DNA of 63,798 bases, filler included, from Bipalium vagum (lineage: Eukaryota), in assembly GCA_037834085.1 (NCBI GenBank). It is 3 parts of 3 records of this genome, joined end to end, with 100 filler letters (N's around TTAATTAATTAA, not from the genome) between each part and the next. Parts side by side here need not be neighbours in the genome. Positions count along the whole stretch, not along the records: positions 17,528 to 47,900 come from JBBMKC010270533.1; 2 more parts are not named here. One strand, written 5' to 3'. The translations under genes and the position numbers were made by a program. The notes beneath the pieces were generated by a model. That model searched no databases and was not told the DNA's origin. It was given only the letters and a program-made list of their open reading frames with translations. How positions within the stretch are numbered: position 1 is the first letter of the stretch; every line of letters begins with the position of its first letter. This document shows positions 1 through 63,798 of the stretch, piece after piece.

Positions 1-674
1 TAAGCATTAGCAAAATGTTGTACATATAGATTTTACTTAAAAATTTAATTTATCCTTAAAATAGTTTATATATTTAAGTGACATCAAAATTTTAAAAAAC
101 GCTTTAACATAACAAATCTATTTTAATAATTATACAATATTTTTTTAAAATAAATTTTTAATGAGTTTTAAACCTAACATATATATTTCTAAATTAACAT
201 AGTTCAAATCATAAAACTTTTAATATAATTCGTAATCTAAAATTATTTCGATATTTACAGGGTGGCTCAAAACATATAGACGGCATTTAGTACAGGCTTA
301 TAAATATGTTAATATGATTACGTTAATATTTAATCAATTGTATTGATCTAGTTTAAAAAGTAAATGTCGATAAAAAGTATCATTGCCCCAATAATTTTTT
401 ATAATGCATAAAAAATATAATTTAATATCTATGTTATACAAGATTTGATAAAATTCGTATAAATAAATGAAAACTAATTATGAAAACATTAAGAATAAAA
501 AAATATAATATAAAATAATAAATAATAATTATTACTAATGTTAAATGGAATAAAATGAAATTGAAAATATTTTGTGTAAACAATTTATTTATATAGTAAT
601 ATTTGTCGACCTTCATTCTTGATGATTGTTTGTTTAAGTTGATTAATAAGTAACAAATCATTAATGTGCTAGAT

Positions 675-1889
675 ATGACCAGAGGTAAATGTTGTGATGG
701 TATTTTTTTTGAAATAGTTTTTATGCAATTAATTTTCGAATTTTATGAATTTAATGTGCACCTTTCCATTCAGACTTCAAGGAAGACATTTTGGTACTTT
801 ATATATTAAGTATGATTATTAAATGTTTTCGTAACGTCGATGTTAAAGTTCCTTTTGCAGTCGGACTGACGATCCTCGTATGCCTCATCATAATCGGGAT
901 AGTGATCAGAATAGCTTTGAGATCGGAGTGAGACCTTTTTTCTTTTGATCGTCGTTCATGATATAAAAATATTAATCAATTTTTTTGTTGATAATGTACA
1001 ACTGATCACCACCAGGATTTTATTTGAGATTTTTGGGCAAAAAATCAATAACTTTCTCTTTGCAGAACTCCGATCAATAACGAAGAGATTCAAAAAATCA
1101 TAAAATCTTCAGACAAAACCGTTTTGGATTACAAAGACCAATCGGATTTTTATTTGAGGTTAATATTTTGTTATTTTTAATCAATTATTTTATGACAAAT
1201 TTTTAATAATAAATAAAATAAAAATAATTATTAATTTAATATTTAATATTTTTTTCGCATATAAAAAAAGAAATATTGTGAAAATTCATAGGAAAAAAAA
1301 TTCAATATTAATAATTAATATTCAAAAATAATATTAAATAAAAATAATAATTTATTAAAAAAATTAATATTTAATATTATTATGAATAATTCACAAAAAT
1401 ATTTATTTTTAAAAATTTTATTTAATTATTTTATCACAATTAAAAGTTAAAAAAATAAAAATAATATTGAAAAAATACTGATTTAATTATTTTATCACCA
1501 ATGAATGTTCGTCTCATTGTAATTATGTTGTGTCAGATTGAAATTATTATTATTAATTTTATTATCATTATTATATTAATTTTAGCCAACATGAATGGAG
1601 CATGAGCAGCGACGATACCAATACGGAGTTCATGAAGTCAGAAGTAAGCCTTGTCACCGTATGGTTTTTGCTGAAGGGCTTGGTTCAGTAATTACCAATG
1701 AGCACATGTCGTTCATGCAAAAACCGATCATGCTCTCATTTCAAAGAATTTTCATTTTTCATTTATTATTATTTAAAAGATAACAATGGCCTCATTCAAA
1801 CATTGATTTTTTTTATTTCTTTTCAGGTTGTTGAGGAGGAACAATACAATCCAAATTTTATCGGATTTAAACAAAATGTTGAAGAATAA
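675..1889 (+). CDS. Small spliced orphan protein with one N-terminal hydrophobic (signal-anchor/TM) helix and an acidic C-terminal part; 5' end uncertain
   Basis: GT-AG exons 861-927, 1066-1158, 1586-1643 and 1827-1889 join in frame: (V)GLTILVCLIIIGIVIRIALRSE-TPINNEEIQKIIKSSDKTVLDYKDQSDFYLS-QHEWSMSSDDTNTEFMKSE-VVEEEQYNPNFIGFKQNVEE*. Candidate upstream micro-exons are 675-684 (ATG) and 774/782-793. Confidence 0.6.
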
Positions 1890-2599
1890 ATTTATCATTC
1901 GTAATTATTCACTTATGAAAAATAAACTAATAAAATAATAATAATTATTATTATTGTTAATAATATTATTATTATTACTGCTGATATTATTTGCGTGACG
2001 GTAATGTGAATATTTTCAGTGATGTTTATTGATGAGCATTGTCAAAACTTGTTGGCTTTTGAAGAATATATTTAATTTTGACTCTAATTCAGGTGGTGAC
2101 CATCAAACTTCATTATAATCTCATCAAATTATTTTTCACTTTTTTGCACGTTTTTTTATTATTACGTATAACAAGAGTCAGAAAAAACTGGCTCATACGA
2201 TCGTAAACACCAATGCGTAGATGTAATTAAAATAATTAAAATCAGAACTAAATAACAAGTAAAAAAATAACTAAAAAAATAAAAACCTTATAAAAGAATA
2301 AAATTAAATAAAAAAATATTTAAAAACTTAATAAAAAAAAATATAAACGAAATAATAAATAAAAATAAACATAAATTAAATAAAAACTAAATTAAATTAA
2401 AAGCTTTAAAAGAAAAAAACTAAATAAAACCAATTGAGAAATTTACCCAAATTTCATTGGTTGTAATTTATTAAATTTTAGTTATTTTGTTAGTCAAGGG
2501 TACATCACCTTAAGTCTTTGAATTATATGACCACTAAAGAGTCTATAATAATATAATCATAATAATAATAAAAATATTTTTTATCATTAAATGAGCTAA

Positions 2600-3284
2600 T
2601 CTTGACAACAGCGAATGTCGAATTGCCAAGATTAGATCAGGGACCGATTTAACATTAAGTACCTAAAAAGGGAATTGATATTGCCATCTAAAAACACTGT
2701 TCTACAAGTGAGTGGTAGTCTGATTCGTATAAAAGGCACTGAAGTTCTCAATGGAATGCCACAAAAAGGAGTTCGCAAAAGTTGTTTTATTTGGAATTTA
2801 TTTGATTTGAAAACTTCAGAAGAAATTTATTGCTGGAAACAAACTGAGTTTTAATGCGACAGGAGTCAACGATAGGTCCTGTTTTCTTAAGAAGTTTTTG
2901 AGCGTACCGGGTCGGAATTAACAGAGGTCCCTAGTACCATTGTCTTCTAAAGCGGTCAAATATCTACTGTGTTTATTTTTCTGTTTTTAAAATTAGCAAT
3001 GGACTTATTGATTATATTAATTGTATTTGATATGAGTATTATCGATTATTTTGATTTTCAGTATGTTTGAGACGATTGGCTGATTATATATTTGCCACAT
3101 TCAAATTAGTTGAGATTGATTTATTTTGTAATCATCATTGTGTATCTGTGTTGATAAAATAAAATTTATATTGTGATCGTTTTGATTCAATTATTTCCGA
3201 ACGCGTTATTGGTAAAAGTCAAAGGTAAAAGTGGATACGACCAAATTGTTACGAAAGGGTTTCATAGTAATGTAAAGCGTAACA
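2600..3284 (+). mobile_element. Solo-LTR-like segment, related to 21937-22823; left edge approximate
   Basis: Ends in GTAACA. Shares AATAAA..TTGTGAT(C/T)GTTTT..TCAATTA and TTACGA..AAGG.T...ATAGT...GTAACA blocks with the 21937-22823 element. Confidence 0.4.
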
Positions 3285-5015
3285 AATTAAAACTAATTTA
3301 AATTATAAATAAACGAAACATTAAATTGAGTTTAATTTACTCATTAAATATTATTTAACTTACATAATATTCAGTATTATTATTAATTATTATTAGTAAT
3401 TATTATTATTAATCTAATATTAAAAATTTTATTTTGTTGCGTACATAATAATAATAATAAATTAATTATATTTGCTGAAATTAATTTAAATTGAAAATAA
3501 GTTAATTCTGTGGTTCTCTTTATCAAAATTGCAAAATAAAAGAACTGTAACGATCATCATGGATTGGGAATGAACTCATTTCAAAGACAAATCGATATGA
3601 AATAGTATTAAAATCTTTAGAAAGATAATTGAAATGTAAAATCTGGGGAGAACGGTTTCATTCAGTTTCATAATTGAATTAATGATCTCTTGCCAAGAAC
3701 GCCGGAGAATTATTTCTAATTATTTTGGTTTACATTAGGAAAACGAGAGAGAAAACATTACGGGAAAAATCGCTAAAAATTTAATGTAATAATGGTGAAG
3801 AGTGAAATATTTTCCATTTTTCAGGCGGTAAATACATAGAATAAAATAAAACTCATAAAATCCCGACAATAATAATAACCAGGATAGGAGGTTCTGTTAT
3901 AAACAAGCGATAATGATTTCAACTGCGTTTATGCCGTCGCCTCAATTTCACTATATGTAATATGTCAATCATTTCACGTACATCATCCGTGTTAGTGACT
4001 CACCGATGACCTTCACAAAATTGGTCTTTCAGATTTGTGTGCTCACTCTGGTATTCTACTGACTCCTTGATGGTGCTTCATCCCAAAACACTAAATGAAG
4101 TCGATCCAGATATTTGTTTGGTGCATAGGAGATTATCGAATCATCGATAACTGAGGAATACAAGATTTTTCTCATTTAATAAATTATCGAGAACAATAGG
4201 AATTTGTCTCAAATATCAAAAGTGAACATCATAGATGATCAAATAGATAAAGAGAAAGTTGCTGAGTACTGAGATGATGGAAAAGAGAAAGAAATTTGTA
4301 ACAAGCAAAATGTTGACAGACAAATTTCAGAATGAAAAATAATTTTAGAATTAATAAATTAACGTTACGTTTCAATTACTCCAGAGATATCGTTCAGAAT
4401 TTTCGTATCAAATAATTTGTTAATAAATTGAAGTCGAATATTTTATTTGAACTTTCGTAACACTTTTAATAAATCAATAACGGATAAATGTTGAAAACCC
4501 ATAATTTTACTTGTGACCAATGTTAAATCGCAATCCACGACGTATAAGCAAACATTTCAGTCTCAACAGTAGTTAGGACAATTGATCACTAACGAAAAAT
4601 CACTGTTATCATCTTCATAATAATAATTATTATTAGCATTGATATTATTATTATTATTATTATTATATTTGTTATTAGTATTACTATTATTATCATTATT
4701 AGAATTAATATTATTACTTATTATCTTACAGATGTTACCCCTTTTTCAATCATCTCATTAGCTGTGGTAAGTGCTTAGTTATAGTCAAACAACTATGGCG
4801 GAGCTTGTTACAAAGTATTGTCACATTTACTACTTAATTTCATCAATTTATTAACGGAAATTAGTGGATAAATTTAACATTTGCAACAGACATGGGTTAA
4901 TTAGAAATTTACAGTTTCCTGGTTGCTGATTCTGCTTCAAAAGACATCATTCAATACAAATAATGGTACATAAAACTAAAAGACTGTAATCAGGTGCAAC
5001 CTAACGAAGGTTTGC

Positions 5016-5831
5016 TTAGTAGTTGGGCTCTATGAAGATGTATTTATGGTTTTCGACCAGTTGGATGTCCCGTTCTAGCTCGGTCATCTCGGCCTCCAAG
5101 TATTTCTTGTACTTCTTGAATTTCAACGTATCGTTGCTGTGGGACAGTTTCAAGTAATCCTTATTGAAATTATCCCAAGACGTTTTCAGCCCGTTTATCA
5201 ATTCCGTTCTCTGTTCCGGAGTCAGGAAATAGTTCGATTCATTGATAGCCCTCTCATTCAGATAGTGCTCATAGGCATCACGGGTATCGTTGACGGCCTT
5301 CATACGCTGTCTGATGTATTTGGGCACTCTACCGTAGCCGTCTTTGAAGATGAATTTCTTTTCCAAGCCCGAATGGGTTTTTGTGTTTTCCAATTTGAAA
5401 ATGTCTCCCTTCTTGGTGTCAATGACAATCTTCTCCGGCTTTATACTCGGTTGCATAATGGCGCAAATCGCGTTGCGATTGATGATATTCTGACTCTCAC
5501 AAATCGGCGGCAGGGTGATCCATTCTTTTCTGGTGGGAACTTTTTCCTTTTTAATGTTGCATTTGTAATTGAAGGAGCCCGTCGGCTTTTTCAATTTTCG
5601 GAAGGTATGGGAAAATTTCTTCAGAAACTCCTTCGGGTTCGGCGGTTCCTCCTGAGCCCTGCCCATTGTTTTGTGCTGCATGAGAGCGTTACTGGATGCC
5701 AATTTCTTGTTATTCTTGATCCCAGATCTGTACTTGGAAGTATATTTTGGCTCTTTGACAACCTTTTTGTTTTCTTTGGGAATTAAATTGCAAATAAATT
5801 CTTTTCTCTCCTGAGACAGAGGCCGATCCAT
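5016..5831 (-). CDS. ENKUR: Enkurin (ciliary/flagellar microtubule inner protein, calmodulin/TRPC-binding), intronless, 271 aa
   Basis: Motifs ICNLIP, KTMG..EEPPNPKEFLKK, GDIFKLE..SGLEKKFIFKDGYGRVPKYI, GLKTSW and LEAEMTELERDIQLVENHKYIFI match enkurin over its full length. First ATG at 5831 (MDRPL); the ORF-track start at 5846 is a TTG. Confidence 0.93.
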   Translation of the reverse strand: MDRPLSQERKEFICNLIPKENKKVVKEPKYTSKYRSGIKNNKKLASSNALMQHKTMGRAQEEPPNPKEFLKKFSHTFRKLKKPTGSFNYKCNIKKEKVPTRKEWITLPPICESQNIINRNAICAIMQPSIKPEKIVIDTKKGDIFKLENTKTHSGLEKKFIFKDGYGRVPKYIRQRMKAVNDTRDAYEHYLNERAINESNYFLTPEQRTELINGLKTSWDNFNKDYLKLSHSNDTLKFKKYKKYLEAEMTELERDIQLVENHKYIFIEPNY

Positions 5832-6029
5832 TAAATAATTTACCAAACGATTTGAATTGCCAATAACAAATCAATAATATATTAAATAATAAATCAATAA
5901 TTATACTTACATGGATTGGTATACACGTTAGTTCAGAATAATGAGCACTTTGAACATGACTAGGTAAAGATATCCACCGACTTCGATGAAGGGGTTTTTT
6001 GAAGAGGACAATACAAATATTATTAATTG

Positions 6030-6400
6030 CTAGGAAACACACAAGGAAACGAATTATATAAGGTAGTAAATGATATCCTAAAATTCTATGTGGCCCTGTC
6101 TGATATCACGAAAACTGCATTTCATGCATTGTCACCTGTCAGTTTTACCAAAGAATTGTAAAGAATTCACCGATGGGCAGGGTGAAAGATTTCATCTAGA
6201 CGTTGAAATTATGGAAAGCAGAAATAGAGGAAAATTTTTTCAAATAATTTTTATATTGTTAATGTTTTATTTTTAAAAATCTTAATATTATATTATAATA
6301 ATAATACTGTTTGATGTATTTCACAAAAATTGAAGGGTGCTATGATAAAACGGTCTGCACATTTCGGATCAACGTGTTTAAATTATCTTAAATATTTATT
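6030..6400 (+). mobile_element. 3' fragment of a degenerate DNA transposase, Chapaev3/CMC-like
   Basis: LGN.HK..NY..VVNDIL..Y..L...S.KLHFMHCHL..LPKNC..FTDGQGERFHLDVEIMESR resembles the recurrent invertebrate motif SLKIHFLHSHLDFFP.NLG.VSDE.GERFHQDI..ME.RY; frameshifted. The superfamily assignment is from recall. Confidence 0.6.
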
Positions 6401-6450
6401 TGATTATTAAAATATTGATTTTTAAAAGTTCAAAATTTGTTGGGCATGTA

Positions 6451-6500
<50 letters not shown>
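6451..6500. repeat. (AAT)n microsatellite
   Basis: Direct reading; it produces the poly-Y ORF at 6422-6622. Confidence 0.95.
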
Positions 6501-6519
6501 GTAATAATATTAGTGGTAA

Positions 6520-7346
6520 TGTTTGTGATAATGATGAAAAAATTAACTTCTTTGCGATATATCTGCCCGAGAAGGACTTCATAATCATTTTTACTTCCTT
6601 GAGGAATGTACGCCTTTCTCATGCCCCAAAGGCATAATAATTAATTTTCTTTTTCTGGATCGGGCTTTGAAGGCAGTTTTGCTCGGGTTTTGTATTGATG
6701 ATAATGGAGAACTAATTAATTTCTTCCCGTTTGTGAGGCAGAAGAGAATATTTTTCTTTTCCGGGTTGGACTGTTAAAAAATCAATAATTCTTCTCTGTG
6801 CCTGCTGGGCAGGCAAGGAGGATATTCTCATTGGCCATGATAAATGAGCAGAATGGAGCAGGTCTGTTTTCTCTTTCAGAAAAGAAGAGCTCAGAAAACA
6901 CTGTGATTATTGTTTAAAGAAACAATGTGACTCTTGACAGTGATACTTAATCTTCAATTCAAAGCACCGGTAAGATTTTTGAGGGTCTTTTATTGTTTTC
7001 GAGTCTCTATCGAGTTTTGAAAGTTGTCGGGTGCTATTGTACACGCGAGCAACCTTTTAACGGTTTAAGTAACATTATTTTGACCATTTTCTTTTGTTTT
7101 AAATTTAAAGTAATTGCAGTAATACTTTTCTTTTTTATTATTTTGTTACATTTTGATTGGATTATAGCCATTGTGTTAAGTAGCATGATATCTGTCTGGG
7201 AGATTGCATGACTTGAGTGCAGAGAGGTGTTTGATCTCTTTTTAGACTTTTGTAAATGTTGAGATTTTGTGATATAACTTGAGATATTATTGATTGATAA
7301 ACTCTGTTGTGATCTTTATCGATTAAATAATTGTTTAGAAATTCAA
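6520..7346 (+). mobile_element. Possible solo-LTR-like segment
   Basis: ATAAA..TGTTGTGATC block and a GCGTTACCA end resemble the 3' ends of the 2600-3284 and 21937-22823 segments; edges uncertain. Confidence 0.25.
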
Positions 7347-7789
7347 ATTTACACATTGCGTTACCAACTCAACGACCAGATTTGGAGTCAGATAACAAAC
7401 AAAATATCAACATATTGTGGGGTTTTATTTTTTGGGCACCAATATATTTTAATTTTTTTCAGTGTTCTTGATCATTTCATGTCAGTTACATATTGCAAAA
7501 ATTTCTGGAATAAGATTTTTCAGTCATCAATGTCAGTATCCGGACTGTTTAAGCTTTTAAACCTTTAAGTAATAAAACCTTCGATAGAAATGACCAAAAA
7601 TGTTCCAGTTTTCAAAAAGATGAGAGCATTGTTCAAATATTCTTAACTCCTTGTAGGTCTATTTCAAGGATCATGGGTTCTTGAAATGTCTTTTCTTTGA
7701 CTATCAAAATTGGAACATCAACAAGATATTAGAGATCCAATTTAATTATGAGCCCCTAATCAACAGAATTTGAACATGAGTTTTATCCT

Positions 7790-7995
7790 TAACACACAAA
7801 CATTAATTGATTAAATATCCCCCTTCAATGTCACCTGGTCTCTGTCATCTATCTATCAAGCAATGAATGTCATCGGAATAAAATCAGTAGTTCTTCAATC
7901 AAAAAACGTTTGTAAGTCATTTATTGTGTCGTCGAGGCTTCCATAATGTTTTCCTTTAAAAAATTGAGCCATTGAGCGGAACAGATGATAAACCT
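7790..7995 (-). mobile_element. mariner transposase 3' fragment
   Basis: Reverse strand reads YHLFRSMAQFFKGKHYGSLDDT..LQTFFD. Confidence 0.7.
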
Positions 7996-8042
7996 TTTCC
8001 ATTTTGTATTTTTTGTTCAAAAAGTTTCCGTCCTTGTAATTT

Positions 8043-10543
8043 ATGGACGTATTTTCTGCAAATAATAAACAGGTGAACGTTCTTCATTACTCTGGTCTCT
8101 TTTTTCTGAATACGGACTTGACATTTTTAGAAGTTCTTCGAAAAATTATTTATACGCGAAAGTAAAAGCAGATTTCACCGATCTCCTGTTCACATTCGAT
8201 AACACGACCGGATATTTAGCCAAGATCTTTAATATATGACGATCTTCATCATTGTATTCTTGAATCACACCCAAGTTGCTAGGTGACTATAAAAAACCAA
8301 TTTACACTTGACCACATACGTGAAACAATCTATAACGTGCTTTAAAAATAATGTGGATATCTACAGAGCCCTTTGTGAGGAGCTTGGTAACAAGGTAAAC
8401 ATTTGAAAATAATGACTTGGTTTTGTTGAAGGAAAATAGAAAACGAATGGTCTCTTTCGATCTCTATGATTCGATTTGATTTCTTTTGAGAATTCTTTAC
8501 TTTGATCAGATTTCTTTACATTTAGATCTATCTGATTACGTTCTTAATACATTGTTATGTATTTTAGGTTAGGTCGAGATTTTGTTAATAATAATAAAAA
8601 TAACGGACTAAAAGAACAATTGGTTAATATTCTTTTAAATATTAACATGATAATAATAATTGATAATAATATTAAATATTAGTAATATATATTAATAATA
8701 AATATTAATCATAAATAATAATGCAACTAATCCTTTCTTTTTAATCTCTTATGGCGCAATATTAAAAGAATTCAAATTTGATGAGTACGACGGTTATTCT
8801 TGTGACGTGATGAATCATGGAAAATTTGATTTGCAATACGGAACGAAGCAAATAATGTTGGGTAATTTTTATTACTTAAAAGAAACACACAGGTCAGTCC
8901 GACGTAATATTATGTTGTCCCATAAGTAATTTTGCTTTTTTAATCTCTCTATATATTGTTATTAGCGATCGTTTTTGCAATTCTTTTGATTTAGTTATTG
9001 ATCTTAATATTATCATAATCAATGTTGACTATTTTTGTTTTAGATATTTTAACTAATGGCAGAAATATTAGCAGGAGATCGACATGCGTTGCGAGCATGT
9101 ATACTATATGAATTTCTACATGGACGTAAAGTTAGTGATGCTCATCGAAATTTATGCAAAGTAATGGGTTCTGATGCCGTGCACTATAATACAATCAAGG
9201 CTCATTTCAAAAGGTTCAAGAAAAATGATTTCGATCTTTCAGAAAAACCAAAGCCTGGATGCCACTCTATCGATCTTAATGATACCATCAAGTCTGCACT
9301 TATGCTTAAAAAATAAATAAAAATGCCAGGGAACTTGCTTCAACACTCGATCTACCAAAAACTACTATCTATCGTCATCTGAGGAACTCAGAAAGAAGTT
9401 ATACCTCATGAACTGACCGATCAGCAAGAATTGAACCGTTGTGCCATATCAATCTTATTGCTCTCTTAAAGACGGACGTTTTCTTGGATTGACCAAATTA
9501 TTACTGGAGATGAAAAACGGGTTGAAACGGGCGAAAACCCAAAAAAGATTCTGAAACATGAAATCCACGGTAAAAGGTGTTGCTGTCAGTTTGGTGGGAT
9601 TTAAAGGGAATAATTTATCTTGAGCTGCTTTCTGATAATACCACAGTTACTGCTAATGTATCCTGTGAACAATTGCAGAAAATGATAGCAGCTTATCGAA
9701 GTCTGCGTCCAAATGCTGATCGCATAATGTTGTTGCATGATAACGCCCGCCCTCACAGTGCAAAACTGACTCGAGAAAAATTGAGAGAGTTGGATGTCGA
9801 AATCTTGCCACATCCTGCTTATAGTCCCGACCTTGCTCCAATCGATTTCCATTTACAGGTCGCTGCAACATCATTTGGATGGTAGGCGTTACCAAAATCG
9901 GAACAATCTTCTCACTGACCTCAATGCCTTCTTCAGCAGCCAGCTTTCCAGAATTCTACAATCGTGGATTCATCCAATTAACAGAACCTTGGCAAGAAGT
10001 TATCGAACATAATGGAGAAAATATTGATTTATAAAGATTGATGTTTTTAATAAATTTTGTAAATAAAGTTTTTTTAAAAAGAGTACAATTACTTATGGGA
10101 CAACCTAATATTTATATATAATAAAATTTAATTTTTTTTCTCGCAAATCGAGACCTTACGATCTTAAATGATTACACATTAGCCGAAATATCGGTAATTT
10201 TATTCATTTTCCTTTTCTAATCTTCTTTGACGACAAATTTGCGAAGAAGGACTCGTAAAAACGGTGAGGACTTGATTAATTAAAAAGAGATAATTACATT
10301 ACAAGAACGTCTTCGAATCATAAGCTGACTTTCGTGGTGACACTAATCTTTTGATTAACCTTTCATTAGAAAAAGAAAGAGTACTGCAAGACAAATATGT
10401 CAAGTTGTCCTAATATTTACAGTGAGTGGAAATATTTAATGTTGAACGTTTGTTTTGCCCTTGTTTACAACGACGCAAATACGGGAGACTGGGGCGAAAT
10501 GATGAATTACGACGAGGACTATTTTCCTGGCTTCAAATATTGA
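8043..10543 (+). pseudogene. Decayed multi-exon orphan gene interrupted by a mariner
   Basis: Coding-like blocks ending at GT donors: NNVDIYRALCEELGNK|, VRSRFVNNNKNNGLKEQL|, GAILKEFKFDEYDGYSCDVMNHGKFDLQYGTKQIML|, then after the mariner DLTILNDYTLAEIS|, ADFRGDTNLLINLSLEKERVLQDKYVKLS* and DANTGDWGEMMNYDEDYFPGFKY*. Internal stops are present and several acceptors lack AG. Confidence 0.35.
8910..10108 (+). mobile_element. Full-span, non-functional mariner (DD34D) element with both TIRs and a TA duplication
   Basis: Left TA|TTATGTTGTCCCATAAGTAATT and right AATTACTTATGGGACAACCTAA|TA (one mismatch). Transposase pieces RHALRACILYEF, TGDEK, MLLSVWWDLKGIIY, HDNARPH and HPAYSPDLAPIDFHL are broken by stops and frameshifts. 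Confidence 0.95.
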
Positions 10544-11119
10544 GGAATCAATTATATTTGCTCAGCCATTCTGTCTTTTATTATTGTTAGAATAAAAAAT
10601 AGCAAATTGGAAGTTTTAATCTTTGTCCCAAAAATTGCTTTCATTCTTTCAAGTGATTTCGTTCGGTCTTGAGACGGTCTCTGAAGAACTTATTTTCTCT
10701 CCTAATCACCAAAATTATCAGGTTTCAGTGTGGGATTTTTCGATATTTCTCATAAGAAATAAATTTCATATTATCCGTAAAATTGGAAAATAGTTTAGAG
10801 AAGATTTTTCCTCAAAATATGTTTATCTCTGTGAAAATTATCCGGGGTCGAGATCCCTAGGCTACAGAGATGATCACGAAGAAAAATTCGTGACAAATAT
10901 TTTTTTCTTATTTTTCTTTTCTTTTTCCCCCATATTTATTTTTATTAATTTCAAGAGGTCTGAAGACCATTAATTTATTTGTTTGTTTTACAACGCATAT
11001 CAGAATTTCGAAGCCAATTTTTTCATAAAGGCATGTTATTTTCAATTTAAGTTTACAATTTATTGATTTCATTCAATTAAAAATATAATTATTTAATTAT
11101 TGATTTCGTAATTGACAAA

Positions 11120-11490
11120 GATACTTTTGAAATACCAAAATTAATTGATGAAAAAATTTTTTCTCATTGGCAAACATTAATGGATTTAAACGAAATTGAA
11201 CAGAACACCAAGTTCGATGATTACAATTATGTTAATCAAGAGTTAATTACGGATGGTAGAATGACTTTAGATGAAATAACAGAATTTGTAGTTCAAAATC
11301 AGAAAGTAATGTTGATGATGTTGAAGAATATGAATCACCAATTATTTTGAGTGAAGAAGCATTTAAATATTCTTATCTTTTTAGAAGCTTTCTAGAGAAA
11401 ACGAATTAAACTTATGTTATCAACTTGATAATATTACTTCGAATTACCGCTCTAAAATAGAGACAAACTAATTTGTTTGAGTATGAAATA
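11120..11490 (+). mobile_element. pogo/Tigger transposase C-terminal remnant
   Basis: FDDYNYVNQELITDGRMTLDEITEFV ... RQTNLFEY resembles the Tigger-derived C-terminus (D..L.T....D.EI...V ... KQT.I..F). Confidence 0.45.
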
Positions 11491-12072
11491 AAGTTATCAT
11501 TATTTGTGTTGTTCTATTTATCAGTATGTTCATATGTTAAATACAGGTTTTTTTAAATAGAATAAGTCATTGAAAACTGTTGGGATCCATAGAAAAAGAG
11601 GTCTCAGTACCAATCAACTCAAATTCAAAGCACGCAAAGGAGCCTGAACCGCTGCAGCCAGAGCCAGAGCAAGAGCTTATGGAGGATGATTCTCCAGAGC
11701 TCATTATTGACAATTAATAAACATTTTGATTATAATTTGATTTTAAACATGTGCATGAAAAAGCCTTGTTAGGCTTACTTTCTTCTTTCATATTTTGACT
11801 CTATTTTTAAAAATAATAAAAAAAATAATAATAATTAAATTATATATTCGTTTTCAATTAATATAAATAAATAAAATAATAATAATATAAATTGTGGGTT
11901 GAAATTAATTAAAACTTAACCCACAAAATTGATAAAAATAATGAATAATAATAAATTAGAAAATAAAACTTACTAAAAATACAATAATATGAAAAATTAT
12001 TAATACGAGGGAGGCTATATTTAGTAAGTTCTATAATATAAGAACTTTCCTAAAATAGGAAAAAACCCCATA

Positions 12073-12790
12073 TTATTCTATTAATGGAAAGTTTGTTTTT
12101 CCACAAATCAAGAGATCAGGAATGTGAAAATCAGGAGTATATAAGCTTTTGGTTTTCTCATTCGATTCGCAATTAACTTCCTCCGACAAGTTAAGCTGGT
12201 AAAAGGTAATAAATACGCTTCGGCTATTTGAAACATCGATCTCTTTTGAGAAAAATCACATTAATTAAATAATCATCATATTGCAAATACTCTGCAATAC
12301 GTTCTTTTTATTATATCTTCTTATTTCTTTTGTTTGTTTTCTTGGCCATTCGATTCTGCTTCGCTCTAGGCGACAGAATACGCACTTTTGACATAAGGGC
12401 CTCTTTGTTTATCGTAAAACAAAGAAGTCTGTAATTAATTAATATTATAACTGTGATACGAGCTGTATTTGTATTACAAAATATATTTTTGTAACAAAAA
12501 ACGTGTCATCTTAGTTGATTTAATAAGACTTAGTTCGTATCTTAGAACACTCATTTGTTACACTACCTTTGACGTAGTTGGTGAGCCCAATTCTAACCTA
12601 TATTAATATTGTTAGCATTTTTATATTTTCGAGATTAGATCTCGCAGTAAGCGTCGAATCAAACCCTTACACAACTTTAAAAAATTTACCTCTATATAGC
12701 ATCAAACCAACATATGACTTCATAAAATTACATACATAAAATTTTTCTTAAAATATTATTACCTCTTAATAACGTCATAAAACCCTAGTC
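12073..12790 (-). pseudogene. Possible decayed (or truncated) spliced orphan gene
   Basis: Exons 12597-12530 and 12428-12301 join in phase (VRIGLTNYVKGSVTNECSKIRTK-LLCFTINKEALMSKVRILSPRAKQNRMAKKTNKRNKKI**). An open block 12256-12073 follows (EIDVSNSRS...DFHIPDLLICGKTNFPLIE*). Confidence 0.3.
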
Positions 12791-14439
12791 CCAACGGGCG
12801 ATTTTATAAAGACGTTTGAATATATTAAAATAATAATCATTTTATTTATGATCGCAAATTATTTTAAGTGAAGCATTTATAATTTTTCCTGAATTAGAAA
12901 TATATTATTTTATTTAATTAGGATTTTAAAATTAAAAATTCACGCGGTTTGACTAAACTCATTTAATGAATTATCAGACTCACAAAAGACTGATTAAAAC
13001 AAAATTAATTTAATTTAATTGTATTTTATTTAATTATTTACTGACTTATTTTAAATAAATAACGGTTTATTTAATTAAAATAAATAAAAATAAATAAAGT
13101 TTTAGTTTGAAAAATTATATTTATTTTAAGCATGATTTAATAAAATAAATAAATAAGTTGAAATGTATTTTAATAGAATTTGTGTTCAGCAGCCATTTTG
13201 ATGTTGAGACTCAACTGAAAATATTTTTATATTATTTATAAAAATTAAAATAAAATCTGTCACATTAAGAAAACGTTTCAATATTATTTTCATTTGCTCT
13301 TGTGAAGAAATAAATCCACATGAATAAATATTTAATTATTAATATTTAGATAATTATTAAATGTAACATTTTCTTCTTTATCTTCCAGTTTTCAGTGCGA
13401 TCACTTGGTAAATCAATAATTATTTTTTTTATTATTTTCAAAATTATTTTCAAATCATTTTACTTGGTTATTAAATTTGCTAAGCGAACATTTTATTTTC
13501 AAATAATTTTCCGAACACTTCTCAAAACACCCGAAGATTTTATTTTTCGTTTATCATTTTTTTTCTTTTGAGTCAATCAGTGGTGAAATTGAAAGATATT
13601 TTTCTTAATTTAGGTTCGTGTATACCACAATGTACAAAAGTACTCCTAAGATAACAATGATAACGCTTTAACAAATCGTCACAAAGATTTCAAATAACAA
13701 TGATAGCAAGTACTAAATTGTCGAATAGGTACGAGAATAAAAATAATACTAGTCACCAAATTATCTAATTGAACATTCGCACAATCCGTTAATTAATCAA
13801 AGATCAAATCCGTTAATCAATCAAATGTTATAATTAATTGATAATATTCAAAAATCAATTAATCAATAATTAAATGTTTTTTATTGATAAAATGTTTTCA
13901 ATAAAAATACATAATGAAAGTTATATACTTGACGAGATAACTCCTGTTGAGATTCTCGAACTATTAGTTGAGCCCTTGTGGTTGCTCAGATATAACCCTC
14001 TAATGGAAAACCAGAATATAAATTTCAATACTATTCAGACCACCATCTGAAGTGAAATTATTATCACTTATTATTATTACGGAAATCATGATATGTGAAA
14101 TTCTTTCTAAAAAAAATGAAGACTTACCTCTAACAGAGAAAGTGACTATATTGAAAAGGTAGAAAAAATTAAAATTTCAATTTTTACGATATTTATTTTC
14201 AACACAATCATGGCTTATTGGAAAATGTGTCACGACTTGGAATAAAAATTGGATTTATACGCTAAGACCAATGGTACAACCTAATGACATTTCATTAGAA
14301 AACACACAACAAAGAAGAAAAACCAAAGAATTCGGTGGTTATCATGAATTATCATTCATTTTCAGATGGTAAGTCTCACCAATCAATTAAAGAAAGGCAT
14401 ATAAGAACTCTTGGATCATATTTTTTGACCGAATCGACT

Positions 14440-14720
14440 ATCTAGTATAAATTTTGACCGGTCAATTACACCAAGCACTATTTCTTAACAGAATCTGTCA
14501 AAAAAGTTGGTCCTATTCCAAATTGTCTAAGAACGCATATGATGTTCATCGAATGGTCAACTACAAGATGAATTTTGCTGACAGGAAGACTGGATCCCAC
14601 ACCCCTAGAACTGAAGACTAAGATCGTGGCAATGAAGCGAGTTTATGGTAATGTCTTGGACTCATATCTATATGAATGAATGTGGAGTCAAATTATTCAA
14701 TCAAAGAATTACCAATCAAC
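14440..14720 (+). mobile_element. Merlin (IS1016/ISXO2-like) transposase remnant
   Basis: YSKLSKNAYDVHRMVNYKMNFADRKTGSHT ... LDSYLYE.MW matches the Merlin pattern H..VNHS..FVDP.TG.HT ... L..YL.EFMW. Confidence 0.65.
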
Positions 14721-15252
14721 TTTCACCTACTAAATTTGTAAAAAATTTGTGTTCCTTATTTTTCTTAACTAAAACAATTTTGACCGGTCTATTCAATGAA
14801 GTATTAATTTTCAATCTGTAAAAAAACATGATCTGAACTCTTACGCCGACCTCATACGATACATGTATCATATCTTCCCACTGCAAACCATTTAGCAATT
14901 AGGTCTTATGAAGCTGTTAATATTGCGATCAGTGATGCTAATATTTCAGGTTGGAAAGTTTTAAAGCTGTTTTGTACATGAATGTGCATTGTGAAAAAAC
15001 ACTGCCATTGTATATTTCATTAAACGGTCCTCTGTAAGTGTCTTTTATTTAAAGTTATTTTTAATTTTAAGACTTCCTTTGCCTATCTTAATTAAATTTA
15101 ATATCATCAATCGTCAATAATTATATATTATTGTATGGGCTGGAGCGGAAGTATAACGAAAGCGTCAAAACTCGACTAAAGTAACATTTATTAATCAAAA
15201 TAAAATCTATGGGGCCCAATGTGTTTCTAGCAAAAATTAAACAAGTTTATTG

Positions 15253-16692
15253 TAGGACTGTTAACGACTAAACAATGTTTAATATTTAACTTTATGCAAA
15301 TTATCGATTAATCAATAGTTAACTTTCAAAATGAAAATCAAAACATAATAATAGCTAATATGCATTTATTAAAAAAACACAGTTTCTCAGGTACATATCA
15401 TTGGATAACCAACAGCGTGAAAAAACTAGCAAGTTAACGACATTAGGTTCAAGCGATGAACACTTCTTGTTAACAATATGACCAACAGAGCTAAATATTT
15501 GTTTGAAACTCAAGCTAACAGGATGCACAAAGCTCACTTTGCTAAAAAAGATAATTTTGGATAACGATTTCTTAAAGTTTCCACTATTATAATTGATGAG
15601 GAAATTCGGGAAACCTTTTTTCATCCTTGGTATCTATAGTTCGTCAGAATTATTTTCAGTGTTTCAATCAATCAGTTTTATTTATTTAAAAAATGGGCTT
15701 GTCTATCTCTACTTTTACCTGATTGCCATAAAACTGTTTTGAGATATACATAGCGTGATTTCTTCATGTGTAATTTTCCAAGAATTTTCCTTTAATTTTT
15801 TAGACAAGCATTTTAAACTTTTGTACCGTGGGTAAAGTGTTGTGGTAATTCGTTATACAAAATAAATAATTCAACATTGATAAGATTAGAAACACGGTCC
15901 ATGAAATTATTTATGGTAGCCGTTTTAAAATTTGTAATAGTCGGAATCGTCCTTATTTGGAATCAGGTTTATTAAAGGACGATATTAATAGTAAAATATA
16001 ATTAGAGATTACATATTTATAACCACAAAGTTATATCCATGCTTGGCGGAATAGATCCATAATCGAATGGCAATTGCCATCGCTTTTTTAATTCATCTCT
16101 TTTCAGCTCATATATATTTGTCATAGAGTCACCAATATTGTGCCGATTGTTTACAATCAATATTTTGAAGATATCCTCTACAACAGATATTGGTCTATCA
16201 TTCCTGGATACTCACTTAGCAAGGGCAGTTGTAGTTTCATTTTGAAATTACGATTTGACTTAAAACCCAAATTATTTAATTTTGTTTGATTCATCAATGC
16301 GGATGATTCTTCAAAACATTTATTTTTAATAGTCACTACGATTATGATAGTGAATTTCACGTGTTTTTTGCATGTGGTACATCAGTGAAATGATCGAACA
16401 CAAATGACTTGTCACAGTGCACACAATAAACTTTACCAGTATTCTTCACCAGGAATTTTGAAATAAAATTATCTTTTACCTTTCACGATATCACTTTATA
16501 TTTGGAGAGCTACTTGATTCGATCTGCAGCACCAATCACTTTCTTTTAAATTTCTTAAACGTAAGTAAAAATATTTGATTTACAGTTTAAAAATGATTTT
16601 AAATTAAAATATCGGAATTAATATGGATTATATAGGCAAATGAAAATTAATCGAAATTTTAATTTTTTTAATCGTTAACGTCCACAGCCCTA
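15253..16692 (-). mobile_element. Internally deleted hAT (Ac/ZBED-type) transposon with TIRs and an 8-bp target-site duplication
   Basis: Ends TAGGACTGT... and ...ACAGCCCTA; flanks GTTTATTG (15245-15252) and GTTTATCG (16693-16700). Encodes a BED-finger remnant (KVYCVHCDKSF) and a hAT dimerisation motif (SFKQIFSSVGHIVNKKCSSLEPNVVNLLVF). Confidence 0.88.
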
Positions 16693-17427
16693 GTTTATCG
16701 ATATCGACCTGTGAGGTCATTTATGGTCTACACGAAAAAATTAGAAACCTCAAGGCTGATTGAATTCCATTGGTCCACTTTAATGTTTCAACAAGATCCA
16801 CGACAGCTAATCTAAAGACGAAAATTACTAATAATCACGCGAAGCATTATGATTAATTAATATTTAAAGCTATTATTATTATCAAAATAATAATATTATT
16901 ATATTTAATATTATATGATTTTAAGAGTTAAAAATCCAAAAAATATAATAAAAGAGAGATTGGCGCTCTTTGTAATATTAAAAAAATATATAATAATACA
17001 TTTTATATACTGATGTCCATGTCCAACTTAATTCAATTAGTCAGTAATTTCTTTGTAGCACCTTTTCCTTCTTATCCTCTATTGTCTGGGGATTCCGAAG
17101 TCCTACGTTGAAAGTGTCTTATTCGTTTCAATGAGTATATGTTAAGTAATATTACTTATTCATCTTTAATAAGGTTGTTTTTTTAATTTATTATTTTCAA
17201 ATTCATTTTTAGCGCGGAAAATAAAATAAATATACATAAAATTATAAATAATAAAGAAATAATATTATTAATGTGATATCCCGAGTATAACCTGCAGCTA
17301 ATACGTACATAAAGGCAACAATTTTGAATTGCAGCTAATATGATGTTCAACTTATACAACTAAAAACAATTCAAATCGAAGATAAGATTATTTATTTCAA
17401 TTTTCAACATCACACTCCTCAAAACCA

Positions 17428-17527
17428 NNNNNNNNNNNNNNNNNNNNNNNNNNNNNNNNNNNNNNNNNNNNTTAATTAATTAANNNNNNNNNNNNNNNNN
17501 NNNNNNNNNNNNNNNNNNNNNNNNNNN
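17428..17527. other. Artificial 100-bp scaffolding spacer (44 N + TTAATTAATTAA + 44 N)
   Basis: Identical structure at 47901-48000; the 12-mer has stop codons in all six frames. Confidence 0.95.
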
Positions 17528-18566
17528 AATAAGATTAATTATACAAATAGGTCCTGTAATTAATATTTACAAGTATAACCTTTGTTTTTAATAACAGATT
17601 TTATACGATTAGGCATTGAACTAACTAAAAAATATTTATATTTTGTTAATATTTTTATATATCAACCACGGAACTACCTATGTTGTTCAATAAACACATT
17701 AAAAAGATGTTTGTTCTAAATTTATTTTCAACTGTTGATCATCCAACCCTGACAGAAATGCTTAAAAACTATTGATATGTAAGATAAAAGATGTTAATAT
17801 AAAATCTATTTAGTAAAGTAAAATCCACGTATAAATGGTATTCAGGTTTGATATAACAAGTTTCTTAAAATGAAAACAAATTTTAAGGGAATGTTTTAAT
17901 AATTTACTAATTAAGCAATTATAAATCGATAAGGATTATAATAACAATAGAGCGATTACACATTGATACTGTAAAGAGAAATGATTAAAATCATTTAACA
18001 GGCTTAGTATGGATATTAGATTAGAGAAATATATTCAGAATTGGGGTCAAGGTGCTAGAGTGACCATTTTCTCTCACAAAGTCAGTTTGAAGTTACTGGC
18101 TCAACACAATCGTCCCATAAGTCATGCAGATCATGATAATAATTCTTAGTGTATTTCTGAAATTAAATTTTTATGACAGTGATCAAATAATGTCTTCATT
18201 GCTATTAAAATAATATTAAGGATATTAATAGTAAAACCTCGATATTTTTATTATTCTCTAAATTTTAAAAAGAATTATTTTAACGAAATTTAAAATAAAA
18301 ACAAAAATTTTAATCAATTTTTAAATTAAATAATTAATTTAAATGCATTTTAAAAATATTAAAATGTCAACTTTTACAATTTTTATATTAATAATAGTTT
18401 TCTTATATTATTTGAAATTTTTTAAAAATATTAATTAAATCTTAATTAAAAATAAAATACATCTATTTGTTTTGTTGAATTACCATTATTTATCTATTAT
18501 TAGATTTAAATAAATTTATTAGAACAAGTATAACTTAATTAAAAATAAAATATTTATTGCACAGAA

Positions 18567-21315
18567 ATGCCTAGATATCGTAGCAGAAGTAGAGAAATAA
18601 AGGTACGTTTCTTTTTTCTAATTATAATGTCTTATAAAACGTCCAGGATGATAGACGTGATAGACACCATGATGATCATCGAAAACGAAAATCAAATGAA
18701 TCAAGTATAGATAATCGAAGAGAAAGCGATGAGTACTTCAAGTCTAAATTGAAAAATTATTTATGATTATTACAGCTCTAAACATCTTTCAAGGAAGGAT
18801 AGACGAGAGAAAAGACGGTCAAAATCGAGATCTTCTAGTCCGAAACAAAATCACAACGATCCTGTTAAAAAGAAAGAAGTCAACGAAGTAAAAATAGCGT
18901 AAGTGAATTTTTACAATTTATACGTTATATTGATTTTTTAATTTCATATAAAATTTGTAAATTTAAATTAAATTGTATCAAAGTGAATTCAAATATGAAA
19001 TTGTATTTAGGTATTTTAATAAATTTCAAATATGTTTTAGCTTTTTAAAATTTAAATATTTTGAACTAAAAAGTAAAATTCTTGAAATGATACGTTTCGC
19101 TTTTGTGACAGATACGGTTTATGTTAAACGAAATTGCCCTTTAGATAAATTGGTGATTTTATTCGTAAGTAGATTTAATTATGAAATGCATACAATGTTT
19201 AACATCACCAATTTGTCCTTACTTATTTCTTCAAACTGCTTTTTTGTCTTATTAATAAAAAAATGAGCATTTCCTATATTTTTACTTGAAAGGAGAAATT
19301 TGATAAATTCATTTATTTTTATGTTCCTCAAAAATTCGTCTTCTTTATTGACAAGTTATACAATTTATTTCCAGCATTCGATCAGCTCGAATTTTTGCTA
19401 GATTATAAATTTGAACGAAATATTGATATAAATAGTGTTTTTTATAATTAGAAATAATCAATAAGATATCTTCAAATTTTAAAATAAATTTGAGATAAAT
19501 GCGCTACCAATACTACTACTGAGAGTCAATTATTTGGAAAAAATATTTTTATAACGCTTCTTTACAAAATTACAATGAACGATGTAAAATCGACTACGAG
19601 AATTAACATGCCTGAGAACTTTGTTAATTTACTAATTTTACGAGTTATAGTTTTTGCCTTATCCTCTTATCTCTTTGTTACAATACTACAAAATGCAGTG
19701 TAAATAATATTCTTATTAAAAATAACGAGAACGGTTCTAAATCATCAAAATTTTAAAGCAAACGATTCACTATGACCACGATTATTTTTATTTAATGTAA
19801 GAGAACCTATGCAATAGACAAAAAGTTATGATTGGTTAATTTTTATTGCTTGTGAATTTTAAGTTTGCATTTTCGAATAAATCTATCGATTTTAAAATTT
19901 TGAAAAAAACCATAAAAAATGTGTGTACCAATATTGATTATTAAAAATTTGACGGTTACCTTCATGATAATTGGACGAATTGTTTTTGTTTATTCAAGTC
20001 TGTTGGATTTCTCTGATTTCAATTGTCTTACAAAGCATAATTAACGTTTTTCTAAAACCAGGATTGTGTAATTCATGTTCTCACGTGTTGAATAATTAAA
20101 AACCATTGGACATTAAAAACCGTGGAACTGGCAAATAACGGTTATAGTAATATTTATTTCATTTAACTAGTATTAACAATTCTTTTATTTTACAGCGTGT
20201 CATGGTTACCGAAAAAATGGTCTCGTAAAATAATTGGTGCGCTTTAATTAACAAATTATTTATGATTTCTTCATTTAAAAAACGAAGGTTTTATTGATAA
20301 TAATTTCAATTATCACAGAAAGCAACAAAAAACAGAATCATTCAATGGTTTTAAAATTGATCATTGATTATTGATTTCCATTTTCAGATCGGAAGACGAA
20401 GACGATGATCAAGATAGTCGAACCATTTTTGTTTGGCAATTGTCCAAAAAAATTCGTCACAGCGATTTGAAAGAGTTCTTTTCCCGTGCTGGTGCTCTGA
20501 AGGATGTACGTCTGATCAAAGATCAGCGTACCAATCGTCCCAAAGGCATAGCTTATGTGGAGTTCTGCAAGGTTGAGTCCGTTGCCAAGGCTCTGACATT
20601 CGCAGGATCGCGACTGCTTGGCGTTCCGATTCAAGTGAGATTCTTTTGTGTCGGCAGACAGTATTTTAATCGATTCTGGCACTCCCAATCAGATAAACCA
20701 GGTCATGGACAAGCCTGATATCAGTGACGGGTCGTCGGGTCTGTTGGACAACGATTATGCGGACCGCGGCGGAGTAGGATTAGGTAACACGGGTCGATTG
20801 GCACTTATGGCAAAGTTGGCCGAAGGTACGGGACTAGAGTTGCCGAAACCGGCTCTGGAAATAATGAAATCGTCTTTGGGCAGTCAGAATTTCGCGGTCA
20901 GTGACATCGTGAACATGAAGCGTCAAGTTGCACTGGCCAGTGAATGCTTCGTGCTCGGGAACATGTTCGAAAATCCGCCGAAAAGCAGTAAATCCCAGCT
21001 GGACGCGTCGTTTTTCCAGGAATTGAAGGAAGATGTTGAAGAGGAGTGCAATCGACATGGGAAAGTTATCAATGTTTTTATCGACAAGCGTAGCCCGGGT
21101 GGTAATGTTTACACGAAGTGTGCTAATGTTGAAGATGCGCGGAAATGCGTTAACGTGATGCACGGAAGATATTTCTCAGGTTTGTGTTTGTTTTCGCAGT
21201 TTTTTGCTTGTCTCACCATCATTTTGTTCTCTTAGGTCGAATCGTGACTGCTACTTTTATAACTACGAGTACTTTTCATCAAATGTTATTGTCTTCGAAT
21301 TCTGGTGTTAAATAA
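18567..21315 (+). CDS. RBM39: RBM39/CAPER-type splicing factor (RS-rich N-terminus, RRM1, linker, C-terminal UHM), about 352 aa, lacking RRM2
   Basis: Exons 18567-18602, 18647-18732, 18776-18898, 20388-20634, 20693(or 20702)-21179 and 21236-21315, all GT-AG and phase-consistent. Motifs DSRTIFVWQL..KIR..DLKEFFS, KGIAYVEF, LLGVPI, TGRLALMAKLAEGTGL, CFVLGNMF, GNVYTKC and MHGRYFSGRIVTA. Confidence 0.9.
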
Positions 21316-21936
21316 TCATTTGAAAACGGTTGTAAATACATTTAATAAAGTTTTGATTTTATTATTTTATTTTTTCAAGGAAAACCTAAAAATATCGATT
21401 TTTACTGTATCTTATTCAATATTTGATTGTCAAATTCTATTTTAATTTTAAAAATTATTTATTTTCAAAATCATAGTGAAGACGAAAATTAGTAATCTCT
21501 GTCAATTAAAATTATGCGCCATATTTTTGTGAAATTTAACTAAATAAGTGAAAATTGATGTGAGTATTGCATTTTGCCGAAATTAAATTTAATATTACAC
21601 AAATAGCAACAAGATTTATTATAGTAAAACCAGTTAAAGATTTTTTTAGTGGAAAAAGATAAATTGATAATATTCAAAACTGAATTATAGCTGAAAAAAA
21701 AAGATGAACTGGCGTAAGATTTAAGATTATTTAGTTTATATGGTATTGCATCTCTTCATCTTTCTATTAACATACATGTATTTATATCATTTTCAATAAA
21801 TTCGCTCCACTTATTTTAATGAATTGCATAGAAAATATTTCGTCTGTGGTTTAATCAATCTTGTTTTATAAGATATCTTTTTTGTATCCTCATTATTTAA
21901 ACAGGCAATTAAATGCCTCATGAATGATAAGAATGA

Positions 21937-22823
21937 TGTTACATTTAGAAATATTTTGGGTTTGCCAAAGGCACAACCGCGACGATTATCATAATACGGA
22001 ATTGTGAATAATAATATTTATTTCAATTTTTTTTTAAAAAAATTGAATTTTCGTCAAAAAAGCCACATCAAAAGCCGTCTTTGAGCGTAGGGATTGGTGA
22101 TCGTAGAACACTTCCTACGACTATATAAGGAAACGCCAATCAGCATAAATGACCCCAAAATCTAAAAATAACTTTAAAAGCGACACAATTTTTTTTGGAA
22201 AAGTTTAGTCAAAAGGTGTTAGAGAAGATTATTCGACAGAGGTATTCAAGAGGATTATAAACTCGAAAAATTATGACAGATCCGCAAAAAGATTTAACAA
22301 ATGGACCAAGCGAGTTTTGGAATCCCTAGGCGACCTGAAAAGGGCCTAGTGGACGACATGAGGTTTCCTTGTCGCTCCTGAGGCTATTTACCTATTGTTT
22401 TTCTTTTTCAATAATTCATTGTTAATTATAATATTTTTCTTTAACTGTAAAATTGTCTCTGGTAATTATTTCGATTGGTGATAATTAATATTAAAATTTA
22501 AAAATTTTATTCGATTGCATATTTTGTTATTATTCATTGATATTTTGCGAACAGTGGAACATTTTAACGGGGTGCTTATTAGACATTAAATTGATACTGA
22601 TTCCGAGAGTGATTGAGATTTCTGTTCAGTTTTGCATATCAATAAAGTTTTGTTGTGATTGTTTTTAAATCAATTAGGGTGTGGATAACCTATTATTGTG
22701 GGAGTTTTGATTCAAATCGAGTTTAACTTTGTGCAGCGACAATAGAATTACGAGCACAACATTTTAAAGTTAAAAGATATCGATTACGAGCGAAAGGTTC
22801 TTTGATAGTGTATAATAGTAACA
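21937..22823 (+). mobile_element. Solo LTR-like element (887 bp)
   Basis: Perfect terminal inverted TGTTAC...GTAACA, TATA-like CTATATAAGG near 22121 and AATAAA at 22641. No clean TSD. Confidence 0.55.
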
Positions 22824-22859
22824 AATATGACTGGAATAAGAAAACAAATTTCATCCAAC

Positions 22860-23330
22860 TATCTGATTTTGAAAGACGTCGAATCATCATATGTTTCAGG
22901 GAAATTCCCAGACTTTTGAGGTAATTTCAATTTTTTACGGGCATGGAATTAGTGATGTGATAATGGCTTTTAGCATCTCCGCAGTGGCAGTGGACAATAT
23001 TTAAGCACCAATGAACCTGAAGTTAGAAACCTTCATCTCCTAACTATTAGAGACAGATTTATGCTGATCAAAAAAATTTATATAAAGTTGGAAAATGAAG
23101 CTCAGAAAAACGGTGTCCCTCAGCACTACATAGCGACGATTGAAAAGTATTGATCTGCGTTCATTCAGTCCAAAGAGATATTTACCATTGACATCACACC
23201 ATGAAGCCGCAGTCCTAACTTGGTGTCAAGAAAGACAACATTGAAGTGACGAATGAAATCGCATCATCTTAAGTGATGAGTCAAGATTCTGTTTTTTGCA
23301 AAGTGATGGTCACTTGAAAGTGAGACATTA
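22860..23330 (+). mobile_element. Tc1-like transposase 5' fragment
   Basis: SDFERRRII ... LTWCQERQH ... IILSDESRFCFLQSDGHLKVR. Confidence 0.7.
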
Positions 23331-23814
23331 CATTATTGAAAAGTCTATTTTAAAGCACTTCTACACTGATTTAGTTCATATTTCAAAAAAGACGACCGAA
23401 CTCAATGGAACCTAGAAGTAATAGTAGAACTTTAAAACTATATTTGGAAATAACTCAATAAATTTTTCTCAAAATTGTAGTTTTCTCAAATTTCTTCTGA
23501 TAAATAGTCTTTCCGAAAATTTTCGAAATTTCTTATTCGCAACAAAACAAACAAAAAAGCTTGTTTTTTTGCAAGAGCCTTATAAAAGGTTCCCCTTTTT
23601 TACACGAGCTTTGAAAACCTCTGAAAAATAAACAACTTTTATTTTAAAACCTTTTAAACACTTACAAATATGTACATTGCATTTTATATAGGACTTCACC
23701 TCTTCTAATTATATTATCAACAGGTAAAATATAATAATAAATTAAAGAATTAACTAAATAATAATAAAAAATTATAAAAATAAAATGAAAAAATACTATT
23801 TCATAAAAAAATAC

Positions 23815-24290
23815 TATTGTTTACAGTTTAATTCTTTTCAATTTTCTTGGACAAGGATGAAATGTTTTATTCCCACATTTGATTGTCTTAATTTTGAATA
23901 AAAGTTTTGAAATGATGAAATATTATCTTCATTCATTATTTGTATTATATCTTCAATTTTTATTTTGTTTGAATATATTCATATACAAGTAATTTTATAA
24001 GAATATGAAGTATACAAGAAGTATACAATCTTTTTCTTGTCAACTTAAACCTATAAATTCTAATCTATTTTGAATAAAAAATCTAAATGAATCCGTAATT
24101 CTTAAACAATCATTTGTAGTTAAATATATTTTTAATAAGATTTTGATAAATTTTTAATTTTTCTTTCAAATATTAAATGAGGTTCATATTTAAAATCATT
24201 TAAACATTCATATAAATAAATTTTATATATCTTGCTTGTGTTGGGTTTTTGAAAGTTGGTGTGTATTTTTTTGATTCTGACTTCTTAATA
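23815..24290 (-). mobile_element. Polinton/Maverick protein-primed DNA polymerase B remnant
   Basis: Reverse strand reads CLRITDSFRFF ... YEYI ... FQNFYSKLRQSNVG..HFILVQE, colinear with Polinton pPolB motifs LRFIDSFRF ... FPYEY ... FYSKL ... HAQ.VW. Confidence 0.55.
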
Positions 24291-25228
24291 TGTATTTATG
24301 AAAGTAATGTACCAATCAAAAGTAAGAGAAAAAAATAAAAAACTAACAAATTTTTATTTATTAATGACAATTTACAAAATATGTCTTTACAATAAACTTT
24401 GGTGATCGAAACAACAATTGATTTTTTAATTTAAAGAAATCATTTTGCACTAGGAAGAGTGAAGACGCCCTGTAGATAAAAATATCGAATTTGATAATAA
24501 ATTCACCAGAATGTAATTGGGGAAAATAAAGAAATGAAGAAACTGGGAAATTTATTAATTAGACAAAAACATAAAAGTGAAATTACATTCTCGTTCTGTA
24601 TAAATTTAATAATTTAGCTTTGTGAATATAATAATTCACTTACAGGTTAGTATTTGCCTTTTTTATTTTGTGACTTATGATAAACTTAATTCTTTAATAA
24701 TATATTTTTCTTTTTAAAATTTTTGTTTATTATTATAAAGTAAATGCTTTATCTTTAACTCTATGAATTAGTTTTTATAAAATATTTTTTTCAAATTTTT
24801 GAAAAGCAAAATTATGATTTTTAACCACCTATTTTTACAATTATTTTGAATCTACATATTTATTCATATTGACACTATTCGTATTTCTATATATTTGTAT
24901 TTCTATATTTGTATTTGCTGTCATTTATTAATTTTTTTGCAACAATTGTGAGATAATTTTGCTTGATTACGTGATTTTAGATATTTCATACAAATTATTA
25001 CTTATTTTAATTCTAATTATTAAATTTCTTATTATTTTTAGTCTTATTATATAATTTTTATTTATTATTATTTTTTTGTATCATATTATTTACTTTAGAC
25101 CTACGGATGCTAGGTCGCCTGACGGTATATTTTATTTATACTATTTCTATTTAATTTTATTTCAAATTTGAACTCATATCCGGTCAGCATAATCTAATTG
25201 TATTATTTATATTATTTATGTATTATTA

Positions 25229-26266
25229 TTAGGATGATTCATAAGTAATTTCGTTTATTATTTAAAATAATAAAAACAAAATTATATTGTTTCAAAGTAA
25301 AGGCCATTTGAATCAATAGTTTTAAGCCATCTATCTGCAAGTTGCGGGATCCCTTGTTGATACCATTCCTTGTTCTTGAACCTGAAAAACTCTTGGCACG
25401 CCGTTTCGATCTCGTCCAAGTTATTGAATCATTGAGAAAATGTGTCATTGATCGAAAAAAATGGTAATCCGATGGGCAAGATTGGGACTGGATGTGGTAA
25501 CAGTTCAAAAGATTTACATTCTCTGATTTTTTTGATTGTTTTCTAGCCGTATGAGGTTTTGCATAATCTTGCTGTAAGACCACTCACTTTTGATTGACCA
25601 AGGCTGGATATCTCTGCTGCTTGCCCAGGGTCCAACCAATGATTTTTTTTGAGGATTGGTAAAATATATCCAATTTTCATCAGAAGTTACAATTTATCTA
25701 ATGAAACGATAGACACGCAGATTTTCCAGCAGCTTTCTACACGTTTCCATACGTTGCTTTGCCTGATTTTTAGTCAATTCGTGAGGTACTTCTCTACATC
25801 GTTTGTTGACCTAAATGATTCCATTAAGGTATCAGACAACTGTTCTAGTTCTATTCGATGGTTTGGTCTCAACAACATTACGTAGCGCTTCTTTATTCAC
25901 TGTTACTGGCCTATCGGAACGTGATTGATCGTATAGATCATTTTCACCTTCATTAAATTTTTTGAGTTAGATTTGGACTATCAATTAGAGATCACACCTC
26001 CAGCTTTCCTTTCGCATATTTTTCTGGCAGCTTCACTTGCTTTGAATTTTTGCTTCCAATAATGTCGAATCAAAGTGCGAATTTTGAGATTTTCCTTTTC
26101 TTTCAGTTAACATTTATATAACATTAATTAATTAACCTAATGGTAGAAAATTTATTAAGTTTCTAATTGATATACAAATCGATATATTCAAATTATTTTT
26201 CAACTAAAGAATTACTTTACTAAGCTACTAAAACAAAAAAACAAAATTACTTATGAATCACCATTA
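25229..26266 (-). mobile_element. Internally deleted mariner element with TIRs
   Basis: TA|TTAGGATGATTCATAAGTAATTT ... AAATTACTTATGAATCACCATTA|TA. Reverse strand encodes LQQDYAKPHTAR and CPSDYHFFRSMTHFL. Confidence 0.88.
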
Positions 26267-27753
26267 TATTTAGATTATATTTTATAATCTGCACTAGAAT
26301 TCTGTCATTCGAAGTTTAAGTAAAACTTTCTAATCTTTAAATAAAAACTTCTAATCTTAAAATATGTTAATAAATGCAATAAAATTGACTATCAAAGTAA
26401 TAGTGACAAAATTTTGTGAACAGTTAACTTTATATATTTTATAAAAATTATTTAATAATGAAAATATAAATAAATTTTTCAATGAAAAAAACTATTTTTT
26501 AACCATTTTATATAATTATTAAAGTTTTCTTTTCATATTCTTTTATAGAATATTTTAGCTATAATTTCTTCAAAAATATATTGCCAAAAATCAATCTTAT
26601 TACTTTTTGATAATTTATGTTTGCTCTTAAAGATTTTAAATTTTTATAAATAGGAATTATATAGCCCAAATATCAATAATATCTTTGATTTCCTCATTGG
26701 AATTCTATCCAATTAATAAAAAATCAAATGAAAATACAATTTTTTCTTTCAAATGTTTTAAGTTTCGAATTTGCAATGATGATAAACCGTTAAATGATAA
26801 CGTTTATTCAAAACTTAACGTGGCTCGTTTAAATAAATAAGAATCAGAAGGATTTAGAGTGTGTTATGTTCGTGTTCTAAAAGACGTTTTATAAACCGAT
26901 AGTTATGTATTATTTTTAATCGACTGGGTAACTGTAATTGGTACAAGAAAAATTTAAATTAAACACTTTAATAAAAATAAAAATCGTTCACTAAGACAAA
27001 TCAAAAGTATTAGTTAAATTGTTTACAAATTGTATTTTAATATCATAACAATTTGTTGAACAAACAAATTGTTATTATTATTGACAAATCTCGAAGAAGA
27101 ATTAGAGTAAAGTAGTTTAAATTATGCTCTTCGCTATCTTAGCTTCAAGAACCCTCCAAAGTAAAAAGTGCCTCTTTGCCCTACTTGACGTTGAGAAGGC
27201 AAAAAGATAAATGATAAGAGAAACAAAAAAATATAAAATTTATTTGATCTATCGAATTTTTCAGATTAATTTACTTAATTTAATTAATTAATAATTTGTA
27301 GTCAAATTAGAGTTTGAATTGTACAATTTGTGATCAAATTGCAATTTCAAAATTTTTAATTATAAATAAAATCTTTATTACTCTTTTTACTGATGTCCTT
27401 TGAATGCGACTGAAATGTTATAAGGAATGCTTTACGAATTCGTGAAGTTCCTGTTTGACCACGTTGAGAGTAACAGCTTGTAGATCACGTTGAATTTGTA
27501 CTTGTCCGGTTTGTATGTTCCGTCTGATCTTTGTTTAAGTTTCAATTTTCATTTTTTTATTTGCTTGCTTTCTCCCTTCTTGGTTGTTTTCCGTTTCGTT
27601 TTATACTATTTCTGAATTTGTAAATTAAAACCAGCTGTCAATTTGTTTGCCCACTGTACTGAGAAGGTAATTTGAAAGTGAGGCTTGTTACTGTCACTGT
27701 CAAATAGAATTTTTTGGAAATTGATACTTGCTACTAATTCGATGCTGGTAATA

Positions 27754-28039
27754 AAGGGTGTCTCAAAAATCACGCAAGATTTGAAGTAAAAAAAAACACC
27801 GTTTTTTTTCATTAAACTGTTAATTTTTATTGAAATATGAAGTACATAGATTAGGGTTATGTATGAAAAAACACTGATGGCGAATGGCCTCCACGACTTT
27901 GCTGGCACAGGCGCACTCTTTTGTTAAAGTTTTCGATGACCAGTTTGCATATATCTGGCTGAATTTCCTTGATGCAGCATTGAATTTCCGCCTTCAATGC
28001 AAGCAAGGTTGTGGGCTTATTGATTTTTGAGACACCCTT
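27754..28039 (-). mobile_element. 286-bp MITE-like deletion derivative of a Tc1/mariner-superfamily (rosa/DD41D-like) element
   Basis: Perfect 19-bp TIR AAGGGTGTCTCAAAAATCA with TA on both sides. The interior encodes only the transposase C-terminus NKPTTLLALKAEIQ...VIENFNKRVRLCQQSRGGH..VFFHT. Confidence 0.88.
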
Positions 28040-28471
28040 TATAATAAACAAACTTTCCGGACTAATATTAACAATTCTTAACTGCTGTTCAAATGTTTTT
28101 GTGTGTTTTGTTTTAAAATTATTTTATATTTATATTATAATTTTTTGGCTATTTTTATTTATAGAATCTTTATTATATTATATTTATGTTTTATAATTCT
28201 TTTCTTGTCCATTAAATTAATTTTGTTACAACTTTTATTTTTAGCAAGTATTTTTATCATTTTTTCTAATTTTAGAATTATTTAATTTAATTAATTTTTT
28301 AAATATTATTTATATTTTATTAATTTATTTATCTTCTTGGGATTTATCATATATTATTATTATTCTATTTATACAAATAAGTAAAAATTCATTAACTTCA
28401 TACCAAATGTTTAAATCACAAAAAGATTTATACAAGATGTTAAGGATTAGATCACCAAAGAATTCACGAAA

Positions 28472-28989
28472 TTACAAAATGTTAGAGATTGTTAAGATTT
28501 CTTTTCTTTTTCCGTGCCAGGGAGCTTGTTTGGGAGTGGTCTCCACAGTTTGTTTATCTTTTCCTATGTACTCTCAAAGATCTATTTAAAATAAAAAATC
28601 ATTTTCAATTTCAATTTTTAACAATTTTTTATGATCTTAAAATTGTTTATGATGTTAAAAGGTCACAAAGCTTTCCCGCCTCTATTCATGGGTAGCAGGT
28701 GCTGCCGACCAAAAACGTTATTCTCTATATATCTTTCGTAAAATGTTTTCAAATTCTGGGTTGAGCTCCAAGATTCCGACCCAGCATCCAAATTGGCTTA
28801 AACTTCATCCATCAGTGTTTTTATACATCTATAGGATCTCAGAATCTTGTCTTTACAGAGGTCAATATTATGTATGACTGATTTTGAAATATTTAAGATT
28901 ATTTTTATTTACTCATCTGTAATATATACTATTAACAGTAATTACACTGCAACAGATAATACAATATTAGTAATTATGGGATGTGACAT
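28472..28989 (-). pseudogene. Decayed spliced orphan gene head-to-head with ELL
   Basis: Blocks MSHPIITNIVLSVAV*LLLIVYITD|, HNIDLCKDKILRSYRCIKTLMDEV*ANLDAGSESWSSTQNLKTFYERYIENNVFGRQHLLPMNRGGKA| and EYIGKDKQTVETTPKQAPWHGKRKEILTISNIL*, with GT/AG boundaries but in-frame stops. Confidence 0.3.
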
Positions 28990-29334
28990 TCTTATTTTAA
29001 TAGATAAGTTGCTTAGTAATCTTCATGACTAGTTTAGCAAAATTGAAGAAAATAATCATAGTTATATTTCTTAAGAAAATGATGTAATGTATAAAATTCT
29101 TTAAATGAAAATTTATCGAAAACATTTTTCCATAAGTTTAAAATTTTAAGTCTTTAAAATAATTATATTAAAAATTAACTAAAATTAATATTAAAACCTG
29201 ATTTTAATTATTAAAAAGTTCTAAACTTTCATTTAAAGTATTTGTAATTTGAAAATATTTGTTTAAATTATGGATTGTTTTTTAAATTACTTTTGAAAAC
29301 AGCTGATATCTGCAATTATTTGGTAGTAGAAAAT

Positions 29335-32300
29335 ATGCAAATTATTGATAATACAAATTATAAATTTGAAAGAAAATTTACTGATTGTGATACATATCAA
29401 GTTAAAATAACCACCGAGTTACTGGAAGAACTAGAAAACTGTCAAGTAATAGTACTACTTATGTTGTTTGTCTTATAGTATTCATAATTAAGAATGTCAC
29501 TGAAATTGAACTAAATATCAAAGGAAGCTCTGGTGTAATATTCGTCTAGTTTTCGTTTATCCTCGAATTATATATTTTATCTTATAGACTCTTACTATAC
29601 CATCATCGAAAAGTAAAAAGTCAAAAGTATTTGATTTAAATATTGGCTCCATATCAAGAGGAGAAAAGGAAAGTTTTGAATTGAATGCTTTTAGGTACAC
29701 TTTAAAAGTTTAAAAATAATTTAAAAGTAATTTTAGGTTAAATAAACGGGTTGAATCTTTAGGATCTTTGCAAGTGCGATTAAATGTCCAAGCCACTTCA
29801 AAAGTGTACGACATGACAAAGAAAAAAATATCAGAAGTTGAAGACGAATCGAAAAAGCATTGTGTTAAAGAATTGAAATTGGAAAAATTTCCAAATAAAC
29901 AAAGACTAGCTTATAAAGTAATGAAAAATAAGGAAGCTCGAAAATCGGAAGTGAATTTAAGCAATTCTCAAGGAACGTTTGTAAATTCGAATTCAAACGA
30001 CAGACCGATTGAAAAGGAATTTACGATTAGGTCGGTTTTCTAAAAAGGAATAACGTCAACGTTACTCTGTTAACCATAAATTTAGACAAAAAATTCTGCA
30101 TTTATTAGGGGTTAAACCATTGACCAAAGACGCATTGTTGCTTCGCTTACAGCGCCTGAACGTAACCTCATCAGATCGCCAAGAAGTAGATAGATATTTG
30201 TCTCAGGTATTTTGAATATTAAAATGGCATTATTTTTTTATATCACTCAAGTAAACCTCATTATTTATAATCAAATAATACTTTCACTGATAAGTGTGAT
30301 TTATGGATTCCTCTGCTGTCTCAGCTAGAGTCTTACAATTACACTTTTTTCCTCTTATCATCCCATGAAAATCTGTCACTTATTTTATCAAGCTTCATAA
30401 ATAAATTTCATCAGAAAGCGAAAGTTTACCATTAATTATCGATCATTATTGGTTAACACAAATTTTCTATTAACCGATGACGACTTCATTTTTACTGGGG
30501 CTTTTTTTTCATCTTTTCTTTCATCTCTGGATTTAAATTGCTTTAACAACTGTTGGAAAATTCTTACCAAATAAATTTGGTGATAATAATAGAACTTTTT
30601 GACTTTTTTTTGTTTCTACAAGTGAAAAACAATTGTTCATTTGTCACACTAAGAGATTAGTGTTGTGGAAACCCAATTTCGACAAATCCCTGAGAAATTT
30701 TATTTATCGATTATCTCGTGATTTTGTTGATGGTTTATAATTGAGATAAAATGGTTAACGGATTACATTGTTTATAAAACAAAGTATGATCGATGTAATT
30801 ATATTGAACAGTTTTTAATGTTCAAGCTGAAATTGTCCGGATGTCAATTACGTGGTAGCAAGCAGCATCGTTTGTACGAATTTTCAAAAATTCATTTTTT
30901 AAAAAAAATTACTATTACAAGATATTGATTATATAATATTGTAATTGATTTAATAAATAAAATTATTCAAATCGATTTCATTATTTTCTGCATTCTGTCA
31001 GCACTGTTTTATTTAATATATTTTATTTTCACATTTTTTCTAGCTATCCACTCTAAACAGGGAAAACATGTATCAACTTTCAAATCAATTCATTCCCGAA
31101 CTTCGTGAAGATTGGTCGTACTACAATGACGAAGAAAAACGCAAAGTTGCCAAGCTGAAATCAGATTCCAGATCAAATATTTCCAATCGTATTCCTGTAT
31201 GTGTAGTTTTTCAGTCATTTATAGTTCCATTACGATATGCTATTGATTTTTTAACTTTTTGTTAAAGTAAAACGTGTGACCTTACAATTCAACAGAGTAT
31301 CTTAAAATAAACCAGCTATTGTTGAATTCAGAATTATGCGATCACATGATTTTTGACTTGACATATATTGAATCGAAATCGATAGCGCAACTCTTCCAAA
31401 TGATTGGGTTTTTCATTAGTCTATTTTTTGTGCAGGTATCAAAACATTCCACTCAACCTCCTGTCAGTCCCGACTCTCACGAAAATACTCGCCCAAAGGC
31501 ACCACTCGCACCTCACCCGTCCCGAACAAAAATTGCCGCACTCGATATGATGGCCAAAGGCGTGAATATCGGTGAAGTCAGTAAAACGTTAAATGTTCCA
31601 GAGAATTTGATTAGTTCTTGGAAGTCGCAAGAATTTCAAATCCGACAGGTAATTATGGTGTAGATTATTCAGCCGTATTATTGATTTAACAAGTAAAACA
31701 TTGAGAGGAGGTTTTAAATGTTACTTATCGGGAGAGATGTCTCCAGCGAATTCCACACACTCGATTTAAATTGAATGAGGCAGCTTGATTATTTCTTTTA
31801 AACCATTGAGAAAGATATAAAATTTTCGTTTCATTGATAATTGTCTTGAACTCACTAAAATCGTACGAGTTTGTCTTATCTGTGCCTGTTAATGGTCTGG
31901 GTTCAATGATAACTAATAATTTTCATACCAAGTTCAATCGATTGGTTTTAAATAATCAATATCGTTAATATAAATAAATCTATAAAATAAAATTGATAAT
32001 AATAATAATATTATTATTTTCAAATAATTGCTATTAATCTCGATAGATAGTTGAAAAAGTTCAATGAAAATCATCGTTCGATATTTTGATTGGTTATGAG
32101 GAATTCTGAATTGGTTGTTTGGATAATTGTTCAATGGCACCGACAACTGGCGTATGTGAAAAATATTAGTTCACCCATCCTTTAAAAACATGATTGAGAT
32201 AATTATTATTAAATTGGGAGAAGAAAATTGTTCAAAAATGTTGTCTATTTTTAAATAAAATATTAGTATGGTAAATTAAATCGACTTACATATAATATAT

Positions 32301-34505
32301 GGAATAAAATTTTTTTATCGATTATTTCAATTTCATGAAAATGGTAATGTGAAAAATATGATTTTAAATTTATTTTTTGTGAAACGCAGTGTGTAATGAT
32401 TTTTTAATCGTTCAATCTTTTAATTTAAAAATATTGTTCTAGTGAAGCACATTATTCAATATTTTTCTAAGAATTTGAAAGTTGTGATTTCTGTGTTGAT
32501 AACTGGTCGATTTTTTGTCACTGATCAATTTTACATGCACAAAACAAGAGTTTTCTGCAGGAAAACATTATACTTCAAAGTTAAATTTGATTGGTCAAAG
32601 TCAAATATAGATTTGTTGATATTGATCTACAAATCTGGAATTGCAAGTTCTAATGATAGCTTGCACACTATTACGCCTCGTTTACAACGAAAACTTGTTT
32701 AAATATTTCTGGCACATGTACGTGTTTAAAATCTATTGAGGAGGAGCCGCAGCTCGATAAATGAGCTAACTAGTTTGGTGTAGTTAAATTTTTTTGAGGT
32801 GGGTAAAATAACCCACCACGTATCCTAAGCATCACAAAATGCGGGCACATTTTATACCAAAATCCTGCAGAGTTAACGGAACTTTTCGGCTATAATAGAA
32901 TTTTAATGATTTTTTGCTATAAGTTTTCCAGTATTATTAATATGGACTTGATTAATTTCAGGTACAATGTCTCCCATTAAAGACAGTGATTTCAGTATTG
33001 TAATTTTTATTGATTTTTTATAAACAGGGTTTTTTATAAAAATTCACTATAAAATTTATTATTTTTATGAATAAAATTTCTTAAAAATGGAATTCTTATC
33101 AGTAAATTGAACACTGTTTTTTATGTGAACATTTTTTTAAGAATTATGAGAATGGTAAAAGGTCAAACGACTTTATACCCCAGAATGCTCAACAAAAAGA
33201 AAACACAGTCAGCCCGGTTAATGTAACTAGGTTAAACTTACCATCCAGTAATGCCAACGAAATGTCTGCCTATAAAAGTCACAGACCGTTTGATGAGACT
33301 TTTGTTGATTCTGATAAGCAGTCCTCTCGTATGGCACTGGTCAATGGCAACAACAGCAATAATAAACGCCGCTTAGAACATTCAGACAAATCGCATTCGA
33401 CAGATCAACCTGGCACAAAAAAAGTGCATTTATCTCATAACGATACACAGTCTAGTTCAAGTTGTGAAGTAACACCGAAATCAGATATATCACACGCTTC
33501 GATTTCTTCATTGCAAACAAAACCGAAAAGTGATAAAAGCAAAGAATTTCCGTCTCAAAAGTCCAATCCAAAAACATTATCTGAAACACAGAAACAATTC
33601 AATGCAGCATTTGAGGAATATTCAAAATTGTGTGAACGGTTGAAGGATTGTGAAACGAAAATTGAAACGTTGCGATTAAAATGTAAAAATGGATCAGAAG
33701 ATTACGGGGTTGGTATTATCGATTTTTTGTTTATTATATTTTTATTTATTATTATTATTACCCAATTAAAAATCTCGTTCGAATAAAATTGGTGTTAATT
33801 GATTTCTTTTTTCTTATAATTATAATTATTCAGATTAGAAATAATCTATATTTAAATATCATTTTTCTACCATCCAATCAAATATTATATTATTTTAAGT
33901 TTGGAATTTTTTATCTCATCAAAATAATTTAAGATATTTTACCATCTTTTTTGTGGTTTTATGGAAAAAATACAGCGAATTTTGTTTTGTTTACCATACG
34001 AAACTTAATCACATTTTTGGACTAGTCAAATGACCAGGTCTGTCTGGTAAATCAAACCACTTTGATTATGTCAATTTGATTATTGATGAAAAAACTCGCA
34101 CTTCAATCTGAGCAAATATTTTTTGAAAAATCGAGCAAAAATAAAAAATCGTTAATTTGCTTGTTATCAATTGACAAATCTGTAAAATATTTAATGAAAA
34201 TAATCAACGTTTTTTGTTTTTTTAAAATACTAATGTAAAGTAATAAAATCATTATTTAAATTGAAAATTCGATATTTTTTATGATTTCATAAAATATTAA
34301 TGTAAACCGATAAAATCAATATTTCAGTATGAAAAACAGTAGAGAAAATTGAACATTGACATTTTTTCAGATAATTTATGGACATGCCAAACGCCTTTTA
34401 GCCGATATGGAGTCACCAAGATTCAAGACATTAACAAACCGAGTGAAAGCACTCGAAGCGGAAATGTTTGAGTTTCTGAAACTCTTGAATTCCAGTAGTG
34501 TTTGA
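29335..34505 (+). CDS. ELL: RNA polymerase II elongation factor ELL, about 580 aa, with an extra psq/CENP-B-type HTH exon
   Basis: Exons 29335-29445, 29493-29534, 29588-29694, 29737-30030, 30086-30206, 31044-31196, 31436-31648, 33142-33708 and 34371-34505 are phase-consistent. ELL motifs: YQVKIT, LGSLQVRLNVQATSKVYDMTKKKISEVEDESK, RQKILHLLGVKPLTKDALLLRLQ, ELREDWSYYNDEE, and an occludin/ELL C-terminus QFNAAFEEYSKL...GSEDY. Confidence 0.85.
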
Positions 34506-34819
34506 ATGGTTGGTGGTCTCTCCTTGTCCACGACAAATGAATCTTGTAACCAGTGAAGTCACTGCCAAAATTCCCAGATATCTATTTCTTTCGTTTCATA
34601 AATACAAAAATCGATATTATTGTTATCATAATTTATTATTTTTATTTTATCGTTATTATTATTATTTTGAATCCTTACAAATATTAAAATGAATTATAAA
34701 TAGAAATGTGCTTAGACTGAATTCTTCAATCCGACTGATTATATTGATAAAATATTGTAAACCTACGTTTATTTTGTGTTGTGTATGATGTGGCTTGTAC
34801 GATCTTATTATTATTTTTA

Positions 34820-34823
<4 letters not shown>

Positions 34824-34890
<67 letters not shown>
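34824..34890. repeat. (ATT)n microsatellite
   Basis: Direct reading; it produces the poly-I ORF at 34795-35019. Confidence 0.95.
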
Positions 34891-34895
<5 letters not shown>

Positions 34896-36429
34896 TGTTG
34901 TTGTTGTCTGTCGTAGTCCAATGAGATGTCAGTTCCCTCGTTGTGTGAAGGATGGCTCGAAAAAGCGAATTATCTATTTAATAATAATAACAATGACAAC
35001 AATTTCATGGCATGTTTAAGAGCGCTATCAACAACGTCAGCAACACAAAAGCAACCGCAGACTTCTAAAAACAATGTGTTCTCTGTTTTAATTTGAATCC
35101 TAATAATTTATTTCGCCCTCTTTTGTAAATTATAGCGTGTCGTTTATTTATATTTTTGAGATTTATTATTTCAATTGAAATATCAACTACGTAGGGCTTT
35201 GTAAACTACTCCGAACTCCGATTGCTAACCTGTGACATATTGGGATCGATTGAATTTGTTTTCATTAGATGATTTATCGAGTTTTTCCATTTGGATTATT
35301 GTTTGGACTATTATTCTTGTCGAGCCTTAATTTGATTGTGGTTTAGAAATGTTTAGGTTTTCTTAATATATATTTCAGTTTTATATGGAGCCGCCGATGA
35401 TTGATGATTATTGTGATTTTGTTATTGAGGCCAGTGAAAGAGGAATGGATCGGACATTTTATCCACGTTTACATTTCTATTTGTTTTTGGTATTGTATTA
35501 TTGCTTGGTTATAATGGTGCTGCTGGTAATAAGTTTTTGTAATTATTAACTGTTTCCAGGTTTTTGTCACGAATGCTTTATTCGTTTAATATTTACATTT
35601 GTCTTGATTAAATTGTCTATTTGATATATATTTTGTTGAGTGAAATTGGTTTATTTGGTGGTAGAAATTTCAAAATATTTCTATTTTGATTTTATTATAT
35701 CAAATATACCGATTCAATTATGTCTTTTTTTTCAGCATTCTTAGAGAAAATGTGTTTAATATTTTTTAATTATATATAAAAAAAATTAATATCAAATTTC
35801 GTTAAATATTGTTTTCTCTTTATATAACGTATATTTGTTAGACTGAGTTTTCTTTGTGGACAAATTCAATTGATATCTTTTCCATTTGATTAAAAAATTT
35901 GGAAGCATATTTTCTGAGACAAATTCTATTTTATTATCTTTTAAGTGTATTTAGGATCTCTATTAAGAATTTCATTTTTTGATAGGAGAGTTTCAACGAA
36001 GAATTTGAGGCAGCAAATTGTTTACATAAATTTTTTAGATTTACTTTTTTGGTAAATAAATTTTCAAATGAATATGCGTTCTGTGCTTTGTTATTTATTA
36101 ACGTTTTGGTCCGCTATTCTTTGGTAATTAAATTAAATTTACTTTATCAATATCATGAGTAATATAAGCACAAAAATATTTTTAGCTATCTTGATCTTTT
36201 ATCAAAATTTATTTTATTATTAATTAATATTAGTTATTTTGGTTTATTATGTGGTAATCAATTTCAAGTTGTTTAAGAAAACTTATCTAGAGATATTAAA
36301 AAGAGTTTGGTGCAATTTTAGGTGTGGAATAAGTTCTGCATTTTTTATCAATATTAAAAGACATTAGTTCTAATAAATCAGACTATTTTATTTTTGTTTT
36401 CGATTACCTATTTCCAATGCCAATTTTAT

Positions 36430-37020
36430 AAAAAATATTAGGCTTTTCTGCAAAAAATTGTGCAAGCATTTCTTTACTTAATATATTAAACTAAACTAAA
36501 TCTGTCATTTACTCCGGGTGCTGCATTGGTTTCCAAAAGAATCCCTTTAGTTTGTGTTTGGGTGCCAAATCAGATTTAGCTCTGTTCAGGTGAAGGACAG
36601 CTCATTATTTCTGTTCACTAATTTCGATGGATTCTTCAGTATCGCCTTCGATTTTTCTAACTAATCAAAATACTTATTAGCCTCAATAGTCTGAACCTTT
36701 GGAAGCAAGTGATAACATAAACAAGCCCTTTCTTATACAATCAATGCAAAACATCATCATGAGCTTCAAAATTGGTCTAATGAATTCAATTTTAAGTGGG
36801 ACATACCATAATCCAATCAGAAATGTTCTTTTCGGACAATTCTTGATGGACCAAAATCATCAATATTCATTTTCATCCTGATCTGCTTTTGCGCCTACAA
36901 TTTGAGACATTTTCGGGCACTATCTCGGAGATTGAAATCCCCAGAACGGAAGTGCACAAACAAATCCTGACATAGTTTATGGCCGTATACAATGAATATT
37001 TCATGTTAAGCTTGTGCTTT
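36430..37020 (-). mobile_element. Degenerate mariner fragment
   Basis: Reverse strand reads FRSGDFNLRDSAR and a KLMM..CI...CYHLLP-like segment. Confidence 0.55.
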
Positions 37021-37871
37021 ACTTATCTACCTCAAATAAAATCAATTTTACATATTATTATTACTAGTGTATTCGTGGTTTTTATTTTTTACTTGTGTGC
37101 GTACACGTGGCATTTAAAATGCCCTCTTTTTAAACATTTTAAAGTTCACCTGAATTTTTTTATACAATGGATTTTTACAAAGAAATATGCCTTAAGAAAA
37201 ATTTTATTTTTTAATTTTCTTATTATTAATAATTGGTCCTATTATTCCTTTAATATATGGTAGTTTTTCCATTGGTGTTTATATTTCTCACATAAGTGAC
37301 GTAATTCTTATAATTATGTGAAATCTAATCTTTATTTTGCACTGATACAATGTACTGAATTCTCTAGCACTATACCTTTTCACTTATAAGCTTAATTAAA
37401 ATTTAGATTACACAATAAATAAATAAAATAATAATATATAAAATTATATAAATTATAAAATAATATATAAAATATTAATATATAATAATATATAAATACT
37501 AATAATAAATAAATAAATTTCATTACATAATAAAATTTACATTACATATCTTACAAAAATATTAATATAATTACTGCAAAATCTAAGTTGTTTTTCAAAA
37601 GGTAAAGTTGGAGGAAAAATTTTAAATGGTTTTTAAAATTAGAAAATAAATTTATATTATGTAATCAAAATAATAAATTAATTAAGGTCCTAAAGACGTT
37701 AAAAAATTCATACTCTAGAAATTATTAGATTTAAATTTCAGTTAAAAATTTAAGAAAATGTTGGAAAAGTATAAAAATTATGTAAATTGTTTTAAACTGA
37801 CAAATTTACTATAAAATAACTGTACAACCAATTTGATTATTCTCTTTTTCGTTAAAATTTTATTTAACCAA

Positions 37872-40800
37872 ATGAATTTATCAATATTTTCTTGGTTTAT
37901 TTTTATTATTATTAATGTTAAATTATTTTGTAATGGAAATATTTATGATGTAATTTCTGATCTTAATTTACAAAATATAATTTTGATAGGATTTTCACGA
38001 CACAGAAAACGATGACTACAGTTATGATCATACTGCCATTTTAGGAACACATGAGGCAGAAAAATTTAGCAAAATGTCTCCAGAAGAAAGTAAGGATAAG
38101 TTCAGGTATATAATATAGGGAGTTGTATTTTTAATTGTGAAAGAGTAACTAATTATATTTTAGTGAAATTATAGATAAAATGGATATCAATGGAAATGGT
38201 CTGATTGAATCGGAAGAGATGACAAAGTGGATCAAAGACGTATTTGTTAATATTTTAGAAGAAGATGTTGATGGTCAATGGGTAAAACTTTGTCCGAAAG
38301 ATAAGAATAAATTTGATTTTAACCATTATATTTCTCAAATATATAATGAAAGTTAGATTTAATCATAATATATATCATATATCATAATATATATCATATA
38401 CTCTTATAATATATATCATATTTATGAAATGATTAACTAATAAATAATAATTATTTCAGGATGCAATAAAAATGATCAAACCAAAATAATTTCTTTAACT
38501 TAAGAATACATATTTACTCAACTCATTAATTTGATTTTGCACTATGAACTCTTTAATAACTTATGTTATTCAAAATTGTTATTTTTTAAATTCGAGGCCA
38601 ATGTTTTATATTTCAAAAAATGTTTATGGAAAATTTCTTGTTGGATAATAAGCCAATAGATATTCATATGTGAAAATATATTTGCAATTTTACAATATAT
38701 AAGTGTAATATCGATCAATATTTTGGACAAAATTTAGTTACCGATTTTGAAATTTTTGTAGACTCTATTAGTTTTATGGCACAGGAAAAATCTGAAACGT
38801 GATAGAGTTTGCTAATTTGTTAATTTGCTTCGAAGATTCACTAGTAATTGCTAACAGTATTATCAAGTTTTTATTTTTTCAGGAAAATCTCCCGAAATTA
38901 CAAAGCTAATTATCAAAGAACAACGCAGATGGCTCGTTGCAGATTTGGATAACGATACTTTATTAAACAAGTCTGAATTTTTCAGATTTTTGCACCCTGA
39001 AGGATTTAGGGACATGAAATCTTTGATTTCTCTGGTTATTTGATTAGTCAATTATTTATTTATCCCATTTATGAATTTTTTTTTGATTAATTAATTATTA
39101 ATTATTATTAATTATTAATCAATGAAACTTGAAATAATATCAACTCTTTGACCACCATGAAAATAATATTCCTTATCACGAATGAAATGCTTAGATATTC
39201 TATTTTTATATTCATCTCTCATTATATAACTGTCTTAAAAATTAATAAATTTTTTACATGAATGAAATAATAATATTCAAAAAAACTAATTTCTACTTTT
39301 TCCATGGTTCTTACTGTCTATTGTTTCCCTCTGACTCCACTATTTTCCTTTTTTTCCGTTCACTATGCGGTAAAAATAAAATATTTAAATCGATAGCTAT
39401 TACAGAAAAAAATAAACGTAACAATAATCACTAAAGGGTTAATCACTTCAGTTTGCTCAAGTCACATTTTAATTCCATTCTATCTTCAATTTCAGCACAA
39501 TTTCAATTTTTAAAATTTCAACTGACTCTCCTGTGTCGTGTAGATATTCTGTTACTGCATTATATAGGCCAGAAACTCTTCACCAGCCATCGAATATTCC
39601 CCTTTTCATCAGTTAATGGATAAGCCAGGAGTTTTTAATTACTCAGCTCAGCCAGAAAGTATTCGCCTGAGCTGAATGGTTAATTATCCTTTAGGTCTCT
39701 GAAACTTTATAATGGTTCTTTTTTCTACTCCCTATGATTATGATCGAGATCTTATTTTGCATTGAATTTCAAGTGTAACAAGACATAAATTTCGCAAATT
39801 TTTTTAAAAGGACTTTTCGAATGATGAATTAGAGCTGATGACTGGAAAGGAATGTGGTAAGAGTGGTGCTACTGACTGGAATTATTTCCGGTTGCTGTGA
39901 GGATCAGATCTCTGTTTTTCGTCATTCCTTGAAAGCGCTTTCTGATTTTCTTAATTATGAAATATGCATTCATTTCTTCCTCAATGAGATACAGAGCCGT
40001 TTTGATTGGTCGATATTTGTAGAGACTACCGAAAATCGATATTTCCATTTCCGTGGTTTTTCGCTATATATGTTAATGTCAGTTCGGGCATATATGCCGA
40101 ACAATTTATTTCTTTCAATTCAGATCTAATTTATCACATTCACGCTAAACATAACAATGGACAGAGAAAAGTTTCTAGCTCACAAGTAATAAACTTGTTA
40201 ACCCAACATAAGAATTCAATTCTGAATATCTGTGCACTTATTGAAATATCGATTTTCTATATCCTATTAAATTAAAGTCAATGATTTCACATGGAAAAAA
40301 TTTTCATTGTAGTTCTGATAAAAATTTATCAATTAGGATAATCATAAATAAAAGAATGTAAGCCATGCATGGCTTTTCATGCATATAAAATAAAACATCA
40401 ATTAAGTAACAAATATCATTTGTTAAAATAATTAATTTTGTCAAATATTTCAATTGCCCGTAATGGATACCCAGTCGATCCTGAGATTTGAAGATATTAA
40501 GTCAGTAAAAATATAATAAGTAATCTGCCTTTATTTTCTCCTGCAGCTTATAAGCTACCACTTTGGTATAGTCTCTGGATGATCACGGACGATCTAATGT
40601 TGGAAATTGGATCTCAGCGATATAATAACAATTTTTATCACTATTTTGGATATCTAAGTACATTTTAGATTTTAGTTAAAATAAAATTATTTTCAGGAAT
40701 CCTTGGAGTTACTGGATTTAAATGATGATTTAGTGGTAGATGTCAATGAATACTTAGGTTAGAAGACACAGAATATCATTTTAACAAATTTTTTGCAATA

Positions 40801-41802
40801 CTTTTTCCTTTAAGTTTATTTAAAGAATAAAATGACATTCAAAATTATTTATTAATATCTTCATTTCTTTACTCCTCCTTATTATTCAGCAGACATTTTT
40901 CCAATTGGTGTCAAGCCTAAGGAAGATTGGATTCGTAATGAAAAGAGAAGATTTAGGATAGAGAGGGACATAAATAAGGACGGCGTGTTGGATATAAAAG
41001 AAATTCAAAATTGGCTTTTACCTGAAACTAACAGTGGTGCTGATGCAGAAACTAAACACTTATTTCATCTGGCAGATGTTAATAAGGTAAATAGTTGTTA
41101 AAAATATATCAAGCTAACGAATAATAATTCATTATTATTTTTTTCAATTGTTCCCTATTTTCTAAACTTTTGTTCCATTTGTTGTCACTGAGTATTTAAA
41201 TAAACTTCCGAAGAATTTGAACATAATCGGTTGTCAGTATGAAATTTCTCGTTTTTATATCAAATTTCGAATTAAAGTTTTCGTTTATTATACTCCTGGA
41301 TCTTGTATATTTTTTTCTCAAGTGTGTAGATCTATTTCTCACAACGTGTTTTAAAAGTATCCCAGTTGAAGACAACTTTTTATGATAATATCAATAAAAA
41401 TGTAATTTGCTATTGAAACTTTTCCAGGAAGGAGACTAATAATAAAGATGAAGAACGTTTTAATGAATTTGTTTTTCAAAATTAACTGAAATAGTTAACG
41501 AAGATTTAAGGATGTAAAAATTATATTATATTTTGTTGGCTTTATAAATGTAAAAATTAAAACTTGATGAAAATTCTCCAGAAGAAATTAAAATGAAGAA
41601 AACTTCCCAATACTAATTTGGACTTAGTTCCATTTTTATTTTGTTATCTGAATGCTGCGCTATATAAATACAATAAAATATGATTTATTTTTTTCATTTG
41701 TAGGATGGTTTCCTTTCAAAATTGGAAATGCTAAATAAATACCACATTTTTGTAGGAAGTCGAGATGAACATGATTTCTATTTTAATCGAGAAGATTTAT
41801 GA
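37872..41802 (+). CDS. CREC-family ER-lumenal EF-hand protein (calumenin/reticulocalbin-like), 296 aa
   Basis: Exons 37872-37949, 37990-38105, 38164-38351, 38883-39034, 40697-40757, 40890-41086 and 41704-41802 join in frame. Signal peptide; YDHTAILG..EAEKF..MSPEESK; EF loops DINGNGLIESEE, DLDNDTLLNKSE, DLNDDLVVDVNE, DINKDGVLDIKE and DVNKDGFLSKLE; FLHPE; IFVGS; C-terminal REDL. Confidence 0.9.
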
Positions 41803-41940
41803 TTTTATTTATTTACAAGTCTTTTCTGTTGATAAATGTTATGATCAAAATCGTCTTCTTTTTTCTTATTATTTTCAATACTCATTTTCAATAAAAAAGC
41901 TCCACTAAAAAGTCAAACCTTCAAAAAATTATCAAACATA

Positions 41941-42880
41941 CAGTAGTTCCCAAAGTAAATTAACAACCATGTTTTTTAATATAAAACAGAATTTGCTAAC
42001 CAAAATGATTTATACTTCTTAATGATTATTCCAAAATATACTTTGATAATTCTACAATTCTTTAATATCCCAAAAATTTTCAATTGGAGACAAATCTGGT
42101 CTTTGTGGTGGCCATTGAAGAATACTTACATTTTCTCTGGAAAGGTTTTCCACGACTTTCTACCTTTATGAATCGCTCATTGTCTTTTTGATATACAAAA
42201 TCTGATCCAATCAGTCTTTACCTCATCTGATGGCTACATTTTTCAATATATTAAAATAGGTATCTGGTGTTATTTTTCAGTCTAAAAGCAAAATCTTACC
42301 AAAACCATTAGCTGACATGCAACCAATATAATTTTACCATTTTCATGAGAATTTATAGTCTATTGTTTATATACTTTTCAATCAGATATAAACTCAACAG
42401 TGACTGTGTTTTAAGCGACCGTCCATAATTTCTTAGACCAAAAATGAAATGGTTATAGGGCATTTTCATGATTAAAACTAATTCTTTTAACCTTATTAAC
42501 TTTACTAACTCAAGGAATTTTACTAGCAACAGGCCTATTTTTACCACCATCTTGCAAACGCCTACGAAAAGACTCATTGTTCAAGGTATATCTTATTTTT
42601 GCGGCGGATGAAAAAGGTTGAGCATCTTTGATACTTATAATACTCCGATTAGTCCTTGTTGTTGTGACTCTTGGACGTCCGGTAAGTTCGACTTTATTCA
42701 ACCTTACCTCTGTCAGAAATGTTTGTGCTCATTTAAAAATTGAAGTCGAAGACTTCAGTTTTTCAGCGATATTCCGATATGCTACATCTTGATTGAACAT
42801 TATTAATATGATTTTTATTTCTTCATCCGTTAAATGTTTAAACATGGCTATATTTAAAATATTAACCATAAACTTGAATA
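41941..42880 (-). mobile_element. Degenerate Tc1-like element; one TIR present, the other end replaced by Gypsy sequence
   Basis: TA|CAGTAGTTCCCAAAG terminus. Reverse strand reads MFKHLTDEE, TGRPRVTTTRTNRSI, RRRLQDGG..PVASKI and WPPQRPDLSPIENFWD. Confidence 0.82.
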
Positions 42881-42885
42881 GTTTT

Positions 42886-45800
42886 TCAAAAATTAAAATT
42901 CTCTCTCAGGTTTTTCATATCGTACAAATCAGCTGTATACTTAATAACTTTTTCCCTCTCAGTATATGAGATCTGTATTAGAGATCTGTGAATCTCTTCC
43001 ACTAACATTCGGGTCTTGATTTTTGGAATCCATATCTTTCCTTCGAACGTTTTGACCAGATTATCTTCCAAGCGGAAATAAGATGTAATTCTCTTTTCAA
43101 TATCCTCTTTAATCTGATTGATTTCATTTTCATTATTCTGCCATTTATATACTGCCTTTTCGTTTACTGTATTTATTGTTCTGGTCTTCCTTTTTTCTGT
43201 CTTTGGATCTTCATGAATCATCATACACTGAGAACACATACAACAGATTTTTCTTGATAACATGTCTGCATTTGTGTGCTCAATTCCTTTTCTGTATTTA
43301 AGCTCTATATCTAGACTGCTGAGATAGTTCATCCACGTCTGAAATTTTGCTGTTATTGGCTTTGTCGTCTTGAACATGAATTCTATTGCTTTGTGATCTG
43401 TTCTCACCAGAAATTTTTTTTCATACAAGTAATGCTTAAAATATTTAAAGAAGTAAGATTGCTAATAGTTCCTTACTTGTGATGCAGTAATCCTTTTTCT
43501 TGACTGTTCATTACATGTTATCCGTACGCGATCACTCTCTCTTTTCCATTGTATTGTCTGTCTGTGACAACACTGCTCCAAGCGCTTCAAAACTGGCGTC
43601 AGTATCTAAAATAAACGTTCTTTTAAGGTCTGGAAAAGCTAGCACTGGCGTTTTCGTTAGCGACTCTTTGAATTCTTGGAAGGCTACATTGCATGCTTCG
43701 GTCCATATTAATTTTTCATTGTTCTTCCCACATAATTGTTCTAATACTCTTGATTTTTTTGCATACCCATTGATAAATTTCCGATAATAATTACAAATGC
43801 CCAAAAAGCTTCTTAAATTTTTTAAACATCAGAACCTTTCGAAGGTTCTGATTGCCTCAATTTACACTGGATCGGTCTTGATTCCTTGTTTGTCAATTAC
43901 ATGTCTTAGTAATTTGACTTCTGTTCTTAATAGATGGCATTTCTCTGGATGCACTCTAAGTCCTGCTTCTTTTATTCTCTTTAGCACTTCATTTAAAACG
44001 GCGAAATGATGTTCTATATCCTTTGTGTGAATCATAATATTATCTAAATAGACCATCATGTTTTTCAAATTTCTTAAAACCTTCGTCATTAACTCTTAAA
44101 AAGTTCCGGGAGCAGTGGCTATACCAAACGGCATTCTTGTAAAGCAAAATTGTCCTTGTTATGAAAAAGCTCTTTTCTTGTGAATTCGTTGTTAATTCAA
44201 CCTGGTAGTATGCATTACCCAAGTCAATCGTGCTAAAATATTTAGCTCCTTCTAATCTGTCCAGTAGATCCTCTATATTTGGCATCGGAAAAGCCTGACG
44301 TTCAGTTACCTGGTTCAGCTTTCTAAAGTCTAGACATAATTTGATATCTTTTCTTTCTTATTTCCAAACGCAAATTAGTGGCGTGTTCCATGGCAAGTTG
44401 CATCTTTTTATTAGCTCTACAAGTGGGACCCACATGACCTAAACGAAAATTAGAAAAATCGACGGTTTGAACTTGTCACATTTTGCGCAACAGTAATGAT
44501 TTTTTTCTCGACCGGGTTGTGACGACTGATGAGAAGTGGATAATGTACGACAACAGACGGCGGTCAGCTCAATGATTGGACCATGATAAAGCTCCGAAAC
44601 ATTTTCCAAAGGCGAAGTTCAAGAGCATCAATAGAAAGAGAGCTATTCTATTGCACGACAATGCTCAGCCGCATTTCGCACAGTTGACCTTACAAAAATT
44701 GAAGAAGTTGGACAACGAAATCCTGCCACACTCAGCATACTCACCAGACCTTTCGCCAACAGACTACAATTTCTTCAAACATTTGAACCACTTCTTACGG
44801 GATAGATGTTTCAGAAATGAAGAGGATGCCAAAAATACCTTCAACGACTTCATCTCTGCCAGAACACAGGAATTTTATGATAGTGGCATAAAGAAACGTG
44901 TGTCTCATTGGACTAAGTGTATTCAAGCTAATGGTGCATATTTTGCTTAATAAACTTTAGTCTTACTTGAAAATTTTTACTTTAAAAGTAAAAAGTCAAA
45001 AAACGACATTCATTTCTAAACAACCTAATATTATTCCGTTCTTAAATAAATTTTTTATTGCTTCATCGATTTTATCTTCCAGATGCATTGGCTGTCTCCA
45101 CAGTTTCTTGTTAATTGGTTCATCAGTAGTTTTGATCTCGTGCTTCATCATTTTTGTACATCCAATATCCCACCGATATGCCATGAATGCTTCTTTATTT
45201 TTTTCTATTACTTCCAAGAGCTTCTTATCTTCGATGGTGACTAATATCTTCTTTGATCTCCGCAGGCGCTCTTCATCTTTAACAACTCTTCCAAACTTGA
45301 CCTCAATGTTGCATACCTGTGAGACCTCCCTTTCCATCGAAATCTTCATTAATTTAAATCCGAACTTTGTCAAAAATTCTGTTCCTCCAATCAGCTCTGG
45401 TGAAACCTGCTCAACAATTGTGAATGACATTGACTCAGCTCTATCTCCAATATAAACATCAACTGTTACTTTTCCTACCACATTCATTACACTATTATTC
45501 GCAGTCTTTATGGTCTCCATGCATCTTTGTATTTCTACATTGCCTAGTTCTAGAAACTTATTCCGACTCATTACATTTATGCAAGCTCCAGTATCCAGTA
45601 AGCATTCTATTTCGTGTCCGTGTATATTAACAGTTATACTTGGCCTTCCTTTCATCGCGTTATATTTAATACTCTGTTCATTAAAACTATTCAGCGTTAT
45701 TATCTCCTTTTCATCTCCATTCTCAAAATTTTTCTTTAAAAATCTATTAAACTTTTCCAATTCTCTCTTTTCCCCTGACACTTTTCAATTTTTACTACCC

Positions 45801-45970
45801 CTTTTCACATTCTCTATAACATTACTCTTTTTGAGAAACCGTATTCTTACGTCTAGTTCAAGGCTCCGATCAACTCGACTTCGGACGGAGCCTACCATTT
45901 TGGTTGTTCATAGTACGAGTCTGTTTGTCTTTCTCCATTTCCATACAGTCTTTCTCTGTCCTCTAATATT
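42886..45970 (-). mobile_element. Ty3/Gypsy LTR retrotransposon pol remnant (protease-RT-RNase H, truncated at the start of integrase)
   Basis: LLDTGA protease; RT motifs LCLDFRKLN, FSTIDLGNAYYQV, MPFG and VYLDNI; RNase H FILDTDASFEALGAVLSQ; VRTDHKAI and YRKGIEHTNADMLSR. Frameshifted. Confidence 0.95.
44411..45028 (+). mobile_element. Truncated mariner inserted into the Gypsy RT at a TA
   Basis: Right TIR ...CATTTCTAAACAACCTAA|TA; left end reduced to TA|TTAG. Motifs TTDEKWIMYDN, HDNAQPH and HSAYSPDLSPTDYNFFKHL. Confidence 0.92.
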
Positions 45971-46129
45971 GAAAACTTCAATATCAATAAAAGGGAAGCT
46001 TTAAATAACAAATTTACTTTTCAAATAAAAAAAAGAATGTCATAAATGTTTTCAAAATTAAATAATTGTAAATATTTTCATCTAACCCATATTAAAAATC
46101 ATATATATTCGTTACTTGAAACTACTGGT

Positions 46130-47700
46130 TACAAACCAGATATTTCCTGAAAAGACGTCATCTTTTACCGACTCATATAATAGAGTAGTTTTTTGGGGGA
46201 TACCGAAATCTTTTTTCATATTACAAGATAGTCTGGATAATAACTGTCCTGTATTATCACCAAAAACTGATGTCCACCAAATTCTCAATTATTCCTCTTG
46301 TGACAACCTGTCTAGTTACGATAACTATTTTAATAGGAATTGTCAGTATATCATCAATTCTCATTTTCCCAAATTTAAAAGCATTTGCACAAATATCAAC
46401 GGACGACTGTTTACTACATGTATTATTTACATCTCCACAATTGTTTCGGCCAATTTTGCCTTTTGAACTATGCTACCTAATGGTTCTAGTCGATGCAACA
46501 TTAGAGCATTTTACTTCCCTTTTAGAACTGATCACCAATGATACTTTACTATTACTTTAGTGTTTTCATCTCATGTATTTTGTAATGCAAATGCTTGCTG
46601 TGCTACTGTTTTTAATTCGTATGTGTATTTTGTAATATATTCATTTTCTTTCTAATTTTTATTATAAAACTGTTAAATAAAATAAATAAATAAAAAATGT
46701 AACATCCCCTGTAAATATTTATGCTTCTAATGCTGCTTTCATACCTTGTCAGTCTTTGTGCTCGTTTTTTCATAACCAATCTAAATATGCGTCTCTAACT
46801 GCTCCTTTTAAATAAATTGATAACCTTTTTATCATTACTTGTTCATTGAATCCATATGCTCCCATGGTTATATAATACTTTGCCAAAAAATTAGATAATT
46901 CTGCAGGGTTTCCATTATAAGCATCAATCTAAATATACCATGTATATGTGTTTTCATCATTTTCTTCCACTTTATTATTATTATTGATATTAATAATATT
47001 ATTATTATTATTTAAATTAGGGTTATTGTTAATATTATTAAGCTGTGCCATCATTCTTTCATTGCTTCTTTTGTTTTAGTCGATGTTAATTGCCTATTCA
47101 AATTTAATTCTTCAGTTACTCTTACTAGTATTCTTTCTAAAATATCATCACTCAATGTATCTGTATCAGAATTGTATTCTTCTTCGTGCCTAATTTTGAT
47201 GATTATTATTTATTTAAAACTCCGAACGTTTGATCTCGTCGGGCTGACTAAATGTGAGCGTTATCGTGTTGCAAAATGATCTGACCATGTCTTAGGTCAT
47301 ATTATAGTCTCTGGGTACCTATTTCTGGACTTAAATCAAGTAAATACTGGTGCTTTCAATCACCAGTTACATTTTCAATTGGTTTGAGAAGCTCATGATA
47401 TAATTTTCCTGTTTAGTCCCGTTTGAAAGTTCCACTGTAATTAGTAATCAGTACAATTAGTAATTAGTTAAGTTTGTCTGTGTTTTCTTGTTTAATTTTT
47501 CTTGGGGTATTTTTAAATAAGATCAACGCAACTGAAGATGGGTGAGAAAGGTAAGTATATTTTGTCTTTTTTTATTTTTAAGCGCAACCAACGGAGATGA
47601 AGAATGACAGAAAAAATCGAGGGGGACACAAGAGGACAAAAGATGATGAGAAAGAAAACACTTTAAAAATCAAGAATATTAGAAACAGTACAAAAAGACC
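46130..47700 (-). mobile_element. 5' part of a Gypsy-like element: LTR end, primer-binding site and decayed gag; outer LTR edge approximate
   Basis: Reverse strand ...GCTCACA-TT-TAGTCAGCCCGACGAGATC (LTR end at 47253, PBS at 47250-47233), then gag-like YNGNPAELSNFLAKYYITMGAYGFNEQVMIKRLSIYLKGAVRDAY. Confidence 0.65.
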
Positions 47701-47734
47701 CGCAAAAGAGTTTCTTAAAATAAATGTTGCTTTT

Positions 47735-47900
47735 TTACTAATTACCTTATTTACCAGATTTGACCCCTTGTGACTTCTACTTTTTCAGAAACAAAAAAAT
47801 TATCTAGGATAAGAAATTTCAGCAAATGAAGAAGTTATTGCTAGTATTTTGCAGATATTTCGGAATCTCAAACATGGTAAAGAGGTTTTAGAGAAACGAT
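47735..47900 (+). mobile_element. mariner 3' fragment running into the gap
   Basis: PYLPDLTPCDFYFF ... ANEEVIA. Confidence 0.7.
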
Positions 47901-48000
47901 NNNNNNNNNNNNNNNNNNNNNNNNNNNNNNNNNNNNNNNNNNNNTTAATTAATTAANNNNNNNNNNNNNNNNNNNNNNNNNNNNNNNNNNNNNNNNNNNN
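47901..48000. other. Artificial 100-bp scaffolding spacer (44 N + TTAATTAATTAA + 44 N)
   Basis: Same structure as 17428-17527. Confidence 0.95.
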
Positions 48001-48724
48001 AATCAGCGCAAAAAACCTCATTAGAAAACTATAGGCTTTTTTGATTTTGAAAAAATGTCAACACCTTAATATATATATATATTAATAATATTATCCAAAA
48101 ACCATTGTTAAAAAATGTCTTCAGTAATCTGGACTGTCTTGCAAATTGATAGAAAAATACTATATTGTCGAGTTCAAAATAAATAAATTGTTTTTGGCTC
48201 AAATAGGTAAACTAATCGAGGGCAATGGATTAGAATAGAGACAACAGTACTAGATGTAAAATCAGATTTTTATCTGTGTCAATTTTTTTTCTTTAACATC
48301 CTGTCGATTTAACAAGTTGCTCTATTCCTCAACCATTTCTTGAACTGATTGAAAATTTTTTTTGTTAAGATTGTACAAGGTCAATCGGATTTTATCTTTC
48401 CTACACACTCCCAATCTTATTAAACTTCACACTATTTTTTATCGTTTGCTTACATAATGACATATAGAGAATTTTTGTTTCTGCTCCCTGATAAGTTATC
48501 AGTGATAACTCTCTTAAAACTTTCAAATTTTATATTTTACGGAATTTTTCTTCCATAGGAAAATTAATAACCATTATATTTTTAAAAACTATATTTAAAA
48601 TTAATTGATATACTTTTAATCAATATAAACAAATGACAATATCTGAATTTTATGAATTCTTATTTCAAAACAAATGTTAACATACAGAGTGAACACTGTG
48701 CATATATTTTGTTATCTATTTCCT

Positions 48725-49340
48725 TTACTTCCTATTAATTTGAAAGTTGTGACCTTGCTTGATGTAAAAAGGATTTTCATCAGAAAAAAGCACTCTTCGG
48801 TAAAATTTAGCACCGCCGTCATGCAGTAAACATCGACATCTTTCCATTACTTTTATGCGTATTTTTCTCTCCATATGTTGGCTTTTATGGAGCTTTAATG
48901 AGTTGAGTTTCAATTCATTTTTAACATTATGGACGCTGGATTCTATTATTCTAATTTCTATATCCATTTTTTTCAATGACAGTCGAGAATTGCGCCTAAA
49001 GCGATTATGATGGATTTTTTGGATGTATGAAATATCGAAAATGCGTAGTCTTTCATTTCGAGAATGGTCACTGATATCTTTTACTGATTTCAAAACAACC
49101 AATTTCCCAATATTCAGCAAACGAACTGTTTCGATCTGACTTATGTTTTGCGTATATAAATTAATTATAGAAAAACAAATGCTACTCTGATCATCTGATA
49201 TCTAAAATAAAAAATATGAGTTCAAGGTTAACATATTATTTAAACACTTCCTTCAATATATAATTAAATTAAAAATTAATTTTTTATGTAAAAATCCAGC
49301 TTTATAAAAGAATTTCCAAACTTTTATCGCACTCTCTTTT
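48725..49340 (-). mobile_element. maT/DD37D-like transposase 5' fragment
   Basis: RFRRNSRLSLKKM ... MERCRCLL ... RRVLFSDENPFYIKQGHNFQINR. Confidence 0.7.
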
Positions 49341-49639
49341 TAATTATAATTGTTGAATATGCAAAAGTTAGTTAGCAGCAACATAATTACAATTATTATG
49401 ATTATATTTATATTAATAAATAAAATAATTCATAATTTTTATTTTTTACAAATTCACGAAAGTGTGTTCAGAAGAATTTAGTTTAAAATAAGTCGAAGTT
49501 TATTATGATAAACACAAATATTGATATTTCATGAAATTTCATTGAAAATTAAGTTAATAATACACTTAAGTATAAGAAGATGTGAATGAATGTATGAAAC
49601 TGAAGAGAACAGCGTTTGCGAACAAAAAATTAAGTAACT

Positions 49640-49997
49640 TGTCAGCATTACAACGCTTGATCTCACATAAGTTTAGTGAATTGATAGAAACTAATAATTT
49701 TGGATGGGATGTGTTGCCACATGAACCAACTCGCTCAATCTAGTTCTTTCGAATTCTTATTTTTTTCACTCACTGCCACATTCTTTAAGTGGTAGCATAT
49801 TCGATTATAATGAATGTGTCCATACTCACTTGACCAAGGTTTTCCCTAATAAGAAAATGTTCTTTGCAGGTGGAATCTTAGAATTACCTTCTAGATGGAA
49901 GGTATTTGATCAAAATTGGCAATACATAATTGATTAAAAGGTTTTATTTAATATTTTGATTTTACTTGTAAAAACCTATGTTTCCAATCAACCTAAC
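49640..49997 (+). mobile_element. mariner 3' fragment with degenerate right TIR
   Basis: FGWDVLPHE ... GILELPSRW..FDQNWQYII; ends ...CCAATCAACCTAA. Confidence 0.7.
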
Positions 49998-50559
49998 AAA
50001 TCTTACTTCTGGCCATCATATTTTATTATTATATAAAGTTTTGCTAAAATATTTACTTTCTTTTGATTTTCAAAACATAGAGTTAAACAGTTTTTTATTT
50101 TTACATACTTGACATTGTCCCTTATATTTTTAACATTTATTTCTTGTGAACTTCTAAATAACTTGATAATTCGATATTTTCAAAACCTCATCATTCTTAA
50201 TAACTGGAAATGAAAAAATTATCCTTCTTATGAATTTCGTGTAACTGACTATTTTCTCCATCAAGACATTGGAAAAAAATTCTCAAATAAATGGCAATCG
50301 GTAACATAAATGTCTCGGAAGTATTGGATCATTTCAGAATCCATATTTTCAGATGTATAGTTTTGGAAATTTCTCAAGTTGGAACTTATGAAAGTTAAGT
50401 TGGTATTATTATTAAATTATTATTGTTCCCTATTATAATAGAAACAAAAATCTATATTAATCAGAGTAATAATAATTATTATTATTATATATTATTTTCA
50501 TTCTGCCTAGTAGTTATTTAATAAGTACAGAGATATGAATTAGTTTTCCGAGGATCATC

Positions 50560-50820
50560 GATCATCCCTGACAGTAATAATATTTTCGGCCACATCGACT
50601 TTTCCATTTTCATGAGACAGACCCTTCAGCGTTGTATACAGCAAACAGGTGAGAAACTGTGAATTTGTCGACACAGTCTGCATTAGCAATATATCTGATA
50701 TTCATGTCTGTGTTGACATTAAGTGCTACTAATTTAGAACGCTTTTCTGTCGTAATATCCATAATAGCAAAACTCAGTGTTTTTCCAAAAGTTTTCGTAG
50801 TTACATCAAACAATATAGGA
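50560..50820 (-). mobile_element. Tc1-like transposase N-terminal HTH fragment
   Basis: MDITTEKRSKLVAL ... IRYIA..DCVDKFTVS ... GSVS.KWKSRCGRK. Confidence 0.6.
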
Positions 50821-51639
50821 TTATTTTTTAAAATGTTCGTGATTTATCAAAAAAAGATATCCTTAAGAAAAAATTAAGTTCAAGTAAATTTGATACGCTC
50901 ATCTTTACTTTTTTATTATTATTTGTGTGAAATGTGGTCTGCCTTAATTAGTTTGCACAGCAATGTGTATTATTTTTTAGCAAAAATGATATTGATAATC
51001 ACGAATGACTTCTCAGATTTTTCGTTTATTATTCTTGTAATCAGTGGAATCATCACTTATTTATTTTATGCTTTTGGGGTTTAATTATTAAATTATTCCT
51101 TCTGTTTTCAAATTTAAATGATTCATAAAGTAACCAGATCGACTTAATCGTTTAATAATATTAAAAAAAAGAGAAAGAATAATTAAAACGGTAAATTAAT
51201 CAATTAAAGTAGTACCTCCGAACGGAGACAATTTATTAACGTGAATTGACAGATAAATTAATAAATTATTTTCCTTTCTGGAAAATAATAATAATTTAAT
51301 TATCATATCGATTTTCACTTTTAGCAATATATTTTCCATTCGGCTGATTTCAATTTTAATTTTATTTCATATATTCCATTATTATCTTTATATTTAAATT
51401 ATCTTTATAGAAAAAGTCTAGTAGAACTTTAATCATTTTCTGCAACATTTCCATAAGAATAATATAATGTCTGGGTTGTTGCATTTATACAAAAAATATT
51501 AGAGATGTCGTACGATAAAACAAAATTCAAAATTTTTCTATGATTTTGTTATTTTCTAATTTCTGTTTCCTTTTTTCTTAAAATATTTGTGAATTTAGAA
51601 AAAACGTTTGTAAGTTAAAAATATCCTACAAACTCGAAA

Positions 51640-53250
51640 GCAGACTACTGCGCAATGGTATACAGTGATATGTTTGCCAGAAACAATTTCAGTTCTTCGA
51701 AGAACAAACATGAAACAGAGAATCATTCTTTATCACGACAATGGTAGTTCACAAACAGATCTAGCAACAACAAATTTTTTATCATCTCAAAATAAAGAAT
51801 TATTGCGTTATCCACCATATAGTCCAGACCCAACTTAAAACCACTTTTTCACATTTCCATAAGTCAACACGATTTCTTGGATATTTTCAACAATTTCTGT
51901 TTTTGGTCTAGCAGATCGTGGTGCATTTTTAATGCTCACACCACCCGAATTGAATTTGGCAACCCACTTTTAAACAGTTTTTAATGTAGATGAATATTCA
52001 TTTAATTGTTGAACATTCATTTAATTGTTAATCAAGGTCGCTCTTGATTGCCATTGGACTTAATCATTTAATATTCAAATATTTAATTACTGGTCGTATT
52101 TCTTCTATCTGCATTTTTCTTAATCTGCTTAAATTTGACACTCAAAAATCACATTACTTAAATAGCACGGCCTATTTTAATGTATTTTGTTAATGGATTT
52201 TGTTTACTGAATATTATTTTTATAATATATATTTACAAAGGTTTAAATATGGCACCGCGGTATTTATTATTCATCGAACTTTTCAATCCACCCTCGTATG
52301 CATCACAAACTTATAAGTAATATATGAAGTGTATGGTGAGATTGCATTAAAAGAAAGCCAATGTCAGAATTTATTTGAGAAATTCCGAAGAGATAAATTT
52401 TAACTCAAAGAAAACCAAAGATTCGGCCGTCAACTAGATCTCAATAACACCGAAATCAAATACTTAATCAATGTGGATCATCACAAAACAACACGTGACA
52501 TTGCAAGCAAAATCAGTGCATGACACACAGCCATCGAAATTAATATCAAGCATATGGGTTACGCGAAAAAACTCGATTTATGGATTTCTTACCAGCTTAA
52601 CAAAACTCACATCATACAACCAAAATTGTGATTTGCTTAATAAATATAATAGAAATAGTCCATTTTTTTTAAACAATTGGTAATTGATGATAAAAAATGG
52701 ATTTGTTAGAATAATGTTCATCGAAAAATATCATGGTGCAAGTCAGAGGAAGCTTATATAGTCCAAGATTGTCAAGGAATCATATACTTCGAACTTTTCT
52801 TAAATAGTCAAAGGATTAATTCTAATATTTGCATTGATCATTTGAAAAAATTAAACGTGCACACGAAAAATACCTAAAATTGGAAAACCGTGAAGGCATT
52901 GTCTTTACATCACAATAAAAAACCTCAAAATTCTTTGGACACTCGACGAATTGTCACATGCACAATATATCCAAGACCTCGTTCCTTCTGATTACCATAT
53001 GTTTCCCTATATGCAAAACTTCTTAAATGATAAAACTTTTGCTAATTATGATGGCGTAAAATCCGAGTTGTAGCAGCTTTTTACAGAGAAACCCGAGATT
53101 CTATGAATGAAGAATGTTAACCTTCATGGAAGATGGTATCAATTTCTTAATAACAATGAAAACTCATAATTTAACAAGAATATGTTGTTTCATATAGTTT
53201 CTTGTCTTGTTTCTTCAAAAAGATCGGCAAGCATTTTCTTGCCAACCCAA
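51640..53250. mobile_element. Cluster of abutting mariner remnants (plus fragment, minus 5' end, plus near-full decayed copy)
   Basis: Plus 51640-51865 IILYHDNGSS..RYPPYSPD; minus ~51870-52297 KNAPRSARPKT with terminus ...CCACCCTCG|TA; plus ~52300-53250 VYGEIAL..QCQNLF and LVPSDYHMF with terminus CTTGCCAACCCAA|TA. Confidence 0.8.
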
Positions 53251-54329
53251 TATTATCTAGGTCCGACTTTTGAAGATTTTTCGACTTACCAATTATTTTT
53301 TGATGTTTTTCACGTATATAATTGGATTTTTGTCCTTTTTGAAATTTTCAACTAACAGACACCGTGCATTTTATTTCTTTTTCTACCAGCTTTTGATAAT
53401 AAGATTTCTTTGTATTTTGTCACACACAATTTATGCTTCATTTGCTTCAAATATAATTATGTTTTGAACGAACTCAAAATCAAATCCGTTTGTTTTCTTT
53501 AATAAATATTTTATAATTTCCTTTCTTGAAAAAGAATTTTTACTATGGAATGTGAATGTGATAAATTTTTTAAATATAAATCTTCTAAAAATTTGAGAAT
53601 TGATTTATTAACATAAAAAAATTACGGTCTCCTTAGTTATAGCAAAATTAATATTTTTGGTTTTATTTTCTTTGTAAATTTTTCAAGGTCGACTTAAAAA
53701 CTTATATTTTTTGCTTTAATGATTCGTAAAATAAAATTTGCTTTTGTTATTATTACACTACCGTGTTTACCCTATTACAAGGCCAGTGTCTTGTATTGGA
53801 AAACTTATTTAATTTGATATTACTTATAATCGAGTAGTGGCTTGTAATAGTTTTTATTGGTTAATTAAGAAAATTAAAAAAATTAAATAAAAAATATAAA
53901 TTTAAGAATAAATATAGAAAAAAGACAAAGATAAATGTAAAAATTATTAATTAATCAATGCCAATTTCCTCAACTATTATATTATTATATTATTATATTA
54001 TTATATTATTACTATTATTATTATATTAATAAAAAATATTAAAACCACTGTTATGCTGATAAGAATTATAAGGTCTGAGTAAGAAAAATCTCAGTCATTA
54101 CTTGGAAATATTGCTGATAAATTAATACCCCAATATATTCCAGAAAAATATATGTTAATATTTACAAAAATTATTTATGTGAATGAAACGGGGATGTCAT
54201 ATTTTTATTTCCCTTTAGATTATAGTGAAGTAGCATATACTGTGGATGGACAAGTGATTTGTTATCTGGTGTTTCTAACTATATATTTATCAGAATAAAA
54301 AAAACATTTTTTGGAAAATATAGCAGACC

Positions 54330-54690
54330 AAGATGTTCAGTATTGTATCAATACTTAATATTGATGGCCAAGCAGTTGTCACTTTTCTTAATTAATTGGC
54401 ATTGGGCTCTAATGCGAGAAATGTGAGAAGGAAATGTTTCTTTTTCCATCAAAAAAATTTTCTGATCAAATGCAACTGAAAAAAATTGTTCATTCGTGAA
54501 ACCCTTCGTGCCTTTAATTGAAAAGACCTCTTTACAAACCACGAAAATTCTTTTGTTCTCATTTTTACTAATGCCTTTAAAGTACAATTGAGATTGTGAC
54601 AAATTGCTGATGTATCCATTTTCTGCAGATCTAGTCAGAATCTATTCATTAGATGGAGATTCATATTGATATATAATGATAAAAGAATTA
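54330..54690 (+). mobile_element. Merlin transposase N-terminal remnant
   Basis: CEKCEKEMFLFPSKKFSDQM..C zinc-ribbon-like segment, followed by KILLFSF and a GDS segment where the EIDE motif would start. Confidence 0.45.
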
Positions 54691-55379
54691 CTTTTATTTT
54701 ATTTTATGTTCCTAAAATTAATATTTAACATGCAACTTTTAGAGATTTAAGTCAATTTATTTTCACCCTGTTCAATTTGAATATTATTTCATAAAATTCA
54801 GCTTTCAGAACATCCATCCTTCTACTATTAAAACAAAATCATGGAACAATTCTTTTATATAATAATAATAATATAACAATGTAACCAATTTTGTAATACT
54901 GTCTCCCTTCTGCAGATTTGCGTGCAATAAGTTTGTCAAAACAATTTTGTCAATAATCGCAAAATTGTCGTTTTTATTTTCAAGTTACATGGGTACTAAA
55001 TAATAATTTACAATTTATTACTGTTAAGATAATAGATTACAGATGATTGATGGGCTTAACAAAAAATATTATCTGACATAATCAATGTTTACTGTATAGG
55101 TCGTAATGAAAAATTCTATTGTAGTAAATGGTTAATTATTTCCCATGAAAAAATTATCCTTTAAAAAGTTAATTTAGAACATCACAGAAATATTGATATG
55201 TATAAAAAATTAATTTCTCAAATTAAACAAATTAAATTTTACAATTAGCTTTAATTTTTGTTTTTTTAATTAATTTCTTTTCGAAATTTAAATATTTTGT
55301 TTTAATAGATACAAACTATTTGTCTTATAATTACGTAATTTTTTATATCTTTATTTATTAAAATTTCAATTATGGTCTA

Positions 55380-55720
55380 CTTCTTCAATGTTCTAACCGA
55401 ATACAGAATATCTGAAAAAAACCTTACTTCCTCTTGCCTCATTCCACAATCGTTAAATGAATGTGTGGATTAAGAAAAATAAAATGAGAACTTCAAATTA
55501 AAATTCCATTTTGTCTTGTAATCTTTTCAATTATTTTCTATATTTCTTCAGAAAATTTTTAACATATGCCTGCACCAAATGTTTGGTAAAGGCAATTTTC
55601 CCTGGAAAACTCTTTTCGATGAATGTGATCAGCAGTCTGTCTGGTGTATTCAACTAATTATTTATTTGATATCCTAAGAGATCAAATTTTATACAGCAGT
55701 ACTTTCTCATCAACAATTTA
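55380..55720 (-). mobile_element. pogo/Tigger DDE remnant
   Basis: Reverse strand QTFGAGI..NFLKKYRK resembles QP.D.GII..FK..YR. Confidence 0.4.
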
Positions 55721-55939
55721 TATGGAAAAAACTGTTATAAAAAAATTATAAGAAATGATTTTAAAATTGGGGTTTTTATATTTTCTAACTAATACTTTAT
55801 TACCGTAAAACTATCGATATCATACATCGCCGTACATAACATCATTATTACAACTGTTTTAATTAATTTATATTTTATGTTGATATTTATACAGCTTTGA
55901 AAGTTAAATATTATCTGAAATTAAAAATTCTCTTTATCT

Positions 55940-56086
55940 NNNNNNNNNNNNNNNNNNNNNNNNNNNNNNNNNNNNNNNNNNNNNNNNNNNNNNNNNNNNN
56001 NNNNNNNNNNNNNNNNNNNNNNNNNNNNNNNNNNNNNNNNNNNNNNNNNNNNNNNNNNNNNNNNNNNNNNNNNNNNNNNNNNNNNN
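55940..56086. other. Assembly gap (N run)
   Basis: Direct reading. Confidence 0.99.
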
Positions 56087-56673
56087 TATACATAAGTATT
56101 CTAAATTTTATTTCCGTATCAGATAAATAATTTTGATATAACATCTTTTATTGTTTTAATTATTAATTTCAATATTAAACGAAAGCATTTTCTACTCAAA
56201 TTATATTAGTTTCACTAACCAATATAATATTCACATTAATTTCAGTTTCTGAAATATTTTTCTCAATCTAATGATCAAACATACGAGAATTGGTTTTCCA
56301 TGCTTATATGTCATTTTTCTGAACATTTCAATTTTTCCTTTTATTGATTTTATTATTTTATATTATTGTCATAGTTGTATATTGAAAATTATTTTCTAAA
56401 GCAGTAATTCTCAATTTCTGTAACTGAAAAAATTTACCAATTAACTACACCAATTAATTTCAGTTTAAACTCCTGGAATTTTTTCTGTAAAAAATAATAT
56501 TATAACTTTTACAACCAAATAATATATTTTTTATTTCAATTATATAAAAAATAAATAATACAATTTTCTTAACTAAATTAATCATTTTTATAATTTTATT
56601 TATATTTAAAAAATATAGATTTTATTTTGAATAATATTAAAAATTTAATAAGTAATTATTATTATCGGTAATA

Positions 56674-56802
56674 NNNNNNNNNNNNNNNNNNNNNNNNNNN
56701 NNNNNNNNNNNNNNNNNNNNNNNNNNNNNNNNNNNNNNNNNNNNNNNNNNNNNNNNNNNNNNNNNNNNNNNNNNNNNNNNNNNNNNNNNNNNNNNNNNNN
56801 NN
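56674..56802. other. Assembly gap (N run)
   Basis: Direct reading. Confidence 0.99.
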
Positions 56803-57849
56803 TTGAGAAGCTAATCTAAATTCTTTATGATTTCAATGAAAACTACATTGTCACGTAAAGACAATACAATAGATTATTTTGTTTTTTTCATTAACCCCAA
56901 ACACAGTCTTCTAAAATTTTCTTGAAAATCTTTGTTCGGAAAATATTATCTTTTTCATTTTTGCTTTGTATTCTCCACAATACAATTTTCAAATTCCATT
57001 GTTATTTCATTATTTATACTATTAGTTTTTGAATGTGAATTGAGTCAATGAATGGAATTGAGAATTGAGCTCTGAGAACAATAAATTTTTTTGGAAATGT
57101 GTTTTTGTACAATTTTTGGTTTTATGTTAATGTTCAATCAATTTTTTAATTTGATATGGTTGCTTTTTCATAAATGCGTGATAATGAGGTTGTTTTAATT
57201 TTCTGTGGAAAAAGAATTTTATAGTACTCACGAAATGTTCCCTTTTTCATTGACTTAAACAAGAAATTTTTTTTTCCCAGGCAAATTTCTTATAATGAAA
57301 GGCACAAATGGATGTGAAATAAATCCACTTGTTTCTTTAAAAGGAATTCTTGGTTGATATGACTCTAAAAAATTACTAAGTAAACGATAAGATTCTCTAC
57401 TTCTTCACTGGTCCTCTTAATTATCTTAACTAAGTTGAATTTAATCTAAGTAGGAAGTTTAGGATCCATTTGTGAATGTACACAAGTAAGCTAAACTAAA
57501 ATTTGGGTCATTCCTGAAGATTTTGTATTTTATTTTCAGAGTAAATCGATCTGATTGCTAATTTTTGAATTTACTTTTTGTCAAAAAAAGTTTAACAAAA
57601 TGTAACCAAAGAAAGTATATTTTCCGTCAATAAATTAAATCTCTTTCCTCTGTTTTAGTTAAGCTGATTTTGATACAAATATTGAAAAACACTTGCATAT
57701 TGTCATGTTTCCTTTTCATGATAAGTTGAACTTTACAACCTCTCGTGGGGAAAAATGTTCTTCTCACTTCATTGATACAAAAAAAGACATTCAACAGCAA
57801 TACTAATATTTTCTAAATCTCAGTCAAAATAACTTATTATTTAATGTCC

Positions 57850-58420
57850 AGTTGTCATTAGAAGACGATCCATATTATTAAAATGTGTCATAGAAAATGA
57901 GTGTTTAGAATAAGAATTTTCTTTTTAAATTTTTATTGAACAAAACAAAGTTCAGTACCTAAATAATATCCATGATTTTCACAAATAAGGGCCCAACGTT
58001 TGAATTTTGTTCTACTCTATCTTTGCACCAATCCTAAAATTTTGAGTCAAAAACAGTTGAGGTTATTCTGAAGATCTTTTTTCTCAAATCACCGCTTTTA
58101 GAACGAAACAGTTGAAAGTCATAAGCTGTAATGAAATAATGTGGTAATATTTCAATTCCATCAATACTTTTAAGAGTTCCCATTGATTTCCGTGAGGTAT
58201 GAGGTTTAGCATTGTTCGCTTATAGCAAAATTGTCTTTCCGCTAATTAATCAGAGGATATTTTTCCAATATTTTGCAAATGGCACAAATACCTATGATCC
58301 TTTAAATTTTTTCAATCAATCATTTTATATTTATGTTTTCTGCTCACGTGGCAAAATCGGTAACTAATTAAAATATTTTTCCATTAAGTCTCACTTATTT
58401 TAGTGGAATTCACAATGGCA
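57850..58420 (-). mobile_element. Degenerate mariner 3' half
   Basis: Reverse strand reads NNAKPHTSRKSMGTLKSIDGIEILPH..YDFQLFRS. Confidence 0.7.
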
Positions 58421-60478
58421 CAATTTATTCTCACTTAAACAAATATTTCGATAATCAATTTTCATATAATCAATTTTTATATAATCAATTATTTTAAACC
58501 TTTCGTTTTGGCAAGCTCATTGAGAAAATATCTCTTACAAGAAAATAAATGGACCTTTACAACGTAATCGGTTTTGGAATTAAATTCTTTTAATTATTTA
58601 TGTCTCTCAGACTTCAACTATCCGATACTGAGCTTAAATATTACCATTCAAATTAGTTATAAAGTTATTTTGTACCAAAAAATAAATACAATTATTGAAC
58701 CTAATCCATTACCATCAATTGAAAAAAAAGTTTTAAAAATATCATTTTTTGATAATTATAAAAAATGAAAATTGATTGGACTAAATTCTAATTTTAAAAA
58801 AATATGAAAAATTAAGGTGAAAAACGTAACAAAAAATGTTTGATTTATTTTTACCAAATAAAAATATTTTCGTTGTTTATATATTTCCTTCAAATCATTT
58901 AAATTTTAAAAAGAAACATTATTTTAAAAAGTTTAAATATGAACATTTTCAGAATTTTATTTATTTTGTAAATATTTATATGCCGACAACATTTTAGATC
59001 TCGGTTAAATAAAAACAAAAAATGCTGAAAATTGATTTTTTAGACATCTTACAATAGCGAAGTGGGATAACTACCGATAAAATGATGCTGATGGAAATAG
59101 TTAAATAAATTTCTTTGCAACCACAAATTACCTAAATTGTTGACAAAAAAAATATTGAATTATTCAAAATAAGTCCCATTCTTTCTCTCAAAATAATTCG
59201 ATTTTATTTTTTGAAAAGATTCTGTTAAAACAATTTTTCGGAATAATTTCATAGATTTATTTTGCCATCATAATAATCTCGGAATTTATTTTTAAACTAA
59301 TTTGCAGTCTGAGGTTAAAAGTATAATGGGCCAATGCAAGTCAATATATTAGACAATGTCTTCGCTCAGAAATGGTAGATTAATCTCAATCAAAAACAAT
59401 AGACACAGATTAGATGAGAGAAAGTCAACCAATTCATAAATATTAATTCATATTAGTTCAAAAAAGATTTTATTTCTCTTTGGGTAAAATTTTGCTAAAT
59501 TTTATTCTGTCATTATTAATAATTGGTTATAAATTATAACTTATAATGTATTGAGTGATTTTTAGAGCAGACCGTTTTATTTTTGAATAAATAAAATATA
59601 ATGTTGAACGAATTTTTGAACAGTAGATGTTTTGTTTTATTCTTTTCATTTTCAAAACTTTTCAAACAACTCTCGTAAGCTATTTGAAACTGGTTAATAT
59701 CTGATGACAAGGATTATGGTGCCGTTTGGTGGATTTTTCAGATTAAAGAGATGTTTTGAGTGAAAAACCAGTGCAAAATTATTGAGTAAACTTATTGTAA
59801 AAGTTGCTTTGCTAACAATTTTCAGAAGTTCTTCTAAGATAACAGATAATCATGTGTTAGGAAAATTATTTGTCCTGGCATTCAAGATTTTACAGTTTCA
59901 CTACATTTTGTGAATCAAGTGTATTGCGTACCTGGGTATCTCGTAGACTAATATCAGAGAAAAAAAATTATGAAAACCATAAAAGAAATCCAAGAATATT
60001 GTATAACGAAATTCGAGGGACTATGAAAATATTTTTGGAAATGAAAGAGATATAAATTTTAACCTTGTTCTCTTCTCAAAATTCGTTTAGTATCTGTTAA
60101 AATTGAACCAGAATTCTACATACCTTTATACAAATGACTTTGCAACCTTGATAATATGGAAAATAGCTTTCGTAAAGAAATTGTCTTCCATTAAAACTTA
60201 TTCTTTATCTATTATTCTAATACATAACATCTGTAAAAGATATGATCCATCCACGTTCACTGTCCTTTGTATGGATCATTTAGATTTATACATGATCATT
60301 TTCGCTGATCAGGTCATTTTGAACAAGAGTTGTTTCAATTTTAAGTTGTATTGTTTAATTATTTCTTCTTTTTTTTAATGTATTTGAAGAATTAAAAAAT
60401 AGAATTGGTAAATTTACTTTACTACAAAATGGTGGTTTTGACATTAATGCAAAGGACTACCAATAAAACTTCTTACAC

Positions 60479-60512
<34 letters not shown>

Positions 60513-62329
60513 GAGGTTCAGCTTAACTACCCCATCCTTGGAAACGACTGAATTCCTCATCTTTACATTTATTAAAGTAATCTTTTATATTTGGATGTTA
60601 ATTTATATTTGGCCCATTAAAGGAAAGAGAATATTACCATTTTCTTTCTAGCATGAGAAAAGTTTGTCTTGGAAAGAATTATTTGTCTGTATAAAATTAA
60701 GCAGGCTTCACGAGTATCTAAATATTAAATCACTCGTTTTCCTCAAACTCATCATCAAAATTGGCGATGCCGGTTATTTTTCTTATAGAAACGTTATGCA
60801 ATTCGTAATTAATTTACGTATTAAATTAATTTCTGCCTATTTGATGAAGTGGTCAAATTGATGGAGCCCGGTTTTACAAAAAGTAGAGAGTGATCATCAA
60901 CGGCAGAATATTTAGGATGATTCTGTCATCTTTTTTAATAATAAAGTCATCAATATAACTTTCATTAAATATGTATCATGCGGAGTGTCTCCAAAAAACT
61001 AAAATGTCAAAAATATTTAATTTGCTATTTTTGTAAAAATTAACAGTTTCCCATAAAATTCTAGAATTTTTTCTAGTAGAATTACATACTTCAGACATTT
61101 TATTTTCACAGCCTATCTTTATACCAATACTTGTCATGATACCCAGAGCCTTTTCTTTGAAAAATTATGGCATTTTAGCAATGCTTAAAATAACCCAATA
61201 AGTGAAGTTAAATTCTTATTGCCCAAAATTATGCTTATAAATTTCCAAATCTGTACACTGTTATATATATAAGAATTTGAAATGAATAACATAAATATTA
61301 ATAAAAATTTAATTTTAATTCACAAATTAAAATAAAAAAAGATGCATTAATGAAATAATGCCAATTATTTTTTGACTGATGTCATTAATTATAAGTGGAT
61401 ATTTAAATAATTTTCAATGATAAAAAATTATTACCAAATATTAGAATATTATTATTATTATTATTTTATAAATAATATTTTCATATAAATTATCATATTA
61501 TTTTTTGGTTCAGTTTTATTTATTTATTATTATATTTGATTTATTATTATTTATTATTTTATTTTATTATTATTTATTAATTTCCATTTTATTATAAGAT
61601 TTTATTTATGATTATCATTAATTAATAATATTAATCAATAATAATATGATTGATTATATTAACTTGAGTAGAATTGATTGGTGTTAAGTCGGAAAAGGTT
61701 TAATGTTTGCTTATCTTCATTACAAGTTAAGAGAAGATATGGATAAAAATTTTCAAAAACTTTCCTAAAATATTGAAAACCACCCTTTACAAAGTATTTC
61801 AAAAATGAACGAGTTATCCCTTGAGTTAAAACTTGGCCTTTAAGATTAAGAATGATCCTATACTGCTCTTTATCGCTCAACGATATTCAATAAATCGCCA
61901 TAACATTTCCATTAGAATATAGATGACATTTTTGACTGTAGAATGTTTTTCGAACTTTACCTAAAGACATTTTTCCCCATTATTTACAAATACCATTCCT
62001 TGTGTACTCATAATTTTAAAAAATCCATACAAAATTACCCCCAAGAAATTCAGAAAATTATCAAATTAAAACCTGATTTTGAAAATACCGGCCATCGTTC
62101 CAAGCAAATCTTGTTAATTAATTAAAACAATTTTCAAATATTAATTATAAACAATGAACAATTCGTTTTTTTAATGAAACTCACACCAGACATTCCACGA
62201 TTAAGCAAATATAAATTTATTATTTATTATTTATACACACCAAGTAATTATTACGTTACTAAAAAATACACAGCACGAACTGTAGACATAATTCAATAAT
62301 TTAATTATAATATTATTAATAATAACCAC

Positions 62330-63400
62330 AATAATAAATAATTAAAAGAACTAACTCCACAGATTATAAAACAGATCTCAAATGTTTAGTTGACTTCACT
62401 TTTTGAAAACGAGCCATGTTCAAATTTTGTCCGCGATGCAAAAATTTTATGAATATATCTCGCGTCTATTTCTGATTCACTGCTGCCAAAATATAAATTA
62501 AGTATATTATTGCTTTTAGCTCCTTGATCGTTTGTATGTTTGTATGCCTAAATTTGAAATATAATATTTTCCTAGTAGCCCAAGCCATTGATCTAATGTA
62601 GTCTTCAATCAATATCTGTCGTTCCCCAGCTTTGTCTGTGCGCATGCCTATTTTCTGAAGGAAAGTTTTTTTTCGCCATCCAATCCTTATCTCATGTGTA
62701 CTTTAATCTCATTATCTTGAATTCATCAGCTAAGCTTTTAATTTATTAAATATTATTGAATAGTCTTCACGAAAATAGTTTAAAATTTAATGAGGGCTAC
62801 GTCTACAAATTTCCTATCGATTTCTAAAAATTGTTTGGCATTATTAGTCTATTTTTAGAAATCCGATCTGATTTGTTTGTCAAACTCGGAGGGGGTGATA
62901 CAAATTAGAATAAATTCTGTTACAGAGTGAATGTAATATGCATCGGTTGTGTGGAGAAATTTTTGGGACCTAAACCAAATATATATATATATTCTTCAGA
63001 GAAAAATTTATCAATAATTTCCAAAAAAAATAAATATTAATAAAACTAAAATTAATATAAACACGTCCAATGCGTTCCAGGCTGTTCAGTTTGGTGATAA
63101 TTAATGTTTCGTTTTTGAAGATTGCTATCTTTACAAAAATTGATTGATTTCATCAGAAAATAAATTCCAAAATTAACCACCACCATATTGTTGGTGGAAT
63201 ACATGTGTAAATTGTCACTCATCTGAATTTGCTTAGTGTTTTCCAATATTTACAGCTATCTTCAGTTTCCAACACCAGTCTCTTTCAGTTTGAGAACTTT
63301 CGATTATTTTCCTTTTAGATTGTTATCGTTTTCTTCCTCTGGTATTAGAAGAAATTTGTAATAGGAATTCTAAATCTCTGCAACTGTCAATCATTACTAC
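62330..63400 (-). mobile_element. Highly decayed Tc1-like fragments plus a short Polinton-type protease motif
   Basis: YWK..NSDE..F and CIPPT.YGGG-like segments (Tc1); NINYHQTEQPGTHWTCLY at 63052-63115. Confidence 0.4.
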
Positions 63401-63798
63401 ATCGAGCTGGATATTAAGGCATATTTTTTGTATATAATTGATTTCCTATTTACACAATCTATATAAATCAAACAGATAAACGTTTTATGAGTAAAATAAT
63501 AATTTTTCGAGAAAATATATCATATTATAATTAATTAGGAAAATGGAATTTTTAACTTTTTCGTTAATAAACGTTTTTAGAGATTTGCTTGGAAACTATC
63601 GGGAGCAAAAATATATCGATATATTGATGATAAATTAGAGATTGCGAAAGAATACCAATAAAAATTTAATGTACATAGCTTGATATTGATGTATAAATAT
63701 TGATAAAGAAATTCATATTAATAAAAATTTCTGAAAACTTTACTATTATTATAATTATTTATATATTATATTATTATTATTATAATTATTAATAATTA

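Follow-up and report, generated by a model that had tools for sequence, protein, structure and literature searches.

Introduction

Can an RBM39/CAPER protein dispense with its second RRM domain? The question is raised by a gene on the plus strand of a window of flatworm DNA, by which we mean the whole stretch analysed: 63,798 nucleotides of Bipalium vagum (assembly GCA_037834085.1), filler included, in which parts of 3 records are joined end to end. The gene lies in the part from JBBMKC010270533.1 (positions 17,528 to 47,900). An initial annotation of this DNA had described an RBM39 from which the entire RRM2 was cleanly missing.

The division of labour among the domains of human RBM39 frames the problem (Campagne 2023, PMC10477243). 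RRM1 binds RNA stem-loops and has little preference for their sequence, RRM2 recognises N(G/U)NUUUG and picks a poison exon's acceptor, and the UHM together with the RS region holds U2. Human proteins deprived of RRM1 or of the RS region are dead, and a protein deprived of RRM2 is partly active, so that the loss of RRM2 would be tolerable; the combination of RRM2 and UHM mutants (mRRM2 plus mRRM3) is again dead (PMC10477243).

Structure of the gene

The best-scoring GT-AG model against P0001, a 349-aa protein encoded by a 1,110-nt contig (L001) from a related second species, has 6 exons and encodes 352 aa, reproducing the length initially proposed. The regions follow each other in the order RS-like region, RRM1, RBM39 linker and UHM, with RRM2 missing. 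The features, all on the plus strand, are as follows.

18567..18602, +: coding exon 1, start codon and beginning of the RS-like region; aligned to L001 and P0001
18647..18732, +: coding exon 2, a basic/RD-rich stretch of low complexity; GT-AG model against P0001, boundaries less sure than in exons 4-6
18776..18898, +: coding exon 3, containing RS dipeptides; from the alignments with L001 and P0001
18899..20387, +: intron 3, 1,489 nt, with a spare strong acceptor ending at 20195
20388..20634, +: coding exon 4, RRM1 from beta-1 through the opening residue of beta-4; PDB matches to RBM23/RBM39 RRM1
20635..20692, +: intron 4, a phase-0 GT-AG intron of 58 nt marking where RRM2 was lost; spliced out in L001
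20693..21179, +: coding exon 5, final part of beta-4 with the tail (both RRM2-type), RBM39 linker and most of the UHM, R-x-F included
21180..21235, +: intron 5, 56 nt, phase 1
21236..21315, +: coding exon 6, last part of the UHM, then the stop codon; aligned to L001

Introns 1 to 5 measure 44, 43, 1489, 58 and 56 nt. Identity with P0001 extends to 76 of 80 residues in exon 4, 149 of 162 in exon 5 and 299 over the whole 352-aa model, and the L001 contig has an in-frame stop at its extreme 5' end, upstream of the ATG.

Two alternative ways of splicing intron 4 were considered. An acceptor at 20702 is ruled out in favour of 20693 because L001 aligns gap-free from the latter position, and retention of the 58 nt breaks the frame, with a stop at 20716-20718. 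The predicted RNA fold of this intron is unremarkable (z 0.31). In intron 3, the spare acceptor at 20195 equals the real one in score, and its combination with each of 5 donors tried leads to an early stop; a candidate cassette starting at this acceptor is possibly the beginning of a putative poison exon. No tRNA was found within the window.

Domain content and the missing RRM2

The four best PDB matches of the domain encoded by 20422-20634 are RRM1 structures of RBM23/RBM39 (2cq4, 4yud, 2mhn and 7zap; E 5e-23 to 3e-21), and it scores 109.8 bits with the RRM1 profile vs 38.1 with the RRM2 profile. Downstream, the segment 20693-21179 encodes the RBM39linker domain (PF15519; 60 bits, cut-off 23, E 3.8e-16) followed by an RBM39 UHM (E 1.4e-18). 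When profiles built from 28 three-RRM homologues were run against all six frames of the window, those for RRM1, linker and UHM each found one match, and that for RRM2 found only a cross-match on RRM1 (27 bits vs 101.5 for the RRM1 profile). Six flatworm-type RRM2s, used to look for pieces of the domain elsewhere in the window by profile and by short words, gave RRM1 cross-matches and chance matches of 4-10 residues only. RRM2 is absent from the window, from the contig that spans the gene and from the transcript L001.

A hidden RRM2 exon had been considered impossible for want of room, and this holds: what separates RRM1 from the linker exon is a 58-nt GT...AG intron (20635-20692). Equally borne out is the proposal of a domain-precise loss at equivalent beta-4 positions that coincides with an intron, with about 100 residues gone (the missing stretch has a median length of 100 residues relative to homologues, n=164). 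The description of a clean loss of the entire domain needs amendment. The loss itself is confirmed, but the second half of the last strand and the C-terminal tail of RRM2 are kept, in place of those of RRM1; the remnant amounts to only ~8 tail residues. Because RRM2 is absent and these residues are all that is left of it, the gene is, by its sequence, a derived member of the RBM39/CAPER family by descent and not a canonical three-RRM RBM39.

The loss is shared with a second species

A deletion of this kind could arise in the assembly rather than in the genome. Databases do hold faulty models that fuse or skip RRMs (P0006, P0222 and P0184), and the sequencing run with which the window was compared, X1, may be the window's own sample, with contigs that drop rare variants. 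In that run, one unbranched Logan contig, assembled separately, covers 17575-22261 with 0 differences, 0 gaps and a flat depth of 23.3, so that the check for a collapse gives no sign of one. At 85% likeness there is a single contig over 20518-21181, which excludes a near-identical RRM2-bearing copy but not an old paralogue.

The transcript of the second species is decisive. L001 contains no introns, and its nucleotides 270-509 align gap-free to 20395-20634 and 510-994 to 20693-21177; it thus makes exactly the 20634>20693 junction, one of the two put forward initially (20634>20693/20702), joining at the window's own GT and AG. With these observations, assembly collapse or a wrong gene model becomes extremely improbable, and we regard the loss of RRM2 as real.

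The two genes share 75% of nucleotides and their synonymous sites are saturated (pS 0.95-0.96), whereas dN is 0.033 in exon 4 and 0.046 in exon 5; in the first 30 codons past the join, 29 of 30 residues are unchanged. From the join in L001, the 75% identity, the saturated pS and the low dN, it follows that the loss is old, and that the product is expressed and under purifying selection. The RRM2-less form is thus present in two species, its splicing is seen in one, and strong purifying selection has acted between them.

A hybrid RRM and the state of the other domains

The switch from RRM1 type to RRM2 type falls at the intron. In P0001, residues 155-160 fit the RRM1 tail profile (75-100%), residue 161 is a Q of the RRM1 type (K in 98% of RRM2 tails), intron 4 falls at 161|162, and the following N163, V165 and D167 are absent from all 106 RRM1 tails and present in 22, 90 and 14% of 131 RRM2 tails, respectively. 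The distance from the join to the linker, 20 residues, is that of RRM2 (mode 19). In an AlphaFold model, the last strand, beta-4, comprises residues 161-164 and spans the join. The prediction, for which the alignment was made with three-RRM proteins, has a mean pLDDT of 73, with 94-97 in the blocks of residues 91-160, 69 in block 161-170 and less than 50 in 168-181. Since the last strand of the model is formed by residues 161-164, the remaining RRM appears to be a hybrid, an RRM1 body completed by the old last strand and tail of RRM2.

Contacts of human RRM1 include F156, Q159, R188, R191, R192, K194, Y198 and G220, and K322 and R329 of human RRM2 read U4 and U5 (PMC10477243). The stem-loop contacts F156, Q159, R192, K194, Y198 and G220 are kept in the flatworm protein; R188 and R191 are replaced by Q and N, respectively, and K186 and R189 are gained, by which the charge is restored. 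By spacing, Q161 and K168 are the counterparts of human K322 and R329. The UHM retains its acidic helix and the R-x-F motif, and its model aligns well with UHM structures of CAPER (TM 0.82-0.86 of target, rmsd 1.7-2.0).

The N-terminal region consists of 92 low-complexity basic residues with 5 RS/SR dipeptides (3 in P0001), compared with a median of 16 in 85 full-length homologues and 6-10 in neodermatans. An acidic N-terminal motif present in 59 of these 85 homologues is not found by its profile anywhere in the window and is likely lost, although a gap lies about 1 kb upstream of the gene.

Origin of the loss

The position of the join relative to old introns bears on how RRM2 disappeared. Among RRM2 tails of homologues, 22 of 193 were flagged as odd, and 6 of these 22 are broken or carry an insert at the beta-4 lysine: intron-like text follows this lysine directly in P0029 (Schistosoma margrebowiei), P0063 (Cichlidogyrus) and P0108, and a 4-residue insert follows it in P0036, P0043 and P0052. 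Because gene models break or gain an insert here, RRM2 beta-4 of other flatworms and of arthropods apparently harbours an old phase-0 intron just where exon 5 starts, the intron positions of these relatives being read from faulty gene models rather than from genomic alignments. Odd RRM1 tails are 9 of 171, and only that of P0001 breaks at Q|I; P0067, P0163 and P0171 leave the consensus at the glycine of intron 5, and the far end of exon 5 thus likewise coincides with breaks in other genome-derived RBM39 models.

The history we favour, with a chance we put a little under even, is a single deletion running from the codons for P-I-Q in RRM1 beta-4 to the similar ones for P-I/M-K in RRM2 beta-4. 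Such a deletion would end at the pre-existing phase-0 intron, placing its old donor behind RRM1. This is the simplest history because it needs no new splice site, keeps the frame and rebuilds a complete, hybrid RRM.

The Q at residue 161 fits a new donor as well as it fits a deletion, and exon skipping has to be weighed accordingly. Here a new donor would have arisen after the P-I-Q of RRM1, from a valine codon (GTN), and been joined to the old acceptor, the skipped exons being deleted later. The switch from RRM1 to RRM2 type falls precisely at intron 4, after a residue of the RRM1 type; V is the next residue in 78% of RRM1 tails, and intron 4 does open with a valine codon. Against this, two steps are required, the named neodermatans have I rather than V at this place, and the remainder of intron 4 is unlike an RRM1 tail. 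We consider exon skipping unlikely, if the most serious competitor of the deletion. Exon loss after introns had come to occupy both sites is improbable.

Lower still, and very doubtful, stands intronisation, whereby a stretch coding for RRM2 became intron 4, whose 3' end would preserve RRM2 beta-4 as a fossil. In the frame of exon 5, the final six codons of the intron place G and P as RRM2 does (shuffle p 0.0018), and the GC content of the intron is high (0.43), its T tract weak. The G/P pattern is post hoc, with p rising to 0.018 for 7 codons and 0.08 for 10; moreover, a neutral fossil should have been wiped out where synonymous sites are saturated, and the ancestral intron would have had to disappear from this spot beforehand. 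A single deletion thus remains our preferred origin.

Rarity of the RRM2-less form

In a set of 315 homologous proteins, assembled from the best 110, the best 120 of 447 and the best 150 of 709 hits, 214 are informative, containing RRM1 and a downstream linker or UHM. RRM2 is kept in 212 of these 214 and missing in two, P0001 and P0184. The latter is a gibbon UniRef model with a garbled stretch where RRM2 belongs, likely a frameshifted retrocopy; P0006 and P0222 are genome-derived models that skip parts of RRMs at other places. The ESM Atlas yielded ordinary RBM39 clusters only, and no natural RRM2-less RBM39 was found in the openly accessible literature searched.

Sole copy or second copy

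Among the best-ranked hits listed, the best named matches of the gene are neodermatan flatworms. The gene is nested among RBM39s in every tree built, its exact place being unsure given its long branch. In quick mixture-model trees built without RRM2, P0001 joins the neodermatans on a long branch (SH-aLRT 93; 50 of 60 chosen rows) or, again on a long branch, falls within a flatworm-type clade of 11 rows (SH-aLRT 95; 31 rows), whereas in a FastTree of 197 rows it lies outside the neodermatan clade with four divergent rows. RRM2 is retained by each of the remaining 10 members of the flatworm-type clade, so that its loss is derived.

That the gene is the only RBM39 of its lineage, with RBM39-dependent splicing running without RRM2, is a reading we hold at slightly less than even odds. 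It agrees with the very strong purifying selection between the two species, with the single three-RRM type per named neodermatan sampled, with the lack of a close three-RRM relative of P0001 among the best 110, the best 120 of 447 and the best 150 of 709 hits, and with the partial activity of human RBM39 without RRM2. It is opposed by the retention of RRM2 in the 10 other clade rows, by a gene-specific acceleration with loss of the N-terminal motif and of RS dipeptides, typical of a derived copy, and by data from Schmidtea, for which the table of RNA-binding proteins in Solana 2016 (PMC4978528, supplement file 5) has two transcripts with RBM39 as the best human match and one with PUF60, the table giving such labels and no domain data. 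No RBM39 row occurs in the 9 of 21 supplement files of PMC3439970 that were covered.

We therefore lean slightly towards a derived second copy beside a three-RRM gene, on account of the two Schmidtea transcripts, of a UHM whose identity to other animals is 0.43 here vs 0.65 for neodermatans, and of the ordinary divergence of the enkurin encoded in the same window, which is no more diverged than cestode enkurin. The few RS dipeptides and the missing N-terminal motif would also count towards a second copy.

The enkurin gene itself, at 5019-5870, groups with cestode proteins (support 100).

Proposed function

Our main reading, to which we assign a probability of roughly 0.55, is that of an intact RBM39/CAPER gene without RRM2, slightly likelier to be a second copy, whose product would be a stripped-down adaptor that binds RNA stem-loops via RRM1 and U2 snRNP via the UHM and does not read N(G/U)NUUUG. 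By analogy with human RBM39, RRM1 would grip a hairpin, in U1 (its stem-loop) or in the pre-mRNA, and the UHM would grip the ULMs of SF3B1; together they would stabilise U2 at the branch point and leave the choice of 3' splice site to other factors. Having kept exactly the parts that are indispensable, the protein would serve to bridge hairpins and U2, and total dependence on its UHM is expected because the human mRRM2 plus mRRM3 protein is dead. Two weak points of the adaptor scheme are that the RS domain, essential in human cells, is weak here, and that no domain has diverged further than the UHM (46% identity to neodermatans).

The weak RS region admits an opposite role, in which a second copy would occupy SF3B1 ULMs and hairpins and compete with full-length RBM39 instead of promoting splicing. 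RS/SR dipeptides number 5 in the window and 3 in P0001 against a median of 16, human RBM39 without the RS region is dead (PMC10477243), and the binding residues of UHM and RRM1 are kept. Neodermatan orthologues too, however, carry just 6-10 such dipeptides, and the second copy is itself hypothetical, the whole reading being drawn from sequence; we regard competition of this kind as improbable and retain the adaptor as the working model. Should the gene be the only RBM39, it would, we suggest tentatively, supply a hybrid RRM, no sequence-specific reader of 3' splice sites and no sulfonamide degron, and it may regulate itself via the intron 3 cassette.

Degron and short introns

Aryl sulfonamides are synthetic, and the degron is therefore without evident natural meaning. 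In the human protein, these compounds bind the central helix of RRM2 (PMC8363639), and resistance mutations as well as a gain-of-function allele map to this domain (PMC10154236). The initial annotation had predicted an altered RNA specificity and no degron, and the prediction is supported: RRM2 is both the reader of single-stranded RNA and the sulfonamide/DCAF15 site (PMC10477243, PMC8363639), and because both functions reside in it, both are gone. On DCAF15 in invertebrates, the accessible portion of the literature searched held nothing usable.

A link to the very short introns of the genome had also been suggested, the loss being an adaptation to introns that need no RRM2-guided choice of 3' splice site. 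Four of the 5 introns of the gene do measure 43-58 nt, but intron 3 has 1,489 nt, and flatworm groups with equally short introns keep RRM2 in the RBM39s sampled: Gyrodactylus has intron modes of ~32 and 58 bp and tapeworms are bimodal (PMC4040987), and RRM2 is kept in the sampled RBM39s of Echinococcus, Taenia, Hymenolepis and Cichlidogyrus, that is, in tapeworms and monogeneans alike. These comparisons give the link no support, and the adaptation is highly improbable.

Comparison with known proteins

The gene resembles RBM39/CAPER-alpha/HCC1 (human; Drosophila Caper; C. elegans RBM-39; S. pombe Rsd1) in its RRM1 with stem-loop contact residues, its PF15519 linker, its C-terminal UHM with acidic helix and R-x-F, and its N-terminal basic/RS-like region. 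It differs in having no RRM2, in the RRM2-type last strand and tail of its single RRM, in its few RS dipeptides, in the acidic N-terminal motif that is not found, and in its length of 352 aa vs ~460-560. With the neodermatan RBM39s (Schistosoma, Fasciola, Echinococcus, Protopolystoma and Cichlidogyrus) it shares W in RNP2, P-I-Q in beta-4, a linker 83% identical and membership of the same clade in mixture-model trees; there, RRM2 is kept in all full-length models, and identity is only 63% in RRM1 and 46% in the UHM.

RBM23/CAPER-beta, a duplicate of RBM39 whose RRM1 is the best PDB match, is an RBM39 copy that lost a domain, the UHM. RBM23 having kept RRM2 (2dnz) and lost the UHM, the present gene, with a UHM and without RRM2, is its reverse. 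A parallel in layout, RS-RRM1-UHM, is the engineered human delta-RRM2 RBM39, which is nuclear and partly active in splicing rescue (PMC10477243). Unlike this laboratory construct, the natural gene has swapped its RRM1 tail and has evolved for long without RRM2.

Implications

The three-RRM layout of RBM39 is nearly invariant, and RRM2 is the domain to which the choice of 3' splice sites and the drug-triggered degradation are ascribed. A natural, expressed and conserved form without RRM2 tests the finding in human cells that only RRM1 is essential, with RRM2 no more than helpful, and provides a ready means to ask about the cellular targets of RRM1. It is, moreover, a clean instance of a domain lost between tandem repeats, at a phase-0 intron, with a hybrid fold left behind. 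If a three-RRM copy is present in the same genome, the case becomes one of more ordinary divergence after duplication. If the gene is the sole copy, an animal would be seen to do without RRM2, a domain kept from fission yeast to humans, and bridging hairpins to U2 would be the central task of RBM39.

A candidate poison exon in intron 3

Intron 3 of the RRM2-less RBM39 gene contains the following stretch:

20196-20290, + strand, candidate poison exon with a spare acceptor and early stops

In splice-site scoring, the spare acceptor equals the real one, and an early stop results with every donor tried; the stretch is a candidate poison exon. In human RBM39, poison-exon autoregulation is reported to be driven by RRM2 (PMC10477243), whereas the gene in the window has a candidate poison exon yet lacks this domain.

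Composition and surroundings of the gene

Exons 4 and 5 and introns 4 and 5 (the 20388-21179 region) have a GC content of 0.36-0.49, against 25% in the neighbourhood, and the sister transcript L001 from a second species, with the same RRM2-less join, is 36% GC overall; together, these values point to a local shift of base composition in the window species. Immediately downstream lies a high-copy repeat (22012-22500), with a summed depth in sequencing-run contigs of up to 8,718 compared to 23 on the RBM39 gene. An assembly gap is located about 1 kb upstream of the coding start (18567), and the exon model covers the sequence on the downstream side of this gap.

Other features of the window

5019-5870, - strand, intronless enkurin gene (PF13864 match)
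31280-31660, + strand, HTH, weak Pfam match under the cut-off
33106-33783, + strand, Occludin_ELL, weak Pfam match under the cut-off
40856-41098, + strand, EF-hands, weak Pfam match under the cut-off, presumably calumenin/reticulocalbin-like
9053-10009, 25242-25583, 44576-44947 and 51614-51835, broken pieces of putative mariner-like transposase, labelled by their motifs
43535-45784, - strand, broken putative pol, Ty3/Gypsy-like by its motifs

The enkurin is 35-39% identical to those of other animals and groups with cestode enkurins in the tree.

RRM2 in other RBM39 homologues

A second in-frame hybrid RRM, besides that of the window gene, occurs in P0006, a Schistosoma curassoni model in which RRM1 supplies the first third of the domain and RRM2 the last two thirds, with the junction at corresponding points of the two RRMs; this fusion is probably a gene-model skip. 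Three RBM39s from transcripts (P0036, P0043 and P0052) carry a four-residue insert in beta-4 of RRM2, such as splicing at another donor 12 nt inside the intron would produce. The insert would disturb the RNA-binding end of the domain. Among the divergent flatworm-type RBM39s P0204, P0208 and P0201 (Logan/ENA proteins), the first two score 79-80 bits with the RRM2 profile, compared to 125-156 in other flatworm-type rows, and have an eroded linker. Judging from these sequences, RRM2 decay may also be under way in other fast lineages.

What the first reader, a model, noticed from the sequence alone, without database searches (positions are those of the whole stretch)
31436..31648. ELL elongation factor with an inserted pipsqueak/CENP-B-type helix-turn-helix exon
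Seen: a 213-nt, stop-free, phase 0-0 exon with a strong acceptor (ttttttgtgcag) and donor (CAG|GTAATT). It sits between the ELL middle-domain exon (..ELREDWSYYNDEE..) and the low-complexity/occludin-domain exons. Its second half reads RTKIAALDMMAKGVNIGEVSKTLNVPENLISSWKSQEFQIRQ. Established: this fits the psq/CENP-B N-terminal HTH pattern (K..A....KG.....VA..LGVP.STL..W.K....IR) of pogo/Tigger transposases, CENP-B and Pipsqueak/Distal antenna; canonical ELL/ELL2/Su(Tpl) has no such domain. Inference: a transposase-derived or shuffled DNA-binding module was exonised into a Super Elongation Complex subunit, which could give sequence-specific recruitment of pause-release machinery. The exon is intact while the surrounding pogo remnants are decayed, which suggests selection. 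Its symmetric phase would allow isoforms with and without the HTH.
Basis: partly seen in the sequence, partly recalled or inferred. Interest (0 to 1): 0.85.

Follow-up and report, generated by a model that had tools for sequence, protein, structure and literature searches.

The report
Flatworm ELL carries a conserved HTH exon
The exon is real: it is an ancient, strongly conserved part of the transcription elongation factor ELL in parasitic flatworms and encodes a small DNA-binding-type helix-turn-helix that human ELL2 lacks, rather than a recent transposon capture in this genome.

Summary
Window 31436-31648 (+) is a 213-nt, stop-free, phase 0-0 exon with AG/GT splice sites. It has 46% GC against 28% in the flanking introns. 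It lies between ELL-domain exons (Pfam PF10390) and the linker/occludin-like exon.

It is single copy in the 440-Mb genome and sits in that genome's only detectable ELL gene.

The same block lies directly after the ELL domain in every cestode and trematode ELL I fetched (about 15 species) and in all 9 annotated isoforms from two species. In Hymenolepis, Clonorchis and Trichobilharzia it is also a discrete phase 0-0 exon with the same 3' boundary. Two intron-less Hymenolepis-like transcript contigs contain it.

It is the best conserved part of flatworm ELL: 56% mean pairwise identity, against 40% for the ELL domain.

AlphaFold2 gives a three-helix HTH (pLDDT 82-89). A profile of the block hits one solved structure, the psq/CENP-B_N-type HTH of Drosophila Distal antenna (E 5.8e-4), which is also the top Foldseek hit. 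All Pfam hits are below threshold. Human ELL2 has no counterpart.

The "HTH in ELL" reading is therefore supported. Recent exonisation from nearby pogo remnants and optional splicing are not. DNA binding is inferred, not shown.

The parts
31436..31648 (+). HTH exon of ELL: 213 nt, 71 codons, phase 0-0, single copy in the genome
   Evidence: It is 77% identical to residues 282-351 of ELL protein P0001 and aligns with cestode and trematode ELLs.
31424..31435 (+). Polypyrimidine tract and AG acceptor (ttttttgtgcag)
31649..31654 (+). GT donor (gtaatt); the 3' exon boundary after ..IRQ matches ..LRE| in Hymenolepis, Clonorchis and Trichobilharzia
31478..31516 (+). Conserved basic, proline-rich N-terminal arm (exon residues 15-27; T18, R19, P23, A25, P26 and H27 invariant in 22 flatworm sequences); low pLDDT, probably flexible
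31517..31555 (+). Predicted helix 1 (residues 28-40; I33, A35, L36 invariant), followed by invariant G42
31568..31591 (+). Predicted helix 2 (residues 45-52; V48 nearly invariant)
31601..31645 (+). Predicted helix 3, in the recognition-helix position (residues 56-70; W62, E66, R70 invariant and identical in Distal antenna)
29335..29445 (+). ELL exon 1 (start ATG; donor gtaata)
   Evidence: tblastn with P0001, 84% identity; splice site
29588..29694 (+). ELL-domain exon (approximate 3' end). A small exon ending at 29534 lies before it; its start is unresolved.
29737..30030 (+). ELL-domain exon (PF10390 positions 101-184)
30086..30206 (+). ELL-domain exon (PF10390 positions 193-239)
31044..31196 (+). 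Last ELL-domain exon (PF10390 positions 241-279; ends CCT|gtatgt)
33142..33708 (+). Low-complexity linker plus start of the occludin-homology region (weak Pfam match; 3' end tentative)
34371..34505 (+). Candidate last exon with stop codon; not confirmed by any profile

Best explanation
The exon is a constitutive, anciently fixed coding exon of the single ELL gene of this flatworm. It encodes a short conserved basic, proline-rich arm followed by a three-helix helix-turn-helix of the homeodomain-like class. The closest solved relative is the psq/CENP-B_N type. The module sits between the ELL domain, which in human ELL2 is the part built with EAF1 on RNA polymerase II, and the C-terminal occludin-homology domain. 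The architecture ELL domain - HTH - linker - occludin domain is shared by cestodes, trematodes and this more divergent lineage, and human ELL2 lacks the HTH. These points are shown here: exon reality, gene context, single copy, conservation, conserved intron position, inclusion in mature mRNA of a cestode, HTH fold, and absence from human ELL2. This part is inferred: the module contacts nucleic acid, most likely DNA, through helix 3 and the basic arm. That would give flatworm ELL its own chromatin or template tether and add to or replace recruitment through partner proteins. I put about 0.9 on the structural and evolutionary part and about 0.5 on DNA binding.
For: - **Exon and splice sites:**
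- **ELL context:** (PF10390 on three neighbouring exons; colinear tblastn with ELL protein P0001).
- **Copy number:** the exon is single copy and the genome has one ELL gene.
- **Orthologues:** phmmer against 1.84 billion representatives finds ELL proteins with the block right after the ELL domain. These are P0001, Hymenolepis P0025, Clonorchis P0028 and Dicrocoelium P0036.
- **Breadth:** every further flatworm ELL and every isoform fetched has the block at E 1e-29 to 1e-38 in a local hmmsearch.
- **Invariant columns:** 13 across 22 sequences.
- **Regional conservation:** block 56% mean pairwise identity, ELL domain 40%, occludin domain 41%, linkers 23-27%.
- **Exon structure elsewhere:** a discrete phase 0-0 exon with the same 3' boundary in L007, L008 and L009.
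- **Transcripts:** contigs L012 and L013 hold an uninterrupted 761-aa ORF including the block, and their junctions match the genomic exons of L007.
- **Fold:** AF2 gives three helices with pLDDT 82-89.
- **Family signal:** the profile against PDB hits 2elh (Distal antenna) at E 5.8e-4 and nothing else real. 2elh is the top Foldseek hit. VIA returns DNA-binding HTHs almost throughout, at Z 4-5.7.
- **Charge:** the block is basic in all species, net +2 to +5, pI 9.3-10.9.
- **Human ELL2:** it aligns to the flatworm ELL profile at the ELL and occludin domains but not at the block.
Against: - There are no RNA data for this organism, so inclusion here rests on splice signals and orthology.
- No Pfam HTH model reaches its gathering score on any member. 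The best are HTH_23 at 22.7 bits against 24.6 and CENP-B_N at 18.6 against 21.2. HTH_psq gives no hit.
- Structural matches are weak (Foldseek E 0.13 or worse, VIA Z below 6) and do not separate HTH families.
- A single small HTH with modest positive charge could equally bind protein or RNA.
- Nothing tests DNA binding.
- The distribution outside Neodermata is unknown.
Confidence: 0.7

Rival explanations
1. The module has the HTH fold but works as a protein-protein or RNA-binding adaptor, for example towards Pol II, EAF or a scaffold, and not as a DNA binder.
For: The charge is only modest, net +2 to +5. Most invariant residues are core or turn positions. There is one HTH rather than the tandem arrays used by Psq or CENP-B. 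Pfam DNA-binding HTH models are all sub-threshold.
Against: Nearly all structural neighbours are DNA-binding domains. The surface-exposed invariants R19, K32, W62, E66 and R70 are shared with Distal antenna. A conserved basic arm N-terminal to helix 1 is typical of DNA-binding psq/CENP-B/Brinker-type HTHs (my own knowledge of those families).
Confidence: 0.3
2. The exon is an optional cassette, so the gene makes ELL with and without the HTH.
For: The exon is phase 0-0 and a multiple of three in all four genomes examined: 213, 312, 291 and 285 nt. Skipping would therefore keep the frame.
Against: All 3 Hymenolepis diminuta and all 6 Dicrocoelium dendriticum annotated isoforms keep the block. 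Both transcript contigs include it. It is the most conserved part of the protein.
Confidence: 0.12
3. A recent, species-level exonisation of a pogo/Tigger fragment, or an ordinary TE fragment mistaken for an exon.
For: The genome holds at least 150 CENP-B_N matches above the Pfam cut-off, that is, many pogo-like elements. hhalign between the block and those HTHs gives 77% probability.
Against: The exon is single copy at the DNA level, and the best paralogous protein match is 39% identical at E 0.026. The ELL exon is not among the genome's top 150 CENP-B_N hits. The block is at the same place in ELL of cestodes and trematodes with a conserved intron boundary. The flanking introns hold no TE coding remnant.
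Confidence: 0.02

Closest known systems
ELL / ELL2 / ELL3 / Su(Tpl) family (RNA polymerase II elongation factor; Pfam PF10390 plus PF07303)
   Same: N-terminal ELL domain, confirmed on three exons here and at E 1e-25 to 1e-47 in the orthologues. The orthologues also have the C-terminal occludin-homology domain and a low-complexity linker between the two.
   Different: A conserved block of about 57 residues, a basic arm plus a three-helix HTH, is inserted 10-70 residues after the ELL domain. Human ELL2 (7okx chain M, full-length sequence) has no counterpart. The nearest chordate and arthropod ELL clusters in the ESM Atlas list only PF10390 and PF07303.
psq / CENP-B_N-type HTH (Distal antenna PDB 2elh; CENP-B 1hlv; pogo/Tigger transposase N-termini; Pfam PF04218, PF05225)
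   Same: Three-helix HTH preceded by a basic arm. The alignment to Distal antenna is in register and shares I, A, G, V, W, E and R at the block's invariant positions. 2elh is the top Foldseek hit and has the highest identity (23%) among the VIA hits.
   Different: Scores are below the Pfam gathering score for CENP-B_N, and there is no HTH_psq hit. The spacer between arm and helix 1 is longer and proline-rich (AP.APH). There is a single copy, no second HTH and no DDE domain. The host protein is an elongation factor rather than a transposase or transcription factor.
HTH_23 / HTH_Tnp_1 / resolvase-type small HTHs (Pfam clan HTH)
   Same: These are the best-scoring Pfam models on the single sequences: HTH_23 matches 5 of 5 members, best E 8.2e-5. 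phmmer also hits unnamed metagenomic proteins made of tandem HTH_23 repeats. The Atlas feature neighbours are HTH_23 or small-terminase HTHs.
   Different: All are sub-threshold. These are generic models and do not define a specific family relationship.

Membership tests
ELL family (PF10390/PF07303) | N-terminal ELL domain | tested here: met
   PF10390 on window exons at E 7.7e-11, 5.9e-8 and 6.3e-4, covering profile positions 101-279. These are the only PF10390 matches in the genome.
ELL family (PF10390/PF07303) | C-terminal occludin-homology (OCEL) domain | tested here: inconclusive
   In the window only a weak match in 33106-33783 (E 0.019, 16.2 bits against a cut-off of 31.2). The candidate last exon has no hit. 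The feature is met in the orthologues P0025 and P0036.
CENP-B_N (PF04218) | Score at or above the Pfam gathering threshold (21.2 bits) | tested here: not met
   Window exon 12.2 bits (E 0.15). P0001 18.6 bits. 2 of 5 block sequences match at E below 1.
HTH_psq (PF05225) | Match to the Pfam model | tested here: not met
   Not listed for the exon at E up to 10, nor for any of the 5 block sequences at E up to 1.
psq/CENP-B_N-type HTH (structural class) | Three-helix HTH fold with an N-terminal arm | tested here: met
   AF2 helices at 28-40, 45-52 and 56-70 with pLDDT 82-89. Foldseek top hit 2elh, probability 0.99, E 0.13. VIA gives 2elh Z 5.2 and CENP-B Z 4.5 within a flat list of HTHs.
psq/CENP-B_N-type HTH (structural class) | Significant sequence-profile similarity to a bona fide member | tested here: met
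   Profile A4 against all PDB sequences: 2elh at E 5.8e-4, the only real hit. The same hit comes from the full-length profile A2 at E 0.0011. hhalign to the genome's own CENP-B_N domains gives 77% probability.
psq/CENP-B_N-type HTH (structural class) | Sequence-specific DNA binding | not testable with these tools
   Needs EMSA, SELEX, PBM or ChIP.
pogo/Tigger transposon fragment | Multiple genomic copies and an adjacent DDE/Tc5 transposase remnant | tested here: not met
   Single copy. No TE domain in the flanking intron ORFs.
Alternatively spliced cassette exon | Symmetric phase, plus isoforms that lack the exon | tested here: inconclusive
   Phase 0-0 is met. No annotated isoform or transcript contig lacks the exon. 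There is no RNA-seq for this organism.

The most novel reading that the evidence does not exclude
Flatworm ELL has its own sequence-reading DNA-binding domain. The elongation factor could then be delivered directly to particular promoters or promoter-proximal sequences, for example snRNA or spliced-leader RNA genes, where ELL acts in the Little Elongation Complex in other animals. That would partly bypass the scaffold proteins that recruit ELL elsewhere. It would be a lineage-wide rewiring of Pol II pause-release and elongation control in a phylum that includes major parasites.
Probability: 0.15. Interest if true: 0.8.

Novelty: new variant of a known kind. Interest (0 to 1): 0.55.

Why it matters
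ELL is a core subunit of the super and little elongation complexes. In the well-studied animals it is thought to reach genes through partner proteins and not by reading DNA itself. A DNA-binding-type HTH built into ELL suggests a different mode of recruitment or template tethering in these flatworms. The module is fixed across tapeworms, flukes and a third flatworm lineage, and it is more conserved than the ELL domain. Human ELL2 lacks it, so it is also a lineage-specific feature of an essential transcription factor in parasites of medical and veterinary importance. The public sequences are annotated simply as ELL. Two full-text searches found no paper describing the domain.

Tried and rejected
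- **RNA evidence:** The look-up of sequencing runs found no RNA run, only one run of unrecorded type that holds the whole stretch, introns included. Laying its contigs gave only 20-30-nt scraps and two repeat-type joints, which says nothing about splicing.
- **Protein searches:** The search for homologous proteins with the P0001 block returned only P0001 itself. The full-length profile search saturated at 8000 candidates and returned only flatworm ELLs, so no non-flatworm ELL could be fetched for testing.
- **Contig look-ups:** The look-up of encoding contigs had no record for P0001 or P0036. Without DNA of the close relative, dN/dS could not be computed.
- **Metagenome scan:** the scan with the block profile found no relative.
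- **Pfam on the exon alone:** only sub-threshold generic HTH hits.
- **Occludin domain:** its C-terminal half could not be confirmed in the window.
none found in this piece. ORFs at 25239-25583 (-) and 44576-44950 (+) look mariner-like by eye but gave no Pfam hit.
- **Complex prediction:** not used, because no specific protein partner is claimed.
Full report
**1. The observation**

Window 31436-31648 (+) reads as 71 sense codons. It is bounded by a pyrimidine tract plus AG (ttttttgtgcag|) and a GT donor (CAG|gtaatt). The upstream exon ends at 31196 (CCT|gtatgt). The next exon starts at 33142 after tttttttaag|.

The exon has 46% GC against 27.7% for the two flanking introns. The piece as a whole has 21-41% GC.

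Pfam confirms the gene context. PF10390 (ELL) matches the open frames at:
- 29720-30040 (E 7.7e-11, profile positions 101-184)
- 30054-30212 (E 5.9e-8, positions 193-239)
- 31044-31262 (E 6.3e-4, positions 241-279)

Occludin_ELL matches only weakly in 33106-33783 (E 0.019, below cut-off).

A colinear tblastn with the database ELL protein P0001 defines exons at about 29335-29445, 29588-29694, 29737-30030, 30086-30206, 31044-31196, 31436-31648 and 33142-33708. A candidate last exon at 34371-34505 is not confirmed by any profile.

**2. Not a repeat, and the only ELL gene**

The exon DNA occurs once in the 440-Mb assembly. At protein level the next best place is 39% identical over 41 residues, at E 0.026. 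All PF10390 matches in the genome lie on this contig, so this is the only detectable ELL gene and not a paralogue.

The genome does carry many pogo-like elements: at least 150 CENP-B_N matches above the Pfam cut-off, from 799 candidates. The ELL exon is not among them. A profile of the ELL block finds only the ELL exon strongly (E 3.5e-26). The remaining hits are weak (E 3e-4 or worse): a small tandem-HTH locus, an unclassified 417-aa ORF and three bona fide CENP-B_N sites. ORFs in the introns flanking the exon have no TE domain. The recognisable TEs in this piece are gypsy-like fragments (protease, RT, RNase H) at 42.9-45.8 kb on the minus strand.

**3. Orthologues**

A phmmer search of the 71 residues against 1.84 billion cluster representatives gave 37 hits. 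Five have a single matched stretch:
- P0001: 644 aa, 77% identical, residues 282-351
- P0025: Hymenolepis weldensis
- P0028: Clonorchis sinensis, annotated ELL
- P0036: Dicrocoelium dendriticum
- P0023: an 82-aa fragment

The four long ones carry PF10390 immediately before the matched stretch. The three named ones also carry PF07303 at the C-terminus.

Two further searches added ELLs from these genera:
- Cestodes: Rodentolepis, H. microstoma, Anoplocephala, Spirometra, Echinococcus, Taenia (several species) and Hydatigera.
- Trematodes: Opisthorchis, Paragonimus (three species), Calicophoron and the schistosomatids Trichobilharzia and Heterobilharzia.

A local HMM of the block finds it once in every one of these proteins, at E 1e-29 to 1e-38. 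It also finds it in all three annotated H. diminuta isoforms and all six D. dendriticum isoforms.

Across 22 sequences, 13 columns are invariant: T18, R19, P23, A25, P26, H27, I33, A35, L36, G42, W62, E66 and R70 in exon numbering. Twelve more columns of the block are at least 90% conserved.

Measured on nine taxonomically spread proteins, the block is the best conserved part of flatworm ELL:

| Region | Mean pairwise identity |
|---|---|
| HTH block | 56% |
| ELL domain | 40% |
| Occludin domain | 41% |
| Linkers | 23-27% |

P0001, and with it the window's lineage, is clearly more distant from cestodes and trematodes than those two groups are from each other (26% identity in the ELL domain). 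The block therefore predates the split of at least three flatworm lineages.

**4. Exon structure and transcripts elsewhere**

The block is also a discrete exon in three other genomes:

| Species | Locus and range | Length |
|---|---|---|
| Hymenolepis weldensis | L007:4489-4800 | 312 nt |
| Clonorchis sinensis | L008:15409-15699 | 291 nt |
| Trichobilharzia szidati | L009:6282-6566 | 285 nt |

Each is flanked by AG and GT and is phase 0-0. The 3' boundary falls at exactly the homologous codon (..LRE|gt there, ..IRQ|gt here). The 5' boundary lies within about 12 codons of the homologous ..SLK| position.

Two assembled contigs from two sequencing runs, L012 and L013, carry an uninterrupted 761-aa ELL ORF. 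It is 93% identical to P0025 in the block. Aligned to the H. weldensis gene, L012 shows every intron removed. The block exon (query 867-1177, subject 4489-4799) is joined to its neighbours. This is direct evidence that the exon is in mature ELL mRNA in a cestode.

No RNA run exists for the window's organism. The one available run gave nothing usable.

**5. What the block is**

On single sequences Pfam gives only sub-threshold, generic HTH hits:
- HTH_23: 5 of 5 members, best E 8.2e-5, 22.7 bits against a cut-off of 24.6
- HTH_Tnp_1: 3 of 5 members
- CENP-B_N: 2 of 5 members; P0001 scores 18.6 bits against a cut-off of 21.2
- HTH_psq: no hit

ESM-Atlas feature neighbours are HTH_23 or small-terminase HTH clusters at scores of 0.90 or lower.

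AlphaFold2 with the 22-sequence alignment predicts helices at residues 28-40, 45-52 and 56-70, with pLDDT 82-89. The conserved arm before them has low confidence.

Foldseek's best PDB hit is 2elh, the 'CENP-B N-terminal DNA-binding domain' of Drosophila Distal antenna (probability 0.99, but E only 0.13). It is followed by serine-recombinase, paired-domain, LuxR-type and CENP-B HTHs. VIA-align gives a flat list at Z 4-5.7 that consists almost entirely of DNA-binding HTHs. It includes 2elh (Z 5.2, 23% identity, the highest in the list), Tc3, Brinker, SETMAR, Mos1 and CENP-B.

The sequence profile is more discriminating. The five-species block profile searched against all PDB sequences hits 2elh at E 5.8e-4 and nothing else real. 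The in-register alignment shares the block's invariant I, A, G, V, W, E and R. hhalign against the genome's own pogo CENP-B_N domains gives 77% probability over 41 columns.

The block is basic in every species: net +2 to +5, pI 9.3-10.9.

In summary, the HTH fold is well supported. The psq/CENP-B_N type is the best family assignment, but the block fails the Pfam membership thresholds.

**6. Absent from canonical ELL**

A profile of full-length flatworm ELLs aligns to human ELL2 (7okx chain M, 640 residues) over the ELL domain (profile 15-307, E 2.9e-44) and the occludin domain (profile 669-773). It does not align over the block (profile about 333-391). That part of the same profile instead picks up 2elh.

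The nearest chordate and arthropod ELL clusters in the Atlas list only PF10390 and PF07303. This is weak evidence, because Pfam also misses the flatworm block.

I could not fetch ELLs of free-living flatworms or other invertebrate phyla, so the true phyletic range is open. The metagenome scan was blank.

**7. Interpretation**

These points are shown: a real, single-copy exon, constitutive as far as can be seen and strongly constrained, in the only ELL gene; it encodes an HTH-fold module; it was acquired before cestodes, trematodes and this lineage diverged; human ELL2 lacks it.

The following is inferred. The module binds nucleic acid, probably DNA, through helix 3 and the basic arm. That would give ELL an intrinsic tether to template or promoter DNA. 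I give this about 0.5. A protein or RNA adaptor role is the main rival, at about 0.3.

The exonisation is not recent. The exon is not an intact survivor among decayed pogo remnants. There is no evidence for isoforms with and without the HTH. An ancient origin from a pogo-type transposase remains plausible but unproven.

**8. Novelty**

Two full-text searches found no paper linking ELL to an HTH, psq or CENP-B domain, or discussing flatworm ELL. The proteins are public and annotated simply as ELL. I rate the finding a new variant of a known kind, namely ELL with an extra lineage-fixed HTH domain, and of moderate interest. It becomes high interest only if sequence-specific DNA binding is demonstrated.

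Noticed in passing
window 20371-21235 (+): A neighbouring gene about 8 kb upstream of ELL has RRM_1 (E 1.7e-13) and the RBM39 linker domain (E 3.7e-16). It is an RBM39/CAPER-like splicing factor.
   Followed up: partly
window 42886-45781 (-): Fragments of a gypsy-like LTR retroelement: aspartyl protease, RT, RNase H and RNase H-like domains in several broken frames. The + strand ORF at 44576-44950 lies inside it and looks mariner-like by eye but has no Pfam hit.
   Followed up: partly
window 25239-25583 (-): This ORF looks by eye like a mariner-type transposase C-terminus. It has no Pfam hit at E below 0.01.
   Followed up: partly
window 34776-34924 (+): A long trinucleotide microsatellite lies just downstream of the candidate ELL stop. 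It reads as poly-Y, poly-L or poly-I in the three frames.
   Followed up: no
L002 (G000:C49083) 394-576, 664-879, 1170-1379 (+): A small locus in the same genome has three successive HTH-like ORFs. The first is the closest paralogue of the ELL block (39% identity; A4 profile E 3.4e-4). Its Pfam HTH_23 and CENP-B_N hits are sub-threshold. It may be a tandem psq-like protein.
   Followed up: partly
own genome G000, many contigs: At least 150 CENP-B_N matches above the Pfam cut-off, from 799 candidates, many in short or stop-interrupted frames. The genome therefore has a large pogo/Tigger-like population.
   Followed up: no
protein P0001 (UniParc UPI0006066E27), residues about 552-644: The closest database ELL loses similarity to the window and to the other ELLs after the '..GSEDYS' point and has no occludin-domain hit. 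Its annotated C-terminus may read into an intron.
   Followed up: partly
proteins P0002-P0022 (ENA, Logan and JGI assemblies): Unnamed metagenomic proteins of 220-960 aa are built from 3-11 tandem HTH_23/HTH_Tnp_1-type repeats. They were the strongest non-ELL hits of the exon because the repeats sum.
   Followed up: partly
window 38180-38356 (+): An ORF with an EF-hand-like start (weak, E 0.0078, below cut-off). It may be an exon of a calcium-binding protein gene downstream of ELL.
   Followed up: no
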